DNA of 57,386 nucleotides, taken from the IMG/VR virus record IMGVR_UViG_3300010157_000038, one strand, 5' to 3'. Made by a program: the position numbers and the translations under genes. The notes beneath the pieces are model-generated. The model was not told the DNA's origin. It saw only the letters and a list, made by a program, of their open reading frames with translations, and searched no databases. Each line of letters opens with the position of its first letter. Within the stretch, counting starts at the first letter, position 1. Origin of the DNA: an uncultured virus (IMG/VR IMGVR_UViG_3300010157_000038). Lineage: Duplodnaviria; Heunggongvirae; Uroviricota; Caudoviricetes. Of the stretch, positions 1-57,386 are shown piece by piece.

Positions 1-2
1 GT

Positions 3-449
3 ATTCTTGACGGAAAGATGACTGTCTCCGTTAATGATAAAAATAGAAAAGTAAAGATTTGGACAATTACTGACGACCATGAACTAGATAATATTTTATA
101 TAAATCAGTTCATGTGAATCATCCATGTACAAAATGGACAATGGCGAGTATTGCAAATTACCAATGGCATTATAAGCATTTTACAGCATTATGTGAAGAG
201 TATAAATTTCGTTATGGAAAAATACATAAAACCGATAAGATGCTTAGAAATGTTCTTAGCAAAATTCCAATTAATATTTCAAGTTGCCCTCAAACGCAAT
301 TTCCTCTCGCAATGAAATCTAATCCTGAATGCATGAATCCAGATGATCCTGTTACTTCTTATAGATTATTTTATCAGACAAAACAACAGCGCTTTAAAAT
401 GAATTGGACTCATAGAAAAATGCCGGATTGGTTCATACGAACTGTATAA
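3..449 (+). CDS. Conserved T4-like phage protein, pyrimidine-dimer glycosylase-like; 5' truncated
   Basis: Frame open from window edge; HVNHPCTKW...ALCEEYKFRYGKIH and PQTQFPLAM motifs typical of this phage family. Confidence 0.6.
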   Translation: MLDGKMTVSVNDKNRKVKIWTITDDHELDNILYKSVHVNHPCTKWTMASIANYQWHYKHFTALCEEYKFRYGKIHKTDKMLRNVLSKIPINISSCPQTQFPLAMKSNPECMNPDDPVTSYRLFYQTKQQRFKMNWTHRKMPDWFIRTV

Positions 450-457
450 ATTATTTT

Positions 458-718
458 ATGCCTACATACGATTATACCTGTGAAGCCTGCGGTCATACAT
501 TTGATATGAATGTACAAGTAATGGAAAGAGATATTTTTGCTCAATCTACTCCATGTCCGGAATGTAAAAAGAAAAAATTAATTAGGGGAGTGTCTGCTGC
601 AGCTTTTCATTATGACCATGGAGTGTCTATACATAAGAGAGCTGGAGATGGCTGGAAAGAAGTTCAAGATAGAATTAAGGCTGGATCCGCTAAAAAGAAT
701 ACTATTACGACTAAATAA
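458..718 (+). CDS. FmdB-family zinc-ribbon protein
   Basis: MPTYDYTCEACG...CPEC; ATG at 458 preferred over upstream TTG. Confidence 0.8.
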   Translation: MPTYDYTCEACGHTFDMNVQVMERDIFAQSTPCPECKKKKLIRGVSAAAFHYDHGVSIHKRAGDGWKEVQDRIKAGSAKKNTITTK

Positions 719-730
719 TAAATAATACTA

Positions 731-1471
731 ATGGCTAAAAAACCTAAAGGTCAACAGAAGATAAAAATTCAACCGTCTGGACTTGGACTTGAGAATTTAA
801 AAGAAATAAGCCCTCTTACACTTATACAGAAAAAGGTATTTCAAGCTTTTAAAAAGAATAATAATCTTTGTTTATCTGGAAGCGCAGGTACTGGAAAGAC
901 TTTCATAGCCATGTATCTAGCATTAGAAGAGATACTCTCAGGCGAATCAAAGGCTGAAAAGGTGATAGTAGTTAGATCGATTGTTCCTACGAGAGACATT
1001 GGTTTCTTACCTGGCGATAGAGCTGAAAAAGAAGCTACATACTTGTATCCATACATTTCGATCTGCTCAGAATTATTTGCAGATCCTCAAGCATGGACAA
1101 AACTCTGTGCGAGGAAACAGATGGAATTCTTAACCACATCTTTTGTAAGAGGTATCACTCTTCGCAATTCTATCGTAATTGTAGACGAAATGCAGAATCT
1201 TACATTCCATGAACTAGATTCAATTATTACACGTTTAGGAGAAAATTGTCGATTGATCATGTGTGGAGATTATTACCAGAGTGACCTTGAAAAGAGCCGA
1301 GATAAATTAGGTATCATAGATTTCATGAAGATCATCGAGCAAATGAAGTACTTTCATTGCGCAGAATTCGGTTGGCAAGATATTGTAAGATCTGGCTTAG
1401 TCCGAGATTACATAATGACAAAAGAGCTAGTACAAAAAGAAAACACAGGTAATAAGAAAAACAATGAATAA
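731..1471 (+). CDS. phoH: PhoH-family ATPase
   Basis: GSAGTGKT Walker A, IGFLPG, RGITL, VDEMQN, GDYYQSD motifs. Confidence 0.95.
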   Translation: MAKKPKGQQKIKIQPSGLGLENLKEISPLTLIQKKVFQAFKKNNNLCLSGSAGTGKTFIAMYLALEEILSGESKAEKVIVVRSIVPTRDIGFLPGDRAEKEATYLYPYISICSELFADPQAWTKLCARKQMEFLTTSFVRGITLRNSIVIVDEMQNLTFHELDSIITRLGENCRLIMCGDYYQSDLEKSRDKLGIIDFMKIIEQMKYFHCAEFGWQDIVRSGLVRDYIMTKELVQKENTGNKKNNE

Positions 1472-1637
1472 GAAATTGCAAGAGGACAAAGAACTCGAGT
1501 TCAAGTTATTAGAAAAGAAACCAAACAAAAAGCTACCTAAACCACAGAGAGTAGCCGAAGATCGTCTGATGGAAAAGAGGCATATTCGTGTCACTGACAT
1601 CGAAGACATCATAGACGACGATGATATTTACTCATGA
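1464..1637 (+). CDS. Small hypothetical protein (57 aa)
   Basis: Hand-translated ORF MNKKLQEDK...DDIYS filling the gap between phoH and the exonuclease. Confidence 0.55.
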   Translation: MNKKLQEDKELEFKLLEKKPNKKLPKPQRVAEDRLMEKRHIRVTDIEDIIDDDDIYS

Positions 1638-2301
1638 TCCTATAAAGTTAGACTACGAAGATCTCCTTTGCGAAACAAAAGAGAGTGGCAGGACCTATGC
1701 TACACCTCAAGGCAAGAAATATCCTTCTATAACGACGGTGCTTGCAATACTTTCTGAAGGCTATATTCAGAGTTGGAGGAATCGAGTAGGTGAAGAAGAA
1801 GCAAATAGAATAAGTAGAAAGGCTTGCAATAGGGGAACTGCAGTACATACACTAGTTGAGAAATACATCAATAATGAAACATTGACAAATGAAGGAGTGA
1901 TGCCGGATGTATTTCAAAATTTTAAGTCTTTATCTGTTATTCTAGATAATAGACTAAATAACATTCGGCTTCAAGAAAAACCATTATATTCTGATCATTT
2001 AGGAGTTGCTGGAAGAGTTGATATCATCGGTGAATTTGATGGAAAACTGTCAATTGTCGATATTAAGACTTCTACTAAAAAGAAATCGCCTTCTAGTATT
2101 AAGAACTACTTCATGCAGGAAGCAGCCTATGCGATCATGTTTGAAGAGAGAACTGGTATACCAATTACACAACTTGTAACACTAATGGCAGTGGATTACG
2201 CAGAAGCTATCGTGTTTATAGAACATAGAGATAATTGGACAAAGGATCTAATTAATACGATATCTGATTATAGAAAAAGAAAACTTTTTGGTCACATTTA
2301 A
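1621..2301 (+). CDS. PD-(D/E)xK exonuclease of T4-like phages
   Basis: YPSITTVL, RGTAVH, AGRVD, IVDIKTS, YFMQEAAYA; usual phoH neighbour. Confidence 0.88.
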   Translation: MIFTHDPIKLDYEDLLCETKESGRTYATPQGKKYPSITTVLAILSEGYIQSWRNRVGEEEANRISRKACNRGTAVHTLVEKYINNETLTNEGVMPDVFQNFKSLSVILDNRLNNIRLQEKPLYSDHLGVAGRVDIIGEFDGKLSIVDIKTSTKKKSPSSIKNYFMQEAAYAIMFEERTGIPITQLVTLMAVDYAEAIVFIEHRDNWTKDLINTISDYRKRKLFGHI

Positions 2302-2321
2302 CTCGTATAGATAATATCAAC

Positions 2322-2924
2322 ATGAAACAAAAGACTCTCAATAATCCTATTTCGGAATTACTTGGTGGAAGTAAAAAACCTTCAGATAGTTTTACCGACA
2401 AGCCATTAGGTCATCTTCATGAATATTATATTTCAGGCGATATTGAGGAAGCATCAAAGTATACTGACTGGTTTAATCAGATTCGACACGCTTCATCTAT
2501 TGATTGCGTAAAGATTTACATCAATTCTTGTGGTGGAGATCTTTGGACTGCTATACAGTTTATGCGCGTATTGAAGGAGTGCAAAGCTACAATAATATCT
2601 TCAGTTGAAGGCGCTTGTATGTCTGCAGCCACAATTATATTTTTAACATCAGATCAGTATGAAATATCTCCGCACTCGATGTTTATGTTCCATAATTATT
2701 CAGGTGGAACTGTAGGTAAAGGAGGAGAAATGATTGATCAAATAAAGCATGAAAGAAAATGGTCGGAATGCTTATTTGAAGAGATTTATAACGACTTTCT
2801 TACTACTGAAGAGATTAAATCGATACTAGATAATAAAGATATATGGTTAAGTGCCGATCAAGTAGTCGTACGTTTAAATAAACGCTTAAAGAAGCGCGAG
2901 TCTAAACATGGTAAAAAGGGGTAG
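2322..2924 (+). CDS. ClpP-like protease subunit
   Basis: IYINSCGG, GACMSAA (catalytic Ser), MFH (His), DIWLSA motifs. Confidence 0.85.
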   Translation: MKQKTLNNPISELLGGSKKPSDSFTDKPLGHLHEYYISGDIEEASKYTDWFNQIRHASSIDCVKIYINSCGGDLWTAIQFMRVLKECKATIISSVEGACMSAATIIFLTSDQYEISPHSMFMFHNYSGGTVGKGGEMIDQIKHERKWSECLFEEIYNDFLTTEEIKSILDNKDIWLSADQVVVRLNKRLKKRESKHGKKG

Positions 2925-2929
2925 TTTCA

Positions 2930-2998
2930 TAAGTTGTTGATAACCAACAACTTAGATTTTTCATATTGTTGTACATATTCTACGGAATATTGTAATAT
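2930..2998 (+). promoter_or_regulatory. Palindrome-associated sigma70-like promoter, copy 1
   Basis: TAAGTTGTTG-ATAAC-CAACAACTTA (2930-2954), TGTACA 2970-2975, 17 nt, TAATAT 2993-2998, ATG 6 nt later. Confidence 0.75.
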
Positions 2999-3004
2999 CT
3001 AGAT

Positions 3005-3319
3005 ATGAAAATCATTCATAATACTAATATTACTAAACGTTCTTCTCGCACTACAGCTTACGTATTTACGGCAGATCCTCTCTGCGCAGACGATATGTTT
3101 CGGATTGACTTAGTTCGTAAGTCAATATCGGCAGCCAATGCTATTGCTAAACGTATTGCTTCTTATACTAATACTATACCAAAGCTATATAGGGTCAGTG
3201 TAAAAGGCAGGCTCGGTAAGAATAATCCAGCATCATCTAATTATCATTACTTTCAGATGGGCGGAATTCGCATGGCAGATGCTTCTCGCTATGATGTCTA
3301 TATTCACGAAAAGCGTTAA
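3005..3319 (+). CDS. Hypothetical early protein
   Basis: 104-aa ORF directly after promoter; its 3' end forms repeat R1. Confidence 0.75.
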   Translation: MKIIHNTNITKRSSRTTAYVFTADPLCADDMFRIDLVRKSISAANAIAKRIASYTNTIPKLYRVSVKGRLGKNNPASSNYHYFQMGGIRMADASRYDVYIHEKR

Positions 3320-3360
3320 CACGAATAGCGCAATAAATGTAACAATAAGCAACTAATATG
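3265..3360 (+). repeat. Direct repeat R1 (96 bp, ends in ATG)
   Basis: Ungapped alignment with 3595-3690, 82/96 identical by hand count. Confidence 0.92.
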
Positions 3361-3576
3361 AATACCATAACAGAATACAATGTAGGTGATGATGTTAGCT
3401 ACGGCATCAATAATGATAGTTATTATGCAGGTAAGATTATTCGCATTACAAAGAAGTTTATCTTTACAGAAAGTGGTAAGAAGTTTACTAAGATCGGCGA
3501 CAACTATCGTATGACTGGTCTCCGCTCTTGCTGGATGTCTAAAGGTCGTAAAGAGTACTGGGATCCGCATTTTTAG
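3358..3576 (+). CDS. Small hypothetical protein (72 aa)
   Basis: ATG supplied by R1; ends EYWDPHF. Confidence 0.75.
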   Translation: MNTITEYNVGDDVSYGINNDSYYAGKIIRITKKFIFTESGKKFTKIGDNYRMTGLRSCWMSKGRKEYWDPHF

Positions 3577-3594
3577 AGTTGCCTAGAAGAGGCC

Positions 3595-3690
3595 AATTCA
3601 CATGACGAATGCTTCTTGCTATGACGTCTATATTCACACAAAGCTTTAACACGAATACTATAATAACTGTAACAATAAGCAACTAATATG
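3595..3690 (+). repeat. Direct repeat R2
   Basis: Copy of R1 at 330-bp offset, ends in ATG. Confidence 0.92.
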
Positions 3691-3864
3691 AGAATTGAGC
3701 CGACACCTACCGACGCTACGCCACTACCGGCTAAGCGTATGACTAAAGAAGACTATGTAAAGTACTATGAAGAAAAGTTAGCTGCACTGATAGCGGCTAA
3801 TGCCTCTAAATCAGAGATCAATTGGATGATGCAACGATTGGCTAGATGGAGAGGTAGTAGATGA
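3688..3864 (+). CDS. Small hypothetical protein (58 aa)
   Basis: Hand-translated MRIEPTPTDATPLP...RWRGSR; ATG supplied by R2. Confidence 0.7.
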   Translation: MRIEPTPTDATPLPAKRMTKEDYVKYYEEKLAALIAANASKSEINWMMQRLARWRGSR

Positions 3865-3926
3865 TTCTCGCTGCTGCTGCTGCTATGGTGTCTATATTCA
3901 CAAAAAGCGCTAAAATAAACTAAATG
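3859..3926 (+). repeat. Degenerate direct repeat R3 with (GCT)n expansion
   Basis: AGATGATTCTCGCT(GCT)4ATGGTGTCTATATTCACAAAAAGCGCTAA matches R1 core; ends at ATG 3924. Confidence 0.85.
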
Positions 3927-4391
3927 TCATTCACAAGTCTTAATTCTGCTACTCCAAAAATAAAACAAACTATTACCAGAGAATACAATAATGGTAAAAG
4001 CATGCGTAAAATTGAAAAAGATTATAATATTAGTAGATCCATTATATGGAATGTTTTAGGTAAACGAGGTCTTTTAAATGCAGTTCCACGAAAACTAACT
4101 CTTGAAAAGACCCTAGAACTAATTGCCAAATATAAAAATGGTTCAAGGCTGAAGGAATTAATGTGGGATTACAATTTAACCATGAATGCTATTTATGGTA
4201 TATTGTTAAAAAGTAATACACCTATAAAGACCTCTGAAGAAAGATATAAAGCAGTACTAAAAGATTATCAAAGCGGAATGCTTAAAGAACAAGTAATAGA
4301 AAAGCATAGAATTTGTTTACGAACTCTACGCAATATATTAAATCGGGCTAATTGCCCATGGAAAGAATTAGAATTAAATCAATTAAAGTAA
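3924..4391 (+). CDS. Protein with three HTH-like repeats
   Basis: Three Y-x-x-G...(I/L)-x-x-(I/V)L units: YNNG...IWNVL, YKNG...IYGIL, YQSG...LRNIL. Confidence 0.65.
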   Translation: MSFTSLNSATPKIKQTITREYNNGKSMRKIEKDYNISRSIIWNVLGKRGLLNAVPRKLTLEKTLELIAKYKNGSRLKELMWDYNLTMNAIYGILLKSNTPIKTSEERYKAVLKDYQSGMLKEQVIEKHRICLRTLRNILNRANCPWKELELNQLK

Positions 4392-4406
4392 TCACTATTT
4401 TTGGAT

Positions 4407-4640
4407 ATGAATAACATTACTCAGCAACAACGAACACAGAAATTGATAGAGATGGGTTTCTTACCTGATCCAAATTATGTGCCTCGAGAGAAATCCATGA
4501 ATCGCTTTGGAGTCATGATCTGGGACCATAAGACTGGAGGGCACTGCCAGGTGCTCAACGGTGAAAGCTATAAGATAGCTCGAAAATACAACGCGCCTCG
4601 AAAGGGATTCTCTTCTGTAGTAAAATCTATCATAGGCTAA
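4407..4640 (+). CDS. Hypothetical protein
   Basis: ORF in operon; ATG at 4407. Confidence 0.6.
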   Translation: MNNITQQQRTQKLIEMGFLPDPNYVPREKSMNRFGVMIWDHKTGGHCQVLNGESYKIARKYNAPRKGFSSVVKSIIG

Positions 4641-4645
4641 TACTC

Positions 4646-4954
4646 ATGCAAATATCTAAAATGACTTTGGGTGAGTATACATCCAAATATCCAGCAAATA
4701 AATCACGAGGTAAGTTTCACAACATACGAATTGATGCTCGTAAGGTGATGAAAGATAACAACGTACCTTATTCTTGTAAGGTGTGTGGTTATTCGACGTA
4801 TGTTGAGGCGTGCCATGTGAAAGCAATAGCTGACTTTGCGCTAGAAGTAAAAGTAGAAGAGGTCAATTCGTTAAAGAATCTAGTCTTCTTATGCCCTAAT
4901 CATCATAAAGAATTTGATCGTGGAATAAGTGCATTTAAGCTTTTTGATATATAG
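4646..4954 (+). CDS. HNH endonuclease
   Basis: CKVCG...EACH...NLVFLCPNHHKEFD. Confidence 0.85.
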   Translation: MQISKMTLGEYTSKYPANKSRGKFHNIRIDARKVMKDNNVPYSCKVCGYSTYVEACHVKAIADFALEVKVEEVNSLKNLVFLCPNHHKEFDRGISAFKLFDI

Positions 4955-4984
4955 TATCATGACACAATCAATACTACAATATTA

Positions 4985-5620
4985 ATGAGTAGCTCAACAT
5001 CTACCGATACTAATTATCTCTCATACGCGTGCGATACGCAAGGCGATGGCGCTTGGTCGCTTAATGCCGGAAGCCCTAATATTACACAGGTCCCAACGCC
5101 AACCGATAACTCTACTGCATTTTTACCTACAAATCCAACATCATACGCAAGTATTCTTAAGTTGGCAGACAGAGCTAATATAACGCTCACGAATCTTGTT
5201 GTAGATCAAGGAGTAGAATGTTCAGTAGACGTCAATAACAATGTCACTGCAACTATCTCTGGAGTATTTGGTAACTCAACTTTAGGAATAGGTAATCAGA
5301 TCATTAGCGTTAAGGGAAGCAGCAATCTTTTTATACAAGGAACACTTAAAGGTTCTGGAAATAGATTAAACGCAGACATTCTTGTCGACAATTGGTCAGA
5401 TCAAAGCTATGGTGGTAGTACTGTAGATCTATCTGCGGCAAAGCATGAAACTGGAAGAAAACTGAATGTAGTCTATCGCATAGGTTATAGCAAGATAACT
5501 GGTGATTGCAATAAACTTATTTTTCAATCCATTGGACTAACAGCATATTTCTTTGTAAAGCTCTTTGTACGTACAGTTATGAGAATTAAAGTTGGTACTA
5601 AAGGACCTAGTTGGATTTAA
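4985..5620 (+). CDS. Hypothetical beta-rich protein with hydrophobic/basic C-terminus
   Basis: 211-aa ORF, N/G/S/T-rich. Confidence 0.65.
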   Translation: MSSSTSTDTNYLSYACDTQGDGAWSLNAGSPNITQVPTPTDNSTAFLPTNPTSYASILKLADRANITLTNLVVDQGVECSVDVNNNVTATISGVFGNSTLGIGNQIISVKGSSNLFIQGTLKGSGNRLNADILVDNWSDQSYGGSTVDLSAAKHETGRKLNVVYRIGYSKITGDCNKLIFQSIGLTAYFFVKLFVRTVMRIKVGTKGPSWI

Positions 5621-5663
5621 AGTAGGACAAAAAGAATTTTTAGAGCGGAAAACTAGTAGATAT

Positions 5664-5737
5664 TGGCCTGTGGTGTAATGGTAGCACAAGCGACTTTGAC
5701 TCGCTTAGTTTTGGTTCGATCCCAAGCAGGCCAGCCA
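5664..5737 (+). tRNA. tRNA-Gln(TTG)
   Basis: TGGCCTG/CAGGCCA acceptor, AGCGA-CTTTGAC-TCGCT anticodon arm, GGTTCGATCC, encoded CCA. Confidence 0.95.
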
Positions 5738-6376
5738 CTAAGATCTCTTAATAATCTTAATGGCTTCAGAAATAGCAGCAATTAATGTAGCTTCTCTACG
5801 ATACATCGGTTGAGAGTGTGGTACTTCAATAGTGAAAGCGTCCACTGCATGATTAGCTAAAAATATTGCTTCTGTCTCGTGTTCTTCTTTATAGCGAACT
5901 TCGCGGGCAATACCTGGTTCTATGAATAAATCTTTATGTCTGGTATCTAAAGGCATCACCACGTTCATTGCCTTCAATATTCTTTCCATAACAAGAAAGT
6001 TTTTATTTGCATTGGGTTTATAGATGTAGACTCCATTAGATTCAGACGCTTCATGAAAACATAAAGCAATGTCATAATCAAATTCAATCAGTTTTACGTG
6101 ATTCTGTGTTTCTTTCTCTTTCTGATCAGAAAAGTCTCTGTTCAAATCTACATCGTTCTCGTTATGTCTCTGGTTATGTTCTCTACCGTAAGGATTTAAG
6201 ATAGGAAAAATAGTAACATCTATGCCTTGAAACAATTCAGTGTTGTTCAACAGTCTCATTAAAGTATAAGGCCCAGATGTCTCATCGCCGTGTATTCCTG
6301 AACTAAGATAGAGTTTTGGAGCTCTTTCTATTTTCTGTCTGAAACAATACGGCGAATTTGATATCTGGGTAATCAT
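5738..6376 (-). CDS. M14-family zinc carboxypeptidase (MpaA/desuccinylase-like)
   Basis: GIHGDE, NPYG, DLNRDF, CFHE, FTIE motifs. Confidence 0.85.
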   Translation of the reverse strand: MITQISNSPYCFRQKIERAPKLYLSSGIHGDETSGPYTLMRLLNNTELFQGIDVTIFPILNPYGREHNQRHNENDVDLNRDFSDQKEKETQNHVKLIEFDYDIALCFHEASESNGVYIYKPNANKNFLVMERILKAMNVVMPLDTRHKDLFIEPGIAREVRYKEEHETEAIFLANHAVDAFTIEVPHSQPMYRREATLIAAISEAIKIIKRS

Positions 6377-6381
6377 GTTTT

Positions 6382-6389
6382 TATTTATT
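6382..6389 (-). promoter_or_regulatory. T4-type late promoter variant (AATAAATA)
   Basis: Just upstream of the M14 start codon. Confidence 0.5.
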
Positions 6390-6457
6390 AAATGTACAAG
6401 TAAGGAAAAGCAATTATATATATTAGTTTTAACAATATTTGTAAGAATAACTCAAGT

Positions 6458-6532
6458 GCGGGCGTAGCTTAATGGCGAAGCATCACTTTTCCAAAGTGAA
6501 TATTGCAGGTTCGAGTCCTGTCGCCCGCTCCA
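6458..6532 (+). tRNA. tRNA-Gly(TCC)
   Basis: GCGGGCG/CGCCCGC acceptor, TCACT-TTTCCAA-AGTGA anticodon arm, GGTTCGAGTCC, TCCA end. Confidence 0.95.
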
Positions 6533-6539
6533 TATTATT

Positions 6540-7061
6540 ATGAAAGAAATAGCTCACGTTTTAGGAAATGGTCCTTCCAGAAAAGATTTTATAAACTCGC
6601 CAGACGGCGACATCTATGGCTGTAATCTCTCAGACTTCGCTCTTCCGCTGACGGCGTCGTTCATCATGGACAAAGTGGCGATCGATCACATTCACAATAA
6701 TAAAGTGAAACTTCCGTGGCCTATAATTCTTCCATGGGCGCTTGATCGAATTGCAGCAGAATGTCCATACCCACCGAAAGTAATCGACAAATTAGATACA
6801 GTTTTAAAGAATGGAGAATCTACTGGTCACTACGCAGTAGGATATTGCATAAGGCGTTATAGAGAGGTGCATCTATGGGGATTCGATGCATTTAAGAAAG
6901 ATAGTATAGAGTCAGATTCGCATGTAAAAATACCTGAAGGACCTAAATCAGAAAAAAACTATATTGCTTGGAGAGGTAACTGGAAAAAACTCTTAAATAC
7001 AAATTCCGCAAAACAATCTAAGTTACTTCTTCATTATCAATCAGAAATAATTCCTCTTTAG
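6540..7061 (+). CDS. Rossmann-like protein resembling Maf/sialyltransferase-type folds
   Basis: VLGNGPS...YGCN...STG...VHLWGFD pattern. Confidence 0.55.
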   Translation: MKEIAHVLGNGPSRKDFINSPDGDIYGCNLSDFALPLTASFIMDKVAIDHIHNNKVKLPWPIILPWALDRIAAECPYPPKVIDKLDTVLKNGESTGHYAVGYCIRRYREVHLWGFDAFKKDSIESDSHVKIPEGPKSEKNYIAWRGNWKKLLNTNSAKQSKLLLHYQSEIIPL

Positions 7062-7106
7062 TTACAGTATATATAGATTAGTAATAAGTTATTTGATATA
7101 TTTTAT

Positions 7107-7230
7107 AGGGACTCTGTCACCAAAAGCAAATAAGCGGAGTCGACCCGCACATAGCGTAGGTTTGAGTGTGAGACGAATCATAGCACCCAATTATGATTAT
7201 TTGAAGGTTCGAGTCCTTCAGTCCCTGCCA
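7107..7230 (+). ncRNA. tRNA-like RNA, 124 nt, non-canonical core
   Basis: AGGGACT/AGTCCCT acceptor stem + G + CCA; T arm GAAGG-TTCGAGT-CCTTC; 8-bp arm with 7-nt loop at 7176-7198; no normal D arm. Confidence 0.75.
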
Positions 7231-7242
7231 ATTTTTTTAAAT

Positions 7243-7318
<76 letters not shown>

Positions 7319-7451
7319 TTTTATCCGTCTCAGTAGCGTAAAGCTCTAGTTTTTATGCTATATTGGGCCTTTTCTGATACATAATGCACAAAATCTAACC
7401 ATGATTGCTTGAAAAAAACGAACTCTATTTTTAACCAAAAACTAAAAAACA

Positions 7452-7487
7452 TATAAATAGATACTCCAATAATTATCTTTATAAATA
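7452..7487 (+). promoter_or_regulatory. Two tandem T4-type late promoters
   Basis: TATAAATA at 7452-7459 and 7480-7487. Confidence 0.75.
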
Positions 7488-7554
7488 GACAATAAGTACA
7501 TTTTTAACCTTTTGATGGCCAGTAGCGCTGTCATTTAGAACACAAACACAAACT

Positions 7555-8226
7555 ATGAAAAAACTATTAACACTGTTAGTCGCAATCGCTAGTTTCCTCA
7601 CAGTCAGCGCTTCAGCTCAAGAAGTTACAGCTAACGTAGGATATCAATCAAAACAGATCGAATTCGGTCAAGTAATTGACTCGAAAGGATCCTTCAATGT
7701 TGGAGCAAATGTCGCTGCCTACAATTTTGATCTAGGATTAAATGCTAAAAATTACGTAAGTAATCTTAAAGACAAAGTAGCACGTATTGATGTATTAGCT
7801 GATTATGCTTTTACAGCTCCTATTGCTGATCTTAAAGTAGGTATGGACTTAGCTTATCTAAGACATCCAGCTTTAAATGATGTAAAATATCATCCGCGCC
7901 CTTTTGTTTACTTCGGTAAAGATTTCTTAAATGTAGTAGCAAACTATGACACAAAGTCAGAACTCGCTAACATAGAAGTTAATGCTTCCAAGACTTTCCC
8001 TCTTTATGGAGCTATTGGTTTAAAGCCTGGAGTATTCGTTGGTTATACTGACGTATCAAACGAACTTCCAAAGTCTGTTAAATCTATCCAATACAAGAAT
8101 GGATACCTCGGTGGTTCTATGTCATTAGTATTCAAAGGCTTATCCGTAGGAGCAGAGGCTCTTCACAACGGTAAACTCAATGCTAATACATTAGCTTGGA
8201 ACGCAGGTTATTCCTTAAAGTTCTAA
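7555..8226 (+). CDS. Outer-membrane beta-barrel (porin-like) protein
   Basis: Sec signal ending ASA, amphipathic strands, C-terminal WNAGYSLKF signature. Confidence 0.75.
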   Translation: MKKLLTLLVAIASFLTVSASAQEVTANVGYQSKQIEFGQVIDSKGSFNVGANVAAYNFDLGLNAKNYVSNLKDKVARIDVLADYAFTAPIADLKVGMDLAYLRHPALNDVKYHPRPFVYFGKDFLNVVANYDTKSELANIEVNASKTFPLYGAIGLKPGVFVGYTDVSNELPKSVKSIQYKNGYLGGSMSLVFKGLSVGAEALHNGKLNANTLAWNAGYSLKF

Positions 8227-8231
8227 TTTAA

Positions 8232-8264
8232 ATTCAAGCCTTTCGAGGCTTGAATCGTTCTTTT
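8232..8264 (+). terminator. Hairpin/terminator after barrel gene
   Basis: ATTCAAGCCT-TTCG-AGGCTTGAAT then T-rich tail. Confidence 0.65.
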
Positions 8265-8386
8265 CCAGTTCAGTTAAACTTACGGGCTCTTAGCTTAATA
8301 GGCTAAGAGCTATATGAATTGCTGGTGATATTATCCAGCTCAATAACCAAAGTCTTAGACTGAGGTTCTAAAAAGAAAGACACAAT

Positions 8387-8560
8387 ATGTACATCCTTCT
8401 CACAAGGACTGCTTACCTATTTGTTGCCTGCTTTATTGGACTCGCAGCCGAGGAATATAAGATAGGTTTCGGTATACGTAAGTTCATTAGAAGTAAATGG
8501 CCAAAGATTAAGGAAACACTCATTGAAGCGTTTTCTTATCCTTACAAACCATTCTTTTAA
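8387..8560 (+). CDS. Small hydrophobic peptide (57 aa)
   Basis: Hand-translated MYILLTRTAYLFVACFIGLAAEEY...YKPFF, followed by terminator. Confidence 0.6.
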   Translation: MYILLTRTAYLFVACFIGLAAEEYKIGFGIRKFIRSKWPKIKETLIEAFSYPYKPFF

Positions 8561-8582
8561 TTAAAATAAGTAAGAATACAAC

Positions 8583-8618
8583 ACCCAGCTTGGAGCAATC
8601 TAGGCTGGGTCTTTTTTT
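8583..8618 (+). terminator. Rho-independent terminator
   Basis: ACCCAGCTTGGA-GCAA-TCTAGGCTGGGT followed by T run. Confidence 0.9.
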
Positions 8619-8623
8619 ATTTG

Positions 8624-8631
8624 TATAAATA
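8624..8631 (+). promoter_or_regulatory. T4-type late promoter
   Basis: TATAAATA 8 nt before ATG 8640. Confidence 0.7.
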
Positions 8632-8639
8632 TCTCATAT

Positions 8640-9188
8640 ATGCAATTAGAAAATAAATACGTATTTGTTGATTTGGATGAAACATTGATTCACACAAATG
8701 TGTATAAAGAAGAAGCTACGTTAGATCGTGAGTTACAAATCAATATAGGTAACGATAAACATGCGGAAATATATGTATCTCAATTAAGAGTAGGAGCGCA
8801 TAAACTTTTAGAGGAATTGCGTCAAACCGTTGGAAACGATCGAGTGTTCATGCTTACAGTTTCTATGTGGGATTATGCTAGTAGAAATAACGATATGCAT
8901 AAGTTAGGTTTTAAAGAAAATCAAATCTATTCGAGAGAACATATTCGTGGAAGAGTAGCAGTTTTACCGATGGAAGGAATCAATGAAGATTCTCAATCGT
9001 ATCTAATTGATAATCTATCAATGTTTGACCTCGGTGAAAAGTTTCAATTAATGCGTCATGGTCTAGGATTTCGTAATGAACATCTACGACTATTTACAAT
9101 CAGCGGCTATTATGGAGATACGGACGGATCGCACGATATCTCTGAAAAAGAGAGAAGCGAAATAATTACGCTTATAACTGGCAAATAG
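8640..9188 (+). CDS. HAD-superfamily phosphatase (NIF/FCP1-like)
   Basis: VFVDLDETLIH motif I, MLT motif II, LIDN motif IV. Confidence 0.75.
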   Translation: MQLENKYVFVDLDETLIHTNVYKEEATLDRELQINIGNDKHAEIYVSQLRVGAHKLLEELRQTVGNDRVFMLTVSMWDYASRNNDMHKLGFKENQIYSREHIRGRVAVLPMEGINEDSQSYLIDNLSMFDLGEKFQLMRHGLGFRNEHLRLFTISGYYGDTDGSHDISEKERSEIITLITGK

Positions 9189-9239
9189 TTTACTTTTGTT
9201 ATTTACATGTCTACATTTTTACATATAATAGAGTGTATC

Positions 9240-9350
9240 ATGTACATAATAGCAATTATAGCTATAGTGATTATAGTCGGTAGTATTGCCATGTTTATGA
9301 ATTTTAGTAAGATTGAAAAAGAACTTAGAGACGAAGACTTTTACGATTAA
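9240..9350 (+). CDS. Small single-TM peptide (36 aa)
   Basis: MYIIAIIAIVIIVGSIAMF...; preceded by TTTACA(9202)/TATAAT(9224) promoter-like site. Confidence 0.55.
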   Translation: MYIIAIIAIVIIVGSIAMFMNFSKIEKELRDEDFYD

Positions 9351-9367
9351 TAATATTACAATACATT

Positions 9368-9496
9368 ATGAAAGAACCTCAATCTAAGTTAGATATAGTT
9401 GCTAATTGTTTTTTTATGATGTCTGCTACATTATTAATAGTAACTATTATGATGGTTATGATCAAACTGGTATTTTCACGCGGCGCTATTCATTAA
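9368..9496 (+). CDS. Small single-TM peptide (42 aa)
   Basis: MKEPQSKLDIVANCFFMMSATLLIVTIMMVMIKLVF. Confidence 0.55.
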   Translation: MKEPQSKLDIVANCFFMMSATLLIVTIMMVMIKLVFSRGAIH

Positions 9497-9502
9497 AATT
9501 AT

Positions 9503-10561
9503 ATGATACAAAAAAGAATTCTTGTTACTGGATCTTCAGGACTAATTGGTTCTGAAGTATGTACTTATTTTGCCAAAGAACTTAACTACAAAGTTTATGG
9601 TATTGATAATAACCAAAGAGCAGTATTCTTTGGCGAATCTGGAGATACTCGCTGGAATCAAGCGAGACTACAGGCAGAATTACCAAACTTTGTACATAAT
9701 GAGTTAGATATTCGTAATAGAACAGACGTCATGTTATTGATGGCTCAGATTAAGCCGGATGCGATCGTTCATACGGCAGCTCAACCTAGTCACGATAGAG
9801 CTGCTGGTATACCATTTGATGACTTTGATACGAATGCAGTAGGTACTCTAAATATGCTTGAGGCTGCTAGGAGGTTTGCTCAGCAAGCTCCATTCGTTAA
9901 CATGAGTACGAATAAGGTATATGGAGATGCTCCTAATCGTATTTCTTTAAAGGAAGAAGATACTCGCTGGGAATACGCAGATCCTGTTTATGTTAATGGT
10001 ATACCTGAAACATTCTCAATCGATCAATCCACGCATTCATTATTTGGCGCTTCTAAGGTAGCAGGCGATATAATGACTCAAGAGTATGGTCGTTACTTTG
10101 ATATGCCTACTTGCTGTTTAAGAGGCGGATGCTTAACTGGTCCTAATCATTCTGGTGTAGAATTACACGGCTTCTTAAGCTATCTAGTTAAGTGTAACTT
10201 ACAGGAAAAAGAATATCGCATTTTTGGTTATAAAGGCAAACAAGTTAGAGATAACATTCATTCTTTAGATGTTGCTAAGTTCATAGCGGCTTTCATCGAT
10301 TCTCCTCGTAAGGGTGAAGTTTACAATATCGGCGGTGGTAAGAACAATAGCGTTTCAATACTTGAAGCATTTAAAATCGTTGAGTCTTTTACTGGTAAGA
10401 AACAGATCAGCAGCTATGTAGATCAAAACCGCGTAGGAGATCATATCTGTTATTATTCTGACTTAACTAAGATGAAAAAGCATTATCCTATTTGGGATAT
10501 AACTAAATCAGTTTCGGATACGATTAGTGAAATTGTACAAGCTAACCTTAACAAACAATAA
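9503..10561 (+). CDS. NAD-dependent nucleotide-sugar epimerase (CDP-paratose 2-epimerase-like)
   Basis: [38 protein letters not shown]. Confidence 0.9.
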
Positions 10562-10627
10562 TATGATTGACGCAATAGTAATGATAGTATTTTTCTGGCA
10601 CTTTTTTTGGGGGCATAAATATACGTA

Positions 10628-10861
10628 ATGAGTACTAATGGTAAAGGCTCCAAGCCACGCCCTTTTTCAGTATCCTATGAGCAATTTTTAAAGTCATGGG
10701 ACAACATCTTTCGTTCAAAGACAATCAGTGAGCCTTTGGATGATACTAACACACACATCACTGCTAAAAAGAAAGACACACACAATGACAAAAGAAACAA
10801 GCGGAAAAAACGCCTACGAAATAAGACTAGAAGTGCTACAAATGGCAATGGGACTAGCTGA
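10628..10861 (+). CDS. Small basic phage protein
   Basis: GKGSKPRP...WDNIF N-terminus; late-like CATAAATA at 10614; 3' part overlaps next ORF. Confidence 0.55.
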   Translation: MSTNGKGSKPRPFSVSYEQFLKSWDNIFRSKTISEPLDDTNTHITAKKKDTHNDKRNKRKKRLRNKTRSATNGNGTS

Positions 10862-11018
10862 TAATCGTTGGCACCAACAACTAGACAAAGTTCGATTCGA
10901 TGCTGAAAAGGACAACAGCACCTACGAACTCCCTGAAGACAAGCGCGAGCGTGAAGCTCTTCGTTTAGCAAAGAAGCTATATTCATTCGTAGAGAATAAT
11001 ACTCAAGAAGAAGTATAA
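10785..11018 (+). CDS. Conserved small T4-like phage protein
   Basis: KNAYEIRLEVLQMA...AKKLYSFV; ATG at 10785. Confidence 0.7.
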   Translation: MTKETSGKNAYEIRLEVLQMAMGLADNRWHQQLDKVRFDAEKDNSTYELPEDKREREALRLAKKLYSFVENNTQEEV

Positions 11019-11029
11019 GAGCTATAGAA

Positions 11030-11065
11030 GATAAATAGTTACTGGTAGAGAAATCTGCCAGTAAC
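11030..11065 (+). promoter_or_regulatory. Late-type promoter followed by hairpin
   Basis: GATAAATA then GTTACTGGTAGA-GAAA-TCTGCCAGTAAC. Confidence 0.6.
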
Positions 11066-11076
11066 GCCTTTTAATT

Positions 11077-11583
11077 ATGAAACTTAAAGCTATCATCAGT
11101 CTATCACTAGTAACGACAGTATTGCTCACAGGTTGTGTAGGCACTGGTCCTAATACACAGCGCGATGCGGTAACCGGTGGAGCGCTAGGCGCTCTGGCAG
11201 GTGCTATTATTGGTAACAATAGTGGTGGTCATAACGGTCTCGCAGGAGCACTCATCGGTGGAACTATAGGAGCAATCGCGGGTGGAACTATCGGTAACTC
11301 GAAGGACCATGCAGATAATACATTATATCAAGAATCTATTCCAGTAGAAGTTGTAACTTTACCGCCACAAAGCACAGTTCATACTGAAATAATTACTGCA
11401 ATGCCTGGTCCAGACTACGTTTGGGTCAATGGATATTGGCTATTTAACGGTACAGACTATGTTTGGATCTCTGGTCGTTGGACGTTGCCTCCTCGCCATG
11501 ACGTCATGTGGATGGAACCTAGATGGGAATTTGAGCATGGGCGCTACTTTTATCGCCGCGGATACTGGCGTGGAAGAAGGTAA
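11077..11583 (+). CDS. Lipoprotein with glycine zipper and YXWGXW repeats
   Basis: Lipobox LLTGC; GGALGALAGAIIG; WVNGYW, WISGRW. Confidence 0.85.
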   Translation: MKLKAIISLSLVTTVLLTGCVGTGPNTQRDAVTGGALGALAGAIIGNNSGGHNGLAGALIGGTIGAIAGGTIGNSKDHADNTLYQESIPVEVVTLPPQSTVHTEIITAMPGPDYVWVNGYWLFNGTDYVWISGRWTLPPRHDVMWMEPRWEFEHGRYFYRRGYWRGRR

Positions 11584-11588
11584 TTTTT

Positions 11589-11657
11589 ATAGCCGTTGAT
11601 AACCAACAACTTACGTAATTCTTTGGATTGTACATCAGTCCAAAGAATTTTTAGTTT
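11589..11657 (+). promoter_or_regulatory. Palindrome-associated promoter, copy 2 (left arm degenerate)
   Basis: ATAGCCGTTGATAACCAACAACTTA 11589-11613; TGTACA 11629-11634; TAGTTT 11652-11657. Confidence 0.6.
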
Positions 11658-11680
11658 ATTATTCTGAACATAACTATATC

Positions 11681-12007
11681 ATGAATAATAATACTACTAC
11701 TATTACTAATAAATTGGAACAAGGTTACGTAAGTTACGTAATATACAAATATCATCATTTAACCGATTCTTGGATGGATATTGGTGAATATAGTCCAGCT
11801 CCAGACGACAGCTGTTGCTCATTTGCACTGGTTAAAATGTGGAACTCGGATACTGGATTTGAGCCATCTACTTTTATCGACAATCAATGCGGCAAATATT
11901 GGTTAGTTACTCTTGAAGACGATGCCGTAATGCGTAAACAATATAATCCCATTAAAGTAATTCCTACTAACATACCAACGACACGCGCCATCAATTTTGC
12001 TCTCTAA
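11681..12007 (+). CDS. Hypothetical protein
   Basis: 108-aa ORF after promoter. Confidence 0.65.
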   Translation: MNNNTTTITNKLEQGYVSYVIYKYHHLTDSWMDIGEYSPAPDDSCCSFALVKMWNSDTGFEPSTFIDNQCGKYWLVTLEDDAVMRKQYNPIKVIPTNIPTTRAINFAL

Positions 12008-12023
12008 TAACACTTAAATTTTT

Positions 12024-13406
12024 ATGAATAAAAAAACTATATTATATATCACATCATTAGCACTATTAGTAACCACGATAGTGCTCGATAGACACGAAAT
12101 TATTAATGCAGTAACTTCAATTGAAGTTTCTATTAAAAGTAAAGTGACTTCATTAATAGCTCAAAACTCATTTACAAATCAATACGAATTGCCTACCGAT
12201 GGGTTAGGATTATCTACGCATCGTCAACTGTGGAATTCTTTAGATCCAAAAGATAAATCATTATATGTTAATAATGTATCAAATATAGCTAAGTTTCCTA
12301 TTCAAACGCGTAAGGAAGATCGTTCGTTGCACTTAGGAGACTTTTCGTATGAGCAGTTGCCTGAGACGGCAGTAAACTTTTATCCTAGAGCTTTTACACC
12401 TACTGAAGTGGAGGCTTATGTGTCTACTTCTAGTCCTGGTGGACGAACACTAGCTGAAATTGAGTATGCTTATGGCATTGATAAAATCACTAACGTTTAC
12501 ACTGGCGTAGGACAAACTGTAGCTATCATTATACCTGCTGGTTCTGAAACATTAGTGAATGATTTGCACGTTTTCTCAAAGCAATACGGTCTGCCTGATG
12601 CTCAAGTTAGTTTTATCTATCCTCAAGGCGTTCCAACTACACATTCAGACTATTGGGCAAATGAGACTTCACTAGATGCTGAGTGGGTACACGCAATAGC
12701 TCCTAACGCTAAAATTATCATGGTTGTATGTAATACCACGGCTATATCTGGATTAGTTTTAGGCGTAGATGCTGCAGTCAATGCTGGCGCAAAGATAGTA
12801 TCAATCTCATGGGGATCAGTAGAATGGTCTAATCAATTAAGTTATGATTCGCACTTCAATCGTTCTGGAGTCACTTTCTGTGTAGCAACTGGAGATATTG
12901 GCACTAACAACGCCTCATGGCCTTCTACGTCGCCTAACACATTGGCAGTAGGGGGTACATTGATGAATGTAACTGGACCTAACACTTTCACTGAAGATGC
13001 ATGGAAGAATGGCGGCGGTGGTGTTTCAAAGTATTACAAACGTCCTACTTGGCAGAATGGGTTTCAAGTAAATGCAATGCGTACTACACCCGATGTAAGC
13101 TTCAACGCCTGTAGTTATTCGATCTATGTTGGTAACTATCAAGGTTCTTCTGGATGGCACACTGTATCAGGGACAAGCGCCTCTGCACCTATCTGGGCAG
13201 CATTGATTTCTCTAGGTTATCAGAACAAGAAAACTCCTATTGCTTCAGACATTCATCCATTACTATACTCCAATACCTACACTACGTTCTTTCATGACAT
13301 TACTACAGGTATTAATAATGGAGTATCTGCTACAGTTGGATACGACATCGATACGGGTCTAGGAGTTCCTAATGCACCAGCACTTATTGCTACTCTAAGT
13401 AAATGA
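12024..13406 (+). CDS. S53 (sedolisin/kumamolisin) peptidase with N-terminal signal/anchor
   Basis: ETSLD (Glu/Asp), SISWG, ATGD, PDVS, GTSASAP (Ser), GYDIDTGLG. Confidence 0.9.
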   Translation: MNKKTILYITSLALLVTTIVLDRHEIINAVTSIEVSIKSKVTSLIAQNSFTNQYELPTDGLGLSTHRQLWNSLDPKDKSLYVNNVSNIAKFPIQTRKEDRSLHLGDFSYEQLPETAVNFYPRAFTPTEVEAYVSTSSPGGRTLAEIEYAYGIDKITNVYTGVGQTVAIIIPAGSETLVNDLHVFSKQYGLPDAQVSFIYPQGVPTTHSDYWANETSLDAEWVHAIAPNAKIIMVVCNTTAISGLVLGVDAAVNAGAKIVSISWGSVEWSNQLSYDSHFNRSGVTFCVATGDIGTNNASWPSTSPNTLAVGGTLMNVTGPNTFTEDAWKNGGGGVSKYYKRPTWQNGFQVNAMRTTPDVSFNACSYSIYVGNYQGSSGWHTVSGTSASAPIWAALISLGYQNKKTPIASDIHPLLYSNTYTTFFHDITTGINNGVSATVGYDIDTGLGVPNAPALIATLSK

Positions 13407-13609
13407 AGAACGAATACATCAAGCTTATCGTAGAGATAGACAAGGTCATTTCTATGTTGAGAGGTCTCTGGCTTGATGCTGAAAATTCGGTTGAAGCTGA
13501 CAAATGGTATATGAAAATAAATAAAGCTTTGGAAGAAAGATCGCGTCTCATGCTGTTAAGAGATAAAAAAAGAAGTATTTCATTAGAGTGTTCTGATGAT
13601 GATTTATAA
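13403..13609 (+). CDS. Hypothetical protein
   Basis: ATGA overlap with S53 gene. Confidence 0.6.
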   Translation: MKNEYIKLIVEIDKVISMLRGLWLDAENSVEADKWYMKINKALEERSRLMLLRDKKRSISLECSDDDL

Positions 13610-13675
13610 GTTGTTCATTACCAATAACTTATAAATTTTATAATATTGTACATATTCTATGAAATATTGTACTAT
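13607..13675 (+). promoter_or_regulatory. Palindrome-associated promoter, copy 3
   Basis: TAAGTTGTT-CATTACC-AATAACTTA 13607-13631; TGTACA 13647-13652; 17 nt; TACTAT 13670-13675. Confidence 0.75.
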
Positions 13676-13683
13676 TTTAAACG

Positions 13684-14013
13684 ATGAAACTAACACAAAA
13701 AAACATCCACTCGTTTGTTAAAACTAAACTCGCGACCGATAAGAACTGGGCGCTTAAAGCATTAGTTCGTATATACACTGAGAATCAAACTACAGATGAG
13801 AAGTTATGTTCAGTGACTACTCATGATAATGGTATAGGATTTTCTGGCTTAGACGCTAAGTTTCTTTCAAGCTTAGCGCAACAGTATTCACACTGTGGTA
13901 GATTAAGCGATAAGCAGATGCAGTATGTATTTAAGAAAATTCCAAAGTATCACAATCAAGTCATTAAGATGAGCGATAGGAATAAACTCGTTCATCTCGT
14001 GGAAGTAGCATAA
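13684..14013 (+). CDS. Conserved hypothetical phage protein
   Basis: QTTDE...NGIGFSGLDAKFLSSLA...LSDKQ. Confidence 0.75.
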   Translation: MKLTQKNIHSFVKTKLATDKNWALKALVRIYTENQTTDEKLCSVTTHDNGIGFSGLDAKFLSSLAQQYSHCGRLSDKQMQYVFKKIPKYHNQVIKMSDRNKLVHLVEVA

Positions 14014-14030
14014 TTATTATTATTAAAAAA

Positions 14031-14249
14031 ATGAAATTCGATATGTACTTTAGAGTCATTTTTTTTCATCAGAATCGTCTTCTTGGAGGACGCACTGTCA
14101 AGACTGAAAGTCGTCTTAATGCAGTATCTCTAGCATACAATGAGTTTAAAAGTATTCATTATATACCACTAGAACAATTACAGACATTCATTAGTGATCT
14201 TACCGAAAAAGAGATTGAAGAAGCTATACTTGAGTCTGACGAGATTTGA
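14031..14249 (+). CDS. Hypothetical protein
   Basis: 72-aa ORF in operon. Confidence 0.6.
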   Translation: MKFDMYFRVIFFHQNRLLGGRTVKTESRLNAVSLAYNEFKSIHYIPLEQLQTFISDLTEKEIEEAILESDEI

Positions 14250-14263
14250 TAAATAGAGTACTA

Positions 14264-14557
14264 ATGGAAGAAGAAAAAAAATCTGAAAAAACTAGTTATA
14301 CCGAATCTTACTTAAAGTATAATACTGGAGACTTTGACGTAATGCCAGTAGAGTTGAGAGTTCCACCATGGAGAAGTAGTTCGGATAAAAGCGCTTCAAT
14401 AAAGAAAACTTCTTTCACGTTTAAAGAAGATCTTTATATTTCAGTAATTTCTTGTCTAGTGTCTAAACTGCCTATAAATACTGCAATAGATATTGAAAAC
14501 TTAGTAAATACAGCTCAAAAAATAACTGAAGAAAGTTATAATAAATTTATTCAATGA
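14264..14557 (+). CDS. Hypothetical protein
   Basis: ATG 14264 after late-like GATAAATA at 14248. Confidence 0.6.
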   Translation: MEEEKKSEKTSYTESYLKYNTGDFDVMPVELRVPPWRSSSDKSASIKKTSFTFKEDLYISVISCLVSKLPINTAIDIENLVNTAQKITEESYNKFIQ

Positions 14558-14709
14558 ATATAGACGTATTACTAAAATTTACGAATGAGCATTCGATACT
14601 TTCATTTTTTATTGTTTATGCTCTATTAGAATGCTCGATTAGGGTGATTAAATTGCTTTTAAAGTCTTTTTTAATACTATGTGGAAAGGATATAAGTGAT
14701 TTCAGATAA
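14554..14709 (+). CDS. Small hydrophobic protein (51 aa)
   Basis: ATGA overlap; hand-translated MNIDVLLKF...DISDFR. Confidence 0.45.
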   Translation: MNIDVLLKFTNEHSILSFFIVYALLECSIRVIKLLLKSFLILCGKDISDFR

Positions 14710-14941
14710 CAGCGACATGAATCGCTTTATTGCAAGGGAAGATCTTTTAAACTGTATAAAGGATCTTGCTGAAAGAAGCGCAGAAATAGATGAAGTTGAA
14801 ATTGCAATGGTGCTATTTGTGCTCTCAGCGTGTATTCATGACGATACCTATCCGATCTTTGCTGATATCGCAAGATCTTATGCAATTCAAAGAGCAGAAC
14901 AGATTAAAGATAAATACAAAATAGATGAAGACTTTGGATAA
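14696..14941 (+). CDS. Hypothetical protein (start uncertain, ATG at 14717)
   Basis: ORF track. Confidence 0.6.
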   Translation: MISDNSDMNRFIAREDLLNCIKDLAERSAEIDEVEIAMVLFVLSACIHDDTYPIFADIARSYAIQRAEQIKDKYKIDEDFG

Positions 14942-15263
14942 CTATAAACTTTACTTAGATGATTTAAAAATTCCAGACGCTATAGATTGGATTATTGTTA
15001 GAAGTTATCAAGAATTTATACAGACTATTACTGAAAACGGACTTCCTATTTTTTTATCTTTAGACTATGATCTATGTGATATAACTTTTGTTGAAAATCA
15101 AGTCTCTGAAAAAACAGGATATGATTGCACTAGATGGTTACTAGATTACTGTATGACAAATAAGTTAAAATTTCCAAACTATATGATTCACTCGACTGAT
15201 GCAGTTGGAAAAGACAATATACAATACCTTATTAACGCTTACGGCCGCCACCTCGTATTATGA
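14925..15263 (+). CDS. Cyclic-phosphate-processing receiver-domain protein
   Basis: LYLDD, IVRSYQEF, LSLDYDL, KTGYD, IHST pattern. Confidence 0.7.
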   Translation: MKTLDNYKLYLDDLKIPDAIDWIIVRSYQEFIQTITENGLPIFLSLDYDLCDITFVENQVSEKTGYDCTRWLLDYCMTNKLKFPNYMIHSTDAVGKDNIQYLINAYGRHLVL

Positions 15264-16331
15264 AGTAGGTGGCTGATTCGTTTGAACTGGCGTTGTAGCT
15301 TGTGTTGTAGCAATAATGTTAGCTTGAGGTTGCGAGGGTACTATATTTGTAATAGGATTGTTTGGTGTATACGACGTATACGGATGACTCACGTGAAACT
15401 CGCCAGTTTTTGGATCAATCATTACCATTACGAGAATAAGTACGCCCATTAAAGTTGCTACTACCCAAAAAGGTATCGTTGCAGCAATATACGCTAGACC
15501 GAGTAAAGCTACTCCAGATAAAATAAAGCTAGGCGACCTTAGCAGAAGACCTACTAATAAAACTACGATACCTATGCCACCTAAAGACTTTACGAGCCAA
15601 CCGAGCATTTCTGATTTCTGTTGTTCTTTAGCCACACTTACTGCGCTTACGGCCTGCTTTTGAAGTTGAATTTTCTCACTGTCTTGATTAGCTTTTAACT
15701 GAGCTAAAATTTCTTGTTGTTCTGACCTAAGCTTAACTTTTTCAGCCTCTTTGGTTTTAACCTCTTGATCTGCTTTTTCATAAGCAGCGGCGGCAGCTTC
15801 TCCTAATTTAATCTTTGCTTCATACTTTTGAGCTATAGCCTGTTCTGTCTTTTTGCGATCTAATTCTATGTCATCTTCTATAGCCTTTCGCCTCTCATCG
15901 GTAATCGGCAGAAGCCTAGCCATGTTCTCTTTAGCTTTTAAATTAGCTATTAATACTCGAGTGTCCATATGGGTTACATCTTCTGTAGACTTAAAGATAC
16001 CATAGTTAATCTCAGAAATTTGCGCAAAATTAGTATCATCAATCTGATCTCTAGCTTTATACGCGTCAGCTAATTGCTCCCTAAACTTAGAGTATTGCGC
16101 ATCCAAAGATTGCTTAACTTGTTCAGTCTTCTTGTTTAGCTCATCGATCTTATCTATAGCTTTAACTGTAGAAGAAGCAGCAGTCACTGGAGCGGCTTTA
16201 TCTACTGAACCACTGGCCGACATATTTGCCCCTAAAAACGATTTAATATTATTAGGGAAAGTCTGACAGCCTGCTAATAATAACAGCCAAATTCCAAATA
16301 CTAAAGACATTTTAAAGTTATAAGTACGCAT
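15258..16331 (-). CDS. Lipoprotein with long coiled coil and C-terminal TM helices
   Basis: LLLAGC lipobox, K/E/Q/A-rich middle, ~3 hydrophobic segments, P/T/Q tail. Confidence 0.75.
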   Translation of the reverse strand: MRTYNFKMSLVFGIWLLLLAGCQTFPNNIKSFLGANMSASGSVDKAAPVTAASSTVKAIDKIDELNKKTEQVKQSLDAQYSKFREQLADAYKARDQIDDTNFAQISEINYGIFKSTEDVTHMDTRVLIANLKAKENMARLLPITDERRKAIEDDIELDRKKTEQAIAQKYEAKIKLGEAAAAAYEKADQEVKTKEAEKVKLRSEQQEILAQLKANQDSEKIQLQKQAVSAVSVAKEQQKSEMLGWLVKSLGGIGIVVLLVGLLLRSPSFILSGVALLGLAYIAATIPFWVVATLMGVLILVMVMIDPKTGEFHVSHPYTSYTPNNPITNIVPSQPQANIIATTQATTPVQTNQPPTS

Positions 16332-16336
16332 ATCTG

Positions 16337-16364
16337 TATTTATACACTAAGTTTTATATAAATA
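16337..16364. promoter_or_regulatory. Divergent pair of late promoters
   Basis: TATTTATA 16337-16344 (minus) and TATAAATA 16357-16364 (plus). Confidence 0.8.
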
Positions 16365-16372
16365 GTCTTACG

Positions 16373-16654
16373 ATGCTCGAAGTCATTAAACAACTAGCAG
16401 ATCTGGGCTTTATGCTCATGGCAATTACCGTATGTGGTATATTCATTGGAATACTACTCAAATACATTCTTGCAAACGTCGTTTCTGACGTCGCTATGTT
16501 AGACGATATTGCATCAATGTTAAATGACAGAGTGAGGTTTATGAATAATGACCTCGCTCGTATAGACGCCTTAGTTTCTTCTAGGTTTGGCTTACGAGTA
16601 GACCTCGAGAGATTGTCGAGGACGAACGGTAAAGATGACGCCCGACGAGATTAA
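16373..16654 (+). CDS. TM + coiled-coil protein (holin-like candidate)
   Basis: One TM helix then RVRFMNNDLARID. Confidence 0.6.
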   Translation: MLEVIKQLADLGFMLMAITVCGIFIGILLKYILANVVSDVAMLDDIASMLNDRVRFMNNDLARIDALVSSRFGLRVDLERLSRTNGKDDARRD

Positions 16655-17048
16655 TACAACAAAGGCGCTGGTCAATCAGTATGGTATGCCCACAATCGCT
16701 GCGTGTGGCATGGGCTATTTCATATACTTTGTTTGGCAATTTGTAACAGAAAATATTAATTCTAAATTAAATGAAGCTAGAACCACTATGATCAATTTAA
16801 TCGATCGTATAGGTATGTTAGACAATGACATGATTCGTTTGGAGCAAAAAATATTAACTAGTATGGAGCTTAAAAGAGGAAAAAGTTATAAATCTATAAA
16901 CGACGACATATTAAGTGATGCAATTAATAAGCATCGTAGGGTAGCTCTCGATAAAAAAAATAATGAAGAAACGGCAAAAGAAGATAAGTTAGAAAAAACC
17001 AAAAAAGCTAAAATTAAAAATAAATCTTCTAGAAAACAGTATAGATAA
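16635..17048 (+). CDS. TM + coiled-coil protein, paralog of previous ORF
   Basis: YGMPTIAACGMGYFIYFVW, RIGMLDNDMIRLE. Confidence 0.65.
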   Translation: MTPDEINTTKALVNQYGMPTIAACGMGYFIYFVWQFVTENINSKLNEARTTMINLIDRIGMLDNDMIRLEQKILTSMELKRGKSYKSINDDILSDAINKHRRVALDKKNNEETAKEDKLEKTKKAKIKNKSSRKQYR

Positions 17049-17052
17049 ACAC

Positions 17053-17256
17053 ATGAGTAACGATAATCAATTCGATATTAACAATATCAATAGCTGTAGT
17101 AAATTAGCTCAAAATGAAGTTATATCTACTGACGCTAATTCATCTAAAATAATATTAAATGATATTACTAAAACTATAAATCAAGATTCAAAAATGGTAA
17201 AATATATAATAGATTTTATGAGGCCACCATTAGATTTAAAAGGTTGGAAAAGTTAA
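17053..17256 (+). CDS. Hypothetical protein
   Basis: 67-aa ORF in operon. Confidence 0.5.
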   Translation: MSNDNQFDINNINSCSKLAQNEVISTDANSSKIILNDITKTINQDSKMVKYIIDFMRPPLDLKGWKS

Positions 17257-17266
17257 TAATAAAAAT

Positions 17267-17683
17267 ATGAATATCAATAATAGTAAATTACTTCTCGTTG
17301 CACTCGCGTGCTTCACACTCACTGGCTGCGTTTCTAGCAATGCCTTAGTCAATGGCGTATTAGGCCGTTATCCTCATTTTGATTCCAATGAATATATGTT
17401 ATCTGTTGGACTTGAATATATTGCAAAACTAACTAAGAATGATCGTAATAATATTCCTAATGTATTAAGCAGAACAGACGAATTGACTCTTTATGTATCT
17501 GGTCGTCCTTATAATGAAAAGTTAACACACCAACTGGAATTACTTCATAAAATTACTCTTGAACTCGATACTAGAGAACGCGGTACTGTTGAAATCAGCA
17601 AAGCATATTATCAAACTAAAACGGATGACATTATTAAACTAACTGATGATATCCGTAAAACAATAGGTTCAGAAAAACTTTAA
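17267..17683 (+). CDS. Lipoprotein
   Basis: Lipobox LTGC after hydrophobic leader. Confidence 0.75.
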   Translation: MNINNSKLLLVALACFTLTGCVSSNALVNGVLGRYPHFDSNEYMLSVGLEYIAKLTKNDRNNIPNVLSRTDELTLYVSGRPYNEKLTHQLELLHKITLELDTRERGTVEISKAYYQTKTDDIIKLTDDIRKTIGSEKL

Positions 17684-17688
17684 TTCTT

Positions 17689-17961
17689 ATGTCAACTCTA
17701 GCAGACAGTTTAATCCAACAACTCAATCCTTTCGGAACAAACGAAAGCACAGCACTAGCCGAAATGGCTCATAAGATCTCCATTTTAGCTCAACAAGTTA
17801 AAAACCACGAAATCACGATCGACGAGTTTCAAGAATTATCAGATGATCTAGAAGCTTTAAAGGAATCTGCAGCAGATGCGGATGAAGTAAAAAATGTTGA
17901 AGCAATTAACACTATTTTTAATCAACTCGTCACAGTTTTAACGGCAGTTTCAAAAATATAA
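17689..17961 (+). CDS. Hypothetical acidic helical protein
   Basis: 90-aa ORF. Confidence 0.65.
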   Translation: MSTLADSLIQQLNPFGTNESTALAEMAHKISILAQQVKNHEITIDEFQELSDDLEALKESAADADEVKNVEAINTIFNQLVTVLTAVSKI

Positions 17962-17967
17962 AATACC

Positions 17968-18222
17968 ATGATCGCAACAATCAATTATCTATTAGGTGCA
18001 GAGGCTACAATAAATTCATCAGGTACCACATTTAACGGCGCAACAGTGGTGCGCGTATACAATCAAACTGGTTCCGACGTAGTCGTAACGGTTAAAGCTT
18101 CAGGCGGCGCAGTAACAGGTTCTATGACTGTAAAAGGTGGAGACACCGTTTACGTGCAAAAAGGTCCATCTGAAAACATCTCTGCCGCATCTGGAGTAAA
18201 AATGGTTCCAGTAGGGTTCTAA
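17968..18222 (+). CDS. Small late beta-rich protein, possibly structural
   Basis: TATAAATA at 17957-17964; ATVVRVYN...VQKGPSE. Confidence 0.7.
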   Translation: MIATINYLLGAEATINSSGTTFNGATVVRVYNQTGSDVVVTVKASGGAVTGSMTVKGGDTVYVQKGPSENISAASGVKMVPVGF

Positions 18223-18233
18223 TTCTTTTTTGT

Positions 18234-18271
18234 TGTACATAGGTGAATCTGCTAGATAAGATTCACCTATG
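18234..18271 (+). promoter_or_regulatory. Promoter overlapped by perfect 13-bp inverted repeat
   Basis: TGTACA 18234-18239, TAAGAT 18257-18262; CATAGGTGAATCT/AGATTCACCTATG. Confidence 0.6.
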
Positions 18272-18448
18272 AATGAGCACAATATTATTGAAACTAATGG
18301 CGGAATCTGTTTTAGACTGATTCCTTTAATAGATGATATAGATGATTCAGAGTATTTAAGAGTCACTGCGACTACAAAAGTATCACGATATACAGAGCAA
18401 AAACCGATTGAAGAACCACAGCCTGACGATGACGAACGAGACATTTGA
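18269..18448 (+). CDS. Small acidic protein (59 aa)
   Basis: Hand-translated MNEHNIIETNGG...DERDI. Confidence 0.6.
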   Translation: MNEHNIIETNGGICFRLIPLIDDIDDSEYLRVTATTKVSRYTEQKPIEEPQPDDDERDI

Positions 18449-18671
18449 CTTTGGATTCACTGCAGTCGATGAGACTGAGTTAGAAACTACTGTAGCTAGC
18501 CAAGTGGCCGCAGCTACAGCTGAAGAGAAGCTTAAAAAGCTATATGATGCAATTATTCCTTTGCTTCAAAATTTAAAGAAAAATCCTGAAAAGGATTATA
18601 TTAAGTGGCCAAACAGAGTGAAGAAAGTAGAAGAGTTTGAAGGCCTTATTACGAAGATAATAAATTCATAG
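18429..18671 (+). CDS. Conserved T4-like phage protein
   Basis: FDFGFTAVDE...NLKKNPEKDYIKWPNR; ATG 18429. Confidence 0.8.
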   Translation: MTNETFDFGFTAVDETELETTVASQVAAATAEEKLKKLYDAIIPLLQNLKKNPEKDYIKWPNRVKKVEEFEGLITKIINS

Positions 18672-18676
18672 TTTTA

Positions 18677-18744
18677 TAAGTAGTTGATTATCAATAACTT
18701 ATATTTTTTGTATTTGTGTACAAATTCGTAGAATAATATACTAT
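18677..18744 (+). promoter_or_regulatory. Palindrome-associated promoter, copy 4
   Basis: TAAGTAGTTGAT-T-ATCAATAACTTA 18677-18701; TGTACA 18717-18722; TACTAT 18739-18744. Confidence 0.75.
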
Positions 18745-18751
18745 ATACTCC

Positions 18752-19213
18752 ATGAAACAAACTATATCATACATAATCTTTCTTTTAGCGTGCGGTGCAT
18801 CATCTTTTGGTCTTTCTCTAGATAAAAGACTCGATCTAGTTAATGCTCTTGCAATGGTTGAGAGCCATAACAATCCTAATGTATCACATGGAGATCATGG
18901 TAAAGCTTATGGCATCTTGCAAATTCGTCGAGAGATGATACAAGATGCTAATCGCATCTCTCGTCATTCTACTTATGTACTCGATGATGCAGAAAATCCT
19001 CTATTAGCTAGAGAGATTGCCATGAAAGTTTTAACATATTATAACGATTATATTTTAAAAATCGAGCATCGCGAAGCCACTGCTCAAGAATTAGCTTATA
19101 TCTGGAATGGTGGAGGAGCGGCATGGAAGAGATCTAATCATCCAAAAACAGATTCTAAACAGTTTAATCTTGAAAAATATTGGGAAAAGGTGTCGAAATA
19201 CTATAAAGAATAA
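18752..19213 (+). CDS. Secreted lysozyme-like/lytic transglycosylase protein
   Basis: Signal peptide; AMVES catalytic Glu, AYGILQI, IWNGG. Confidence 0.8.
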   Translation: MKQTISYIIFLLACGASSFGLSLDKRLDLVNALAMVESHNNPNVSHGDHGKAYGILQIRREMIQDANRISRHSTYVLDDAENPLLAREIAMKVLTYYNDYILKIEHREATAQELAYIWNGGGAAWKRSNHPKTDSKQFNLEKYWEKVSKYYKE

Positions 19214-19243
19214 ATACATTCATCAGTTTATTGACATGATATC

Positions 19244-19362
19244 TTTTGCTCCGTAGAGCCTATTTCAGTCACGAAGTAGAAAACTCAACAGTTACAGTCA
19301 CTTCCATGGTGACTTACATTATCGTAAAAGAGACTTTACGAAATAGCCTCTACAGAGCAAAA
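19244..19362. ncRNA. Candidate structured RNA or DNA element
   Basis: 23-bp terminal inverted repeat (21/23) enclosing further helices in a 196-bp intergenic gap. Confidence 0.55.
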
Positions 19363-19374
19363 AGTATTTTAAGT

Positions 19375-19402
19375 TGTACATTTGATGAGAGCGTGATACG
19401 AT
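19375..19402 (+). promoter_or_regulatory. Sigma70-like promoter
   Basis: TGTACA, 16 nt, TACGAT, ATG 7 nt later. Confidence 0.55.
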
Positions 19403-19409
19403 ATTTTAT

Positions 19410-19682
19410 ATGAAGACAAAATATGTCCGTCAAGAATTGATTGATCTCTTAAGAGAAACAGCTGTGACTGTCAATTTCACGAAAGTAGATGGTACTAAGC
19501 GTGATATGAAGTGCACATTGGTTTGGGACTTTATTCCTATAGAACATAGACCTCAATCAAAGAAGAATGATGACGAGGCGTCTGTTCGTAAAGAGAACCT
19601 GGACACTATTCGAGCGTTTGACCTCGAAAAGTTTGGTTGGCGTTCATTCCGTCTTGATTCTATAAATTCAGTTGAAGTTTAA
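19410..19682 (+). CDS. SH3/Sm-like beta-barrel protein (DUF2693/WYL_2-like)
   Basis: VNFTKVDGTKRDMKCTL...FDLEKFGWRSFRLD. Confidence 0.8.
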   Translation: MKTKYVRQELIDLLRETAVTVNFTKVDGTKRDMKCTLVWDFIPIEHRPQSKKNDDEASVRKENLDTIRAFDLEKFGWRSFRLDSINSVEV

Positions 19683-19714
19683 TACTACTACTACTACTAA
19701 TATAATAATACATT

Positions 19715-20977
19715 ATGTCTATCGAATCGCTTATTAAGGCCGGTAAACAATCTCACTCTAAAAAGAAAAAGAGAACATCTCAAGTAAACATTATCGACGA
19801 GAAATATACCGGCAAGATACCTATATGGGACAACTGGAAAGACTGGACGGTAGATGAATTCATGAACGAGCGCCAGCGCGCTTTGAACTTCTATGCGTAT
19901 TATTTTACCGCAAAAGATCTAAGGCCCGCGATCAAAGACTGGATGCAGTCGAACCGTTACTCGAAGGAAGACATACGCCGAGTGAATAACGCTCCTGATT
20001 ACTACCCAGGACTTACTGCAGGTTCATTGTGCACGTGCATGAATCGAGGTATGCCTTCTCTGCACCCTGAAGCTCAGGCGTATCACGATAAGATGATAGG
20101 TGTCGGCGGTATCGCCAGGTCCGATGAAGATTTCGTGAGAGAGGCGATATCCATAGCGATAGAGGAAGGTAAGAAGGTTCAAGAAGAAGATCCTTTGGCC
20201 GATGCTGATTCTGGCGATAGCAAGTCCATATCTCCTATGGCTCGCCTTCAGAAGAAGACTCAGAGCACTATCATCTTGGATCTCGATGTCATGCTCGATG
20301 GTTGGATGGACGGTGATACTGATATAAAAGGAATACAGGTTTACGACAAGATGAGAGAGTATGAACTTCCTGCGGCTTGTTGCGCTCAGGTCTCCATCTG
20401 GCTCAGCAAGCACCGCGACGCGATGCAGTCCGCTCTCGATAAGTCGGATCTCGATCTAGTCGAAGGCTATAGGTATCTCAATGCAAAACAATTAAAGACT
20501 CGCGTAGAGGCTCTTCAATCTATGCTCGAAGATCTAAACAAGTTTAAACATACCGCAAAAGCTCAAAGGACTCCAAGAGAAAAGAAGATGCCTTCCGCAA
20601 TGAAGCAGGTGGAGAGATTGAAGTACTGCAAGCAGGATAACAACTTCAAGATCACTTCGGTGAATCCTATCCGAGTGGCTGGAGCTTACAGACTTCTTGC
20701 GTTTAATGTAAAGACTCGCACTCTATTTGATTACGTTTCAGAATCTACAAAAGGCATTCTCATAAAGGGTACTTCATTAAAGAATATGGCCGATGAATCG
20801 TGTAAAGCTGTACGTCTCAGGAAGCCAGAAGAGATACTGCCGATAATCTTAAATGGTACTCCTAAGCAGATCGAGAATGCCTGGAAGAAACTAACCACGA
20901 AAGAATCCAAACCTAACGGCAGGATCAATGAAGATGTCGTACTGCTCAGGGTTTTTGAGAGGCGTATAGATACTTAA
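19715..20977 (+). CDS. Conserved hypothetical protein of T4-like phages
   Basis: 420 aa; C-terminal LRKPEE...PNGRINED. Confidence 0.8.
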   Translation: MSIESLIKAGKQSHSKKKKRTSQVNIIDEKYTGKIPIWDNWKDWTVDEFMNERQRALNFYAYYFTAKDLRPAIKDWMQSNRYSKEDIRRVNNAPDYYPGLTAGSLCTCMNRGMPSLHPEAQAYHDKMIGVGGIARSDEDFVREAISIAIEEGKKVQEEDPLADADSGDSKSISPMARLQKKTQSTIILDLDVMLDGWMDGDTDIKGIQVYDKMREYELPAACCAQVSIWLSKHRDAMQSALDKSDLDLVEGYRYLNAKQLKTRVEALQSMLEDLNKFKHTAKAQRTPREKKMPSAMKQVERLKYCKQDNNFKITSVNPIRVAGAYRLLAFNVKTRTLFDYVSESTKGILIKGTSLKNMADESCKAVRLRKPEEILPIILNGTPKQIENAWKKLTTKESKPNGRINEDVVLLRVFERRIDT

Positions 20978-21086
20978 TATATCTTAAGGGAAAACACTCC
21001 AGATAATTCGTATTTAAATTAATTCATCGAGCTCATATTACCTTTACAACTTTATAGTTCGAGTATATAATTCAATCTTCAAATAC

Positions 21087-21320
21087 ATGCTGGATAATCT
21101 TCTAACAAAAACAACATTAGCTATAATTGTCGAAAAACTGGTTCAAACAGAAAAAATGACATATACAGAAGCCGTCCTTCACGTCTGTGATGAAAGACAA
21201 CTCGATCCTGCTGATATGGGTAAACTTATTGCTCCTACTATCAAGTCTAAGATTGAGGCCGAGGCAATGAAAGCTAATCTATTACCTAAGAGCAATTCTC
21301 TCGATAGTTTCATAAAATAA
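21087..21320 (+). CDS. gp33: Late-promoter transcription coactivator
   Basis: YTEAVLHVC...IKSKIEAEA; synteny 33-59-32; TTTACA/TATAAT promoter at 21043-21071. Confidence 0.88.
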   Translation: MLDNLLTKTTLAIIVEKLVQTEKMTYTEAVLHVCDERQLDPADMGKLIAPTIKSKIEAEAMKANLLPKSNSLDSFIK

Positions 21321-21322
21321 TA

Positions 21323-21943
21323 ATGCAACCTTGGGATGCATACTTGATATATAATGCCGTACGATTGCATTTCGATAGTGAAGACTACGACGTGTTTAAG
21401 TACAACTTTAAAACTTCTGCAAAACAGAAGTCGTTTCTTCTACGTAAGGATAGATTCTTTTTCGCTAAACTAGCAAAAAAATATCCTGACAAACAAACTT
21501 TGGTTGACTTCCTAGTAGCCAACTTTACTTTTAGGGAAAAAGGTGGCTGCTGGGCCGGAGACCTTATCGATCCAGTTGCTGAAGATGCTTATCAATCCTG
21601 GCTCAAAAAGCGAGATTCGATGACTTATTTCTTCACACAGCAAATTGATACACTGGCACTTTTCTGTGAACAGAACAAGATATATTTTGACAACCTATTA
21701 AAAAATGGGAATCATAATATGTCACCCATCATAGTAAAATTGTACAATGAACACACGATAGAGTTAGAGACTATCGTCATTATCGATTTGCTAGTTAACT
21801 TCATGAAAAACGTGAAAGTATCAGAGACCATCTTTTGGCCTGATTTTTCTCGCAAAGTTCGGAAGTACAGACCTTTTCTTAAACAGACCGTAGATCTTGA
21901 AAAGTTTAAAGATATTATTCTTAAAAGATTTACATCTGCATGA
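21323..21943 (+). CDS. gp59: Helicase loader
   Basis: AVRLHF..YDVFKY, RKDRFFFAKL, KYRPF. Confidence 0.92.
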   Translation: MQPWDAYLIYNAVRLHFDSEDYDVFKYNFKTSAKQKSFLLRKDRFFFAKLAKKYPDKQTLVDFLVANFTFREKGGCWAGDLIDPVAEDAYQSWLKKRDSMTYFFTQQIDTLALFCEQNKIYFDNLLKNGNHNMSPIIVKLYNEHTIELETIVIIDLLVNFMKNVKVSETIFWPDFSRKVRKYRPFLKQTVDLEKFKDIILKRFTSA

Positions 21944-22013
21944 GAGATGTTATACATAAATACGTCGTTATACAAAAAATACAATACTAATAATACTAAA
22001 ATAAGGAAATACT

Positions 22014-22928
22014 ATGTCGTTTGCTGATATGAAGAAAAACCGCACTAGCGCAATTACAAAATTGACTGCTGCTGCAGAAAAAGTTGGTGGAGCTGGAGAA
22101 AAGAAGTCCTATGAGGATAATCGTTTCTGGGCACCAGCCGTAGATAAAGCCGGAAATGGATACGCAGTTATTCGTTTCTTACCAGCATGTAAAGGTGAAG
22201 ATCTTCCATGGATTCGTTATTGGGATCATGGTTTTAAAGGACCTACAGGCCGTTGGTATATTGAAAACTCTCTTACTTCAATCGGTCAAACTGATCCAGT
22301 AGGTGAATTAAATTCTAAACTATGGAATACCGGACGCGAGGAAGACAAAGAAGTTGCCCGCCTTCAAAAACGTCGTTTACACTATGTTTCAAACATATTA
22401 GTTCTTGTAGACTCAACGAACCCATCAAACGAAGGTAAAGTATTCTTATACAAGTTTGGTAAAAAGATCTTTGATAAGATCGTCGATATCATGCAGCCTC
22501 AATTTGAAGATGAGAAGCCTGTTAATCCTTTCGACTTTTGGGAAGGCGCAGACTTCAAGTTAAAGATTCGTAATGTTGAAGGTTATCGCAACTACGATAA
22601 GTCCGAGTTTTCTGATGCGTCTCCTCTATTTGGTGGAGACGAGAAGAAGCTAGAAGACACGTATAATACACTTTATTCATTGAAGGAATTCACTGATGTA
22701 AAGAATTATAAGTCTTATGCAGAACTCTCAAAGAAACTATCAGAAGTTCTTGGAGAAACTAGTCAACCTCTCACGACTGCAGAGTCTACAGATCTTGATG
22801 AATCCACGCCTGCTCCAAGGAAAGCTACGGCTACTGCTGCAACACCGAGGACGGAAGCTTCTGCGCAAGATTCTGATGGAGAAGAAAACACTCTCAGTTA
22901 CTTTGCTAAATTGGCTAAAGAAGACTAA
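22014..22928 (+). CDS. gp32: Single-stranded DNA-binding protein
   Basis: DKAGNGYAVIRFLP, WYIENSL, FKLKIR..GYRNYDKSEF, acidic tail. Confidence 0.97.
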   Translation: MSFADMKKNRTSAITKLTAAAEKVGGAGEKKSYEDNRFWAPAVDKAGNGYAVIRFLPACKGEDLPWIRYWDHGFKGPTGRWYIENSLTSIGQTDPVGELNSKLWNTGREEDKEVARLQKRRLHYVSNILVLVDSTNPSNEGKVFLYKFGKKIFDKIVDIMQPQFEDEKPVNPFDFWEGADFKLKIRNVEGYRNYDKSEFSDASPLFGGDEKKLEDTYNTLYSLKEFTDVKNYKSYAELSKKLSEVLGETSQPLTTAESTDLDESTPAPRKATATAATPRTEASAQDSDGEENTLSYFAKLAKED

Positions 22929-22960
22929 GATTTTTGATTCACTATATTATGATAATACAG

Positions 22961-22989
22961 AAGAGAGGGGTAAAACCCTCTCTTTTTTT
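22961..22989 (+). terminator. Terminator between convergent genes
   Basis: AAGAGAGGG-GTAAAA-CCCTCTCTT plus T run. Confidence 0.85.
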
Positions 22990-22996
22990 GTGCTTA

Positions 22997-25192
22997 TTAG
23001 AAACCAGCGTAGGAAGGTAACATCATCCAGGAAGTCCTATCAGGTACATTATTGTTGTTATATGTTACAGAGCTAGAGTTATTAGTTACACTTGATCCCT
23101 TTGGAGCGGGTGCAGGAGCGACAGCTTGAGTAGTACCAGCAGCATTAGCGTCTGCAGTATCAGACTGCATAGCATTCATTTCAGCACCAGTAGTAGATGT
23201 AGCTGCAGGAGCAATCTGATCTGCTGGTGTAGTCGCTGTAGCTGCAGGAGCAATCTGATCTGCTGGTGTAGTCGCTGTAGTATCTGCTGATGGACTTTCA
23301 ACAGTTTTAGATGCAGAAGCAGAACCCTTCTCATCGCCAGTCGGTAAACCGAGTAACTTTAATGCTTTCTTGGTTATATCAAATCCTGCAATCTTAGCTA
23401 TTGCTTGAATAGGTGCTAATAGAACGCGTATTAATGCACCAAGTGCATCTTTTATAAGTTCAACTATCCCTATCTTACCAGACATTAGCTTTTTAAAGTC
23501 ATCAAATATTTTCATATATGAACCAAAGATGTCGGTAAAGAATCCTACTGAAGCATCTACGATGTTTCCAATAAGTTTTGTGAATAGATCTTTGAATGAG
23601 AAGCTATCTAAGAACTTCTCAACATTCTTAAAGCCTAACTTGCCCGCTATCCAAGATACGCAACTCTTTAATAAGTCGAGTAGACCACCTACTAAACCAT
23701 CTACAACCCTTGAAAGACCTTCCTTGATACCAGCAATGACCTTATCAGCCATGTCGCCTTTAGTATTCTTAAAGCCATCCATAAATCCGCTGATAGCATC
23801 CCAAGCAGACATTATGATGGTTAAAGGCAACGCTAGTTTACCTAAGAGTTCACCAAATACTTTACCAATACTAAACAGCTTTTCACCAATAAACTTTAAC
23901 TTTTCAAACCATTTAGAAACAAATCCAAAAGCTTTTGTAAATATACCAACTGCTTCTTCGCCTTTCTTTACTTTGCTAAAGAGTGAAGTAAATTCTTCAA
24001 TCTTAGTTGTTAGGCTTTTAAATGTAGTAGCTATATCATTTATAAATTCACTCTCAGTAAAAAACGACTTAACTGATGAAAATAGTTCTTTTAAAGAATT
24101 GCCAAATGACTTAAACCCTTGTATAGATGCTTCTACTTGTTTACCAAGTGTTTCAGCAACAGTAGCACCTATAGTTTCTAGTTTAGTGACAAATAACTCA
24201 AGTCCTTCAGAAATACCATTGATAGCTTTAGTAAAGCTTTCACTAATATTTTTACCAATGCTTTTTAGTTTATTTGCGACGATCTCAAGATCTTTTGCTA
24301 AAGGCGATTCCTTAGCCGCTTGCATAAATTCTTCAAAGTTTTTAGCTAGGTTAGCGCCAAACTTCTTAATTCCATCAATAACCGATTTAATATCCTTAAC
24401 TAATTCTGATTGCTTCATTGCCATGACTAGTTCGTCAAACTCCGCAGCTAAGTTTGAACCAAACTTCTTTATACCCTCAAACCCTGATTTAATACCCTTT
24501 ATAAATTTAGAGTCATTTAAAGCAGTAAGTAGATTCTCAAAAGATTCGCCTATCTTTATGCTTTTAAGTTTTGTAATTAAATCGTCAAAGTTAAATACTT
24601 TTTTAATTAAAGTATAAAGCATCTTGGCTTGTTTTGCTATTTCAGCAATAAAACCAGTAATCATACCGGCCAAGGCAGAGCCAATAGCGACTGCCCATCC
24701 TAGAAGACCCATACTTCCCATCTTCTCTTTTTGTTTCTTCTGTCTAACTAATTCATCTAAATCTTCTTTTTGTTCACGATTTGTATCAAGGATTGACTCA
24801 AACTGCTTTTCAAACTTAAGATATATCTTACCGCGCTCTTTACTTTCTATCTGACTGGCTTCTGAAGTCTCATTCATACGAATGAGCATCGCTGCTACGT
24901 CCTCCATGATAAGCTTTGCTCGGCTGGATATATTCTCTGCCGAATGCTTAATGGCTACTAGCATGCCAACGTTAAATTGATATAGTGGTCCTAAACCTTC
25001 TTCGGTTAGGAAGTTATATATCCTATTGAGTATAGCTATACTGCTTTCCTCAAACTTTTTGGTTTCAGTAGGTTTAATGGCTTCAATTGCAGCTTCGGCA
25101 GCAATCTCGGTATTCATGTTGATTCTATCCAGAGTCTTATTGACTCCGGCGAATTCCGCTAATAGATCTCTGAATGCCATTTCTTCTGCCAT
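22997..25192 (-). CDS. Tape-measure-like / gp29-position tail length protein
   Basis: 731 aa of amphipathic helical repeats with periodic F/W; downstream of gp26/gp51; AATAAATA at 25200-25207. Confidence 0.7.
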   Translation of the reverse strand: MAEEMAFRDLLAEFAGVNKTLDRINMNTEIAAEAAIEAIKPTETKKFEESSIAILNRIYNFLTEEGLGPLYQFNVGMLVAIKHSAENISSRAKLIMEDVAAMLIRMNETSEASQIESKERGKIYLKFEKQFESILDTNREQKEDLDELVRQKKQKEKMGSMGLLGWAVAIGSALAGMITGFIAEIAKQAKMLYTLIKKVFNFDDLITKLKSIKIGESFENLLTALNDSKFIKGIKSGFEGIKKFGSNLAAEFDELVMAMKQSELVKDIKSVIDGIKKFGANLAKNFEEFMQAAKESPLAKDLEIVANKLKSIGKNISESFTKAINGISEGLELFVTKLETIGATVAETLGKQVEASIQGFKSFGNSLKELFSSVKSFFTESEFINDIATTFKSLTTKIEEFTSLFSKVKKGEEAVGIFTKAFGFVSKWFEKLKFIGEKLFSIGKVFGELLGKLALPLTIIMSAWDAISGFMDGFKNTKGDMADKVIAGIKEGLSRVVDGLVGGLLDLLKSCVSWIAGKLGFKNVEKFLDSFSFKDLFTKLIGNIVDASVGFFTDIFGSYMKIFDDFKKLMSGKIGIVELIKDALGALIRVLLAPIQAIAKIAGFDITKKALKLLGLPTGDEKGSASASKTVESPSADTTATTPADQIAPAATATTPADQIAPAATSTTGAEMNAMQSDTADANAAGTTQAVAPAPAPKGSSVTNNSSSVTYNNNNVPDRTSWMMLPSYAGF
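23198..23280. repeat. 39-bp perfect tandem duplication
   Basis: TGTAGCTGCAGGAGCAATCTGATCTGCTGGTGTAGTCGC x2, encoding ATTPADQIAPAAT. Confidence 0.95.
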
Positions 25193-25205
25193 ATAAGTCT
25201 ATTTA

Positions 25206-25400
25206 TTAAGAAATAGTGTTATTTTTCTTTTTGGCGCGTTCATTTTCTCCTTTTACGTGCTCTATTAACAAGGAAACATAGATATCCCTCTCCCAAGGCA
25301 TCATTTCATTAAGTTCAGTTAAACTATACTTATGATGTTGCATCATTGCAAAGTTAGTCTGATAATGATTAACTAGAGTGTCGTGAGAGAGGGATATTAG
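25206..25400 (-). CDS. gp51: gp51-like baseplate hub assembly protein; probably the -1 frame extension of gp26
   Basis: Hand-translated LISLSHDTLVNHYQTNFAMMQHHKYSLTELNEMMPWERDIY; first ATG only at 25346. Confidence 0.85.
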   Translation of the reverse strand, partial: LISLSHDTLVNHYQTNFAMMQHHKYSLTELNEMMPWERDIYVSLLIEHVKGENERAKKKNNTIS

Positions 25401-26104
25401 AAAAAATTCTGAAGTCCCTTAATTACTATCTTGTTCTGCTCCTTACAATGAGCGCACTCAAAGGCAATCTCGTGCTCAAGCTTAGGCATCTTCTCAATGA
25501 ACTCTTGAATCTTTTGGAACTGCGACTGATTTAATGACTCCACGAACTCTAATAGCTCTTCCGGAGTCTGATCGGCTGCCTTATGGATCTGTTTCTCATC
25601 ATAGATGCTATCGATACACTTAATCACGATATCAAAAAGAGCTTTACGTTGGTCCTCTTCGTTCTTTGCTCCAAGATCTGTTAAAAAGTCTACTTTAGGC
25701 CAAGTCAAAGATATTCCAACCTTATCGGTCAATTTTATCTTATTTGAAGGAACTTTCGACATATCAACTTCAATTGATTCCAGGTTTACGTCTACGTTCG
25801 TCTTCTTCTCGCACTTCTCGCATTTGATGCTAAGCTTAGACGTCTCACCGACTGATTTTGATCGAAGTTTTAAAAAGATATACTCGAGATCAAACAAAGC
25901 GAGTTTGTCTGGATCTACCTTATCAAACGTACAACTAGCCACGACGTCTTTCATCGCCTGAAGCATTTGCTTCTGGTCTGAGGATTCCATCGCTACCATA
26001 AGAATCTTTTCTTCTTTTACTAGATACGGACGGTAGTGTATCTTCTTCCCCGTGGAAGGAATCTTTGTTTCATATTTGGGTGTTTCAAGGATAGGTAGTG
26101 CCAT
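25397..26104 (-). CDS. gp26: gp26-like baseplate hub/assembly protein
   Basis: MALP...PSTGK..YRPYLVKEEKIL, FDLEYIFLKLRSKSVGE, two CxxC, ends GLQNFF. Confidence 0.9.
   Translation of the reverse strand: MALPILETPKYETKIPSTGKKIHYRPYLVKEEKILMVAMESSDQKQMLQAMKDVVASCTFDKVDPDKLALFDLEYIFLKLRSKSVGETSKLSIKCEKCEKKTNVDVNLESIEVDMSKVPSNKIKLTDKVGISLTWPKVDFLTDLGAKNEEDQRKALFDIVIKCIDSIYDEKQIHKAADQTPEELLEFVESLNQSQFQKIQEFIEKMPKLEHEIAFECAHCKEQNKIVIKGLQNFF
25400..25406 (-). other. Putative -1 frameshift slippery heptamer T TTT TTC
   Basis: AAT TTT TTC TAA at end of gp26; the -1 frame is the gp51 frame. Confidence 0.7.
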
Positions 26105-26123
26105 AATGTTTTAATGATTAATG

Positions 26124-26666
26124 TTAGAGTGTCTCAAAGTCTTCAAACGCAACAGAAACTGAATATTTTTGAACAGTATTGTCTGAGTTATTATCAAGAG
26201 TGATTGAACTAAAAGTTGTAGGAAATGCTTTCTTCAAACGGACACCGTAAACGACGTTATCGTCTTGTGATCCATTTTTAGCCTTTGCCAATTGGTATAT
26301 ATTAATCGTTCCACCGTAGTCGGCCTGATAACCTACTCTATACGTATTAAAATTAATGACTAGTCCGGACCACTGATCAAACAACTTACGAACTATGTAG
26401 TCGTTGGTAAGAATAAAATTAAACGTTACTTCGTCATTAATATATCCATTCGCTATCTTTTGATTCTGCCTAATCGATTGATAATCTGCTGTCAATATCT
26501 GTCTACTCGGTAAAGTACAGCTCTCACAAAGTATTGTAAAGTCGCGAGTGTCGCCAGATACTTTAGTCGGTGGAGTTATTTCGATTTTAAATCTATTTTG
26601 AAATGCAACACCGCCGCGTTTTGAGATAACTGACTTTAAACTGTCAATACTGTTATTATTAGACAT
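26124..26666 (-). CDS. Tail tube initiator-like (gp54/gp19 fold)
   Basis: GGVAFQNRF, LCESCTLP, FDQW, AFPT. Confidence 0.7.
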   Translation of the reverse strand: MSNNNSIDSLKSVISKRGGVAFQNRFKIEITPPTKVSGDTRDFTILCESCTLPSRQILTADYQSIRQNQKIANGYINDEVTFNFILTNDYIVRKLFDQWSGLVINFNTYRVGYQADYGGTINIYQLAKAKNGSQDDNVVYGVRLKKAFPTTFSSITLDNNSDNTVQKYSVSVAFEDFETL

Positions 26667-26674
26667 ATTATGTT

Positions 26675-27274
26675 CTATTTTGAAGACTTATATGCAGATT
26701 GTGATTCTCTCCAAACAGTCGTCTTGTTTGCCTTTGCAAACTGTTCAACCGGTAAGAAGATTGCGATCTCCCAATCAGGCGCATAGACCTGAGCAACTCT
26801 GCTCTTGATATGATCTGAAAGATAGTGTTTTAAACACGGTTGAAATTCTCTAAATCTCCTTACTGAAGAAAGCAATTTATAAGTTAAACGTAATTTGCTT
26901 CTTTCGTCGAGTTTCTTATCCGACATCGTAAAAATAAGTTTATCTAAAAACTTTGCTCTTATTTCTGGTCGAAGATAATGTAGATTTAAGCCTAAAAACC
27001 CGCCCTCTGCCTTCTGTAATGCAATGACTAAAGGAAACTTATCATAATACGGTAGTGTATCTTTATGCTTTGGGTCATATACAAACATGAACATGTGACC
27101 CCAGATCGGTCTAGAACGAAGCTTTAAAGCTTCATCTTTTAATAGAGCATTCCGATTAATCCGGCCGTTGAGTTCCTTTATTTTCTCAAAGAACCACTTT
27201 CTTGCATTCTGAGATCGCAGCTTATAACCTGCGTCTTGAACACCAGTCCTTAGTTTTTCGAATAAAGAAGCCAT
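26675..27274 (-). CDS. gp2: DNA end protector protein
   Basis: YDPKHKDTLPYYDKFPL, GLNLHYL, CLKHYL; late promoter 27280-27287. Confidence 0.95.
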   Translation of the reverse strand: MASLFEKLRTGVQDAGYKLRSQNARKWFFEKIKELNGRINRNALLKDEALKLRSRPIWGHMFMFVYDPKHKDTLPYYDKFPLVIALQKAEGGFLGLNLHYLRPEIRAKFLDKLIFTMSDKKLDERSKLRLTYKLLSSVRRFREFQPCLKHYLSDHIKSRVAQVYAPDWEIAIFLPVEQFAKANKTTVWRESQSAYKSSK

Positions 27275-27294
27275 TGGCCTATTTATATAGGTTT

Positions 27295-27738
27295 TTAAAG
27301 AATTGTAATACCTAACTTTCTTAACGTATCTTCTGTCCAGACAACAAATTCCCAGCCTCTATCCAAGGCATACTGTTCGGCAGATTCCCATTTTGAGACA
27401 TTCTTTGCGTATGTCATGACCTCAGTGATATAACGCTTGCTTTGCCTCTGTTGCCTTCTTGGAGGTTGTGTCTCTTTTGCAGGTTTAATTTCAATCAAAA
27501 AGGTTTTTTTATCGGCAAATAATACTTTAAAATCAACAAAATACCGATGTAATCTGCCGTCAGTCTTGCATCTGTACGGTATAACAACTTCCTCAGAAGA
27601 CCATTGAATGATGTCGGCGTGTTCATCAAAGAACCTCATTACTTGCCTTTCCCACAGCGAACGGTATACGATCTTTGTGGGATCCCCTTTATATTTCGAT
27701 GGATTTCGAGGCGAGAAGCGACCTTTATAAGTTTGCAT
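27295..27738 (-). CDS. gp4: Head completion nuclease
   Basis: NPSKYKGD, YRSLWE, WSSEE, HRYFVDF, EIKP. Confidence 0.95.
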   Translation of the reverse strand: MQTYKGRFSPRNPSKYKGDPTKIVYRSLWERQVMRFFDEHADIIQWSSEEVVIPYRCKTDGRLHRYFVDFKVLFADKKTFLIEIKPAKETQPPRRQQRQSKRYITEVMTYAKNVSKWESAEQYALDRGWEFVVWTEDTLRKLGITIL

Positions 27739-27745
27739 ATAAATA
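27738..27745 (+). promoter_or_regulatory. T4-type late promoter
   Basis: TATAAATA upstream of gp48. Confidence 0.8.
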
Positions 27746-27767
27746 GTTAAAGTAATTATTACTATTT

Positions 27768-28586
27768 ATGTCTAATATCTCGGCAGCTCAAATCACACCT
27801 ACTACGTCTGTTTCTGCCAAAGCGTCCGCCTCGATATACGTGTTTCCTTCAGAGTTGCGTGATTCTACCAAGGAGTATCCATACATGTGCTTCTCAATCC
27901 CTAGTGAGGCAGCCGCAGCAGACATATATGTTCCAATACCAGCTGGGCTGACCTTCTCGGATTCCATGGTATATTCTACCATCAATCTTGGTATTATTGG
28001 CAATATAGCCAAGGAAACGATCAATCAGGCCAAAACTGGAGAGGGTTTAGTAGGCACTCTAACAGCCGGTGTAGGAGGACTAGCTTCCAGCACATTGGAT
28101 AAAGCCAAGAAGCTCAACGTAGCGGCAGCTGCGTCGATTGCCGCTAGAGTCGCTCGACAAGACAATATAGCCGATATCATTGATTATAGCACTAAGCAAC
28201 TGATAGCGCCGAATACAAATACTACCTTTCAGGGTTCAACTATTAGGAATTTTAACTTTACCTTTAAGCTAGTAGCAAAAAGCCAGCAGGAGGCTAAAAT
28301 CATTGATAATATGATAAAGCAGTTTAGGACATACATGTACGCAAAAGGTAATGACGTTATCATGGAATACCCACCGCTTTGGTCAATAAAGTTCTATAAT
28401 TCTAATGGAAATGAGAATACACACATACCTAAGATATACGTGTCGTACTTACAATCCATGACTACCACATATAACTCAGGAACTAACATATTCCATGACG
28501 ATGGCAGTCCGTTTGAAGTAGATGTATCAATCGGCTTTCAAGAATCCAAGGCTCTCAATCGTACTGAAATTCTTAATCTTTTATAA
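27768..28586 (+). CDS. gp48: Baseplate tail-tube cap
   Basis: PNT..TFQG..IRNFNFTFKL, YPP, DGSP; position. Confidence 0.75.
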   Translation: MSNISAAQITPTTSVSAKASASIYVFPSELRDSTKEYPYMCFSIPSEAAAADIYVPIPAGLTFSDSMVYSTINLGIIGNIAKETINQAKTGEGLVGTLTAGVGGLASSTLDKAKKLNVAAAASIAARVARQDNIADIIDYSTKQLIAPNTNTTFQGSTIRNFNFTFKLVAKSQQEAKIIDNMIKQFRTYMYAKGNDVIMEYPPLWSIKFYNSNGNENTHIPKIYVSYLQSMTTTYNSGTNIFHDDGSPFEVDVSIGFQESKALNRTEILNLL

Positions 28587-28589
28587 GCC

Positions 28590-29423
28590 ATGCCTTACTT
28601 CCGTCAATTTCCTAAGATAACATACGATTTCCTTAACAGTGGAATCAATACGAACATCACTGATATATTTCGGTTTGTTACGCCAGACGTCTCATTCTTA
28701 GACGATATCTCGGTTTATCAATACTATCAGATCACCGATGGCGATCGACCTGACGTCGTATCTAACACGCTGTATGGTACGCCTGATTACTATTGGTCAT
28801 TCTTTCTTTGCAATGATTCCTTGAAACAAGGAGGTCTAGCTCAATGGCCAATGAGTAGTCAACAGTTTGAGGAGTACATGAGCAATGAGTACGATGGCAC
28901 TTGTCTTATCACTCGTCCGAGCATTGAGCGCGACTTGTATGGTACGATCTTAGACTATCGCGATTCCTTAGCAAATAGGTTTAAGATAGGTGAAACAATC
29001 ACTGGAACCATATCGGGTGCGACTGGCACATTAGTGGCGAAGAATACTCAATTGAGTCAGTTAATCCTTGGTAATGTTACAGGAACTTTCATAGGCAATA
29101 CCGTCGGCGATATCACCGTGAGTGAGCAAGTAATTGGATCTGTAACATCGGATATCGTATCGACGTATACTGTCGCTCCTTACAGATACGCACCACATCA
29201 CTACGTAGATGTGAATGGTCTCATATCGTATAACGCGTTGTTCATCGATGAAACCGGAACTGCGACAGGCGTGCAAGTAGGAACATCAAATGGAGATCTA
29301 ACTGCGATCACAAATGAGGAGTATGAAAACTCATTGAATGACGCGCGTTCTACTATTCGCGTAGTCCGTCCTACTGAAATCTATGATTTTGCTCAGTCAT
29401 TCAGTAAAAAACTAAATGGCTAA
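28590..29423 (+). CDS. gp53: Baseplate wedge subunit
   Basis: YFRQFPKITY, GDRPDVVS..LYG..YYW, WPMS. Confidence 0.9.
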   Translation: MPYFRQFPKITYDFLNSGINTNITDIFRFVTPDVSFLDDISVYQYYQITDGDRPDVVSNTLYGTPDYYWSFFLCNDSLKQGGLAQWPMSSQQFEEYMSNEYDGTCLITRPSIERDLYGTILDYRDSLANRFKIGETITGTISGATGTLVAKNTQLSQLILGNVTGTFIGNTVGDITVSEQVIGSVTSDIVSTYTVAPYRYAPHHYVDVNGLISYNALFIDETGTATGVQVGTSNGDLTAITNEEYENSLNDARSTIRVVRPTEIYDFAQSFSKKLNG

Positions 29424-30780
29424 TATCTCAAACATCTCAGTCAATACTTCGCAGGCATTAGTGCCTACGTCGTATTCTCTCCAGCAAGTTACTATCACTA
29501 ACCACGCTGGAAAGCAGAATGATATAAAGGCACTAGTGACCGATTTTACGATCACTGAGAGTGTATATCGTTCTGCTCTCGTATTGAGCATGAATGTAAA
29601 AGATCCACTGAACCTCATAGAAGAACTACAGTTAACGGGTCAAGAGGTCATTAATGTAGTCCTCGCTAGAGCCGAGTTTGGATCAAACGATCAAGTCACA
29701 ATAGATCTCAATTTTTATGTTAGTGAGTATCCTCTGCTTGGTAAGTATGATACTCGATTGCAGGTTTATACCATCAGAGGCGTCACAGAACACGCCTTTA
29801 TATCAAACTTGAAGAAGATTTCCCGAGCGTTCTCAGGAAACATTAATGATTTTGTTCAACAAGTCTTAACTCAAGATCTCAATGTATCTACAGATTCTAT
29901 TAATGCTTCTGCTTCTGCTTCTCCTATTATTACGTTCATTGTACCAAATTTAAGTCCTTTAGATGCAATCAGCTGGGCATTAAGAAGGTCATTTGATTCG
30001 ACTGGCAGTCCTTACTACTGTTTTCAGACTTTGGATGGCACGATTCATATCCAAAGTCAAACGGACATGATTTCTCAAGAATCATACAAAGAGTACATTG
30101 ACGCCAAGTTCTATGAGTATGTCCAAGATGGTAAGACGGACGCGCAATCGGCGTACGAGGAGAGGTCTAAAAGGATCCTTTCGATTGCGTCTGAATTGAA
30201 GATGTCCAAATACATTTCAGCCAAAAATGGTGCATTTGCTTCCAAGACTCAGTACTTAGACCTATCGACCAAGTCGTTGTTACAACAAAACTTTAATTAT
30301 AGCGATACGTTCTCAAAAATGACGGTGATTGATAAGTTCTCGGTGCTGTCACCATCCTTTAAACCAGAGAACACGTCGGACACACTCGCGGGTTATCCAA
30401 ACTCAAAAGTCAATTACATATCCACGAATAGTATGTCCTTTGATAAAGCAAATAACTATAACTCGGCAACTACGGCGACTTCTATCAATAAGGCTCAGTG
30501 TTATACAGAAAATCTTGAGACGCTGACTCACGATGTAACACTGGCAGGTGACTTTCAGCTAGTCTCAGGCAGTGTCATAAGTCTTAAATTGCCACCTTCG
30601 ATCGATCCACAGGTCAAAACAAAGAACTCCAATGCCAAGGGCGACCTAAAGAAAGATATATTCTTCTCAGGTAATTACTTAGTTACATCGGTGGTTCATA
30701 ACTTTGCTGAAGAGTACACGGTGGATCTAAAAGTAAAGAAAGATTCACTATCGTTTGATCTATCAGTAGTTACATCATGA
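29416..30780 (+). CDS. Baseplate hub protein (gp27-like position)
   Basis: Between gp53 and gp5; SGNYLVTSVVH C-terminal motif. Confidence 0.65.
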   Translation: MANISNISVNTSQALVPTSYSLQQVTITNHAGKQNDIKALVTDFTITESVYRSALVLSMNVKDPLNLIEELQLTGQEVINVVLARAEFGSNDQVTIDLNFYVSEYPLLGKYDTRLQVYTIRGVTEHAFISNLKKISRAFSGNINDFVQQVLTQDLNVSTDSINASASASPIITFIVPNLSPLDAISWALRRSFDSTGSPYYCFQTLDGTIHIQSQTDMISQESYKEYIDAKFYEYVQDGKTDAQSAYEERSKRILSIASELKMSKYISAKNGAFASKTQYLDLSTKSLLQQNFNYSDTFSKMTVIDKFSVLSPSFKPENTSDTLAGYPNSKVNYISTNSMSFDKANNYNSATTATSINKAQCYTENLETLTHDVTLAGDFQLVSGSVISLKLPPSIDPQVKTKNSNAKGDLKKDIFFSGNYLVTSVVHNFAEEYTVDLKVKKDSLSFDLSVVTS

Positions 30781-32174
30781 ACAATAACTCTTTCGATCAA
30801 TTCATAGGCGGCCAATTCTCTTGGTTCACTGGAGTCGTGGAGGATATCATCGATCCTCAACAGATGGGTCGTATTAGAGTACGTTGTTTTGGTTACCATA
30901 TTGACGATAAGTCTCAGATACCGACTGCTTCCTTACCTTGGGCGCTAGTTATGACGCCGATTACTTCGGCATCCATGTCAGGAGTCGGAACATCTGCGAC
31001 AGGCATTCTTCAAGGGTCATGGGTGATCGGGTTCTTCCGCGATGGTCCTTCTGCACAGGATCCGATCGTGTTAGGTACGATTCCATCGATATCGACAGGC
31101 GGAGATCCAACGAGAGGTTTCTCGGATCCAGATAACGCGAATCCAAAGAATCCTGGACAAATTGACACACCGACTGAGGCCACGATCTCCTTTAAGAATG
31201 CGACGAGTTATGTGCTAAGGAACGACTTAAAGCAAACGAAGATTGAGACTGCGATTCCACCTAAAGTATCTTCAGTTGCTGTCGATAACCCTGATTCTTA
31301 TTACACGAGACAGACATGGAGTAATTGGGATGTCTCTAAAGTCGTAAATCCAGTGTATCCAAAGAATCAAGTATTTCACTCGGAATCAGGGCACGTGAAA
31401 GAAATAGACGATACTCCTGGCTACGAGCGCCTGTTCGAGATGCATAAGTCTGGAACTTACACTGAAATAGATGCGATAGGCAATAAGACAACCACGATCG
31501 TGGGTAAAAACTATCAAGTAGTGCTCAGTGATGACAACATCTACATTAAAGGAAATGCGAATCTAACAGTGGATGGAGACTTTAGGCAGCTGGTCAAGGG
31601 TAATTACTTCCTTGAGGTGGAAGGCAATAAGACCGAATACATCAAGGGTTCTAGACAATCAAAAGTTGGATTGTCAGATCAAACCGAGATCGGTCAGGAC
31701 ATGGCTTCAAACGTGAAAGCAAATAGAGTCTCAAGGGTCGGTGGTGATACGACTGTCATACGAGATGGTAACAAGTCTGAAACGATTGGTAAGAACGATA
31801 GTGTCATGGTATCAGGTAACGTCAGTAACATAACACTGGGTACTTTCCAACAGTACGTTGGTAGCCACCTAGAAGTTACGACGAGTGGTCACTTAATACT
31901 CGTATCGAGCCTAGATATGTCCATTGAGACGACAAACACGCTACTAATATCTGCTGATCAAGCAGTTACTCAACACTACGGTAGCACTCTCGCCATTACG
32001 ACCGTCGGAGGCGTGACGGAGACATTCGGTGGAAGTCTTACAACTTCCGCAAGCGGAACGATGAGTATTGAATCGAGTGGAAATGCCACGATCGGGTCGT
32101 CTGGCGGTCAAGCGACAGTAGTAGCTGGCGGTGGAAACGTCGTGCTCTCACCTTCGGGTCAAGTCATACTGTAA
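30777..32174 (+). CDS. gp5: Baseplate hub/tail spike
   Basis: WFTGVVED..DP..GRIRVR OB fold, YPKN..SESGH..EIDDTPG, beta-helix repeats. Confidence 0.92.
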   Translation: MNNNSFDQFIGGQFSWFTGVVEDIIDPQQMGRIRVRCFGYHIDDKSQIPTASLPWALVMTPITSASMSGVGTSATGILQGSWVIGFFRDGPSAQDPIVLGTIPSISTGGDPTRGFSDPDNANPKNPGQIDTPTEATISFKNATSYVLRNDLKQTKIETAIPPKVSSVAVDNPDSYYTRQTWSNWDVSKVVNPVYPKNQVFHSESGHVKEIDDTPGYERLFEMHKSGTYTEIDAIGNKTTTIVGKNYQVVLSDDNIYIKGNANLTVDGDFRQLVKGNYFLEVEGNKTEYIKGSRQSKVGLSDQTEIGQDMASNVKANRVSRVGGDTTVIRDGNKSETIGKNDSVMVSGNVSNITLGTFQQYVGSHLEVTTSGHLILVSSLDMSIETTNTLLISADQAVTQHYGSTLAITTVGGVTETFGGSLTTSASGTMSIESSGNATIGSSGGQATVVAGGGNVVLSPSGQVIL

Positions 32175-32184
32175 TAATAATAAT

Positions 32185-33411
32185 ATGTCTTTAATAATAC
32201 CTACAATCTCGAGTGTTACGACCTTGCCAGGTTTATCTACACTGCCTTCGAGTGCCTCTTTGCCTGATTTTACGAGCTTGTTAAAACCACCCACGCCTAG
32301 TCTATCGAGTCTTGCTGGAGCGGGTCCTAGCCTGACGAGCGCGATATCAGGACTCTCAAGCTTAAGTGGATTATCTTCAGGGTCATCGGTCATACCAACG
32401 CTGCCAACACTGCCTGGCATACCTGGCTTACCTGTCGTTAATTTAACCTGCGGTCAAAATGAAACACTCGCGCAATTGGATAACATTCGATCCAATATCA
32501 TGGGTCTATTGGCTAATAAGAAAGCAGGTCTTTTAGCCCTGGCGTCTCAGATACCACAAGCACAAGGCTTACTCTCTCAGCTTCAGCAGAAACAAGAGTT
32601 ACTTTATTCTTTACAGAACGACATTGCATCTCTTCAAGCTTCACATTATTCGCCTGAGTCGATCCTTTCCTTTGCAAATCGTTGGGGATCAATGATACCA
32701 AACGCTCAGTTGCAGTCAATTCTTGCCACTATCAATAATTCGATTAGTTCTGGTAATGGATTAGATATCTGTGGAAGCATACCAAACCTAAATATTAATC
32801 CTGTAACAAATGCAGTGGTGCAGCTCGCACCAGTGTCTTACACTCCGAATATTGCTCCTATCGCTGCGTCGCCTCTAGTGGCAACAGTCATTGATAATAC
32901 TCAGGCAGTCAGTACTGGTAATAGTTCTGAAAAATATCAAGTTATTACTGATTTTGCACAGAATTTATATACGCCAGTTGAAAAACAAGTTTGGGACCCT
33001 CTTCACGCTCAAAAGGATAGTCTTGTTAAAGCGTTTCAGAAGGCGCTGATAGATGCAGCTCCGCTATTTGCAAAGATCAAGAAATATGGAAAAAATTCCA
33101 AACAGCTTAACGACGCAGGTCTATTGACACCAGCGGATTTGCAGTTAAGAGATGCTTATAACAAGGCAAGACAGCCGTGCGTAAACTATAACTATGCAGA
33201 ACCAAACGTGGTATATTGGTTCTATTACTATCAAAAACTTATTAATGGACAAATTACTCAAAGCGCCTTTGACGCCAAAAGAAAGTCTTTTGTGGAAGAT
33301 ACTAATTTCGCTTTGTTTGTTCGATACATCGTATTAACTGAGAAAATCGTAGATTTAAACAAAGATACCGTAAAGAGATATTGGTACTATTCTGACAACA
33401 GAAGTCAATAA
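32185..33411 (+). CDS. Hypothetical protein with S/P/T/L-rich N-terminus
   Basis: ATG 32185; between gp5 and gp25. Confidence 0.7.
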   Translation: MSLIIPTISSVTTLPGLSTLPSSASLPDFTSLLKPPTPSLSSLAGAGPSLTSAISGLSSLSGLSSGSSVIPTLPTLPGIPGLPVVNLTCGQNETLAQLDNIRSNIMGLLANKKAGLLALASQIPQAQGLLSQLQQKQELLYSLQNDIASLQASHYSPESILSFANRWGSMIPNAQLQSILATINNSISSGNGLDICGSIPNLNINPVTNAVVQLAPVSYTPNIAPIAASPLVATVIDNTQAVSTGNSSEKYQVITDFAQNLYTPVEKQVWDPLHAQKDSLVKAFQKALIDAAPLFAKIKKYGKNSKQLNDAGLLTPADLQLRDAYNKARQPCVNYNYAEPNVVYWFYYYQKLINGQITQSAFDAKRKSFVEDTNFALFVRYIVLTEKIVDLNKDTVKRYWYYSDNRSQ

Positions 33412-33417
33412 AATACT

Positions 33418-33425
33418 TATAAATA
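33418..33425 (+). promoter_or_regulatory. T4-type late promoter
   Basis: TATAAATA upstream of gp25. Confidence 0.8.
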
Positions 33426-33443
33426 GAGTATTATTACCCATAA

Positions 33444-33887
33444 ATGAGCGTCGCACTATCAGATTACAATGTCAGAAATCGAGTGTCTGCGGTCGTGTCA
33501 AAACAGAAGCCATATTCGGATTTGGATATGTCTTTGGACATAAACCCCTCGACTCGTGATATCGTGCCATTTTATGACATAGCTGCGGTCAAGAACTCAG
33601 TAAAGAACTTAATCCTTACAAGCTTTTCAGAAAGGCCATTCGATCCTGAGTATGGGTCTAATTTAACGGCACTTTTGTTCGAACCCGTAGATAAATTTAC
33701 TCGAAATTCATTAAAAAACGCTATTATTCGAGTCATTTCCGTCTATGAACCTCGCGTAGATTCACTAGTTGTAGAGGTCGACGATCAACCAGACAACAAT
33801 AGGTATCAAGTAACCCTAGGTTTTCGAGTTATTACATTGAATCATTCGGTCGTCAATATGGATGTATATTTACTCAGGATCAGGTAA
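33444..33887 (+). CDS. gp25: Baseplate wedge subunit
   Basis: AVKNSVKNLILT..ERPFDPEYGS..LLFE, YEPRV. Confidence 0.95.
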   Translation: MSVALSDYNVRNRVSAVVSKQKPYSDLDMSLDINPSTRDIVPFYDIAAVKNSVKNLILTSFSERPFDPEYGSNLTALLFEPVDKFTRNSLKNAIIRVISVYEPRVDSLVVEVDDQPDNNRYQVTLGFRVITLNHSVVNMDVYLLRIR

Positions 33888-33911
33888 TAATCACTATTAA
33901 ATCTTTCTATT

Positions 33912-35741
33912 ATGCCTCAATTTAACGTTACCAACTTGGATTATGACCAGATAAAAACCAATATGATCGAGTATTTCTCGTCATTAGGTGGTGCATATAA
34001 TGATTGGAACTTTGAAGGAGCGGGTCTGTCTCAATTGATGACGATTTTGGCATATAACACGCACTATAACGCCATGATCGCTCAGCTGTCGCTGAATGAG
34101 GTGTTCTTAAACTCAGCGCAATTGAGAGGTAATGTTGTATCGGCGGCCAAGACCCTTGGGTATACACCTAGATCTTTAAAGGCTTCCAGTGCGGTCGTAA
34201 ACATAACAGTGAATGCTTCAGGGACGCCTCCTGCGTATCTAGATCTACAGCGTGGCACTCGTTTTACGGCGAGTACAAACTCCGAGCAATACACCTTTGT
34301 CGTATTGGATACTCAGGAAGCTGCAAATCAGTCAAATAGCTACAGCTTTAATAACGTTAAGATCACTCAAGGCATACTCAAACGCATGCTTTATGTCGTT
34401 GATCCAACCGTGATCCGTCAGATGTATGTCATACCTGATATGAACGTTGATATGACGACTGTAAGAGTCCGAGTAAAAGCGAATACACAATCTGACAGTT
34501 ATACGATATTTACACCATTCGTGACTCTTTCAGGTATTGGTTCAACCTCACAGATCTACTTCTCTCAAGAGAACAACCAGGGTCAATACGAGTTATACTT
34601 TGGAGACGGAGTCATTGGTAAAGCATTGGAAGCCAACAATATAGTAGAAATTGAGTACATTTATACCGATGGAACTATTGCAAATGGCGCGAGCGCTTTC
34701 ACTGCAGTCGATACGATAGGTGGCTACAACACGATTAGCGTAAGCGTCGTATCGAGTTCGACAGGCGGAGCGGTCGCTGAAAGTATTGAGTCGATTCGTT
34801 TCAACGCACCACTGTCTTATATCACTCAAAATCGTGCAGTGACTGCCGACGATTATAGATCTTTAATTCTAGCGGGCGTCGGTAACATCCAATCGATATC
34901 GGTATGGGGTGGGGAAGACTCAGTCATTCCTGACTATGGTAAGGTTTACATCTGTATTAAACCGACTGGAGCTGCCGCTTTAACTACTGCTGAAAAGAAT
35001 AATATTACTTCAAACATCTTGAAGGGTAAGAATGTAGTTTCAATCACTCCAATCATAGTTGATCCTGACTATACGTATATCACGCTACAAGTATTCTTTA
35101 AGTATAATCCTAACTTGACTGATTTAAGCTTAATCGATCTTCAGTCGGTCGTTCGTAACACAATCACGAGATACAACAGCGATAAGCTAGAGAGCTTCCA
35201 AGGAGTGTTCCGTTACTCTGAGTTCTTAAGAGCCATCGACGCTTCTGACTCCTCGATCATCAATTCAGACGCGATCGTAAAGATGTATAAGACAGTCACG
35301 CCATTGAATACGGTAAATAACACATTTAACATTCAGTATTCAGCTTCAATCATGATCTCGAATACGACTGACTCATTGATTGCCTCAAGCTCGTTCTTGA
35401 TCAATGGAGTTACTTGTTACTTTGGAGACTCACCTATTAATAATTCAATCGATCGTACAGTATTTGTTTATAAGTTAGTAAACGGTAAACCAGTCATACT
35501 TTATAACGTAGGTAATATCGATTCAGCAAATGGTATTATTAATATCTCATCATTTAGACCGGACACTACTACACCAATTCAAATCATGGTTCCATCGAGC
35601 TCGAATGATCTCGCACCAAAGAGGAACCAGCTATTAGAGATTGATCTCACTCAGACAATCGTCATTGGTTCTATCGATACTATCGCAGTCAGTGGTTCAG
35701 CAGGCGCAATTAACTACCAGACACCAGCTACTAACATATAA
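33912..35741 (+). CDS. gp6: Baseplate wedge subunit
   Basis: LAYNTHYNA, FGDGVIGK, QNRAVTADDY, VWGGED. Confidence 0.95.
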   Translation: MPQFNVTNLDYDQIKTNMIEYFSSLGGAYNDWNFEGAGLSQLMTILAYNTHYNAMIAQLSLNEVFLNSAQLRGNVVSAAKTLGYTPRSLKASSAVVNITVNASGTPPAYLDLQRGTRFTASTNSEQYTFVVLDTQEAANQSNSYSFNNVKITQGILKRMLYVVDPTVIRQMYVIPDMNVDMTTVRVRVKANTQSDSYTIFTPFVTLSGIGSTSQIYFSQENNQGQYELYFGDGVIGKALEANNIVEIEYIYTDGTIANGASAFTAVDTIGGYNTISVSVVSSSTGGAVAESIESIRFNAPLSYITQNRAVTADDYRSLILAGVGNIQSISVWGGEDSVIPDYGKVYICIKPTGAAALTTAEKNNITSNILKGKNVVSITPIIVDPDYTYITLQVFFKYNPNLTDLSLIDLQSVVRNTITRYNSDKLESFQGVFRYSEFLRAIDASDSSIINSDAIVKMYKTVTPLNTVNNTFNIQYSASIMISNTTDSLIASSSFLINGVTCYFGDSPINNSIDRTVFVYKLVNGKPVILYNVGNIDSANGIINISSFRPDTTTPIQIMVPSSSNDLAPKRNQLLEIDLTQTIVIGSIDTIAVSGSAGAINYQTPATNI

Positions 35742-35744
35742 TAC

Positions 35745-36836
35745 ATGTCTACGTATCTTATCGAAAGTACAGCCAGCGTTAGAAAGCAGAGCAAGGAGAA
35801 CCTGCGCGTTGAGTCATTGATACCTGAGCAGATACGCCAGAACATTGAGAATCCAAACAACTTAAATTTAGTTCAGTTACTTAAGGACTACTACACATAT
35901 TTAAATCAAAATGGTCAGGCGTCGTTTGCATTGAATACTATTCAGCAAGCGAGAGACCTCGATTCAGTAGATAACAACTACTTGAATCTGATTCAAACTG
36001 AAATAGCGGTATCGATTCCTCGCGCAATTACGACCGATAGAGTAACTCTATATAAGAACTTAATTCGTTACTACTCAATGAGAGGCTCTGAAGAGTCTAT
36101 CTCATTGTTCTTCAAGATCTTATACAGTGACGAGGTTACGATCAGTTATCCAAAAAATGTATTATTGATCCCATCGTCAGGAAACTGGGACACTAGCTAT
36201 CGTACTCCTATCTATGACGATATGGGAGCGCTGACTGGTTATTCTCAGGGTGCTTATACGAATAACTTAGGGTTTCTCTCAGATACGATTAAACTTCAAG
36301 ACTCCTATTACTATCAAAAGTTCTCGTACGTGATCAATACGGGCAACAATATAACGATATGGAACGACACGTTTAAGAAGCTGGTTCACCCGGCTGGATT
36401 CATATATTTTGGTCAGATATTGATACTTTTATACCCGACAGAGGTAGTAAACTATAATCCATACACGAATAATCTATTATCAATGATGCCGTTGGAGCAG
36501 CCCGGCATCATCACGTCCTTGGACTACCCATTGATTCTGATCATTCAGCCAAATGGCGGTATAGACAACATCACTCAAAACACCTTTTATGATACCGTTG
36601 GAGTCACAAATGTTGCGTATGACTCATCGAGTTATAGTATGTCTATCGTAATTCCTTCAGGAACTGATCACAGTGAATTGATCCATTTCTATGATCAATG
36701 CTCAGTCTATCAATACGCTACAGTTACTTTCGAGACTCAAATAACTTTATACCCTTGGGATGATTATACCATCTCAGACGTTATAAATAATTCATACACT
36801 TGGAACAATACCTCACTCGGCGTCATACTTACCTAG
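35745..36836 (+). CDS. gp7: Baseplate wedge initiator-like
   Basis: RGSEES..FFKILY, LQDSYYYQKFSY, VHPAGF. Confidence 0.75.
   Translation: MSTYLIESTASVRKQSKENLRVESLIPEQIRQNIENPNNLNLVQLLKDYYTYLNQNGQASFALNTIQQARDLDSVDNNYLNLIQTEIAVSIPRAITTDRVTLYKNLIRYYSMRGSEESISLFFKILYSDEVTISYPKNVLLIPSSGNWDTSYRTPIYDDMGALTGYSQGAYTNNLGFLSDTIKLQDSYYYQKFSYVINTGNNITIWNDTFKKLVHPAGFIYFGQILILLYPTEVVNYNPYTNNLLSMMPLEQPGIITSLDYPLILIIQPNGGIDNITQNTFYDTVGVTNVAYDSSSYSMSIVIPSGTDHSELIHFYDQCSVYQYATVTFETQITLYPWDDYTISDVINNSYTWNNTSLGVILT
36782..36789 (+). promoter_or_regulatory. Intragenic late promoter for gp8
   Basis: TATAAATA near the 3' end of the gp7-like gene. Confidence 0.6.
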
Positions 36837-36857
36837 TAATTATAATAAGATACCAAC

Positions 36858-38219
36858 ATGCCAGCAATCATTACAACTAACTTTAGAATCGAGAACGCAG
36901 TCAATTTCATTACTGACGTAGCGAACACCTCGAATGGCGTCTATCTGTTCATCGGAAAGTCTGACGCGTGGTCCAATAGTCTGTCTATCAGTTCGGACAG
37001 TGCGGCAGATACCCCAAGCGATAACATCGTTGATATCGACAAGGCTTGGACAAACATGATCGCTATGAAGCATATCACGTCATCAAACGTGATAAACCTC
37101 ACTCCACGAATTAACTGGACGTCTGGCACGACTTATGTGCCTTGGGATGACGTAGACACTACAATCTATTCAAAGTCTTTCTACATCATTACTGACGAAT
37201 TTAAGGTCTATAAGTGCATATTAGCTGGAGCTGGTGCATCTACTATCAAACCTACGCAGACCAATACTAATCCAACCGCCGAAGGTGACGGTTACACTTG
37301 GAAGTACATGTTCTCAATCAGTACGATTGATGCAAACAACTTCCTTACAAATACTTATGTTCCAGTCAAGACTGTAGTTATTCCTACAGGCGGTAGCATA
37401 GGAGACCTTACTGCTGACGATCAAACCAAATATAATATTCAGCAAAATTCGGCAGGCAACAATGGTAAGATCTACCGCGCTGTTGTGACGTCCGGTGGTA
37501 CTGGTTATTCTGCGAGTCCTACAATTACAATTAAAGGAGACGGCGCAGGAGCGACCGCTCAAGCGGTTGTTTCTGGTGGAGTGATCACCGCAATCAATGT
37601 TACTGCAAATGGTACGACTCCTTATCATAATGCTTACATAACAATTACTGACAGCACGGGATCTAGTGCCACGGCGAGAGCAGTACTCTCACCCTCTGGT
37701 GGTCATGGGACTGATCCAGTTCGTGAGCTCGGGGCCTTCTTTACAGGAGTCGAGGTAAGTTTACTATATGCAGATGGTTCTGGTAACTTCATCGTCAACA
37801 ACAGCTTCCGTCAAATTGGTATCATAAAGAACCCTTATGTGTATGGTACGAGCACAGTTGGTTCTGCAACAACTTATTCCACACTAAAAGCGCTACAATT
37901 AGATTCTGGTTCAGGTTTTACGACTGGTGACTATATCACGGGTGGTAGCTCAGGAACAAAGGCATTTATTGATTCCTATGACGGTGCTGCTAATATAATC
38001 AAATACCATCAAAATAATAAGACAGGCTATGGCAACTTTACTTTAGGAGAAGCTATAACTGGATTCACGAGTGGAACAGGTACGATTGCGGCTTCTGGTG
38101 GTCTTATAAATCCTCAAGTACAGCCTTACAGCGGTAAAATGCTTTTCCTTGAGAACCGCGCTCCAATCAATCGTTCAGCTTCGCAGATAGAGAATATCAA
38201 GTTAGTCATCGAATTTTAA
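36858..38219 (+). CDS. gp8: Baseplate wedge subunit
   Basis: YLFIGK, VYKC, DGYTWKYM, FRQIGIIKNP, ENRAPINR..Q.ENIKLVIEF. Confidence 0.92.
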   Translation: MPAIITTNFRIENAVNFITDVANTSNGVYLFIGKSDAWSNSLSISSDSAADTPSDNIVDIDKAWTNMIAMKHITSSNVINLTPRINWTSGTTYVPWDDVDTTIYSKSFYIITDEFKVYKCILAGAGASTIKPTQTNTNPTAEGDGYTWKYMFSISTIDANNFLTNTYVPVKTVVIPTGGSIGDLTADDQTKYNIQQNSAGNNGKIYRAVVTSGGTGYSASPTITIKGDGAGATAQAVVSGGVITAINVTANGTTPYHNAYITITDSTGSSATARAVLSPSGGHGTDPVRELGAFFTGVEVSLLYADGSGNFIVNNSFRQIGIIKNPYVYGTSTVGSATTYSTLKALQLDSGSGFTTGDYITGGSSGTKAFIDSYDGAANIIKYHQNNKTGYGNFTLGEAITGFTSGTGTIAASGGLINPQVQPYSGKMLFLENRAPINRSASQIENIKLVIEF

Positions 38220-38245
38220 TACTACTATAAAAATAGAATAATCAC

Positions 38246-41200
38246 ATGTCCATCAAGACCTATAACACTTCTCCTTATTATGATGACTTCGATAAATCGA
38301 AGAACTATCTGCGCGTGCTATTTCGTCCAGGTCGTGCTGTACAGGCTCGTGAATTAACCCAGATGCAGACTGCGATTCAGGCTCAACTGGATCGTTTTGG
38401 TAGTAACATATTCAAGGATGGTTCTCCAGTCGTAGGTGGTCAGGCTTCTTTAGATACTGCTTATTCATACATAAAGATTTATTCTAGTTTTACATACTCT
38501 GGATCAACCGTAGGTGGAATCACCAATGGAACTGCACTCATTTCTGATAACTACTACAGTGATCTCGTTGGATCAGTCATCACTGGACAAACTACAGGAA
38601 TTACGGCTAAAGTCGTAAATGCCGTTGCTGCAACTAATTCTGGAGATCCATTAACCATATTCGTTAAGTATACCTCGTCTGGAACAGATAACGTAGCAAA
38701 GGTATTTTCACCAGGAGAATACTTACTTTCTGACGGTTCGAATGGACAATCAGTTCGTTTAGTACAAGTAAAGAACTTATTAAGCGTAGATCCAACAAAT
38801 GGGGATGATATTCCTACTGGTTATGGCGCTAACGTGTCAGTCACTGAAGGCGCTTTCTTTATCTCGGGTAATTTTGCATACGCCGCGCCTCAGTCAATCA
38901 TTTTAAGTAAATACAGCAATAATCCAACGGCTAGGATTGTCTATAAGATCACTGAAGAGGTGGTCAGCTCAACTGAAGATATCACACTGTCGGACAATGC
39001 TTTAGGCGCACCAAACTTTGCCGCACCAGGCGCAGATCGCTACGCGATAAGTCTTCAACTGATCGTGCAACCAATAGCTTTTGCAGATCGTACAGAAGCT
39101 AACATCATTCAGCTTTTAGTCATTGTAAATGGTGTTGTAAACAGTCCTGCAAATAATCCTTACAGCGCTATTGGTGACACAATGGCCAAAAGAACCTTTG
39201 AAGAAGCAGGAAACTTTGTCGTCAATCCGTTCCTCTTAAACCTTCGTGAGTATTTAAACACCGGCACTAATGGTGGTTTACTAACTACTGACCAGATCAT
39301 TGCAAACGGAGACGCCGCAAGTACTAATGATGCGACCACGTTTGGTTCTGCAAAGGTCGCAGTCGGAATTGAAAAGTCAACGGCTTATGTTGATGGCTAT
39401 CGCATTGAATTAGTAGATACTAAGTACGTTTCACTAAATAAAGCTCGTGACGTTAGTTCGGCGCATGAATTATCTTTAATTGCTTCTGTAGGTAGCTTTG
39501 TAGCTATTACAAACATTATTGGTGTACCTGACATCAATACCTTTTCTAAGATAACTCTTAAGAATAACTCGTCAACTACAATTGGTTATGCGAGAGCGCG
39601 TTCACTCGAGTACGTAAGTGGAAGTGGAAGCGGCGCTATTTACAATCTATATCTGTTTGATTTACAGATGCTTTCAACGTATGCTTTCTCCTCAACGCAT
39701 ACATTTTATTGCTCTTACGGTACCGGTGCAGCTTTTCAAGCGACTGCAGTAGACTCGAGTCCACTATTAGCTGGTGGAAATAACTCGATGTTATTCCAGT
39801 TACCGCGCGCGGTGTGTAAATCGCTTCTCACTTCAGGATTATCTTATACATCTTATTCAGTTAAAAAGAGATATGACCCAAATCCAGCAGATGGATCTGG
39901 CAATGTAACATTAACTCCAATTGCCAATGAAATATTCTATTCAATCGATGAGAATGAATACGTTGTTGTTAAAAATTCAGACGGTAGCATCGTACCTCAA
40001 ACTGCAGTACCTACATTAACTTCTTCAGGCGGAGGTTCAGTAGTAACAGTTACGCTACATCTAGGCTCAGGCAATTCTGGTTTAAGCGTTCATATCATTG
40101 CACCATCGAGCAGATATTTAACTCAAAAAACAAAGACTCTTCAGACAGCACAACAGATTATATTAGATACTCCAAATGTGACCTCGGGTGGATATGACGC
40201 ATTGAATGTAACGGATCTAGTCAGTGTTTCAAATATATACATGTCTGCGAATAATTCGACAGACCCAACCACATCTGATACTGATGTTACAAACCGTTAT
40301 TATGTAGACAATGGCCAACGTGATAACTTCTATGATGTCGCAAGGATTCAATTAATACCAGGACAATCTGCACCAACTGGTAGACTCTTAGTGGTTTATA
40401 GTTATCTACAACATGGAGCGGGTGACTACTTCTCGGTCGATTCATACACCGGCGTAATCGATTACGTAAGTATTCCTTCTTTTCAATCGTCTCAGGGATT
40501 ATTACAGCTGAGAGATGTTCTTGATTTTCGTCCAACAAAAGATCTTTCAGGCGAATTTACTGGCGCTGGAGCTTCTGTAGGTGCAACAATCGTTCCTAAT
40601 ACGGCTGTAGTATTTGATATCCATTATTACTTACCGCGTATCGACAAGATATATGTAGATAAGAAAGGTAACTTTGCGATTACCCAAGGTGTATCAGCAG
40701 ATAAACCAGTCGCTCCATTAGATCCAGACGGATCGATGATACTTTATACCGTTAGAATAAATCCTTATACATTTAATGCAAAGGACGTATTACCTACAAT
40801 GATAGACAATCGTAGATACACGATGCGAGACATCGGTTCTATCGATAGTCGTTTAAAGAACGTAGAGTATTACACAGCGCTCTCACTGCTTGAAAATAGC
40901 ACAGCAGCGACTCAAATAATTGATCCTGCGACTGGAACACCTTACTATCAACACGGATTTGTAGTGGATTCCTTTACTGGATCTAGCGTAGGTAACGTAT
41001 CAAATCCTGATTATAGCGTCTCCATTGAGAATGCAGCAGGCGTTTGCCGTCCAAGCTTCTTCCAAGATAATGTAAAGTTACAATATAACTCATCATTATC
41101 AACTGGAATAATGAAGACTGGTCCTCTACTCACGATCCAGTACTATGAGACTGATTATATTAAGCAGCCTTATGCTTCAAATACTTTAAATGTAAATCCA

Positions 41201-44026
41201 TTTGATGTATTCAATTGGACCGGTACTCTTCAAATTTCTCCTGCGAGCGACGATTGGAAAGATACCGTTCAAGCTCCAGACGTAGTCATTAATGACAATG
41301 GTGCTTATGATAGTTTGGCTGCACAGATCAGTTCTTCTGCAGCTTTAGGAACCGTATGGAATGATTGGCAGACTACTTGGAGCGGTGTCACTTCTACTTC
41401 TATCTCGGATTCATTCGGATTAACTGGAACTGAAGCATTACTCTTAAAACAGTATGCAAATACGACAACAGTCACTACAACCAATACGACAAATCAGACA
41501 AGGACCGGTACACAGACTTCACTATCTTCTACTGTAAATAAACAAAGTTATGGTAATACTGTAGTTGACGTGAGTGTCATCCCATTCATTCGTTCGCGTA
41601 TTATTTTCTTCTGGGGCACGGGCTTAAAGCCAAATACCAAGTTGTATCCTTTCTTTGATTCAACTCCAGTGACGAGCTATTGCAGACAATTGACTCCAAC
41701 TGGTGGAACTACTTATACTGACAAATATAACTATTGGATAACACTGCAGTACAGCAATCTTACTACTTCTTCTTTAGTTTCTGGAACAGCAATTGGTTCT
41801 AGACCAATTACTGCAGCGAGCGGTAATACTGCAATCACTGGACCTTCAGATTTAATAACTGATAGCGCTGGCGACGTATTTGGTGCTTTCTTGATTCCTA
41901 ACAATGGAGTTTATCAGTTTAAGACTGGTACTCGTATATTCCGTCTCTGCGATTCAGTTACAAATACCTCAGATCTTGTTACAACTTCTGCTGAAGCGTC
42001 ATACGCCGCTCAAGGATTGCTTGATACTGTTTCAAACTTAATAGTTTCAACACAAGTACCAAAGGTCAATACAACACAAGTAACTGATACGAGAGTATTG
42101 ACAAATGTAACTAGTTCTCAAACAACAAGTAATGCAGTTACAAATACAGTCGCGCCAAGCTATCCAGCACCAACTCAAGGTACGACTGCTCCATTCACAT
42201 TAACGATTACTGGACCTGCTTTAACAACACCTACGAGCTCAAGCGCTCCTTCCACGTTTGTTGGTCCAGTGCTTCCTAGCGGTGTGGGTGGAGTGTCAGT
42301 CCCAGGTGCAACCCTCGGAGACGGAACTTCAACAACACTACCAACAACTCCAGTTACGGTAGGAGGTCCTACTCTGGTAGCTCCAATAGCCGTGGGTGGT
42401 GGCGGCGGAATGGCAATCATTCAACCTGGTGTGAGCAATCAAGTCTACTATCTTGATCCATTAGCACAAAGCTTCCTTGTAGATATGCAAGGCGGCATAA
42501 TGGCCACTTCAATCGATATTTACTTTCAAGCAAAAGATCCTTCACTTCCAGTCACTTTAAGCATTGTGACGATGGAAAATGGTTCTCCGACTGAGAAGAT
42601 CTTACCATTCTCAACAGTAACTCTACCTGCTTCTTCAATAAATGTATCATCTTACGCCGCCACAGCTACTACATTTAAGTTCAGCGCGCCAGTAATGTTA
42701 CTTCAAGGAGTAGAGTACGCATTTGTACTTCATTCAAATTCAAATCTTTATAAAGTCTGGATCTCTGAATTAGGTAACTACGATGTAACTAATACTACAT
42801 TCCGTATCACTGAACAACCTTATGCAGGCGTATTATTTGAGTCACAGAACTCTTCAACTTGGACTCCAAGTCAGACTTCAGACATTAAGTTCTTAATCCG
42901 TAGAGCTGCATTTAGCATGGACGGTGGTTCTGTAGTATTAAATGAATGTCCATTACCAACGGCTGCATTAATTGCGGATCCATTATATTTTACAAACTCT
43001 TCTAACATCGTTCGGGTATATCATTCAAATCATGGTATGTTTGTAGGATCCAGTGTAGTTCTTAGTGGAGTTGTAGCAAACAGCGGAAGTGCAGTTAATG
43101 GCATCCCAATAACTCAATTAAATAAAACTCTAACAGTAACTTCAGTAGAGATTGATAGCTATACGGTACAGACCACCGCTTCAGCTACCACTAAAGGAAG
43201 AGCTGGCGGTTCTGCAATACTAGCTACTGAAAATAAGACAATCGATGTAATGGATCCAATCATCCAAGACATCGTGATGCCTGATACAAACATTAATTGG
43301 TCTGCAAAATTGACTTCTGGTAAGTCGCTAGCTGGATCTGAAACTCCTTATGTGCTTTCAGATTACGTACCAGTAAAGGAAAACGATAATACCTTTATGA
43401 AGTATCCTCAGACGATCTTATCAACTGCTGAAGTTGGAAATGTATCAGACCGTAATGGATATAGCTTCTATCTAAAGGCAGCAATGACTACGAAGAGGAA
43501 TAATATCTCCCCAATCATTGATCTCGATAGAGCGTCATTGGTGACAGTAGCTCATCGTATCGATAATCCATCTAATACAAATCCAGCTCCTGTTGGCTAT
43601 AACTATGTTACTGGATATCTTCCAGATAGTTCAGCTATCGGCGGATCAGCATTATCAAAGTATCTAACAAAACAGATTACTCTAGATAATCCAGCTGAAA
43701 GCTTGACGATCATCATGGGAGTAAATCAGCCTTCCGGCTCATACATCTCAGTATACTTTAAGATTCCAAATCCTTCGCAATTAGACACCTCATTTGATTC
43801 AATACCTTGGACTCTCGCAAATCCAGATAAATCAATACCAGTATCTGATGATCCTAATGTATATAAAGAGGTAACATACACCGTGAATGCTGCAGATATT
43901 CAAGCTTCGGTGAATGCAAATTCTGCTGTTTACTTTAGCTCCTTTGCTATAAAAGTAGTATTCTATTCACAAAACTCCTCACAAGTTCCAACGATTAAGA
44001 ACTTCAGAGCGATAGCACTATCTTAA
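38246..44026 (+). CDS. Large virion structural protein (VrlC/DUF4815-like)
   Basis: SPYYDDF..YLRVLFRPG.AVQARELTQ, APGADR, RYTMRDIG, DPLAQSF. Confidence 0.88.
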   Translation: MSIKTYNTSPYYDDFDKSKNYLRVLFRPGRAVQARELTQMQTAIQAQLDRFGSNIFKDGSPVVGGQASLDTAYSYIKIYSSFTYSGSTVGGITNGTALISDNYYSDLVGSVITGQTTGITAKVVNAVAATNSGDPLTIFVKYTSSGTDNVAKVFSPGEYLLSDGSNGQSVRLVQVKNLLSVDPTNGDDIPTGYGANVSVTEGAFFISGNFAYAAPQSIILSKYSNNPTARIVYKITEEVVSSTEDITLSDNALGAPNFAAPGADRYAISLQLIVQPIAFADRTEANIIQLLVIVNGVVNSPANNPYSAIGDTMAKRTFEEAGNFVVNPFLLNLREYLNTGTNGGLLTTDQIIANGDAASTNDATTFGSAKVAVGIEKSTAYVDGYRIELVDTKYVSLNKARDVSSAHELSLIASVGSFVAITNIIGVPDINTFSKITLKNNSSTTIGYARARSLEYVSGSGSGAIYNLYLFDLQMLSTYAFSSTHTFYCSYGTGAAFQATAVDSSPLLAGGNNSMLFQLPRAVCKSLLTSGLSYTSYSVKKRYDPNPADGSGNVTLTPIANEIFYSIDENEYVVVKNSDGSIVPQTAVPTLTSSGGGSVVTVTLHLGSGNSGLSVHIIAPSSRYLTQKTKTLQTAQQIILDTPNVTSGGYDALNVTDLVSVSNIYMSANNSTDPTTSDTDVTNRYYVDNGQRDNFYDVARIQLIPGQSAPTGRLLVVYSYLQHGAGDYFSVDSYTGVIDYVSIPSFQSSQGLLQLRDVLDFRPTKDLSGEFTGAGASVGATIVPNTAVVFDIHYYLPRIDKIYVDKKGNFAITQGVSADKPVAPLDPDGSMILYTVRINPYTFNAKDVLPTMIDNRRYTMRDIGSIDSRLKNVEYYTALSLLENSTAATQIIDPATGTPYYQHGFVVDSFTGSSVGNVSNPDYSVSIENAAGVCRPSFFQDNVKLQYNSSLSTGIMKTGPLLTIQYYETDYIKQPYASNTLNVNPFDVFNWTGTLQISPASDDWKDTVQAPDVVINDNGAYDSLAAQISSSAALGTVWNDWQTTWSGVTSTSISDSFGLTGTEALLLKQYANTTTVTTTNTTNQTRTGTQTSLSSTVNKQSYGNTVVDVSVIPFIRSRIIFFWGTGLKPNTKLYPFFDSTPVTSYCRQLTPTGGTTYTDKYNYWITLQYSNLTTSSLVSGTAIGSRPITAASGNTAITGPSDLITDSAGDVFGAFLIPNNGVYQFKTGTRIFRLCDSVTNTSDLVTTSAEASYAAQGLLDTVSNLIVSTQVPKVNTTQVTDTRVLTNVTSSQTTSNAVTNTVAPSYPAPTQGTTAPFTLTITGPALTTPTSSSAPSTFVGPVLPSGVGGVSVPGATLGDGTSTTLPTTPVTVGGPTLVAPIAVGGGGGMAIIQPGVSNQVYYLDPLAQSFLVDMQGGIMATSIDIYFQAKDPSLPVTLSIVTMENGSPTEKILPFSTVTLPASSINVSSYAATATTFKFSAPVMLLQGVEYAFVLHSNSNLYKVWISELGNYDVTNTTFRITEQPYAGVLFESQNSSTWTPSQTSDIKFLIRRAAFSMDGGSVVLNECPLPTAALIADPLYFTNSSNIVRVYHSNHGMFVGSSVVLSGVVANSGSAVNGIPITQLNKTLTVTSVEIDSYTVQTTASATTKGRAGGSAILATENKTIDVMDPIIQDIVMPDTNINWSAKLTSGKSLAGSETPYVLSDYVPVKENDNTFMKYPQTILSTAEVGNVSDRNGYSFYLKAAMTTKRNNISPIIDLDRASLVTVAHRIDNPSNTNPAPVGYNYVTGYLPDSSAIGGSALSKYLTKQITLDNPAESLTIIMGVNQPSGSYISVYFKIPNPSQLDTSFDSIPWTLANPDKSIPVSDDPNVYKEVTYTVNAADIQASVNANSAVYFSSFAIKVVFYSQNSSQVPTIKNFRAIALS

Positions 44027-44053
44027 TAATATTAATAATAATATATAAACGTC

Positions 44054-44299
44054 ATGGCTACACCAATAGTACAAAAAGTTCAAAGTCATCCTCATCTCGT
44101 AAGAGATGATGCTTCTAAGGCTATCATTAATAAAAATACTACTGATTACCATCGTCGTCATCACTTTAAAAAGCATCATAAGAAAAAAGAAGAAGAACTT
44201 GCAGCATTAAAGGCTGATGTGGCTTTACTCAAAAAGCAAGTAGCTGATCTTCTCGCAAAAGCAAATCCTGCTCCTATCACACCTACACCTAGCTCATAA
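44054..44299 (+). CDS. Small conserved protein with His/Lys-rich patch and coiled coil
   Basis: LVRD..SKAIIN motif. Confidence 0.7.
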   Translation: MATPIVQKVQSHPHLVRDDASKAIINKNTTDYHRRHHFKKHHKKKEEELAALKADVALLKKQVADLLAKANPAPITPTPSS

Positions 44300-44304
44300 T
44301 CTAT

Positions 44305-47295
44305 ATGTCACTCATAGTCACAAATCGTTCTGATAATTTCGAAGCTTGGAGAGTAAACACCAATCAACTTGGTGCAAACGTAGGCGATTTAGCCACTCTT
44401 GCTTCAGGTATATCTTCTAGTTCTTCGGTGGTCGGTGCAGCTAATACTATCATGGGATATATTGGCACCTCGGCATTTACTACTTCTGCGAGTGACGTAA
44501 AGACGGCAATTAATCAGATTACCGATGGAGTATCTATATTTCATGGAAATAAGACATTTGCAAACAATCTTAGTGTACAAGGTATACTTGGTTCTACTGG
44601 AAATTTCTCAGTAGGTTCGAGCCAACTTACGGTTGATGCATCAACAGGCGATGTTCTTGTTGCGGGAACTTTAGGAGTGACTGGCGTAGGTACATTCACT
44701 GCAGGCATAACGGCAGATGGTTTAGCTATTGGCACGACGAGTAACACGATTGCAGTAAATGGATCTGGTAGTCTTTATTTGGCCGCTGGTACCGGTGGAT
44801 CTATCAGTATGGGATCTCCAGTAGTAGTTCCTGCTTCAGGTACCACCACAACTCCAGTCATCTCATTAACGAACACTGCGTCGTATCCATCTACTCCAAA
44901 TCGTTTTACTATCGACGCAAATGGAAATGTAGCGATCGTTGGAAATCTATCAGTTTCAGGAACAACCACTCTTACAAGCACAAACTATACGCCTGCTTGG
45001 TCTTCTATTACAGGAAAATCATACTATGGTGTAATGAGTGATGGTACTAACACTGCTAGTCCAATAACAAACGATGTAACTGGAGATACATTTAAATTCC
45101 GTGGATCAAACGGAGTAACAACTACTATTGCAAACAACGATGGTACGTATGGAGATAATCTACTGATTAGTCTCTCAGGAGTACCAAATTCGGTACTTTC
45201 AAATAGCTCATTGACGGTTTCTGCAGGCACCGGCTTAAGCGGCGGTGGCGCAGTGTCTTTAGGTGGTACAGTAACTTTAAGTAACGCAGGCGTAACATCA
45301 AACGTTGCAGGAACTGGTATCAGTGTTAGCGGTGCGACTGGTGCGGTAACAATTGCAAACACTGGAGTATTATCTTTAGGACACGGAAATGGTATCTCAT
45401 TAAGCGGTTCAACTGGAGCAGTGACAATCACAAATAGTGATCTAGGTTCATCACAGAATATCTTTAAGAATGTGGCAGTGTCTGGACAAACAACTCAGGT
45501 TGCAACAATCAATAATGATACTATAACATTAGTCGCAGGGACCGTATCTGCGACACCTGGCATCAGTATCACCACTCCTTCGAGTGGTCCAAGCCAAGTC
45601 ACAATCTCACACGCCACGACCACTGCAATAGCTGGAACAAGCACAAACTCAGGCGGTAATGTAATTCAGAATTTGACCTTAGATGCTTATGGTCACGTAA
45701 CGGCAATAGCTGCTGCAGCACCAACGACTTACATAGGTACTACTGGAGTTGCTCTTGGAAGAGCTTCAAACTCATTAGCGTTAAACGGTATACTCTCAGT
45801 AACACTGCCTGGCTCAACCTCAGGTTCAATACAACTCGTACCTACCGCTGTTGCAGGAACTGGCACCGTCATTACGATTCCAGCCACGACTGGAACTCTT
45901 GTGACAACTGGCGATACCAGCACTGTAAGCAGTGCAATGTTAGCTGGATCAATTGCTAACTCAAAACTATTAAATAGTTCTCTGACTCTTGGATCAACGA
46001 ACGTGTCTTTAGGCGGTACTGCATCTTCATTGAGCGGTCTTACTTCTATCCAAGCCACAACATTCACTGGAAATCTTGTAGGAAATGCGTCATCTGCTTC
46101 TAATTGGGCGAGCTCAAGGACGGTTTCCTTTACTGGTGGAGATGCGACAGGTAGTTTCAGCATCGATGGATCAACTAATGTTGGATCGGTAGCTCTAACT
46201 TTACAGTCAGTAAATAGCAATATTGGTACGTACGGTTCAACCACGACTGTACCTGTCATTAATGTTGATGGTAAAGGAAGAATTTTAAGTGTTTCAAGCG
46301 CAACTATTAGTGGCGGCGGTGGCGGTGGTACACAAGGCGTACAAGGTATTCAAGGCATTCAAGGTACGCAAGGCACAGCAGGTGCAGGAACTCAAGGTAC
46401 GCAAGGAGCTCAAGGTATCCAAGGTACAACTGGTTCAGGCACTCAAGGCGCTCAAGGAACAAGCGCGGCTGGTACTCAAGGTACTCAAGGTGCGATAGGT
46501 GCAGGCACTCAGGGTACCCAAGGTAGACAAGGCATCACTGGCTCTCAAGGTACAACTGGAACTGGTACTCAAGGTACTCAAGGAACCGCTGGCCCAAGCG
46601 CAAATCAATTATTAAATACGACGAGTGCTCCTACCTTTGATACGGTGAATCTTACGAGTAGCGGTGGCGGTTCTTCAGTAAGTTTGACGAGTGGAGGCTT
46701 AGCTTGGCTACAATCCGGTATCGTAGGACCTGCAGTAATTTACACGAATGGATATAATCAAGGTGGTAGTACTAATTATGGTCTTGGATTAACTGATTTA
46801 TCTTATGGTCAAGGCGCAAAGACTTGGTTATACGGAAATGGAGACGCAAGTTTTGGCGGTGCTTTATCAAAGGCGTCTGGTTCATTTAAGATCAATCATC
46901 CATTACCAGCGCTGTCCAAGACTAATTATCTCTATCACTCATTTATTGAAGGTCCATACTGTGACTTGATCTATCGTGGAACTGCAGTTCTTTCTGCAGG
47001 AACGACATCGGTCAATATCGATTCACACTTTGGAATGACTAGTGGTACATTTGCGGCGCTTTGTAAAAACTGTCAAGTGTTTGTGACAAATCAGACCGAT
47101 TGGTCAGGAGTAAGAGGTTCAGTATCTGGAAGTACTTTGACGATTAGCTGTCAAGACAGTAATGCAACTTCTACGGTTAATTGGATGGTCGTAGGTGAAC
47201 GTAATGATCCTCATATCATTGATACTGATTGGACAGATCATAACGGGCGTCCTATACTTGAGCCAAAGATACCGATCGATCCAAAGATCGCTTAA
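44305..47295 (+). CDS. Tail fibre-like protein with short collagen-like segment
   Basis: DNFEAWRVNTN start, G/S/T-rich shaft, GxQ repeats ~46326-46590, C-terminal SKASGSFKINHP..LYHSFIEGP. Confidence 0.8.
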   Translation: MSLIVTNRSDNFEAWRVNTNQLGANVGDLATLASGISSSSSVVGAANTIMGYIGTSAFTTSASDVKTAINQITDGVSIFHGNKTFANNLSVQGILGSTGNFSVGSSQLTVDASTGDVLVAGTLGVTGVGTFTAGITADGLAIGTTSNTIAVNGSGSLYLAAGTGGSISMGSPVVVPASGTTTTPVISLTNTASYPSTPNRFTIDANGNVAIVGNLSVSGTTTLTSTNYTPAWSSITGKSYYGVMSDGTNTASPITNDVTGDTFKFRGSNGVTTTIANNDGTYGDNLLISLSGVPNSVLSNSSLTVSAGTGLSGGGAVSLGGTVTLSNAGVTSNVAGTGISVSGATGAVTIANTGVLSLGHGNGISLSGSTGAVTITNSDLGSSQNIFKNVAVSGQTTQVATINNDTITLVAGTVSATPGISITTPSSGPSQVTISHATTTAIAGTSTNSGGNVIQNLTLDAYGHVTAIAAAAPTTYIGTTGVALGRASNSLALNGILSVTLPGSTSGSIQLVPTAVAGTGTVITIPATTGTLVTTGDTSTVSSAMLAGSIANSKLLNSSLTLGSTNVSLGGTASSLSGLTSIQATTFTGNLVGNASSASNWASSRTVSFTGGDATGSFSIDGSTNVGSVALTLQSVNSNIGTYGSTTTVPVINVDGKGRILSVSSATISGGGGGGTQGVQGIQGIQGTQGTAGAGTQGTQGAQGIQGTTGSGTQGAQGTSAAGTQGTQGAIGAGTQGTQGRQGITGSQGTTGTGTQGTQGTAGPSANQLLNTTSAPTFDTVNLTSSGGGSSVSLTSGGLAWLQSGIVGPAVIYTNGYNQGGSTNYGLGLTDLSYGQGAKTWLYGNGDASFGGALSKASGSFKINHPLPALSKTNYLYHSFIEGPYCDLIYRGTAVLSAGTTSVNIDSHFGMTSGTFAALCKNCQVFVTNQTDWSGVRGSVSGSTLTISCQDSNATSTVNWMVVGERNDPHIIDTDWTDHNGRPILEPKIPIDPKIA

Positions 47296-47390
47296 TTGAT
47301 AAAAAAAGTTTATTTCGTAATTTACTTCTTATAAGGAAGTGAATATATAGTAATGTACTCGTATAAGACACTACTTTATTATAATATACT

Positions 47391-48383
47391 ATGAATAATT
47401 TCGTAAAAGCTGCAATTCAAGCAGGTGGTTCAATCAAGCCCCTGATTATTCCTTCGGAACTCACTGGCGGTACTGGTCTCATGAATCCTTCCGTTCTAAA
47501 TGATAACGGAAAGATTCTTGTAAACATCCGTCATGTAAATTATACCTTCTATCATTCAGAGAATAAGGTATTCTTACATCCTTGGGGTCCATTGACGTAC
47601 TTACACCCTGAGAATGACTTAAAGCTACGTACGACTAACTGGTACTGTGAGATGGACGACCAGTTAAACATCACTCGTTACAATAAGATCGATATGAGCT
47701 TTGGAGATACGTATGAGCCAAAGTGGGAGTTTATTGGTTGTGAGGACGTTCGCTTAATGCGTTGGGAAGGAAAGCTTTATATCGCTGGAGTTCGCCGTGA
47801 TACAACTACGAATGGCCAAGGTCGTATGGAACTCTCCGAGATCGTAGTCACTCCTGATGCAGTCAAGGAAGTATCACGCTTTCGTATTCCTACACCAAAA
47901 GATCCAAACGCTTACTGTGAAAAGAATTGGATGCCTATTCTTGACATGCCTTATCACTTTATTAAGTGGTGTACTCCTACAGAAGTAGTTAGGGCAAATC
48001 TTGACACTAGAACTTCTACGACAGTCGTGATGCAAGACACGGATCCTAAAGTGCGTAGAGATCTTCGTGGCGGTACACAGCTTATACCTATGGGCAATGG
48101 CTATCACATGGCGATTACTCATGAGGTTGACTTATTTAAGTCTGAAGTAGGTAGAAAAGATGCAGTATATCACCATCGCTTTATCATTTGGGACGATAAG
48201 TGGAATATAGTAAAGTCATCAAAGGATTTCTTCTTCATGCACGCGCATGTCGAGTTTGCTATCGGCATGTGTCATTATAATGAGTCGGACGTCTTAATTA
48301 CTTTTGGCTTCCAAGATAATGCCGCATATATACTTCGTTGTCCTATCAAAGTCATAATGGATTTTATAAATGAAAATAATTGA
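47391..48383 (+). CDS. Beta-propeller glycosidase/phosphorylase-like protein
   Basis: MNPSV, GCEDVRL, CEKNWMP, LRGGT, FGFQD. Confidence 0.65.
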   Translation: MNNFVKAAIQAGGSIKPLIIPSELTGGTGLMNPSVLNDNGKILVNIRHVNYTFYHSENKVFLHPWGPLTYLHPENDLKLRTTNWYCEMDDQLNITRYNKIDMSFGDTYEPKWEFIGCEDVRLMRWEGKLYIAGVRRDTTTNGQGRMELSEIVVTPDAVKEVSRFRIPTPKDPNAYCEKNWMPILDMPYHFIKWCTPTEVVRANLDTRTSTTVVMQDTDPKVRRDLRGGTQLIPMGNGYHMAITHEVDLFKSEVGRKDAVYHHRFIIWDDKWNIVKSSKDFFFMHAHVEFAIGMCHYNESDVLITFGFQDNAAYILRCPIKVIMDFINENN

Positions 48384-50394
48384 TTGTTTTCCATATTATA
48401 ACGAAAAAGAACTCTTACAACTACGTTACAATTTATTAAAAGACGTAGTAGACGAGTTCATCATTTGTGAAGGTGACGTCACTCATACTGGCGATCCTAA
48501 GCCAATGACCTGCGTTGATACCTTGAAAGAACTTGGTATACCTTTAGATAAGATCAAGCTTATTAAAGTTAAATTACCAAGCGACAAAGGATTAAGCAAT
48601 TGGAGGCGTGAGAACGCTCAACGCGATGCTGCACGCAGCTTCTTAAATGATAATAACACAGTCGCTATCATAAGTGACTGTGACGAGATCATGAATCCAG
48701 TCTCAGTGAAGTATTATGCCGAGTCTGCTTTAAGATATCCAGATCGTATCATTCGTATACCAATGGCTTACTTGAATTGCCGCGCAGACCTTCAGGTGGT
48801 AGATAAGAGTGGTAACGCTCGTGATTGGAACGCACCATTCATGTGCTTAAGAAAGCATGTAGAAAAATATTCTTTAAGTCAGATCCGCGAATCATACACA
48901 CGAGGCAAGAATGACATTAGCTTTACTGATACTTATTTAATAGACAATGGTGTTATTGAGAAAGCTGGTTGGCACTTTAGTTGGATGGGTAATGCAGCGC
49001 GCATGCAAACAAAGATAAAGTCATTAGCAGATCATGGCGACTTCATCGCTGGTGCCGTCGGTGGTGGGTCTGATAAAACGAAGATCGTTGATTTCATGGA
49101 TTCTTATAAGGCAAAGGATGGATCAACCGATCCGTTAGGTCGCGAGGATCACGTATTAAAGTATTATCCTACATCAAAGTTACCACAAAAAATCTTTGAA
49201 TTACCTTTAGTGCAAGATTACCTCTTACCTGTCAAGATTAAGCATTTCTATGACCAACCGCAGTTTGGTGAGAACTGGTTCACATTCCCTGAGTTATACG
49301 CAGAGATGGTACGCAAGTTCCCAGATGGCAGTAAGTTTGTAGAGATTGGTTCTTGGAAAGGTAGATCAGCGGCTTATATGGCCACTGAGATCATTAATAA
49401 TGATAAACAGATTGAGTTCATGTGTGTTGATACTTGGCAAGGCTCGATTGAACACCAAGAAGCAAATAAGGATGAACTAAAAGATCTTTACCACATCTTT
49501 ATTAAGAACATGAGTCCTGTGGATGGTAAGTACAAACCACTCCGGTTGACTTCAGTACAAGCTGCACAACAATTTGCTGACAACACATTAGACTTTATCT
49601 TTATTGATGCCTCACACGAATACGAGGACGTAAAGAATGATATAAAGGCTTGGCTACCAAAACTAAAGAAAACTGGTGTAATAGCTGGGCACGATTGCTA
49701 TCCTGATAATCCTGAGTTCGGCGGTGTATATAAGGCAGTCAAAGAACTCATTCCTAACTTTAAGATCTCTGAAAACTGTTGGATATACGAACCAATGAAT
49801 CCTATTAAATCTGAAATTGAAAATCTACTCTATAAGTTTATAGATAATCCTAATGACGCCGAGTCAAACTTTGCACTCGCACTATATTACGATCGCTTGA
49901 ATCAAACTGCTTCAGCGGTGTCATATTATATCCGTACTGCGGAACGCGCACCAGATCCATTACTTCAGTATGAAGCTTTAGTTAAAGCAGCACTTTGTTT
50001 CTTACGACAAGGTACGCGCGGCTTATCAGTTCGTGGATTGCTGCAAAGAGCGATCACTGTACTTCCAAAGCGCCCAGAGGCGTATTTCTTATTAGCTCGC
50101 TGGTGGGAGAGAGACAGCACCGTTGAGGGTTGGGTAAACTGCTATACGCTCGCTACGATTGGAGAAAATCATTGCGACTTTAATTTAGCGCCCTTACGAA
50201 CCAATGTTGAGTACCCTGGCAAATATGGCATGATCTTTGAAAAGGCAATCAGCGCTTGGTGGGTAGGTCTTTGTGAAGAATCTCGCGACTTATTAAAGAT
50301 TTTATTAACTCAATATAAATTAGACGCAACTCATAAGAATGCTGCCATAAACAACTTAAAGTTTATGAAGCAGAATGTAGATCAATATCTCTAA
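48370..50394 (+). CDS. GT17-like glycosyltransferase + SAM methyltransferase + TPR fusion
   Basis: IIDCFPYYNE, RENAQR, SDCDEI, GWHFSW; VEIGSWKGRS, IFIDASH, IAGHD; helical TPR-like tail. Confidence 0.8.
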   Translation: MKIIDCFPYYNEKELLQLRYNLLKDVVDEFIICEGDVTHTGDPKPMTCVDTLKELGIPLDKIKLIKVKLPSDKGLSNWRRENAQRDAARSFLNDNNTVAIISDCDEIMNPVSVKYYAESALRYPDRIIRIPMAYLNCRADLQVVDKSGNARDWNAPFMCLRKHVEKYSLSQIRESYTRGKNDISFTDTYLIDNGVIEKAGWHFSWMGNAARMQTKIKSLADHGDFIAGAVGGGSDKTKIVDFMDSYKAKDGSTDPLGREDHVLKYYPTSKLPQKIFELPLVQDYLLPVKIKHFYDQPQFGENWFTFPELYAEMVRKFPDGSKFVEIGSWKGRSAAYMATEIINNDKQIEFMCVDTWQGSIEHQEANKDELKDLYHIFIKNMSPVDGKYKPLRLTSVQAAQQFADNTLDFIFIDASHEYEDVKNDIKAWLPKLKKTGVIAGHDCYPDNPEFGGVYKAVKELIPNFKISENCWIYEPMNPIKSEIENLLYKFIDNPNDAESNFALALYYDRLNQTASAVSYYIRTAERAPDPLLQYEALVKAALCFLRQGTRGLSVRGLLQRAITVLPKRPEAYFLLARWWERDSTVEGWVNCYTLATIGENHCDFNLAPLRTNVEYPGKYGMIFEKAISAWWVGLCEESRDLLKILLTQYKLDATHKNAAINNLKFMKQNVDQYL

Positions 50395-50413
50395 TATATA
50401 CTAGTATATTATT

Positions 50414-51967
50414 ATGAATCCTTTGAAAGGTGTTCCTCCAATTTATTATCTCTCACTCGCGGGTGAGACCGAGCGTCAAAAGTGCATACAAGATCAATTT
50501 GACAAGTATTTTATAAAGAATACGACTATGATTCTAGGCTTCGACGGTCGCAAGACTGATCTGAAGAATAATCCATTAGTTCGTGGTTCTTATTTTGATG
50601 CTTTATCCTCTGGAGATGTGGCGTGTTCGATGGGTCATATTCAGATGATTAAGACTTGGTTAGAAACATCTGATAGTGATACCGCATTATTCTTGGAAGA
50701 TGATGTCAATCTCGATAACTGTGAGTATTGGAGTTTCTTATGGTCAGAGATGGTTGAGGCTTTGCCTAAAGGATGGAAGTGTATGCAGTTGGCATTAATC
50801 AAGCCGCACGACATTGAGGAAGTAAAGTTTCGTCCACGCATTACTAACAATTGGTCAGTGACTGCTTATCTCTTAACAAGAGATTACGCTAAGTTCTTAC
50901 TAGATCATTATTACGTAAACAATCAGTTTGTACTGAATGTGTTTGGAGATCCAAGGGCTTTGCCTATCGTGGAGAACTTGATTTATTTCCCAGCAGAACC
51001 TCACGTATACACATTCCCTATCTTTACTGAGAAGAATACTTTCTCAAGTACGTTTATTGCAGGTCAAAAAAAGGTAAAGGAATATAATGATATCTCTGAA
51101 AAGTCTGCAACGAAGTGGTGGCAGAACTATGGTAAGAAGACATCTCTTTCTCAATTTATGGATACTACACACGTCTTTGAACCAATACCGATGTTAGGCA
51201 CCGCAGTGGTAAATAACACTAAGTGGGTCAAGAGGCTCATTGAAAGTGTGGATCATCCAGTGAAAGAGTTCTTGATCATTAACAATAATGGTCGTGGCAT
51301 AATCGATAAAGAACTGGATGAGATTGCAGCGGTGCCTCATAAATTTATTGGAAAGATTCGTGTCCTTCACATGGCGTGTAATTTAGGAGTACCCGCGTCT
51401 TGGAACTTGATGATCAAGTCGTATATCAAAGCTCCTTACTGGATCATCATGAATGATGACGTTGCGTTCACGCCTGGGCTCTTAGCCGAGATGCATTTAG
51501 CCACTCTTCGTGAACCCATGGTGGGTATGATTCACGCGCACGAGGGAGATCATGGCATCGGTAGTTGGGACTTATTTCTTATCCGAGATCACGTCATAAT
51601 GAACTATGGTTTATTTGATGAAAATCTATATCCTGCTTATAACGAGGATGCTGACTATTTCATGCGATTCCTAGTAAAACCTATTCGTAGGATCATGTCC
51701 TTACAAGGGAATTACTTGCATGGAGATGGTAATAAACAAGATTACCATACTCATGGTAGGCAGACTGCAAAGAGTGATAGTAAACTGCACGATCAATTAC
51801 ATCAAGTAAATCTTACTAATTTTGAGTATATGACACAAAAATGGACTGAAGGATGGAGGCTTTGTGCACCTTCCCAGAGTCCATTTAGAGATAAAAACAC
51901 TGAATTTCCTATATCTTATACTACTTTTGACTTAAAATTTATAAGATCAAAACATCTAGGTTTTTAA
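50414..51967 (+). CDS. Double glycosyltransferase (GT25-like + GT2-like)
   Basis: FDG, ACSMGH, LEDD, AYLL; then IINNNG, NLGVPASWN, MNDD, FDENLYPAYNEDADY. Confidence 0.8.
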   Translation: MNPLKGVPPIYYLSLAGETERQKCIQDQFDKYFIKNTTMILGFDGRKTDLKNNPLVRGSYFDALSSGDVACSMGHIQMIKTWLETSDSDTALFLEDDVNLDNCEYWSFLWSEMVEALPKGWKCMQLALIKPHDIEEVKFRPRITNNWSVTAYLLTRDYAKFLLDHYYVNNQFVLNVFGDPRALPIVENLIYFPAEPHVYTFPIFTEKNTFSSTFIAGQKKVKEYNDISEKSATKWWQNYGKKTSLSQFMDTTHVFEPIPMLGTAVVNNTKWVKRLIESVDHPVKEFLIINNNGRGIIDKELDEIAAVPHKFIGKIRVLHMACNLGVPASWNLMIKSYIKAPYWIIMNDDVAFTPGLLAEMHLATLREPMVGMIHAHEGDHGIGSWDLFLIRDHVIMNYGLFDENLYPAYNEDADYFMRFLVKPIRRIMSLQGNYLHGDGNKQDYHTHGRQTAKSDSKLHDQLHQVNLTNFEYMTQKWTEGWRLCAPSQSPFRDKNTEFPISYTTFDLKFIRSKHLGF

Positions 51968-51987
51968 ATTTTATAGATAGTTTATCA

Positions 51988-51995
51988 TATAAATA
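51988..51995 (+). promoter_or_regulatory. T4-type late promoter
   Basis: TATAAATA. Confidence 0.8.
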
Positions 51996-52011
51996 GTCAT
52001 TATTACCACTA

Positions 52012-53118
52012 ATGGCTATCTACGCTAACATATCTATTGATCAGGGTTCAGACTTCTCAGCTGTCATAGGAGTGCAAGGTGTAGACGGTTTAACCTTGGA
52101 TTTAACAGGTTTCACCGCTCGTGGTCAAATAAGAAAGACGTATACTTCTAGAAATTCAATCGTTTTTACTACTTCTATACCAGATCCTACGAGTGGTAAT
52201 ATACAGATCTCATTAACACACTCGCAAACAGCCACGATGAAGGCAGGTCGTTATCTTTACGATGTAGAAATCATAAGTATCGATAACTTAGTCACTCGTG
52301 TGGTGGAAGGACAAGTTGATGTAGATCCACGTATTACATTACCTGACAACTCTCATGGAATGCAGGTATTTACGGCGAGTGGATCGTGGACGGTGCCTTC
52401 AAATGTAAATGCAGTAAATGTTTTAGTTGTAGGAGGAGGCGGAGGCGGTGGTAATTGGGCAGGTGGTGGAGGAGGCGGAGGCGGAGTTATTCGAAACTTT
52501 GATGTCGGTCATCAAACCTTTGCGGTCATTCCTAATTCAAGTATACCAGTCATAGTAGGTTCAGGCGGTTCAGGCGCTTCTGCATACGGCGCAGTGGGTA
52601 CGGCCGGTGGAAATTCTTCGTTCGGCACTTTAGTCGCTCTAGGTGGTGGATTCGGTGGATCAGGGCCTGGATCCGCTCATGCAACTGCTGGCAATGGTGG
52701 TTGTGGTGGAGGAGCTTACTCAACAGGTAGTTCTGGCTTAGGCACAGACGCACAAGGCGAGGGAGGCGGACTCGGTTACAATTACGGTGGAGGAGCGGTT
52801 GGACCTGGTGGCGGTGGTGGCGGTGGTGCCGTAGGAGGAGGAGGCTCAGTCGATGGCAACGGCGCAGGCGGTGGAGGACTTGGTTATGAAAGTCAAATTT
52901 CAGGAGTGAACGTCATGTATGGATCTGGCGGAGGTGGCGGTGCAGGTCGTGGAGCAATCGCGGGTCAAGGTAATATTGGTGCAGGCAATGGCGGAAATCA
53001 ATTCTCAGGCGGTTTAAATGCAATCATTGCAAACGTAGGAGCAGGCGGCGGTGGAGGAGGAGAAAGCTCAATCGACGGCGGCGATGGCTCTGCTGGCGTA
53101 GTCATAGTTGTTTGGTAA
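52012..53118 (+). CDS. Structural protein: adaptor-type N-domain + glycine-rich domain
   Basis: IDQGSDF..DLTG..GRYLYDVE..RVVEG; FTASGSWTVP..VGGGGGG..GSAGVVIV. Confidence 0.8.
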   Translation: MAIYANISIDQGSDFSAVIGVQGVDGLTLDLTGFTARGQIRKTYTSRNSIVFTTSIPDPTSGNIQISLTHSQTATMKAGRYLYDVEIISIDNLVTRVVEGQVDVDPRITLPDNSHGMQVFTASGSWTVPSNVNAVNVLVVGGGGGGGNWAGGGGGGGGVIRNFDVGHQTFAVIPNSSIPVIVGSGGSGASAYGAVGTAGGNSSFGTLVALGGGFGGSGPGSAHATAGNGGCGGGAYSTGSSGLGTDAQGEGGGLGYNYGGGAVGPGGGGGGGAVGGGGSVDGNGAGGGGLGYESQISGVNVMYGSGGGGGAGRGAIAGQGNIGAGNGGNQFSGGLNAIIANVGAGGGGGGESSIDGGDGSAGVVIVVW

Positions 53119-53122
53119 TAAC

Positions 53123-53368
53123 ATGGCTAACATAACTGCAAAAATCACTCCTCAGCAAAGAATTCGTTCTACGATCTCTGGACAGATTATTGTTCAAGCT
53201 AGAACAATCACTTTAGGCAATCTTCGTTCTTTATCATCATTGATTGATGTAGATTTAGCAGGAGCAGAGGATGGCGCACTTTTAATTTATGATGGTACTA
53301 GACAGAAATGGATAGCAACAGTTTTAGCAAACAACCAACACACAATCGTCGATGGCGGCTCATTTTAA
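53123..53368 (+). CDS. Small structural protein
   Basis: LIDVD..EDGALLIYD..KW..VDGGSF; ATG 53123. Confidence 0.7.
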   Translation: MANITAKITPQQRIRSTISGQIIVQARTITLGNLRSLSSLIDVDLAGAEDGALLIYDGTRQKWIATVLANNQHTIVDGGSF

Positions 53369-53447
53369 TACATCTTAACTCTCTTAACTGAATCACATCT
53401 ATAAAGTGGATTTTTATCTGCTTTTTGATTGAGTTTTTACTCACCAT

Positions 53448-56126
53448 ATGTCAACTAAAGGAACAAATATCCTTTTTAAGAAATCGTCTATACCTGGGAA
53501 AATTCCCGGTGGTGGGGACTTGTCGTATGGTGAATTAGCGCTCAATTATGCGGATGGCGTTTTATACTATAAGAACGCAAATGGTGCGGTAGGGATATTA
53601 AATTTACAAGGTGCGCAGGGCGTAAATGGCACCAATGGTATTCAAGGTGCCAAAGGAGCTCAAGGCGTACAAGGATCTAGCGGTTATCAAGGATCCGATG
53701 GGTTGCAAGGAACTCAAGGCGCGAGTGGTTATCAAGGAATCAATGGAACTCAAGGTGCGCAAGGTGCCGCAGGTTATCAAGGAATAAATGGCGCGCAAGG
53801 TACTCAAGGTACTTCTGGCTATCAAGGAGTTAATGGCGCCCAAGGTTCTCAAGGTATACAAGGCATTCAGGGTCTTCAAGGTATCCAAGGTAAAGATGGT
53901 CAGTCTATCTCAATTAAAGGCAGTGTAACTAGTGCCACTGTAGAAAACTTTAGCGCTATTACTCCACCTCCAGTTTTAGGTGATGCTTGGATAGCTGATG
54001 ATACAGGTCATCTTTGGGTTTATACTGTAACTGGACCAGTCGCTGGATTCTCCGATGTAGGTCAGATAGTAGGTAGTCAAGGTACTACTGGTTCGCAAGG
54101 TTATCAAGGTATTCAAGGTATCAATGGTACTTCTGGAACCCAAGGAGTACAAGGTGCACAGGGTATTCAAGGTACGAGTGGATATCAAGGCGCCGATGGC
54201 ACTCAAGGTAGCCAAGGTATTCAGGGCAGACAAGGCACACAAGGTTTACAAGGAGAGCAGGGTGTTCAAGGAATACAAGGCGCTCAAGGTGCACAAGGCA
54301 CTCAAGGCGAGCAAGGTATCCAAGGTGTTCAAGGAACTCAAGGAGTTCAAGGTGCCCAAGGTCAACAAGGGATTCAAGGTACTCAGGGTACACAAGGAAG
54401 ACAAGGAATTCAAGGGTCACAAGGCACTCAAGGCGACGTCGGTCTTACTGGTAATGATGGTGTTCAAGGTACTGAAGGACAACAAGGTATTCAAGGAACT
54501 GCTGGTCTTCAAGGTTATCAAGGTGTCCAAGGTGTTCAAGGTACTGAAGGACCTGCAGTCATTATTTCTCCAACAGTTCCACTCTCACCAGTTGATGGAA
54601 ATCTTTGGTGGGATAATACGGTTGGTCAACTGCGTATATTTTATAACGACGGCAACTCGTCGCAATGGGTTGATGCCGTTATCGCTGGTGAAATGGGTAT
54701 TCAGGGTTTTCAAGGCGTTCAAGGCTTTGGTGGAACTCAAGGTACGCAAGGAGCAACTGGCGCAGGCACTCAAGGCGCTCAAGGTATTCAAGGTGAACAA
54801 GGTGTTCAAGGTAATGATGGCGCGCAAGGTGTTCAAGGAGCGCAAGGTACCGTCTTAAACTTTATTGGTACCTGGATACAAAGCTCCTATGTCGCTCAAA
54901 CTGTTGCAGTATCTCCTTTAAATAATAATACTTACATCAGTTTAGTAACAACTACTAATGTATATACTGATCCTGCAAATGATCCAAGCGAATGGGCATT
55001 ATTTGCAGCAGCTGGCAGTCAAGGTCTTCAGGGTGTTCAAGGTTCTAGTGGTACTAGTGGTACTAGTGGTACACAAGGCGCGCAGGGAGCAAATGGTAAT
55101 CAAGGTATACAAGGAACTCAAGGCGCGCAGGGTCTACAAGGCGAGCAAGGTGTACAAGGAATTCAAGGTACACAAGGTACTCAAGGAGCACAGGGCGAGC
55201 AAGGCGTGCAAGGAGTTCAGGGAACTCAAGGTACTCAAGGCACTCAAGGTACTCAAGGAATTCAAGGGCGTCAAGGTATTCAAGGTACTGTTGGTTCACA
55301 AGGAACTCAAGGTACTCAAGGCGCACAGGGCGAACAAGGTACTCAAGGAGAACAAGGCACACAAGGTACTTACGGTATTCAAGGAGCACAAGGCGTACAA
55401 GGTATTCAAGGTTATCAAGGACCTGCAGTTACTATTGCAGTAACACCGCCTAATTCTGCAAACGATGGAAATCTTTGGTGGGATTCTACTTTAGGCCAAT
55501 TAAGAATTTATTACAATGATGGCAACTCGTCACAATGGGTTGATGCAGTTGTTGCTGGCATGCAAGGCTTGCAAGGTTCTGCAGGAACTGGATCACAAGG
55601 CATTCAAGGAGTACAAGGTGTCCAAGGTTCAATTGGGTCTCAAGGTTCTGCAGGTATAGGAACACAAGGTGTACAAGGTATTCAAGGAATAACTGGATCT
55701 CAAGGCACTTTAGGCGCACAGGGCATTCAAGGTATTCAAGGTATTCAAGGTGCTCAAGGAGCTGACAAAACCACAGGCTCATGGACGGTGGCCACTGGTA
55801 CAAATACTTACAGTATCACAGTTCCCACAAACGGTAATTATCAACTATGGGTCAGATGCAATATTCCGAATGGCATCTTTGCATATCAGGCCACTGTAAG
55901 CGTTACTAATACTAATGTGCCAGTTCTGGGCACTCAACGAGCATACAACTACACCGGTGGCGGAAGCCCAATACTATTAACAACTATGCCAACACAAATC
56001 ATAGGAGCCGAAGGCACAATATCAACTGCGGTTGTATCAACTACCACATCCAATAGATTTGATTTTGTAATTAACAATTCCAGTGGATCAAGTCAAACAG
56101 TTTCCTGGGGCTATGTTACACTATGA
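53448..56126 (+). CDS. Collagen-like fibre protein (Gly-X-Gln)
   Basis: KKSS..GK.P..L.YGELALNYADG.LYYK anchor, long GxQ tracts interrupted by globular modules. Confidence 0.88.
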   Translation: MSTKGTNILFKKSSIPGKIPGGGDLSYGELALNYADGVLYYKNANGAVGILNLQGAQGVNGTNGIQGAKGAQGVQGSSGYQGSDGLQGTQGASGYQGINGTQGAQGAAGYQGINGAQGTQGTSGYQGVNGAQGSQGIQGIQGLQGIQGKDGQSISIKGSVTSATVENFSAITPPPVLGDAWIADDTGHLWVYTVTGPVAGFSDVGQIVGSQGTTGSQGYQGIQGINGTSGTQGVQGAQGIQGTSGYQGADGTQGSQGIQGRQGTQGLQGEQGVQGIQGAQGAQGTQGEQGIQGVQGTQGVQGAQGQQGIQGTQGTQGRQGIQGSQGTQGDVGLTGNDGVQGTEGQQGIQGTAGLQGYQGVQGVQGTEGPAVIISPTVPLSPVDGNLWWDNTVGQLRIFYNDGNSSQWVDAVIAGEMGIQGFQGVQGFGGTQGTQGATGAGTQGAQGIQGEQGVQGNDGAQGVQGAQGTVLNFIGTWIQSSYVAQTVAVSPLNNNTYISLVTTTNVYTDPANDPSEWALFAAAGSQGLQGVQGSSGTSGTSGTQGAQGANGNQGIQGTQGAQGLQGEQGVQGIQGTQGTQGAQGEQGVQGVQGTQGTQGTQGTQGIQGRQGIQGTVGSQGTQGTQGAQGEQGTQGEQGTQGTYGIQGAQGVQGIQGYQGPAVTIAVTPPNSANDGNLWWDSTLGQLRIYYNDGNSSQWVDAVVAGMQGLQGSAGTGSQGIQGVQGVQGSIGSQGSAGIGTQGVQGIQGITGSQGTLGAQGIQGIQGIQGAQGADKTTGSWTVATGTNTYSITVPTNGNYQLWVRCNIPNGIFAYQATVSVTNTNVPVLGTQRAYNYTGGGSPILLTTMPTQIIGAEGTISTAVVSTTTSNRFDFVINNSSGSSQTVSWGYVTL

Positions 56127-56176
56127 CAAGCGGACACTTTGATTCGATAACAATCAATTATTACTAATAGAAACCA

Positions 56177-56184
56177 TATAAATA
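56177..56184 (+). promoter_or_regulatory. T4-type late promoter
   Basis: TATAAATA. Confidence 0.8.
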
Positions 56185-56202
56185 GTAGTAATTTATACAA
56201 AT

Positions 56203-57386
56203 ATGTCACTGAATTTTCCAATTCCTACTCACACTGGTCAAACCTATTCGGCGGGAGGTCACGTTTGGACGTGGGACGGTGAAGCGTGGAGATCTCAAAC
56301 TGGTGGAATACAAGGTTCTATTGGAACGCAGGGTTCTCAAGGCGTACAGGGTTTGCAAGGAACTCAAGGTATACAAGGATTACTAGGATCTCAGGGTTCT
56401 CAGGGAATTCAAGGATCTCAAGGAAGTCAAGGTACTCAAGGATCAATAGGATCGCAAGGAGGTCAAGGAATTCAAGGCGCACAAGGCACTCAAGGAATTC
56501 AAGGAATACAAGGCGCACAAGGAACTATAGGTAGTCAAGGTACTCAAGGCAGTCAAGGAACTCAAGGTACGCAGGGTCAACAAGGTATTCAAGGTACGCA
56601 AGGATCTTTAGGAAATCAGGGCACACAAGGTTCTCAAGGCATTCAAGGAGTTCAGGGAACTCAGGGTATACAAGGCACTCAAGGTACACAGGGTATTCAA
56701 GGAATACAAGGCACACAAGGTGCACAAGGCTCACAGGGTCAGCAAGGAATTCAAGGAGTTCAAGGGACACAAGGAGTACAAGGTACACAAGGTCTTCAAG
56801 GAACTCAAGGTACGCAAGGTATTCAAGGAATACAAGGCACTCAAGGCGCGCAAGGAATTAAAGGTAATGACGGTACCTCTGTCAATATCATGGGCAGCAT
56901 TGCGTCCGCTACAGTTCCTAATTTTAATGCAATTGATCCAACTCCAGCAAAAGGTGATGGTTGGATTGCTACTGATACAGGTCATTTGTGGGTTTATACT
57001 GGATCTGGTGCTGTTGCAGGATTTTCTGACGTTGGACAAATTGTAGGGCCTCAAGGCGCACAAGGAACTCAAGGCACTCAAGGACGTCAAGGAATACAAG
57101 GAATACAAGGATCGCAAGGCAATCAGGGTACTCAAGGGACACAAGGAACTCAAGGCACTCAAGGTGTTCAAGGGATTCAAGGCTCTCAAGGCATACAAGG
57201 CACTCAAGGTACTCAGGGAACTCAAGGCATTCAAGGTTCTCAAGGAACGCAAGGTACACAAGGCATTCAAGGTGTGCAGGGAACACAAGGAGCACAAGGA
57301 ACACAGGGCGTTCAAGGTACGCAAGGCACTCAAGGCATACAAGGCGTGCAGGGTACTCAGGGAACTCAAGGCGCACAAGGAACACA
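56203..57386 (+). CDS. Second collagen-like fibre protein, 3' truncated (absent from ORF track)
   Basis: ATG 56203: MSLNFPIPTHTGQTYSAGGHVWTWDGEAW then GxQ repeats open to window end. Confidence 0.88.
   Translation, partial: MSLNFPIPTHTGQTYSAGGHVWTWDGEAWRSQTGGIQGSIGTQGSQGVQGLQGTQGIQGLLGSQGSQGIQGSQGSQGTQGSIGSQGGQGIQGAQGTQGIQGIQGAQGTIGSQGTQGSQGTQGTQGQQGIQGTQGSLGNQGTQGSQGIQGVQGTQGIQGTQGTQGIQGIQGTQGAQGSQGQQGIQGVQGTQGVQGTQGLQGTQGTQGIQGIQGTQGAQGIKGNDGTSVNIMGSIASATVPNFNAIDPTPAKGDGWIATDTGHLWVYTGSGAVAGFSDVGQIVGPQGAQGTQGTQGRQGIQGIQGSQGNQGTQGTQGTQGTQGVQGIQGSQGIQGTQGTQGTQGIQGSQGTQGTQGIQGVQGTQGAQGTQGVQGTQGTQGIQGVQGTQGTQGAQGT

Follow-up and report, generated by a model that had tools for sequence, protein, structure and literature searches.

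A candidate non-decoding tRNA mimic with a Trp-type acceptor end in the tRNA cluster of a freshwater T4-like phage

The stretch of DNA analyzed here (57,386 nucleotides, called the window from now on) encodes homologues of the T4 proteins gp32, gp5 and gp6, and of other baseplate (wedge), tail and tail fibre proteins. Its gp6 has 38% identity to that of the Methylophilales phage Melnitz and 36% to that of Pelagibacter phage HTVC008M, and the public runs containing the stretch are freshwater and lake metagenomes. The source is a freshwater T4-like myovirus. An identical IMG/VR contig bears a giant-virus bin label (GVMAG) despite the T4-like tailed-phage genes, which looks like a case of mis-binning. 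Three tRNA genes were called in the window, all of them on the plus strand and all three with an encoded CCA. In the cluster that they form, and on the same strand, lies a 124-nt element (window 7107-7230) that resembles a tRNA at its ends. The features of the locus are the following.

5664..5737, plus strand: tRNA-Gln(TTG), called by ARAGORN
6458..6532, plus strand: tRNA-Gly(TCC), called by ARAGORN
7094..7102, plus strand: possible extended -10 element TGaTATATT, found by eye and unlisted by a consensus scan; weak
Directly 5' of A7107, plus strand: predicted RNase P cut
7107..7113, plus strand: 5' strand of the acceptor stem, AGGGACT, with 7 of 7 Watson-Crick pairs to AGTCCCT at 7220-7226
7114..7160, plus strand: extra 47-nt segment from the acceptor stem to the D-like region, containing the GCGG/CCGC hairpin
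7117-7120 and 7168-7171, plus strand: TCAC and GTGA, both present in the sequence
7134-7148, plus strand: GCGG/CCGC hairpin, read from the sequence
7161..7177, plus strand: possible D-like arm TTTG/CGAA, its 9-nt loop devoid of the typical GG, from the ARAGORN drawing of a deletion variant
7176-7183 and 7191-7198, plus strand: 8-bp arm at the anticodon-arm position, AATCATAG and TTATGATT, with 7 Watson-Crick pairs and one G-T
7184-7190, plus strand: loop at the anticodon position, CACCCAA, with CCC central and A at the place of U33, read from the sequence
7199..7202, plus strand: 4-nt linker ATTT at the variable-loop position, read from the sequence
7203..7219, plus strand: T arm GAAGG-TTCGAGT-CCTTC, 5 of 5 pairs, read from the sequence
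7220..7230, plus strand: 3' strand of the acceptor stem, AGTCCCT, discriminator G7227 and encoded CCA (7228-7230), read from the sequence
7231..7242, plus strand: 12-nt A/T spacer to the next tRNA, read from the sequence
7243..7318, plus strand: tRNA-Gly(GCC), called by ARAGORN and by Rfam (69.4 bits)

The order of parts, read from the sequence, is therefore AGGGACT, 62 nt, AATCATAG-CACCCAA-TTATGATT, ATTT, GAAGG-TTCGAGT-CCTTC, AGTCCCT, G and CCA. An earlier reading of the letters alone (the sequence-only reading) had described the perfect acceptor stem, the G discriminator, the CCA, the T arm, the 8-bp arm and the CACCCAA loop, and had set the element 12 nt before tRNA-Gly(GCC); each of these parts was found where it had been placed, and the next tRNA does start at 7243. 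Among the canonical tRNA features, the element has the 7-bp acceptor stem, a T arm with a TTCRANN loop, the discriminator and the CCA, and it fails at U33 and at the D arm with G18 G19 two nucleotides past the acceptor stem. The nearest D-like arm starts 47 nt beyond the acceptor strand and its loop is without GG. The loop of the 8-bp arm is taken by the mitochondrial mode of ARAGORN as an anticodon, ccc.

When the upstream DNA was shuffled 20000 times, the exact acceptor 5' strand came to lie 96-260 nt ahead of the 3' strand on 91 occasions; this long-range pairing is not a product of chance. The T arm is the sole one in the window outside the called tRNAs, and a strict scan (T arm closed by a perfect 7-bp stem at a distance of 96-260 nt) gave the element as the only match in the window. 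Applied to other phages, the same scan gave 2 matches over 765,574 control bases, neither of them with NCCA after. In Synechococcus phage S-PM2 (L112, 520-723) the strict scan marked a T arm and a 3' strand with a perfect 7-nt partner 204 nt upstream; this match is inside the tRNA cluster and corresponds probably to two adjacent tRNAs with similar ends.

No detector and no known Rfam family claims the element, as came out of the Rfam and ARAGORN searches that the sequence-only reading had named as its checks. ARAGORN in standard mode found the three tRNAs of the window and none at the element, and its intron modes made no call there. Rfam at gathering score reported only the three tRNAs in the window, and RF00005 had no match on 7107-7230, even with E values up to 10 allowed. 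Over 6900-7450, Rfam at E up to 10 returned only sub-threshold fragments over the T arm. The tmRNA model scored 5.1 bits on the element (threshold 47) and RF02553 (YrlA) 20.9 bits (threshold 69), the latter match spanning the T arm and reaching into the D arm of the following tRNA.

Several known classes were considered and rejected. The calls made by ARAGORN in mitochondrial mode or with a lowered threshold were only partial, with acceptor pairings poorer than the perfect 7-bp stem, and a tRNA-His(gtg) came up at lowered threshold only, on a different and imperfect acceptor. A class II tRNA was discarded by hand, there being no acceptable anticodon arm in 7114-7175. For a tmRNA, in one or two pieces, the tmRNA option of ARAGORN gave 0 genes, the Rfam score was sub-threshold and no tag reading frame was found. 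An intron, either of group I or in the anticodon loop, does not fit, since the additional nucleotides are on the D side and the intron modes of ARAGORN are silent; besides, a group I intron is far larger than 47 nt. The exclusion of both tmRNA and group I intron had already been proposed and is upheld here by ARAGORN, Rfam and size. A YrlA or Y RNA-like molecule was set aside as well, the gathering score of RF02553 being missed.

We have examined the folding of the middle part. The 62 nt from the acceptor strand to the 8-bp arm fold at -10.0 kcal/mol versus -12.7 +/- 2.9 for shuffles, and 83% of 500 shuffles fold equally well or better. The RNA of the whole element had a z of -1.97, with 7 of 200 shuffles as good. 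The acceptor stem is the sole well-supported helix of the unconstrained ensemble (pair probabilities 0.77-1.0), the T arm and the 8-bp arm reaching only about 0.15-0.24. When internal deletions were made in silico, ARAGORN called a tRNA in 14 of 1404 variants. The tRNA-Gly(ccc) calls appear on removing about 44-49 nt from near position 10, and the ARAGORN drawing of the deletion variant has, after a weak D-like arm, an anticodon stem of 5 bp and a variable region of 7 nt. This leaves two structural models, model A with the 8-bp arm (-30.4 kcal/mol) and model B, close to a cloverleaf, in which 47 nt separate the acceptor stem from the D stem and the D-like arm is forced (-24.3 kcal/mol). The D-like arm of model B competes with the two outermost base pairs of the 8-bp helix. 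Our preferred reading of the extra sequence is a stretch of about 47 nt that separates the acceptor stem from a weak D-like arm. Since models A and B both lack U33 and the GG of the D loop, ordinary decoding is unlikely.

These results modify the sequence-only reading, which had proposed a rebuilt core in which the D arm was replaced by ~60 nt with the GCGG/CCGC hairpin and a possible TCAC/GTGA closing helix. The extra sequence is indeed there, but the idea of a folded domain found no support, as the segment folds no better than shuffles and the hairpin is broken in a related strain. As for the replacement of the D arm, both pairs of motifs are present, whereas the alternative keeps a weak D-like arm and turns the change into a 47-nt insertion. 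On the minus strand the GCGG/CCGC hairpin (window 7134-7148) makes a terminator-like site, a G+C stem and then TTATTTGCTT. From this site to about 10.7 kb the minus strand has no ORF of at least 60 aa, and no ORF of at least 150 aa is found beyond it before 15258-16331.

A pattern made of the T loop and AGTCCCTG was found at 3 places when one genome per GTDB species was searched. Two are tRNA-Trp(CCA) genes and the other is a copy of the 3' half of a tRNA-Trp, and one actinobacterial tRNA-Trp has exactly AGGGACT/AGTCCCT-G, as the element does. That the matches are tRNA-Trp indicates a frame of Trp type in the element (A1-U72, G2-C71, G3-C70 and G73). Glycine identity resides in U73, G1-C72 and C2-G71, and this set is absent. 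The element is tRNA-derived, with a Trp-type acceptor and G73, and not Gly-type despite the central CCC; the earlier remark that it lacks Gly identity was thus correct, its acceptor and G73 being those of a tRNA-Trp. The 3'-half copy is on a Myxococcota MAG contig (L074, L075), 7 kb from an intact tRNA-Trp, which is the pattern of the attachment site of an integrated element.

Transcription of the element together with tRNA-Gly(GCC) is probable, judging by the common strand, the 12-nt spacing and a scan of the plus strand that found no terminator-like site in the spacer. A plus-strand site of this kind is found inside the tRNA-Gln, at 5688-5706. T4-type late-promoter motifs (TATAAATA) are located at 7452-7459 and 7480-7487 on the plus strand, upstream of the gene at 7555; the window has 12 such motifs versus 6.6 expected. 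An RNA-library contig identical to the window starts at 7509 and enters the gene at 7555. In the RNA run X13 the element itself had no contig on it, the matching ones being only tRNA-Gly-like contigs of other contexts and one over 7509-7560; contigs cannot show absence. One X13 contig of 489 nt matches 7243-7323 exactly (the tRNA-Gly(GCC) plus 5 nt) with unrelated sequence upstream, which indicates that the same tRNA-Gly sequence exists in another genome, possibly that of the host.

The distribution of the element is narrow. A DNA search of the phage collection matched nothing but tRNA T arms, over 29% of the query at most. Three exact patterns of the element were found in IMG/VR only in the identical contig, and the exact-pattern search of the GTDB genomes had no match. 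For 33 nt that span the insert, searched with one free position, the outcome was the identical IMG/VR contig only and nothing in GTDB. The 15-mer of the hairpin occurs at 52 places, 51 of which share merely 15-18 nt with the element and were taken as chance. There is no second copy of the insert among the loci L001-L056. A spurious 82-aa ORF over the element gave 147 matches in a protein search; the 9 inspected among the 120 listed corresponded to the tRNA-Gly part only.

We have also searched by synteny, with the upstream 173-aa, peptidase-like and downstream proteins in IMG/VR and with a 2-sequence alignment in metagenomes. The two IMG/VR relatives end before the site of the element. In the three metagenome relatives the element is absent 3' of the same 173-aa gene, namely L061 and L062 (77-80% protein identity) and L063 (58%). 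In L061 and L062 unrelated sequence with no tRNA comes after the homologue of this gene. In L063 it lies between a tRNA-Gly(TCC) and a tRNA-Arg(CCG), the latter (921-998) occupying the place of the element. Right 3' of this tRNA-Arg(CCG), from about 1036, L063 has an open frame that is possibly a mobile endonuclease. With the exact matches reduced to the identical contig and these three relatives devoid of it, the element is confined to a narrow lineage, and the comparison indicates that the tRNA cluster gains and loses members.

A diverged strain, roughly 93% identical to the window, was found in run X7. Its 768-nt contig covers 6540-7271 with 52 substitutions and 5 gap letters, and the element is present; runs X4 and X6 gave only short identical pieces. 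Forty of the 52 substitutions are listed, all at or before 7166, and 5 of them are in the first 60 nt of the element. In the acceptor stem, 7111 A>G keeps the pair as G-U. The change 7146 C>A breaks the GCGG/CCGC hairpin, the only one rich in G+C, and the others are 7128 A>G, 7156 G>C and 7166 G>A. Two indels also fall in the element, an extra T after 7177 and a 2-nt loss at 7197. The remaining 12 substitutions would lie in 7167-7242, since from 7243 on the window is covered by another contig, identical to it. With these 12 so placed, the element differs by about 13% (17 or more positions), versus 2.3% for the last 351 nt of the gene (8 substitutions) and 2.2% for the 45-nt upstream spacer (1 substitution). 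Part of the differences being obtained by subtraction, the element appears to diverge faster than its flanks between the two strains, which can mean relaxed constraint or a mosaic patch from a more distant relative. Taken alone, the indels would re-register the arm of model A into an uninterrupted longer helix, if nothing else differs; in model B they would shorten the variable region from 7 to 5 nt, the 12 unlisted differences applying here too. Within the 173-aa ORF of the same contig, a 132-nt patch (6579-6710) has 26 substitutions and 2 indels, about 20%, while the rest of the gene is at about 2%; it looks like a mosaic recombination patch.

A parallel is found in T4. The annotation of NC_000866 includes rnaC (species 1 RNA), of 139 nt (70908-71046; L065 4909-5047), and rnaD, of 119 nt, beside a tRNA-Arg, and the tRNA cluster contains the homing endonuclease gene segB. 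The passages of the literature that deal with these small stable cluster RNAs still call their role unknown (PMC3014915, PMC9697503). A 2022 study describes them, in the part concerned, as late RNAs confirmed by northern blot and of unknown function (PMC9697503), and a passage of a 2025 paper again calls the function unknown (PMC12685909). Our literature search on species 1 RNA in phage found nothing, and among the matches listed for tRNA-like stable RNAs in phage tRNA clusters there was no element such as ours. The T arm of rnaC is CCGGG-TTCGAAT-CCCGG, a 10-bp hairpin stands one nucleotide 5' of it, and a long hairpin is found at the place of the D arm, with a z of -4.57 for the RNA. An alignment of 8 Tevenvirinae sequences of different genera gave 44 consensus pairs, 22 of them with compensatory changes; a fold kept in this way indicates that T4-like phages do maintain such RNAs. 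No Rfam family matches rnaC and, with a fold so well supported (L065, L066-L072), a curated family may be deserved. By annotation it is often found among tRNA-Trp, tRNA-Phe and tRNA-Gly genes, and it stands directly 5' of a tRNA-Gly in three phages, Karamvirus and CF-SP2 by annotation and KM16 by sequence. Its 748 blastn records all come from phages of enterobacteria and relatives of these.

The comparison with the non-tRNA RNAs of T4, already made in the sequence-only reading, was apt, as rnaC and the element have their parts in the same order. A covariance model of rnaC run on the window had the element as the first of 19 matches, over the full model length, with 14.1 bits and an E of 0.24. 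However, the class II tRNA-Leu of phage Mosig gets 13.6 bits from the same model, so that these scores denote a generic tRNA likeness only and do not establish membership in the rnaC family. When deletions were applied to rnaC in silico, 0 of 1612 variants were called a tRNA; of the two, the element is the more tRNA-like. T arms outside called tRNAs were also sought in other phages. The T4 region has one, that of rnaC, Melnitz has one inside an apparent coding sequence, the scanned part of Desulfovibrio phage 7757 has one, and none were found in HTVC008M, Mosig or S-PM2.

Our favoured reading of the element, to which we give a probability of roughly 45%, is that of an RNase P-processed, non-decoding tRNA mimic. 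It should not be able to decode, given the lack of U33 and of a canonical D arm and the 47 extra nt. In this reading the element and tRNA-Gly(GCC) would share a transcript, with RNase P cleavage at A7107 and at the start of the tRNA-Gly, and the 12-nt trailer would be trimmed back to the CCA, giving a stable RNA of about 124 nt. Such a product could offer its tRNA-like acceptor end to tRNA-binding factors of the host or of the phage, and the retained parts (the acceptor stacked on the T arm, G73 and the CCA) would be those that tRNA-processing enzymes recognise. A role as decoy against anticodon nucleases or tRNA sensors is putative. In favour of a mimic we count the intact acceptor, T arm, G73 and CCA, the uninterrupted 8-bp helix at the anticodon position and defects that are not random and fall on decoding positions. 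To these we add the rnaC fold maintained in Tevenvirinae, whose model has the element as its best match in the window, and the X7 strain, which still has the element and keeps the acceptor pair with 7111 A>G. We count against it the absence in L061-L063, the faster change than in the flanks, the hairpin-breaking substitution of X7, an insert that, unlike that of rnaC, has no fold beyond shuffles, and a score with the rnaC model at the level of a tRNA-Leu.

It is also quite possible that we are looking at a tRNA gene recently disrupted and now drifting, any RNA from it being functionless. A Trp-type tRNA would have been acquired, an insertion or rearrangement of ~47 nt would have occurred at the acceptor/D junction, and U33 would have changed to A along with changes in the anticodon and the D loop. 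The narrow lineage, with the three related lineages examined devoid of the element, and the divergence faster than in the flanks, hairpin-breaking change included, would be expected of such a pseudogene. So would the unstructured insert, whose removal (44-49 nt) restores tRNA calls by ARAGORN in 14 of 1404 variants, and the turnover of the cluster, seen in the tRNA-Arg at the same place in L063. It is harder to reconcile with drift that the acceptor, T arm, CCA and 8-bp arm are defect-free while the likeness to a D arm was lost in the middle, or that the element persists in a strain differing at 17 or more of its positions; moreover, phage genomes usually shed dead DNA fast.

The other explanations seem much less probable. 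That the element is a true homologue of rnaC by descent, diverged beyond what sequence can detect, is improbable in our view: the order of parts and the T4-like tRNA-cluster setting are the same, the element is the best full-length match of the window to the rnaC model and the hairpin loops share AGC...CAA, but the 14.1 bits (E 0.24) are close to the 13.6 of an unrelated class II tRNA and the blastn range of rnaC is limited to phages of enterobacteria and kin. Furthermore, no T arm outside the called tRNAs was found in HTVC008M, Mosig or S-PM2, the one in Melnitz is in apparent coding sequence, and rnaC has U-U mismatches, a 6-nt loop and no CCA, with 0 of 1612 deletion variants called a tRNA. 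It is very improbable that the element decodes as a functional tRNA of unusual form, reading GGG for instance, expanded on the D side and charged with Trp or Gly. The A in place of a near-universal U33, the D-like loop without GG, the 47 extra nt, the lack of any Rfam tRNA match at E up to 10, the silence of ARAGORN in standard and intron modes and the missing Gly identity elements (U73, G1-C72 and C2-G71) weigh more here than the 7-nt loop with central CCC, the 5-bp inner stem, the Trp-type acceptor set with encoded CCA, and the position between tRNA-Gly(TCC) and tRNA-Gly(GCC). The long ORFs of the window are normal under table 11, so nothing points to recoding. We give equally little credit to the extra 47 nt being a small mobile insertion module or a recombination scar, with an incidental tRNA-like frame. 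T4 has segB in its tRNA cluster and L063 an open frame immediately behind the tRNA that occupies the corresponding site; however, the 33-nt insert pattern is only in the identical IMG/VR contig and not in GTDB, there is no second copy in L001-L056, no flanking repeat longer than 2 nt is visible, and an attachment-site copy would exclude the 5' acceptor strand.

Within the mimic reading, a stronger version can be proposed, although we find it rather doubtful. Distant branches of T4-like phages, the Tevenvirinae with rnaC and a freshwater relative of the Melnitz / pelagimyophage group, would independently have turned tRNA genes into long non-decoding RNAs processed by RNase P, keeping only the acceptor/T-arm module and one long arm, and the element would be a purpose-built Trp-end mimic and not a relic. 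With the full acceptor identity set of tRNA-Trp and the CCA, it could be charged by, or bind and hold, a host factor that reads the Trp end; TrpRS, a toxin or a defence nuclease could be such a factor. A second RNA with the plan of rnaC, in a T4-like phage so distant from the first, would point to selection for the plan itself. The element is much nearer to a real tRNA than rnaC, and therefore a simpler molecule for testing what such RNAs bind. If it is a broken tRNA, it provides a clean example of the turnover of phage tRNA clusters, and a caution against reading relics as mimics.

Among known molecules, the element shares with the actinobacterial tRNA-Trp(CCA) an identical acceptor (AGGGACT/AGTCCCT), G73 and the T loop TTCGAGT. 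The anticodon loops, CTCCAAA in the tRNA-Trp and CACCCAA in the element, are identical at 5 of 7 positions, the differences being U33 to A and A36 to C. Unlike the tRNA-Trp, the element lacks a D arm at the usual distance and has 47 extra nt, A for U33, CCC in place of CCA and a stem of 8 bp instead of 5 bp. The YrlA or Y RNA-like RNAs (RF02553) also have a tRNA-like module, found in bacterial and phage RNAs. In YrlA this module is internal and the ends form a separate stem, whereas the ends of the element form the acceptor stem. The tRNA-like domain of tmRNA has, as here, an acceptor stem and a T arm with no decoding anticodon arm. The element differs by G3-C70 in place of G3-U70, the alanine signal of tmRNA, by having no tag reading frame and by its 124 nt, too short for a tmRNA. 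According to the passage concerned with them, Melnitz-like phages encode two-piece tmRNAs (PMC9004378). These belong to related marine myophages, and the element is unlike them in giving no tmRNA call. The closest parallel in build is with rnaC of T4, although common descent is not demonstrable from the sequences. Two U-U mismatches in the terminal stem, the absence of an encoded CCA and the 6-nt hairpin loop are found only in rnaC, whose insert is a stable covarying long hairpin while that of the element has no fold beyond shuffles. The two share the location in a tRNA cluster on the strand of the tRNAs, the lack of a covering Rfam family, and the succession of a terminal stem, a long D-side insert, a hairpin of 8-10 bp, a canonical T arm and the 3' strand of the terminal stem.
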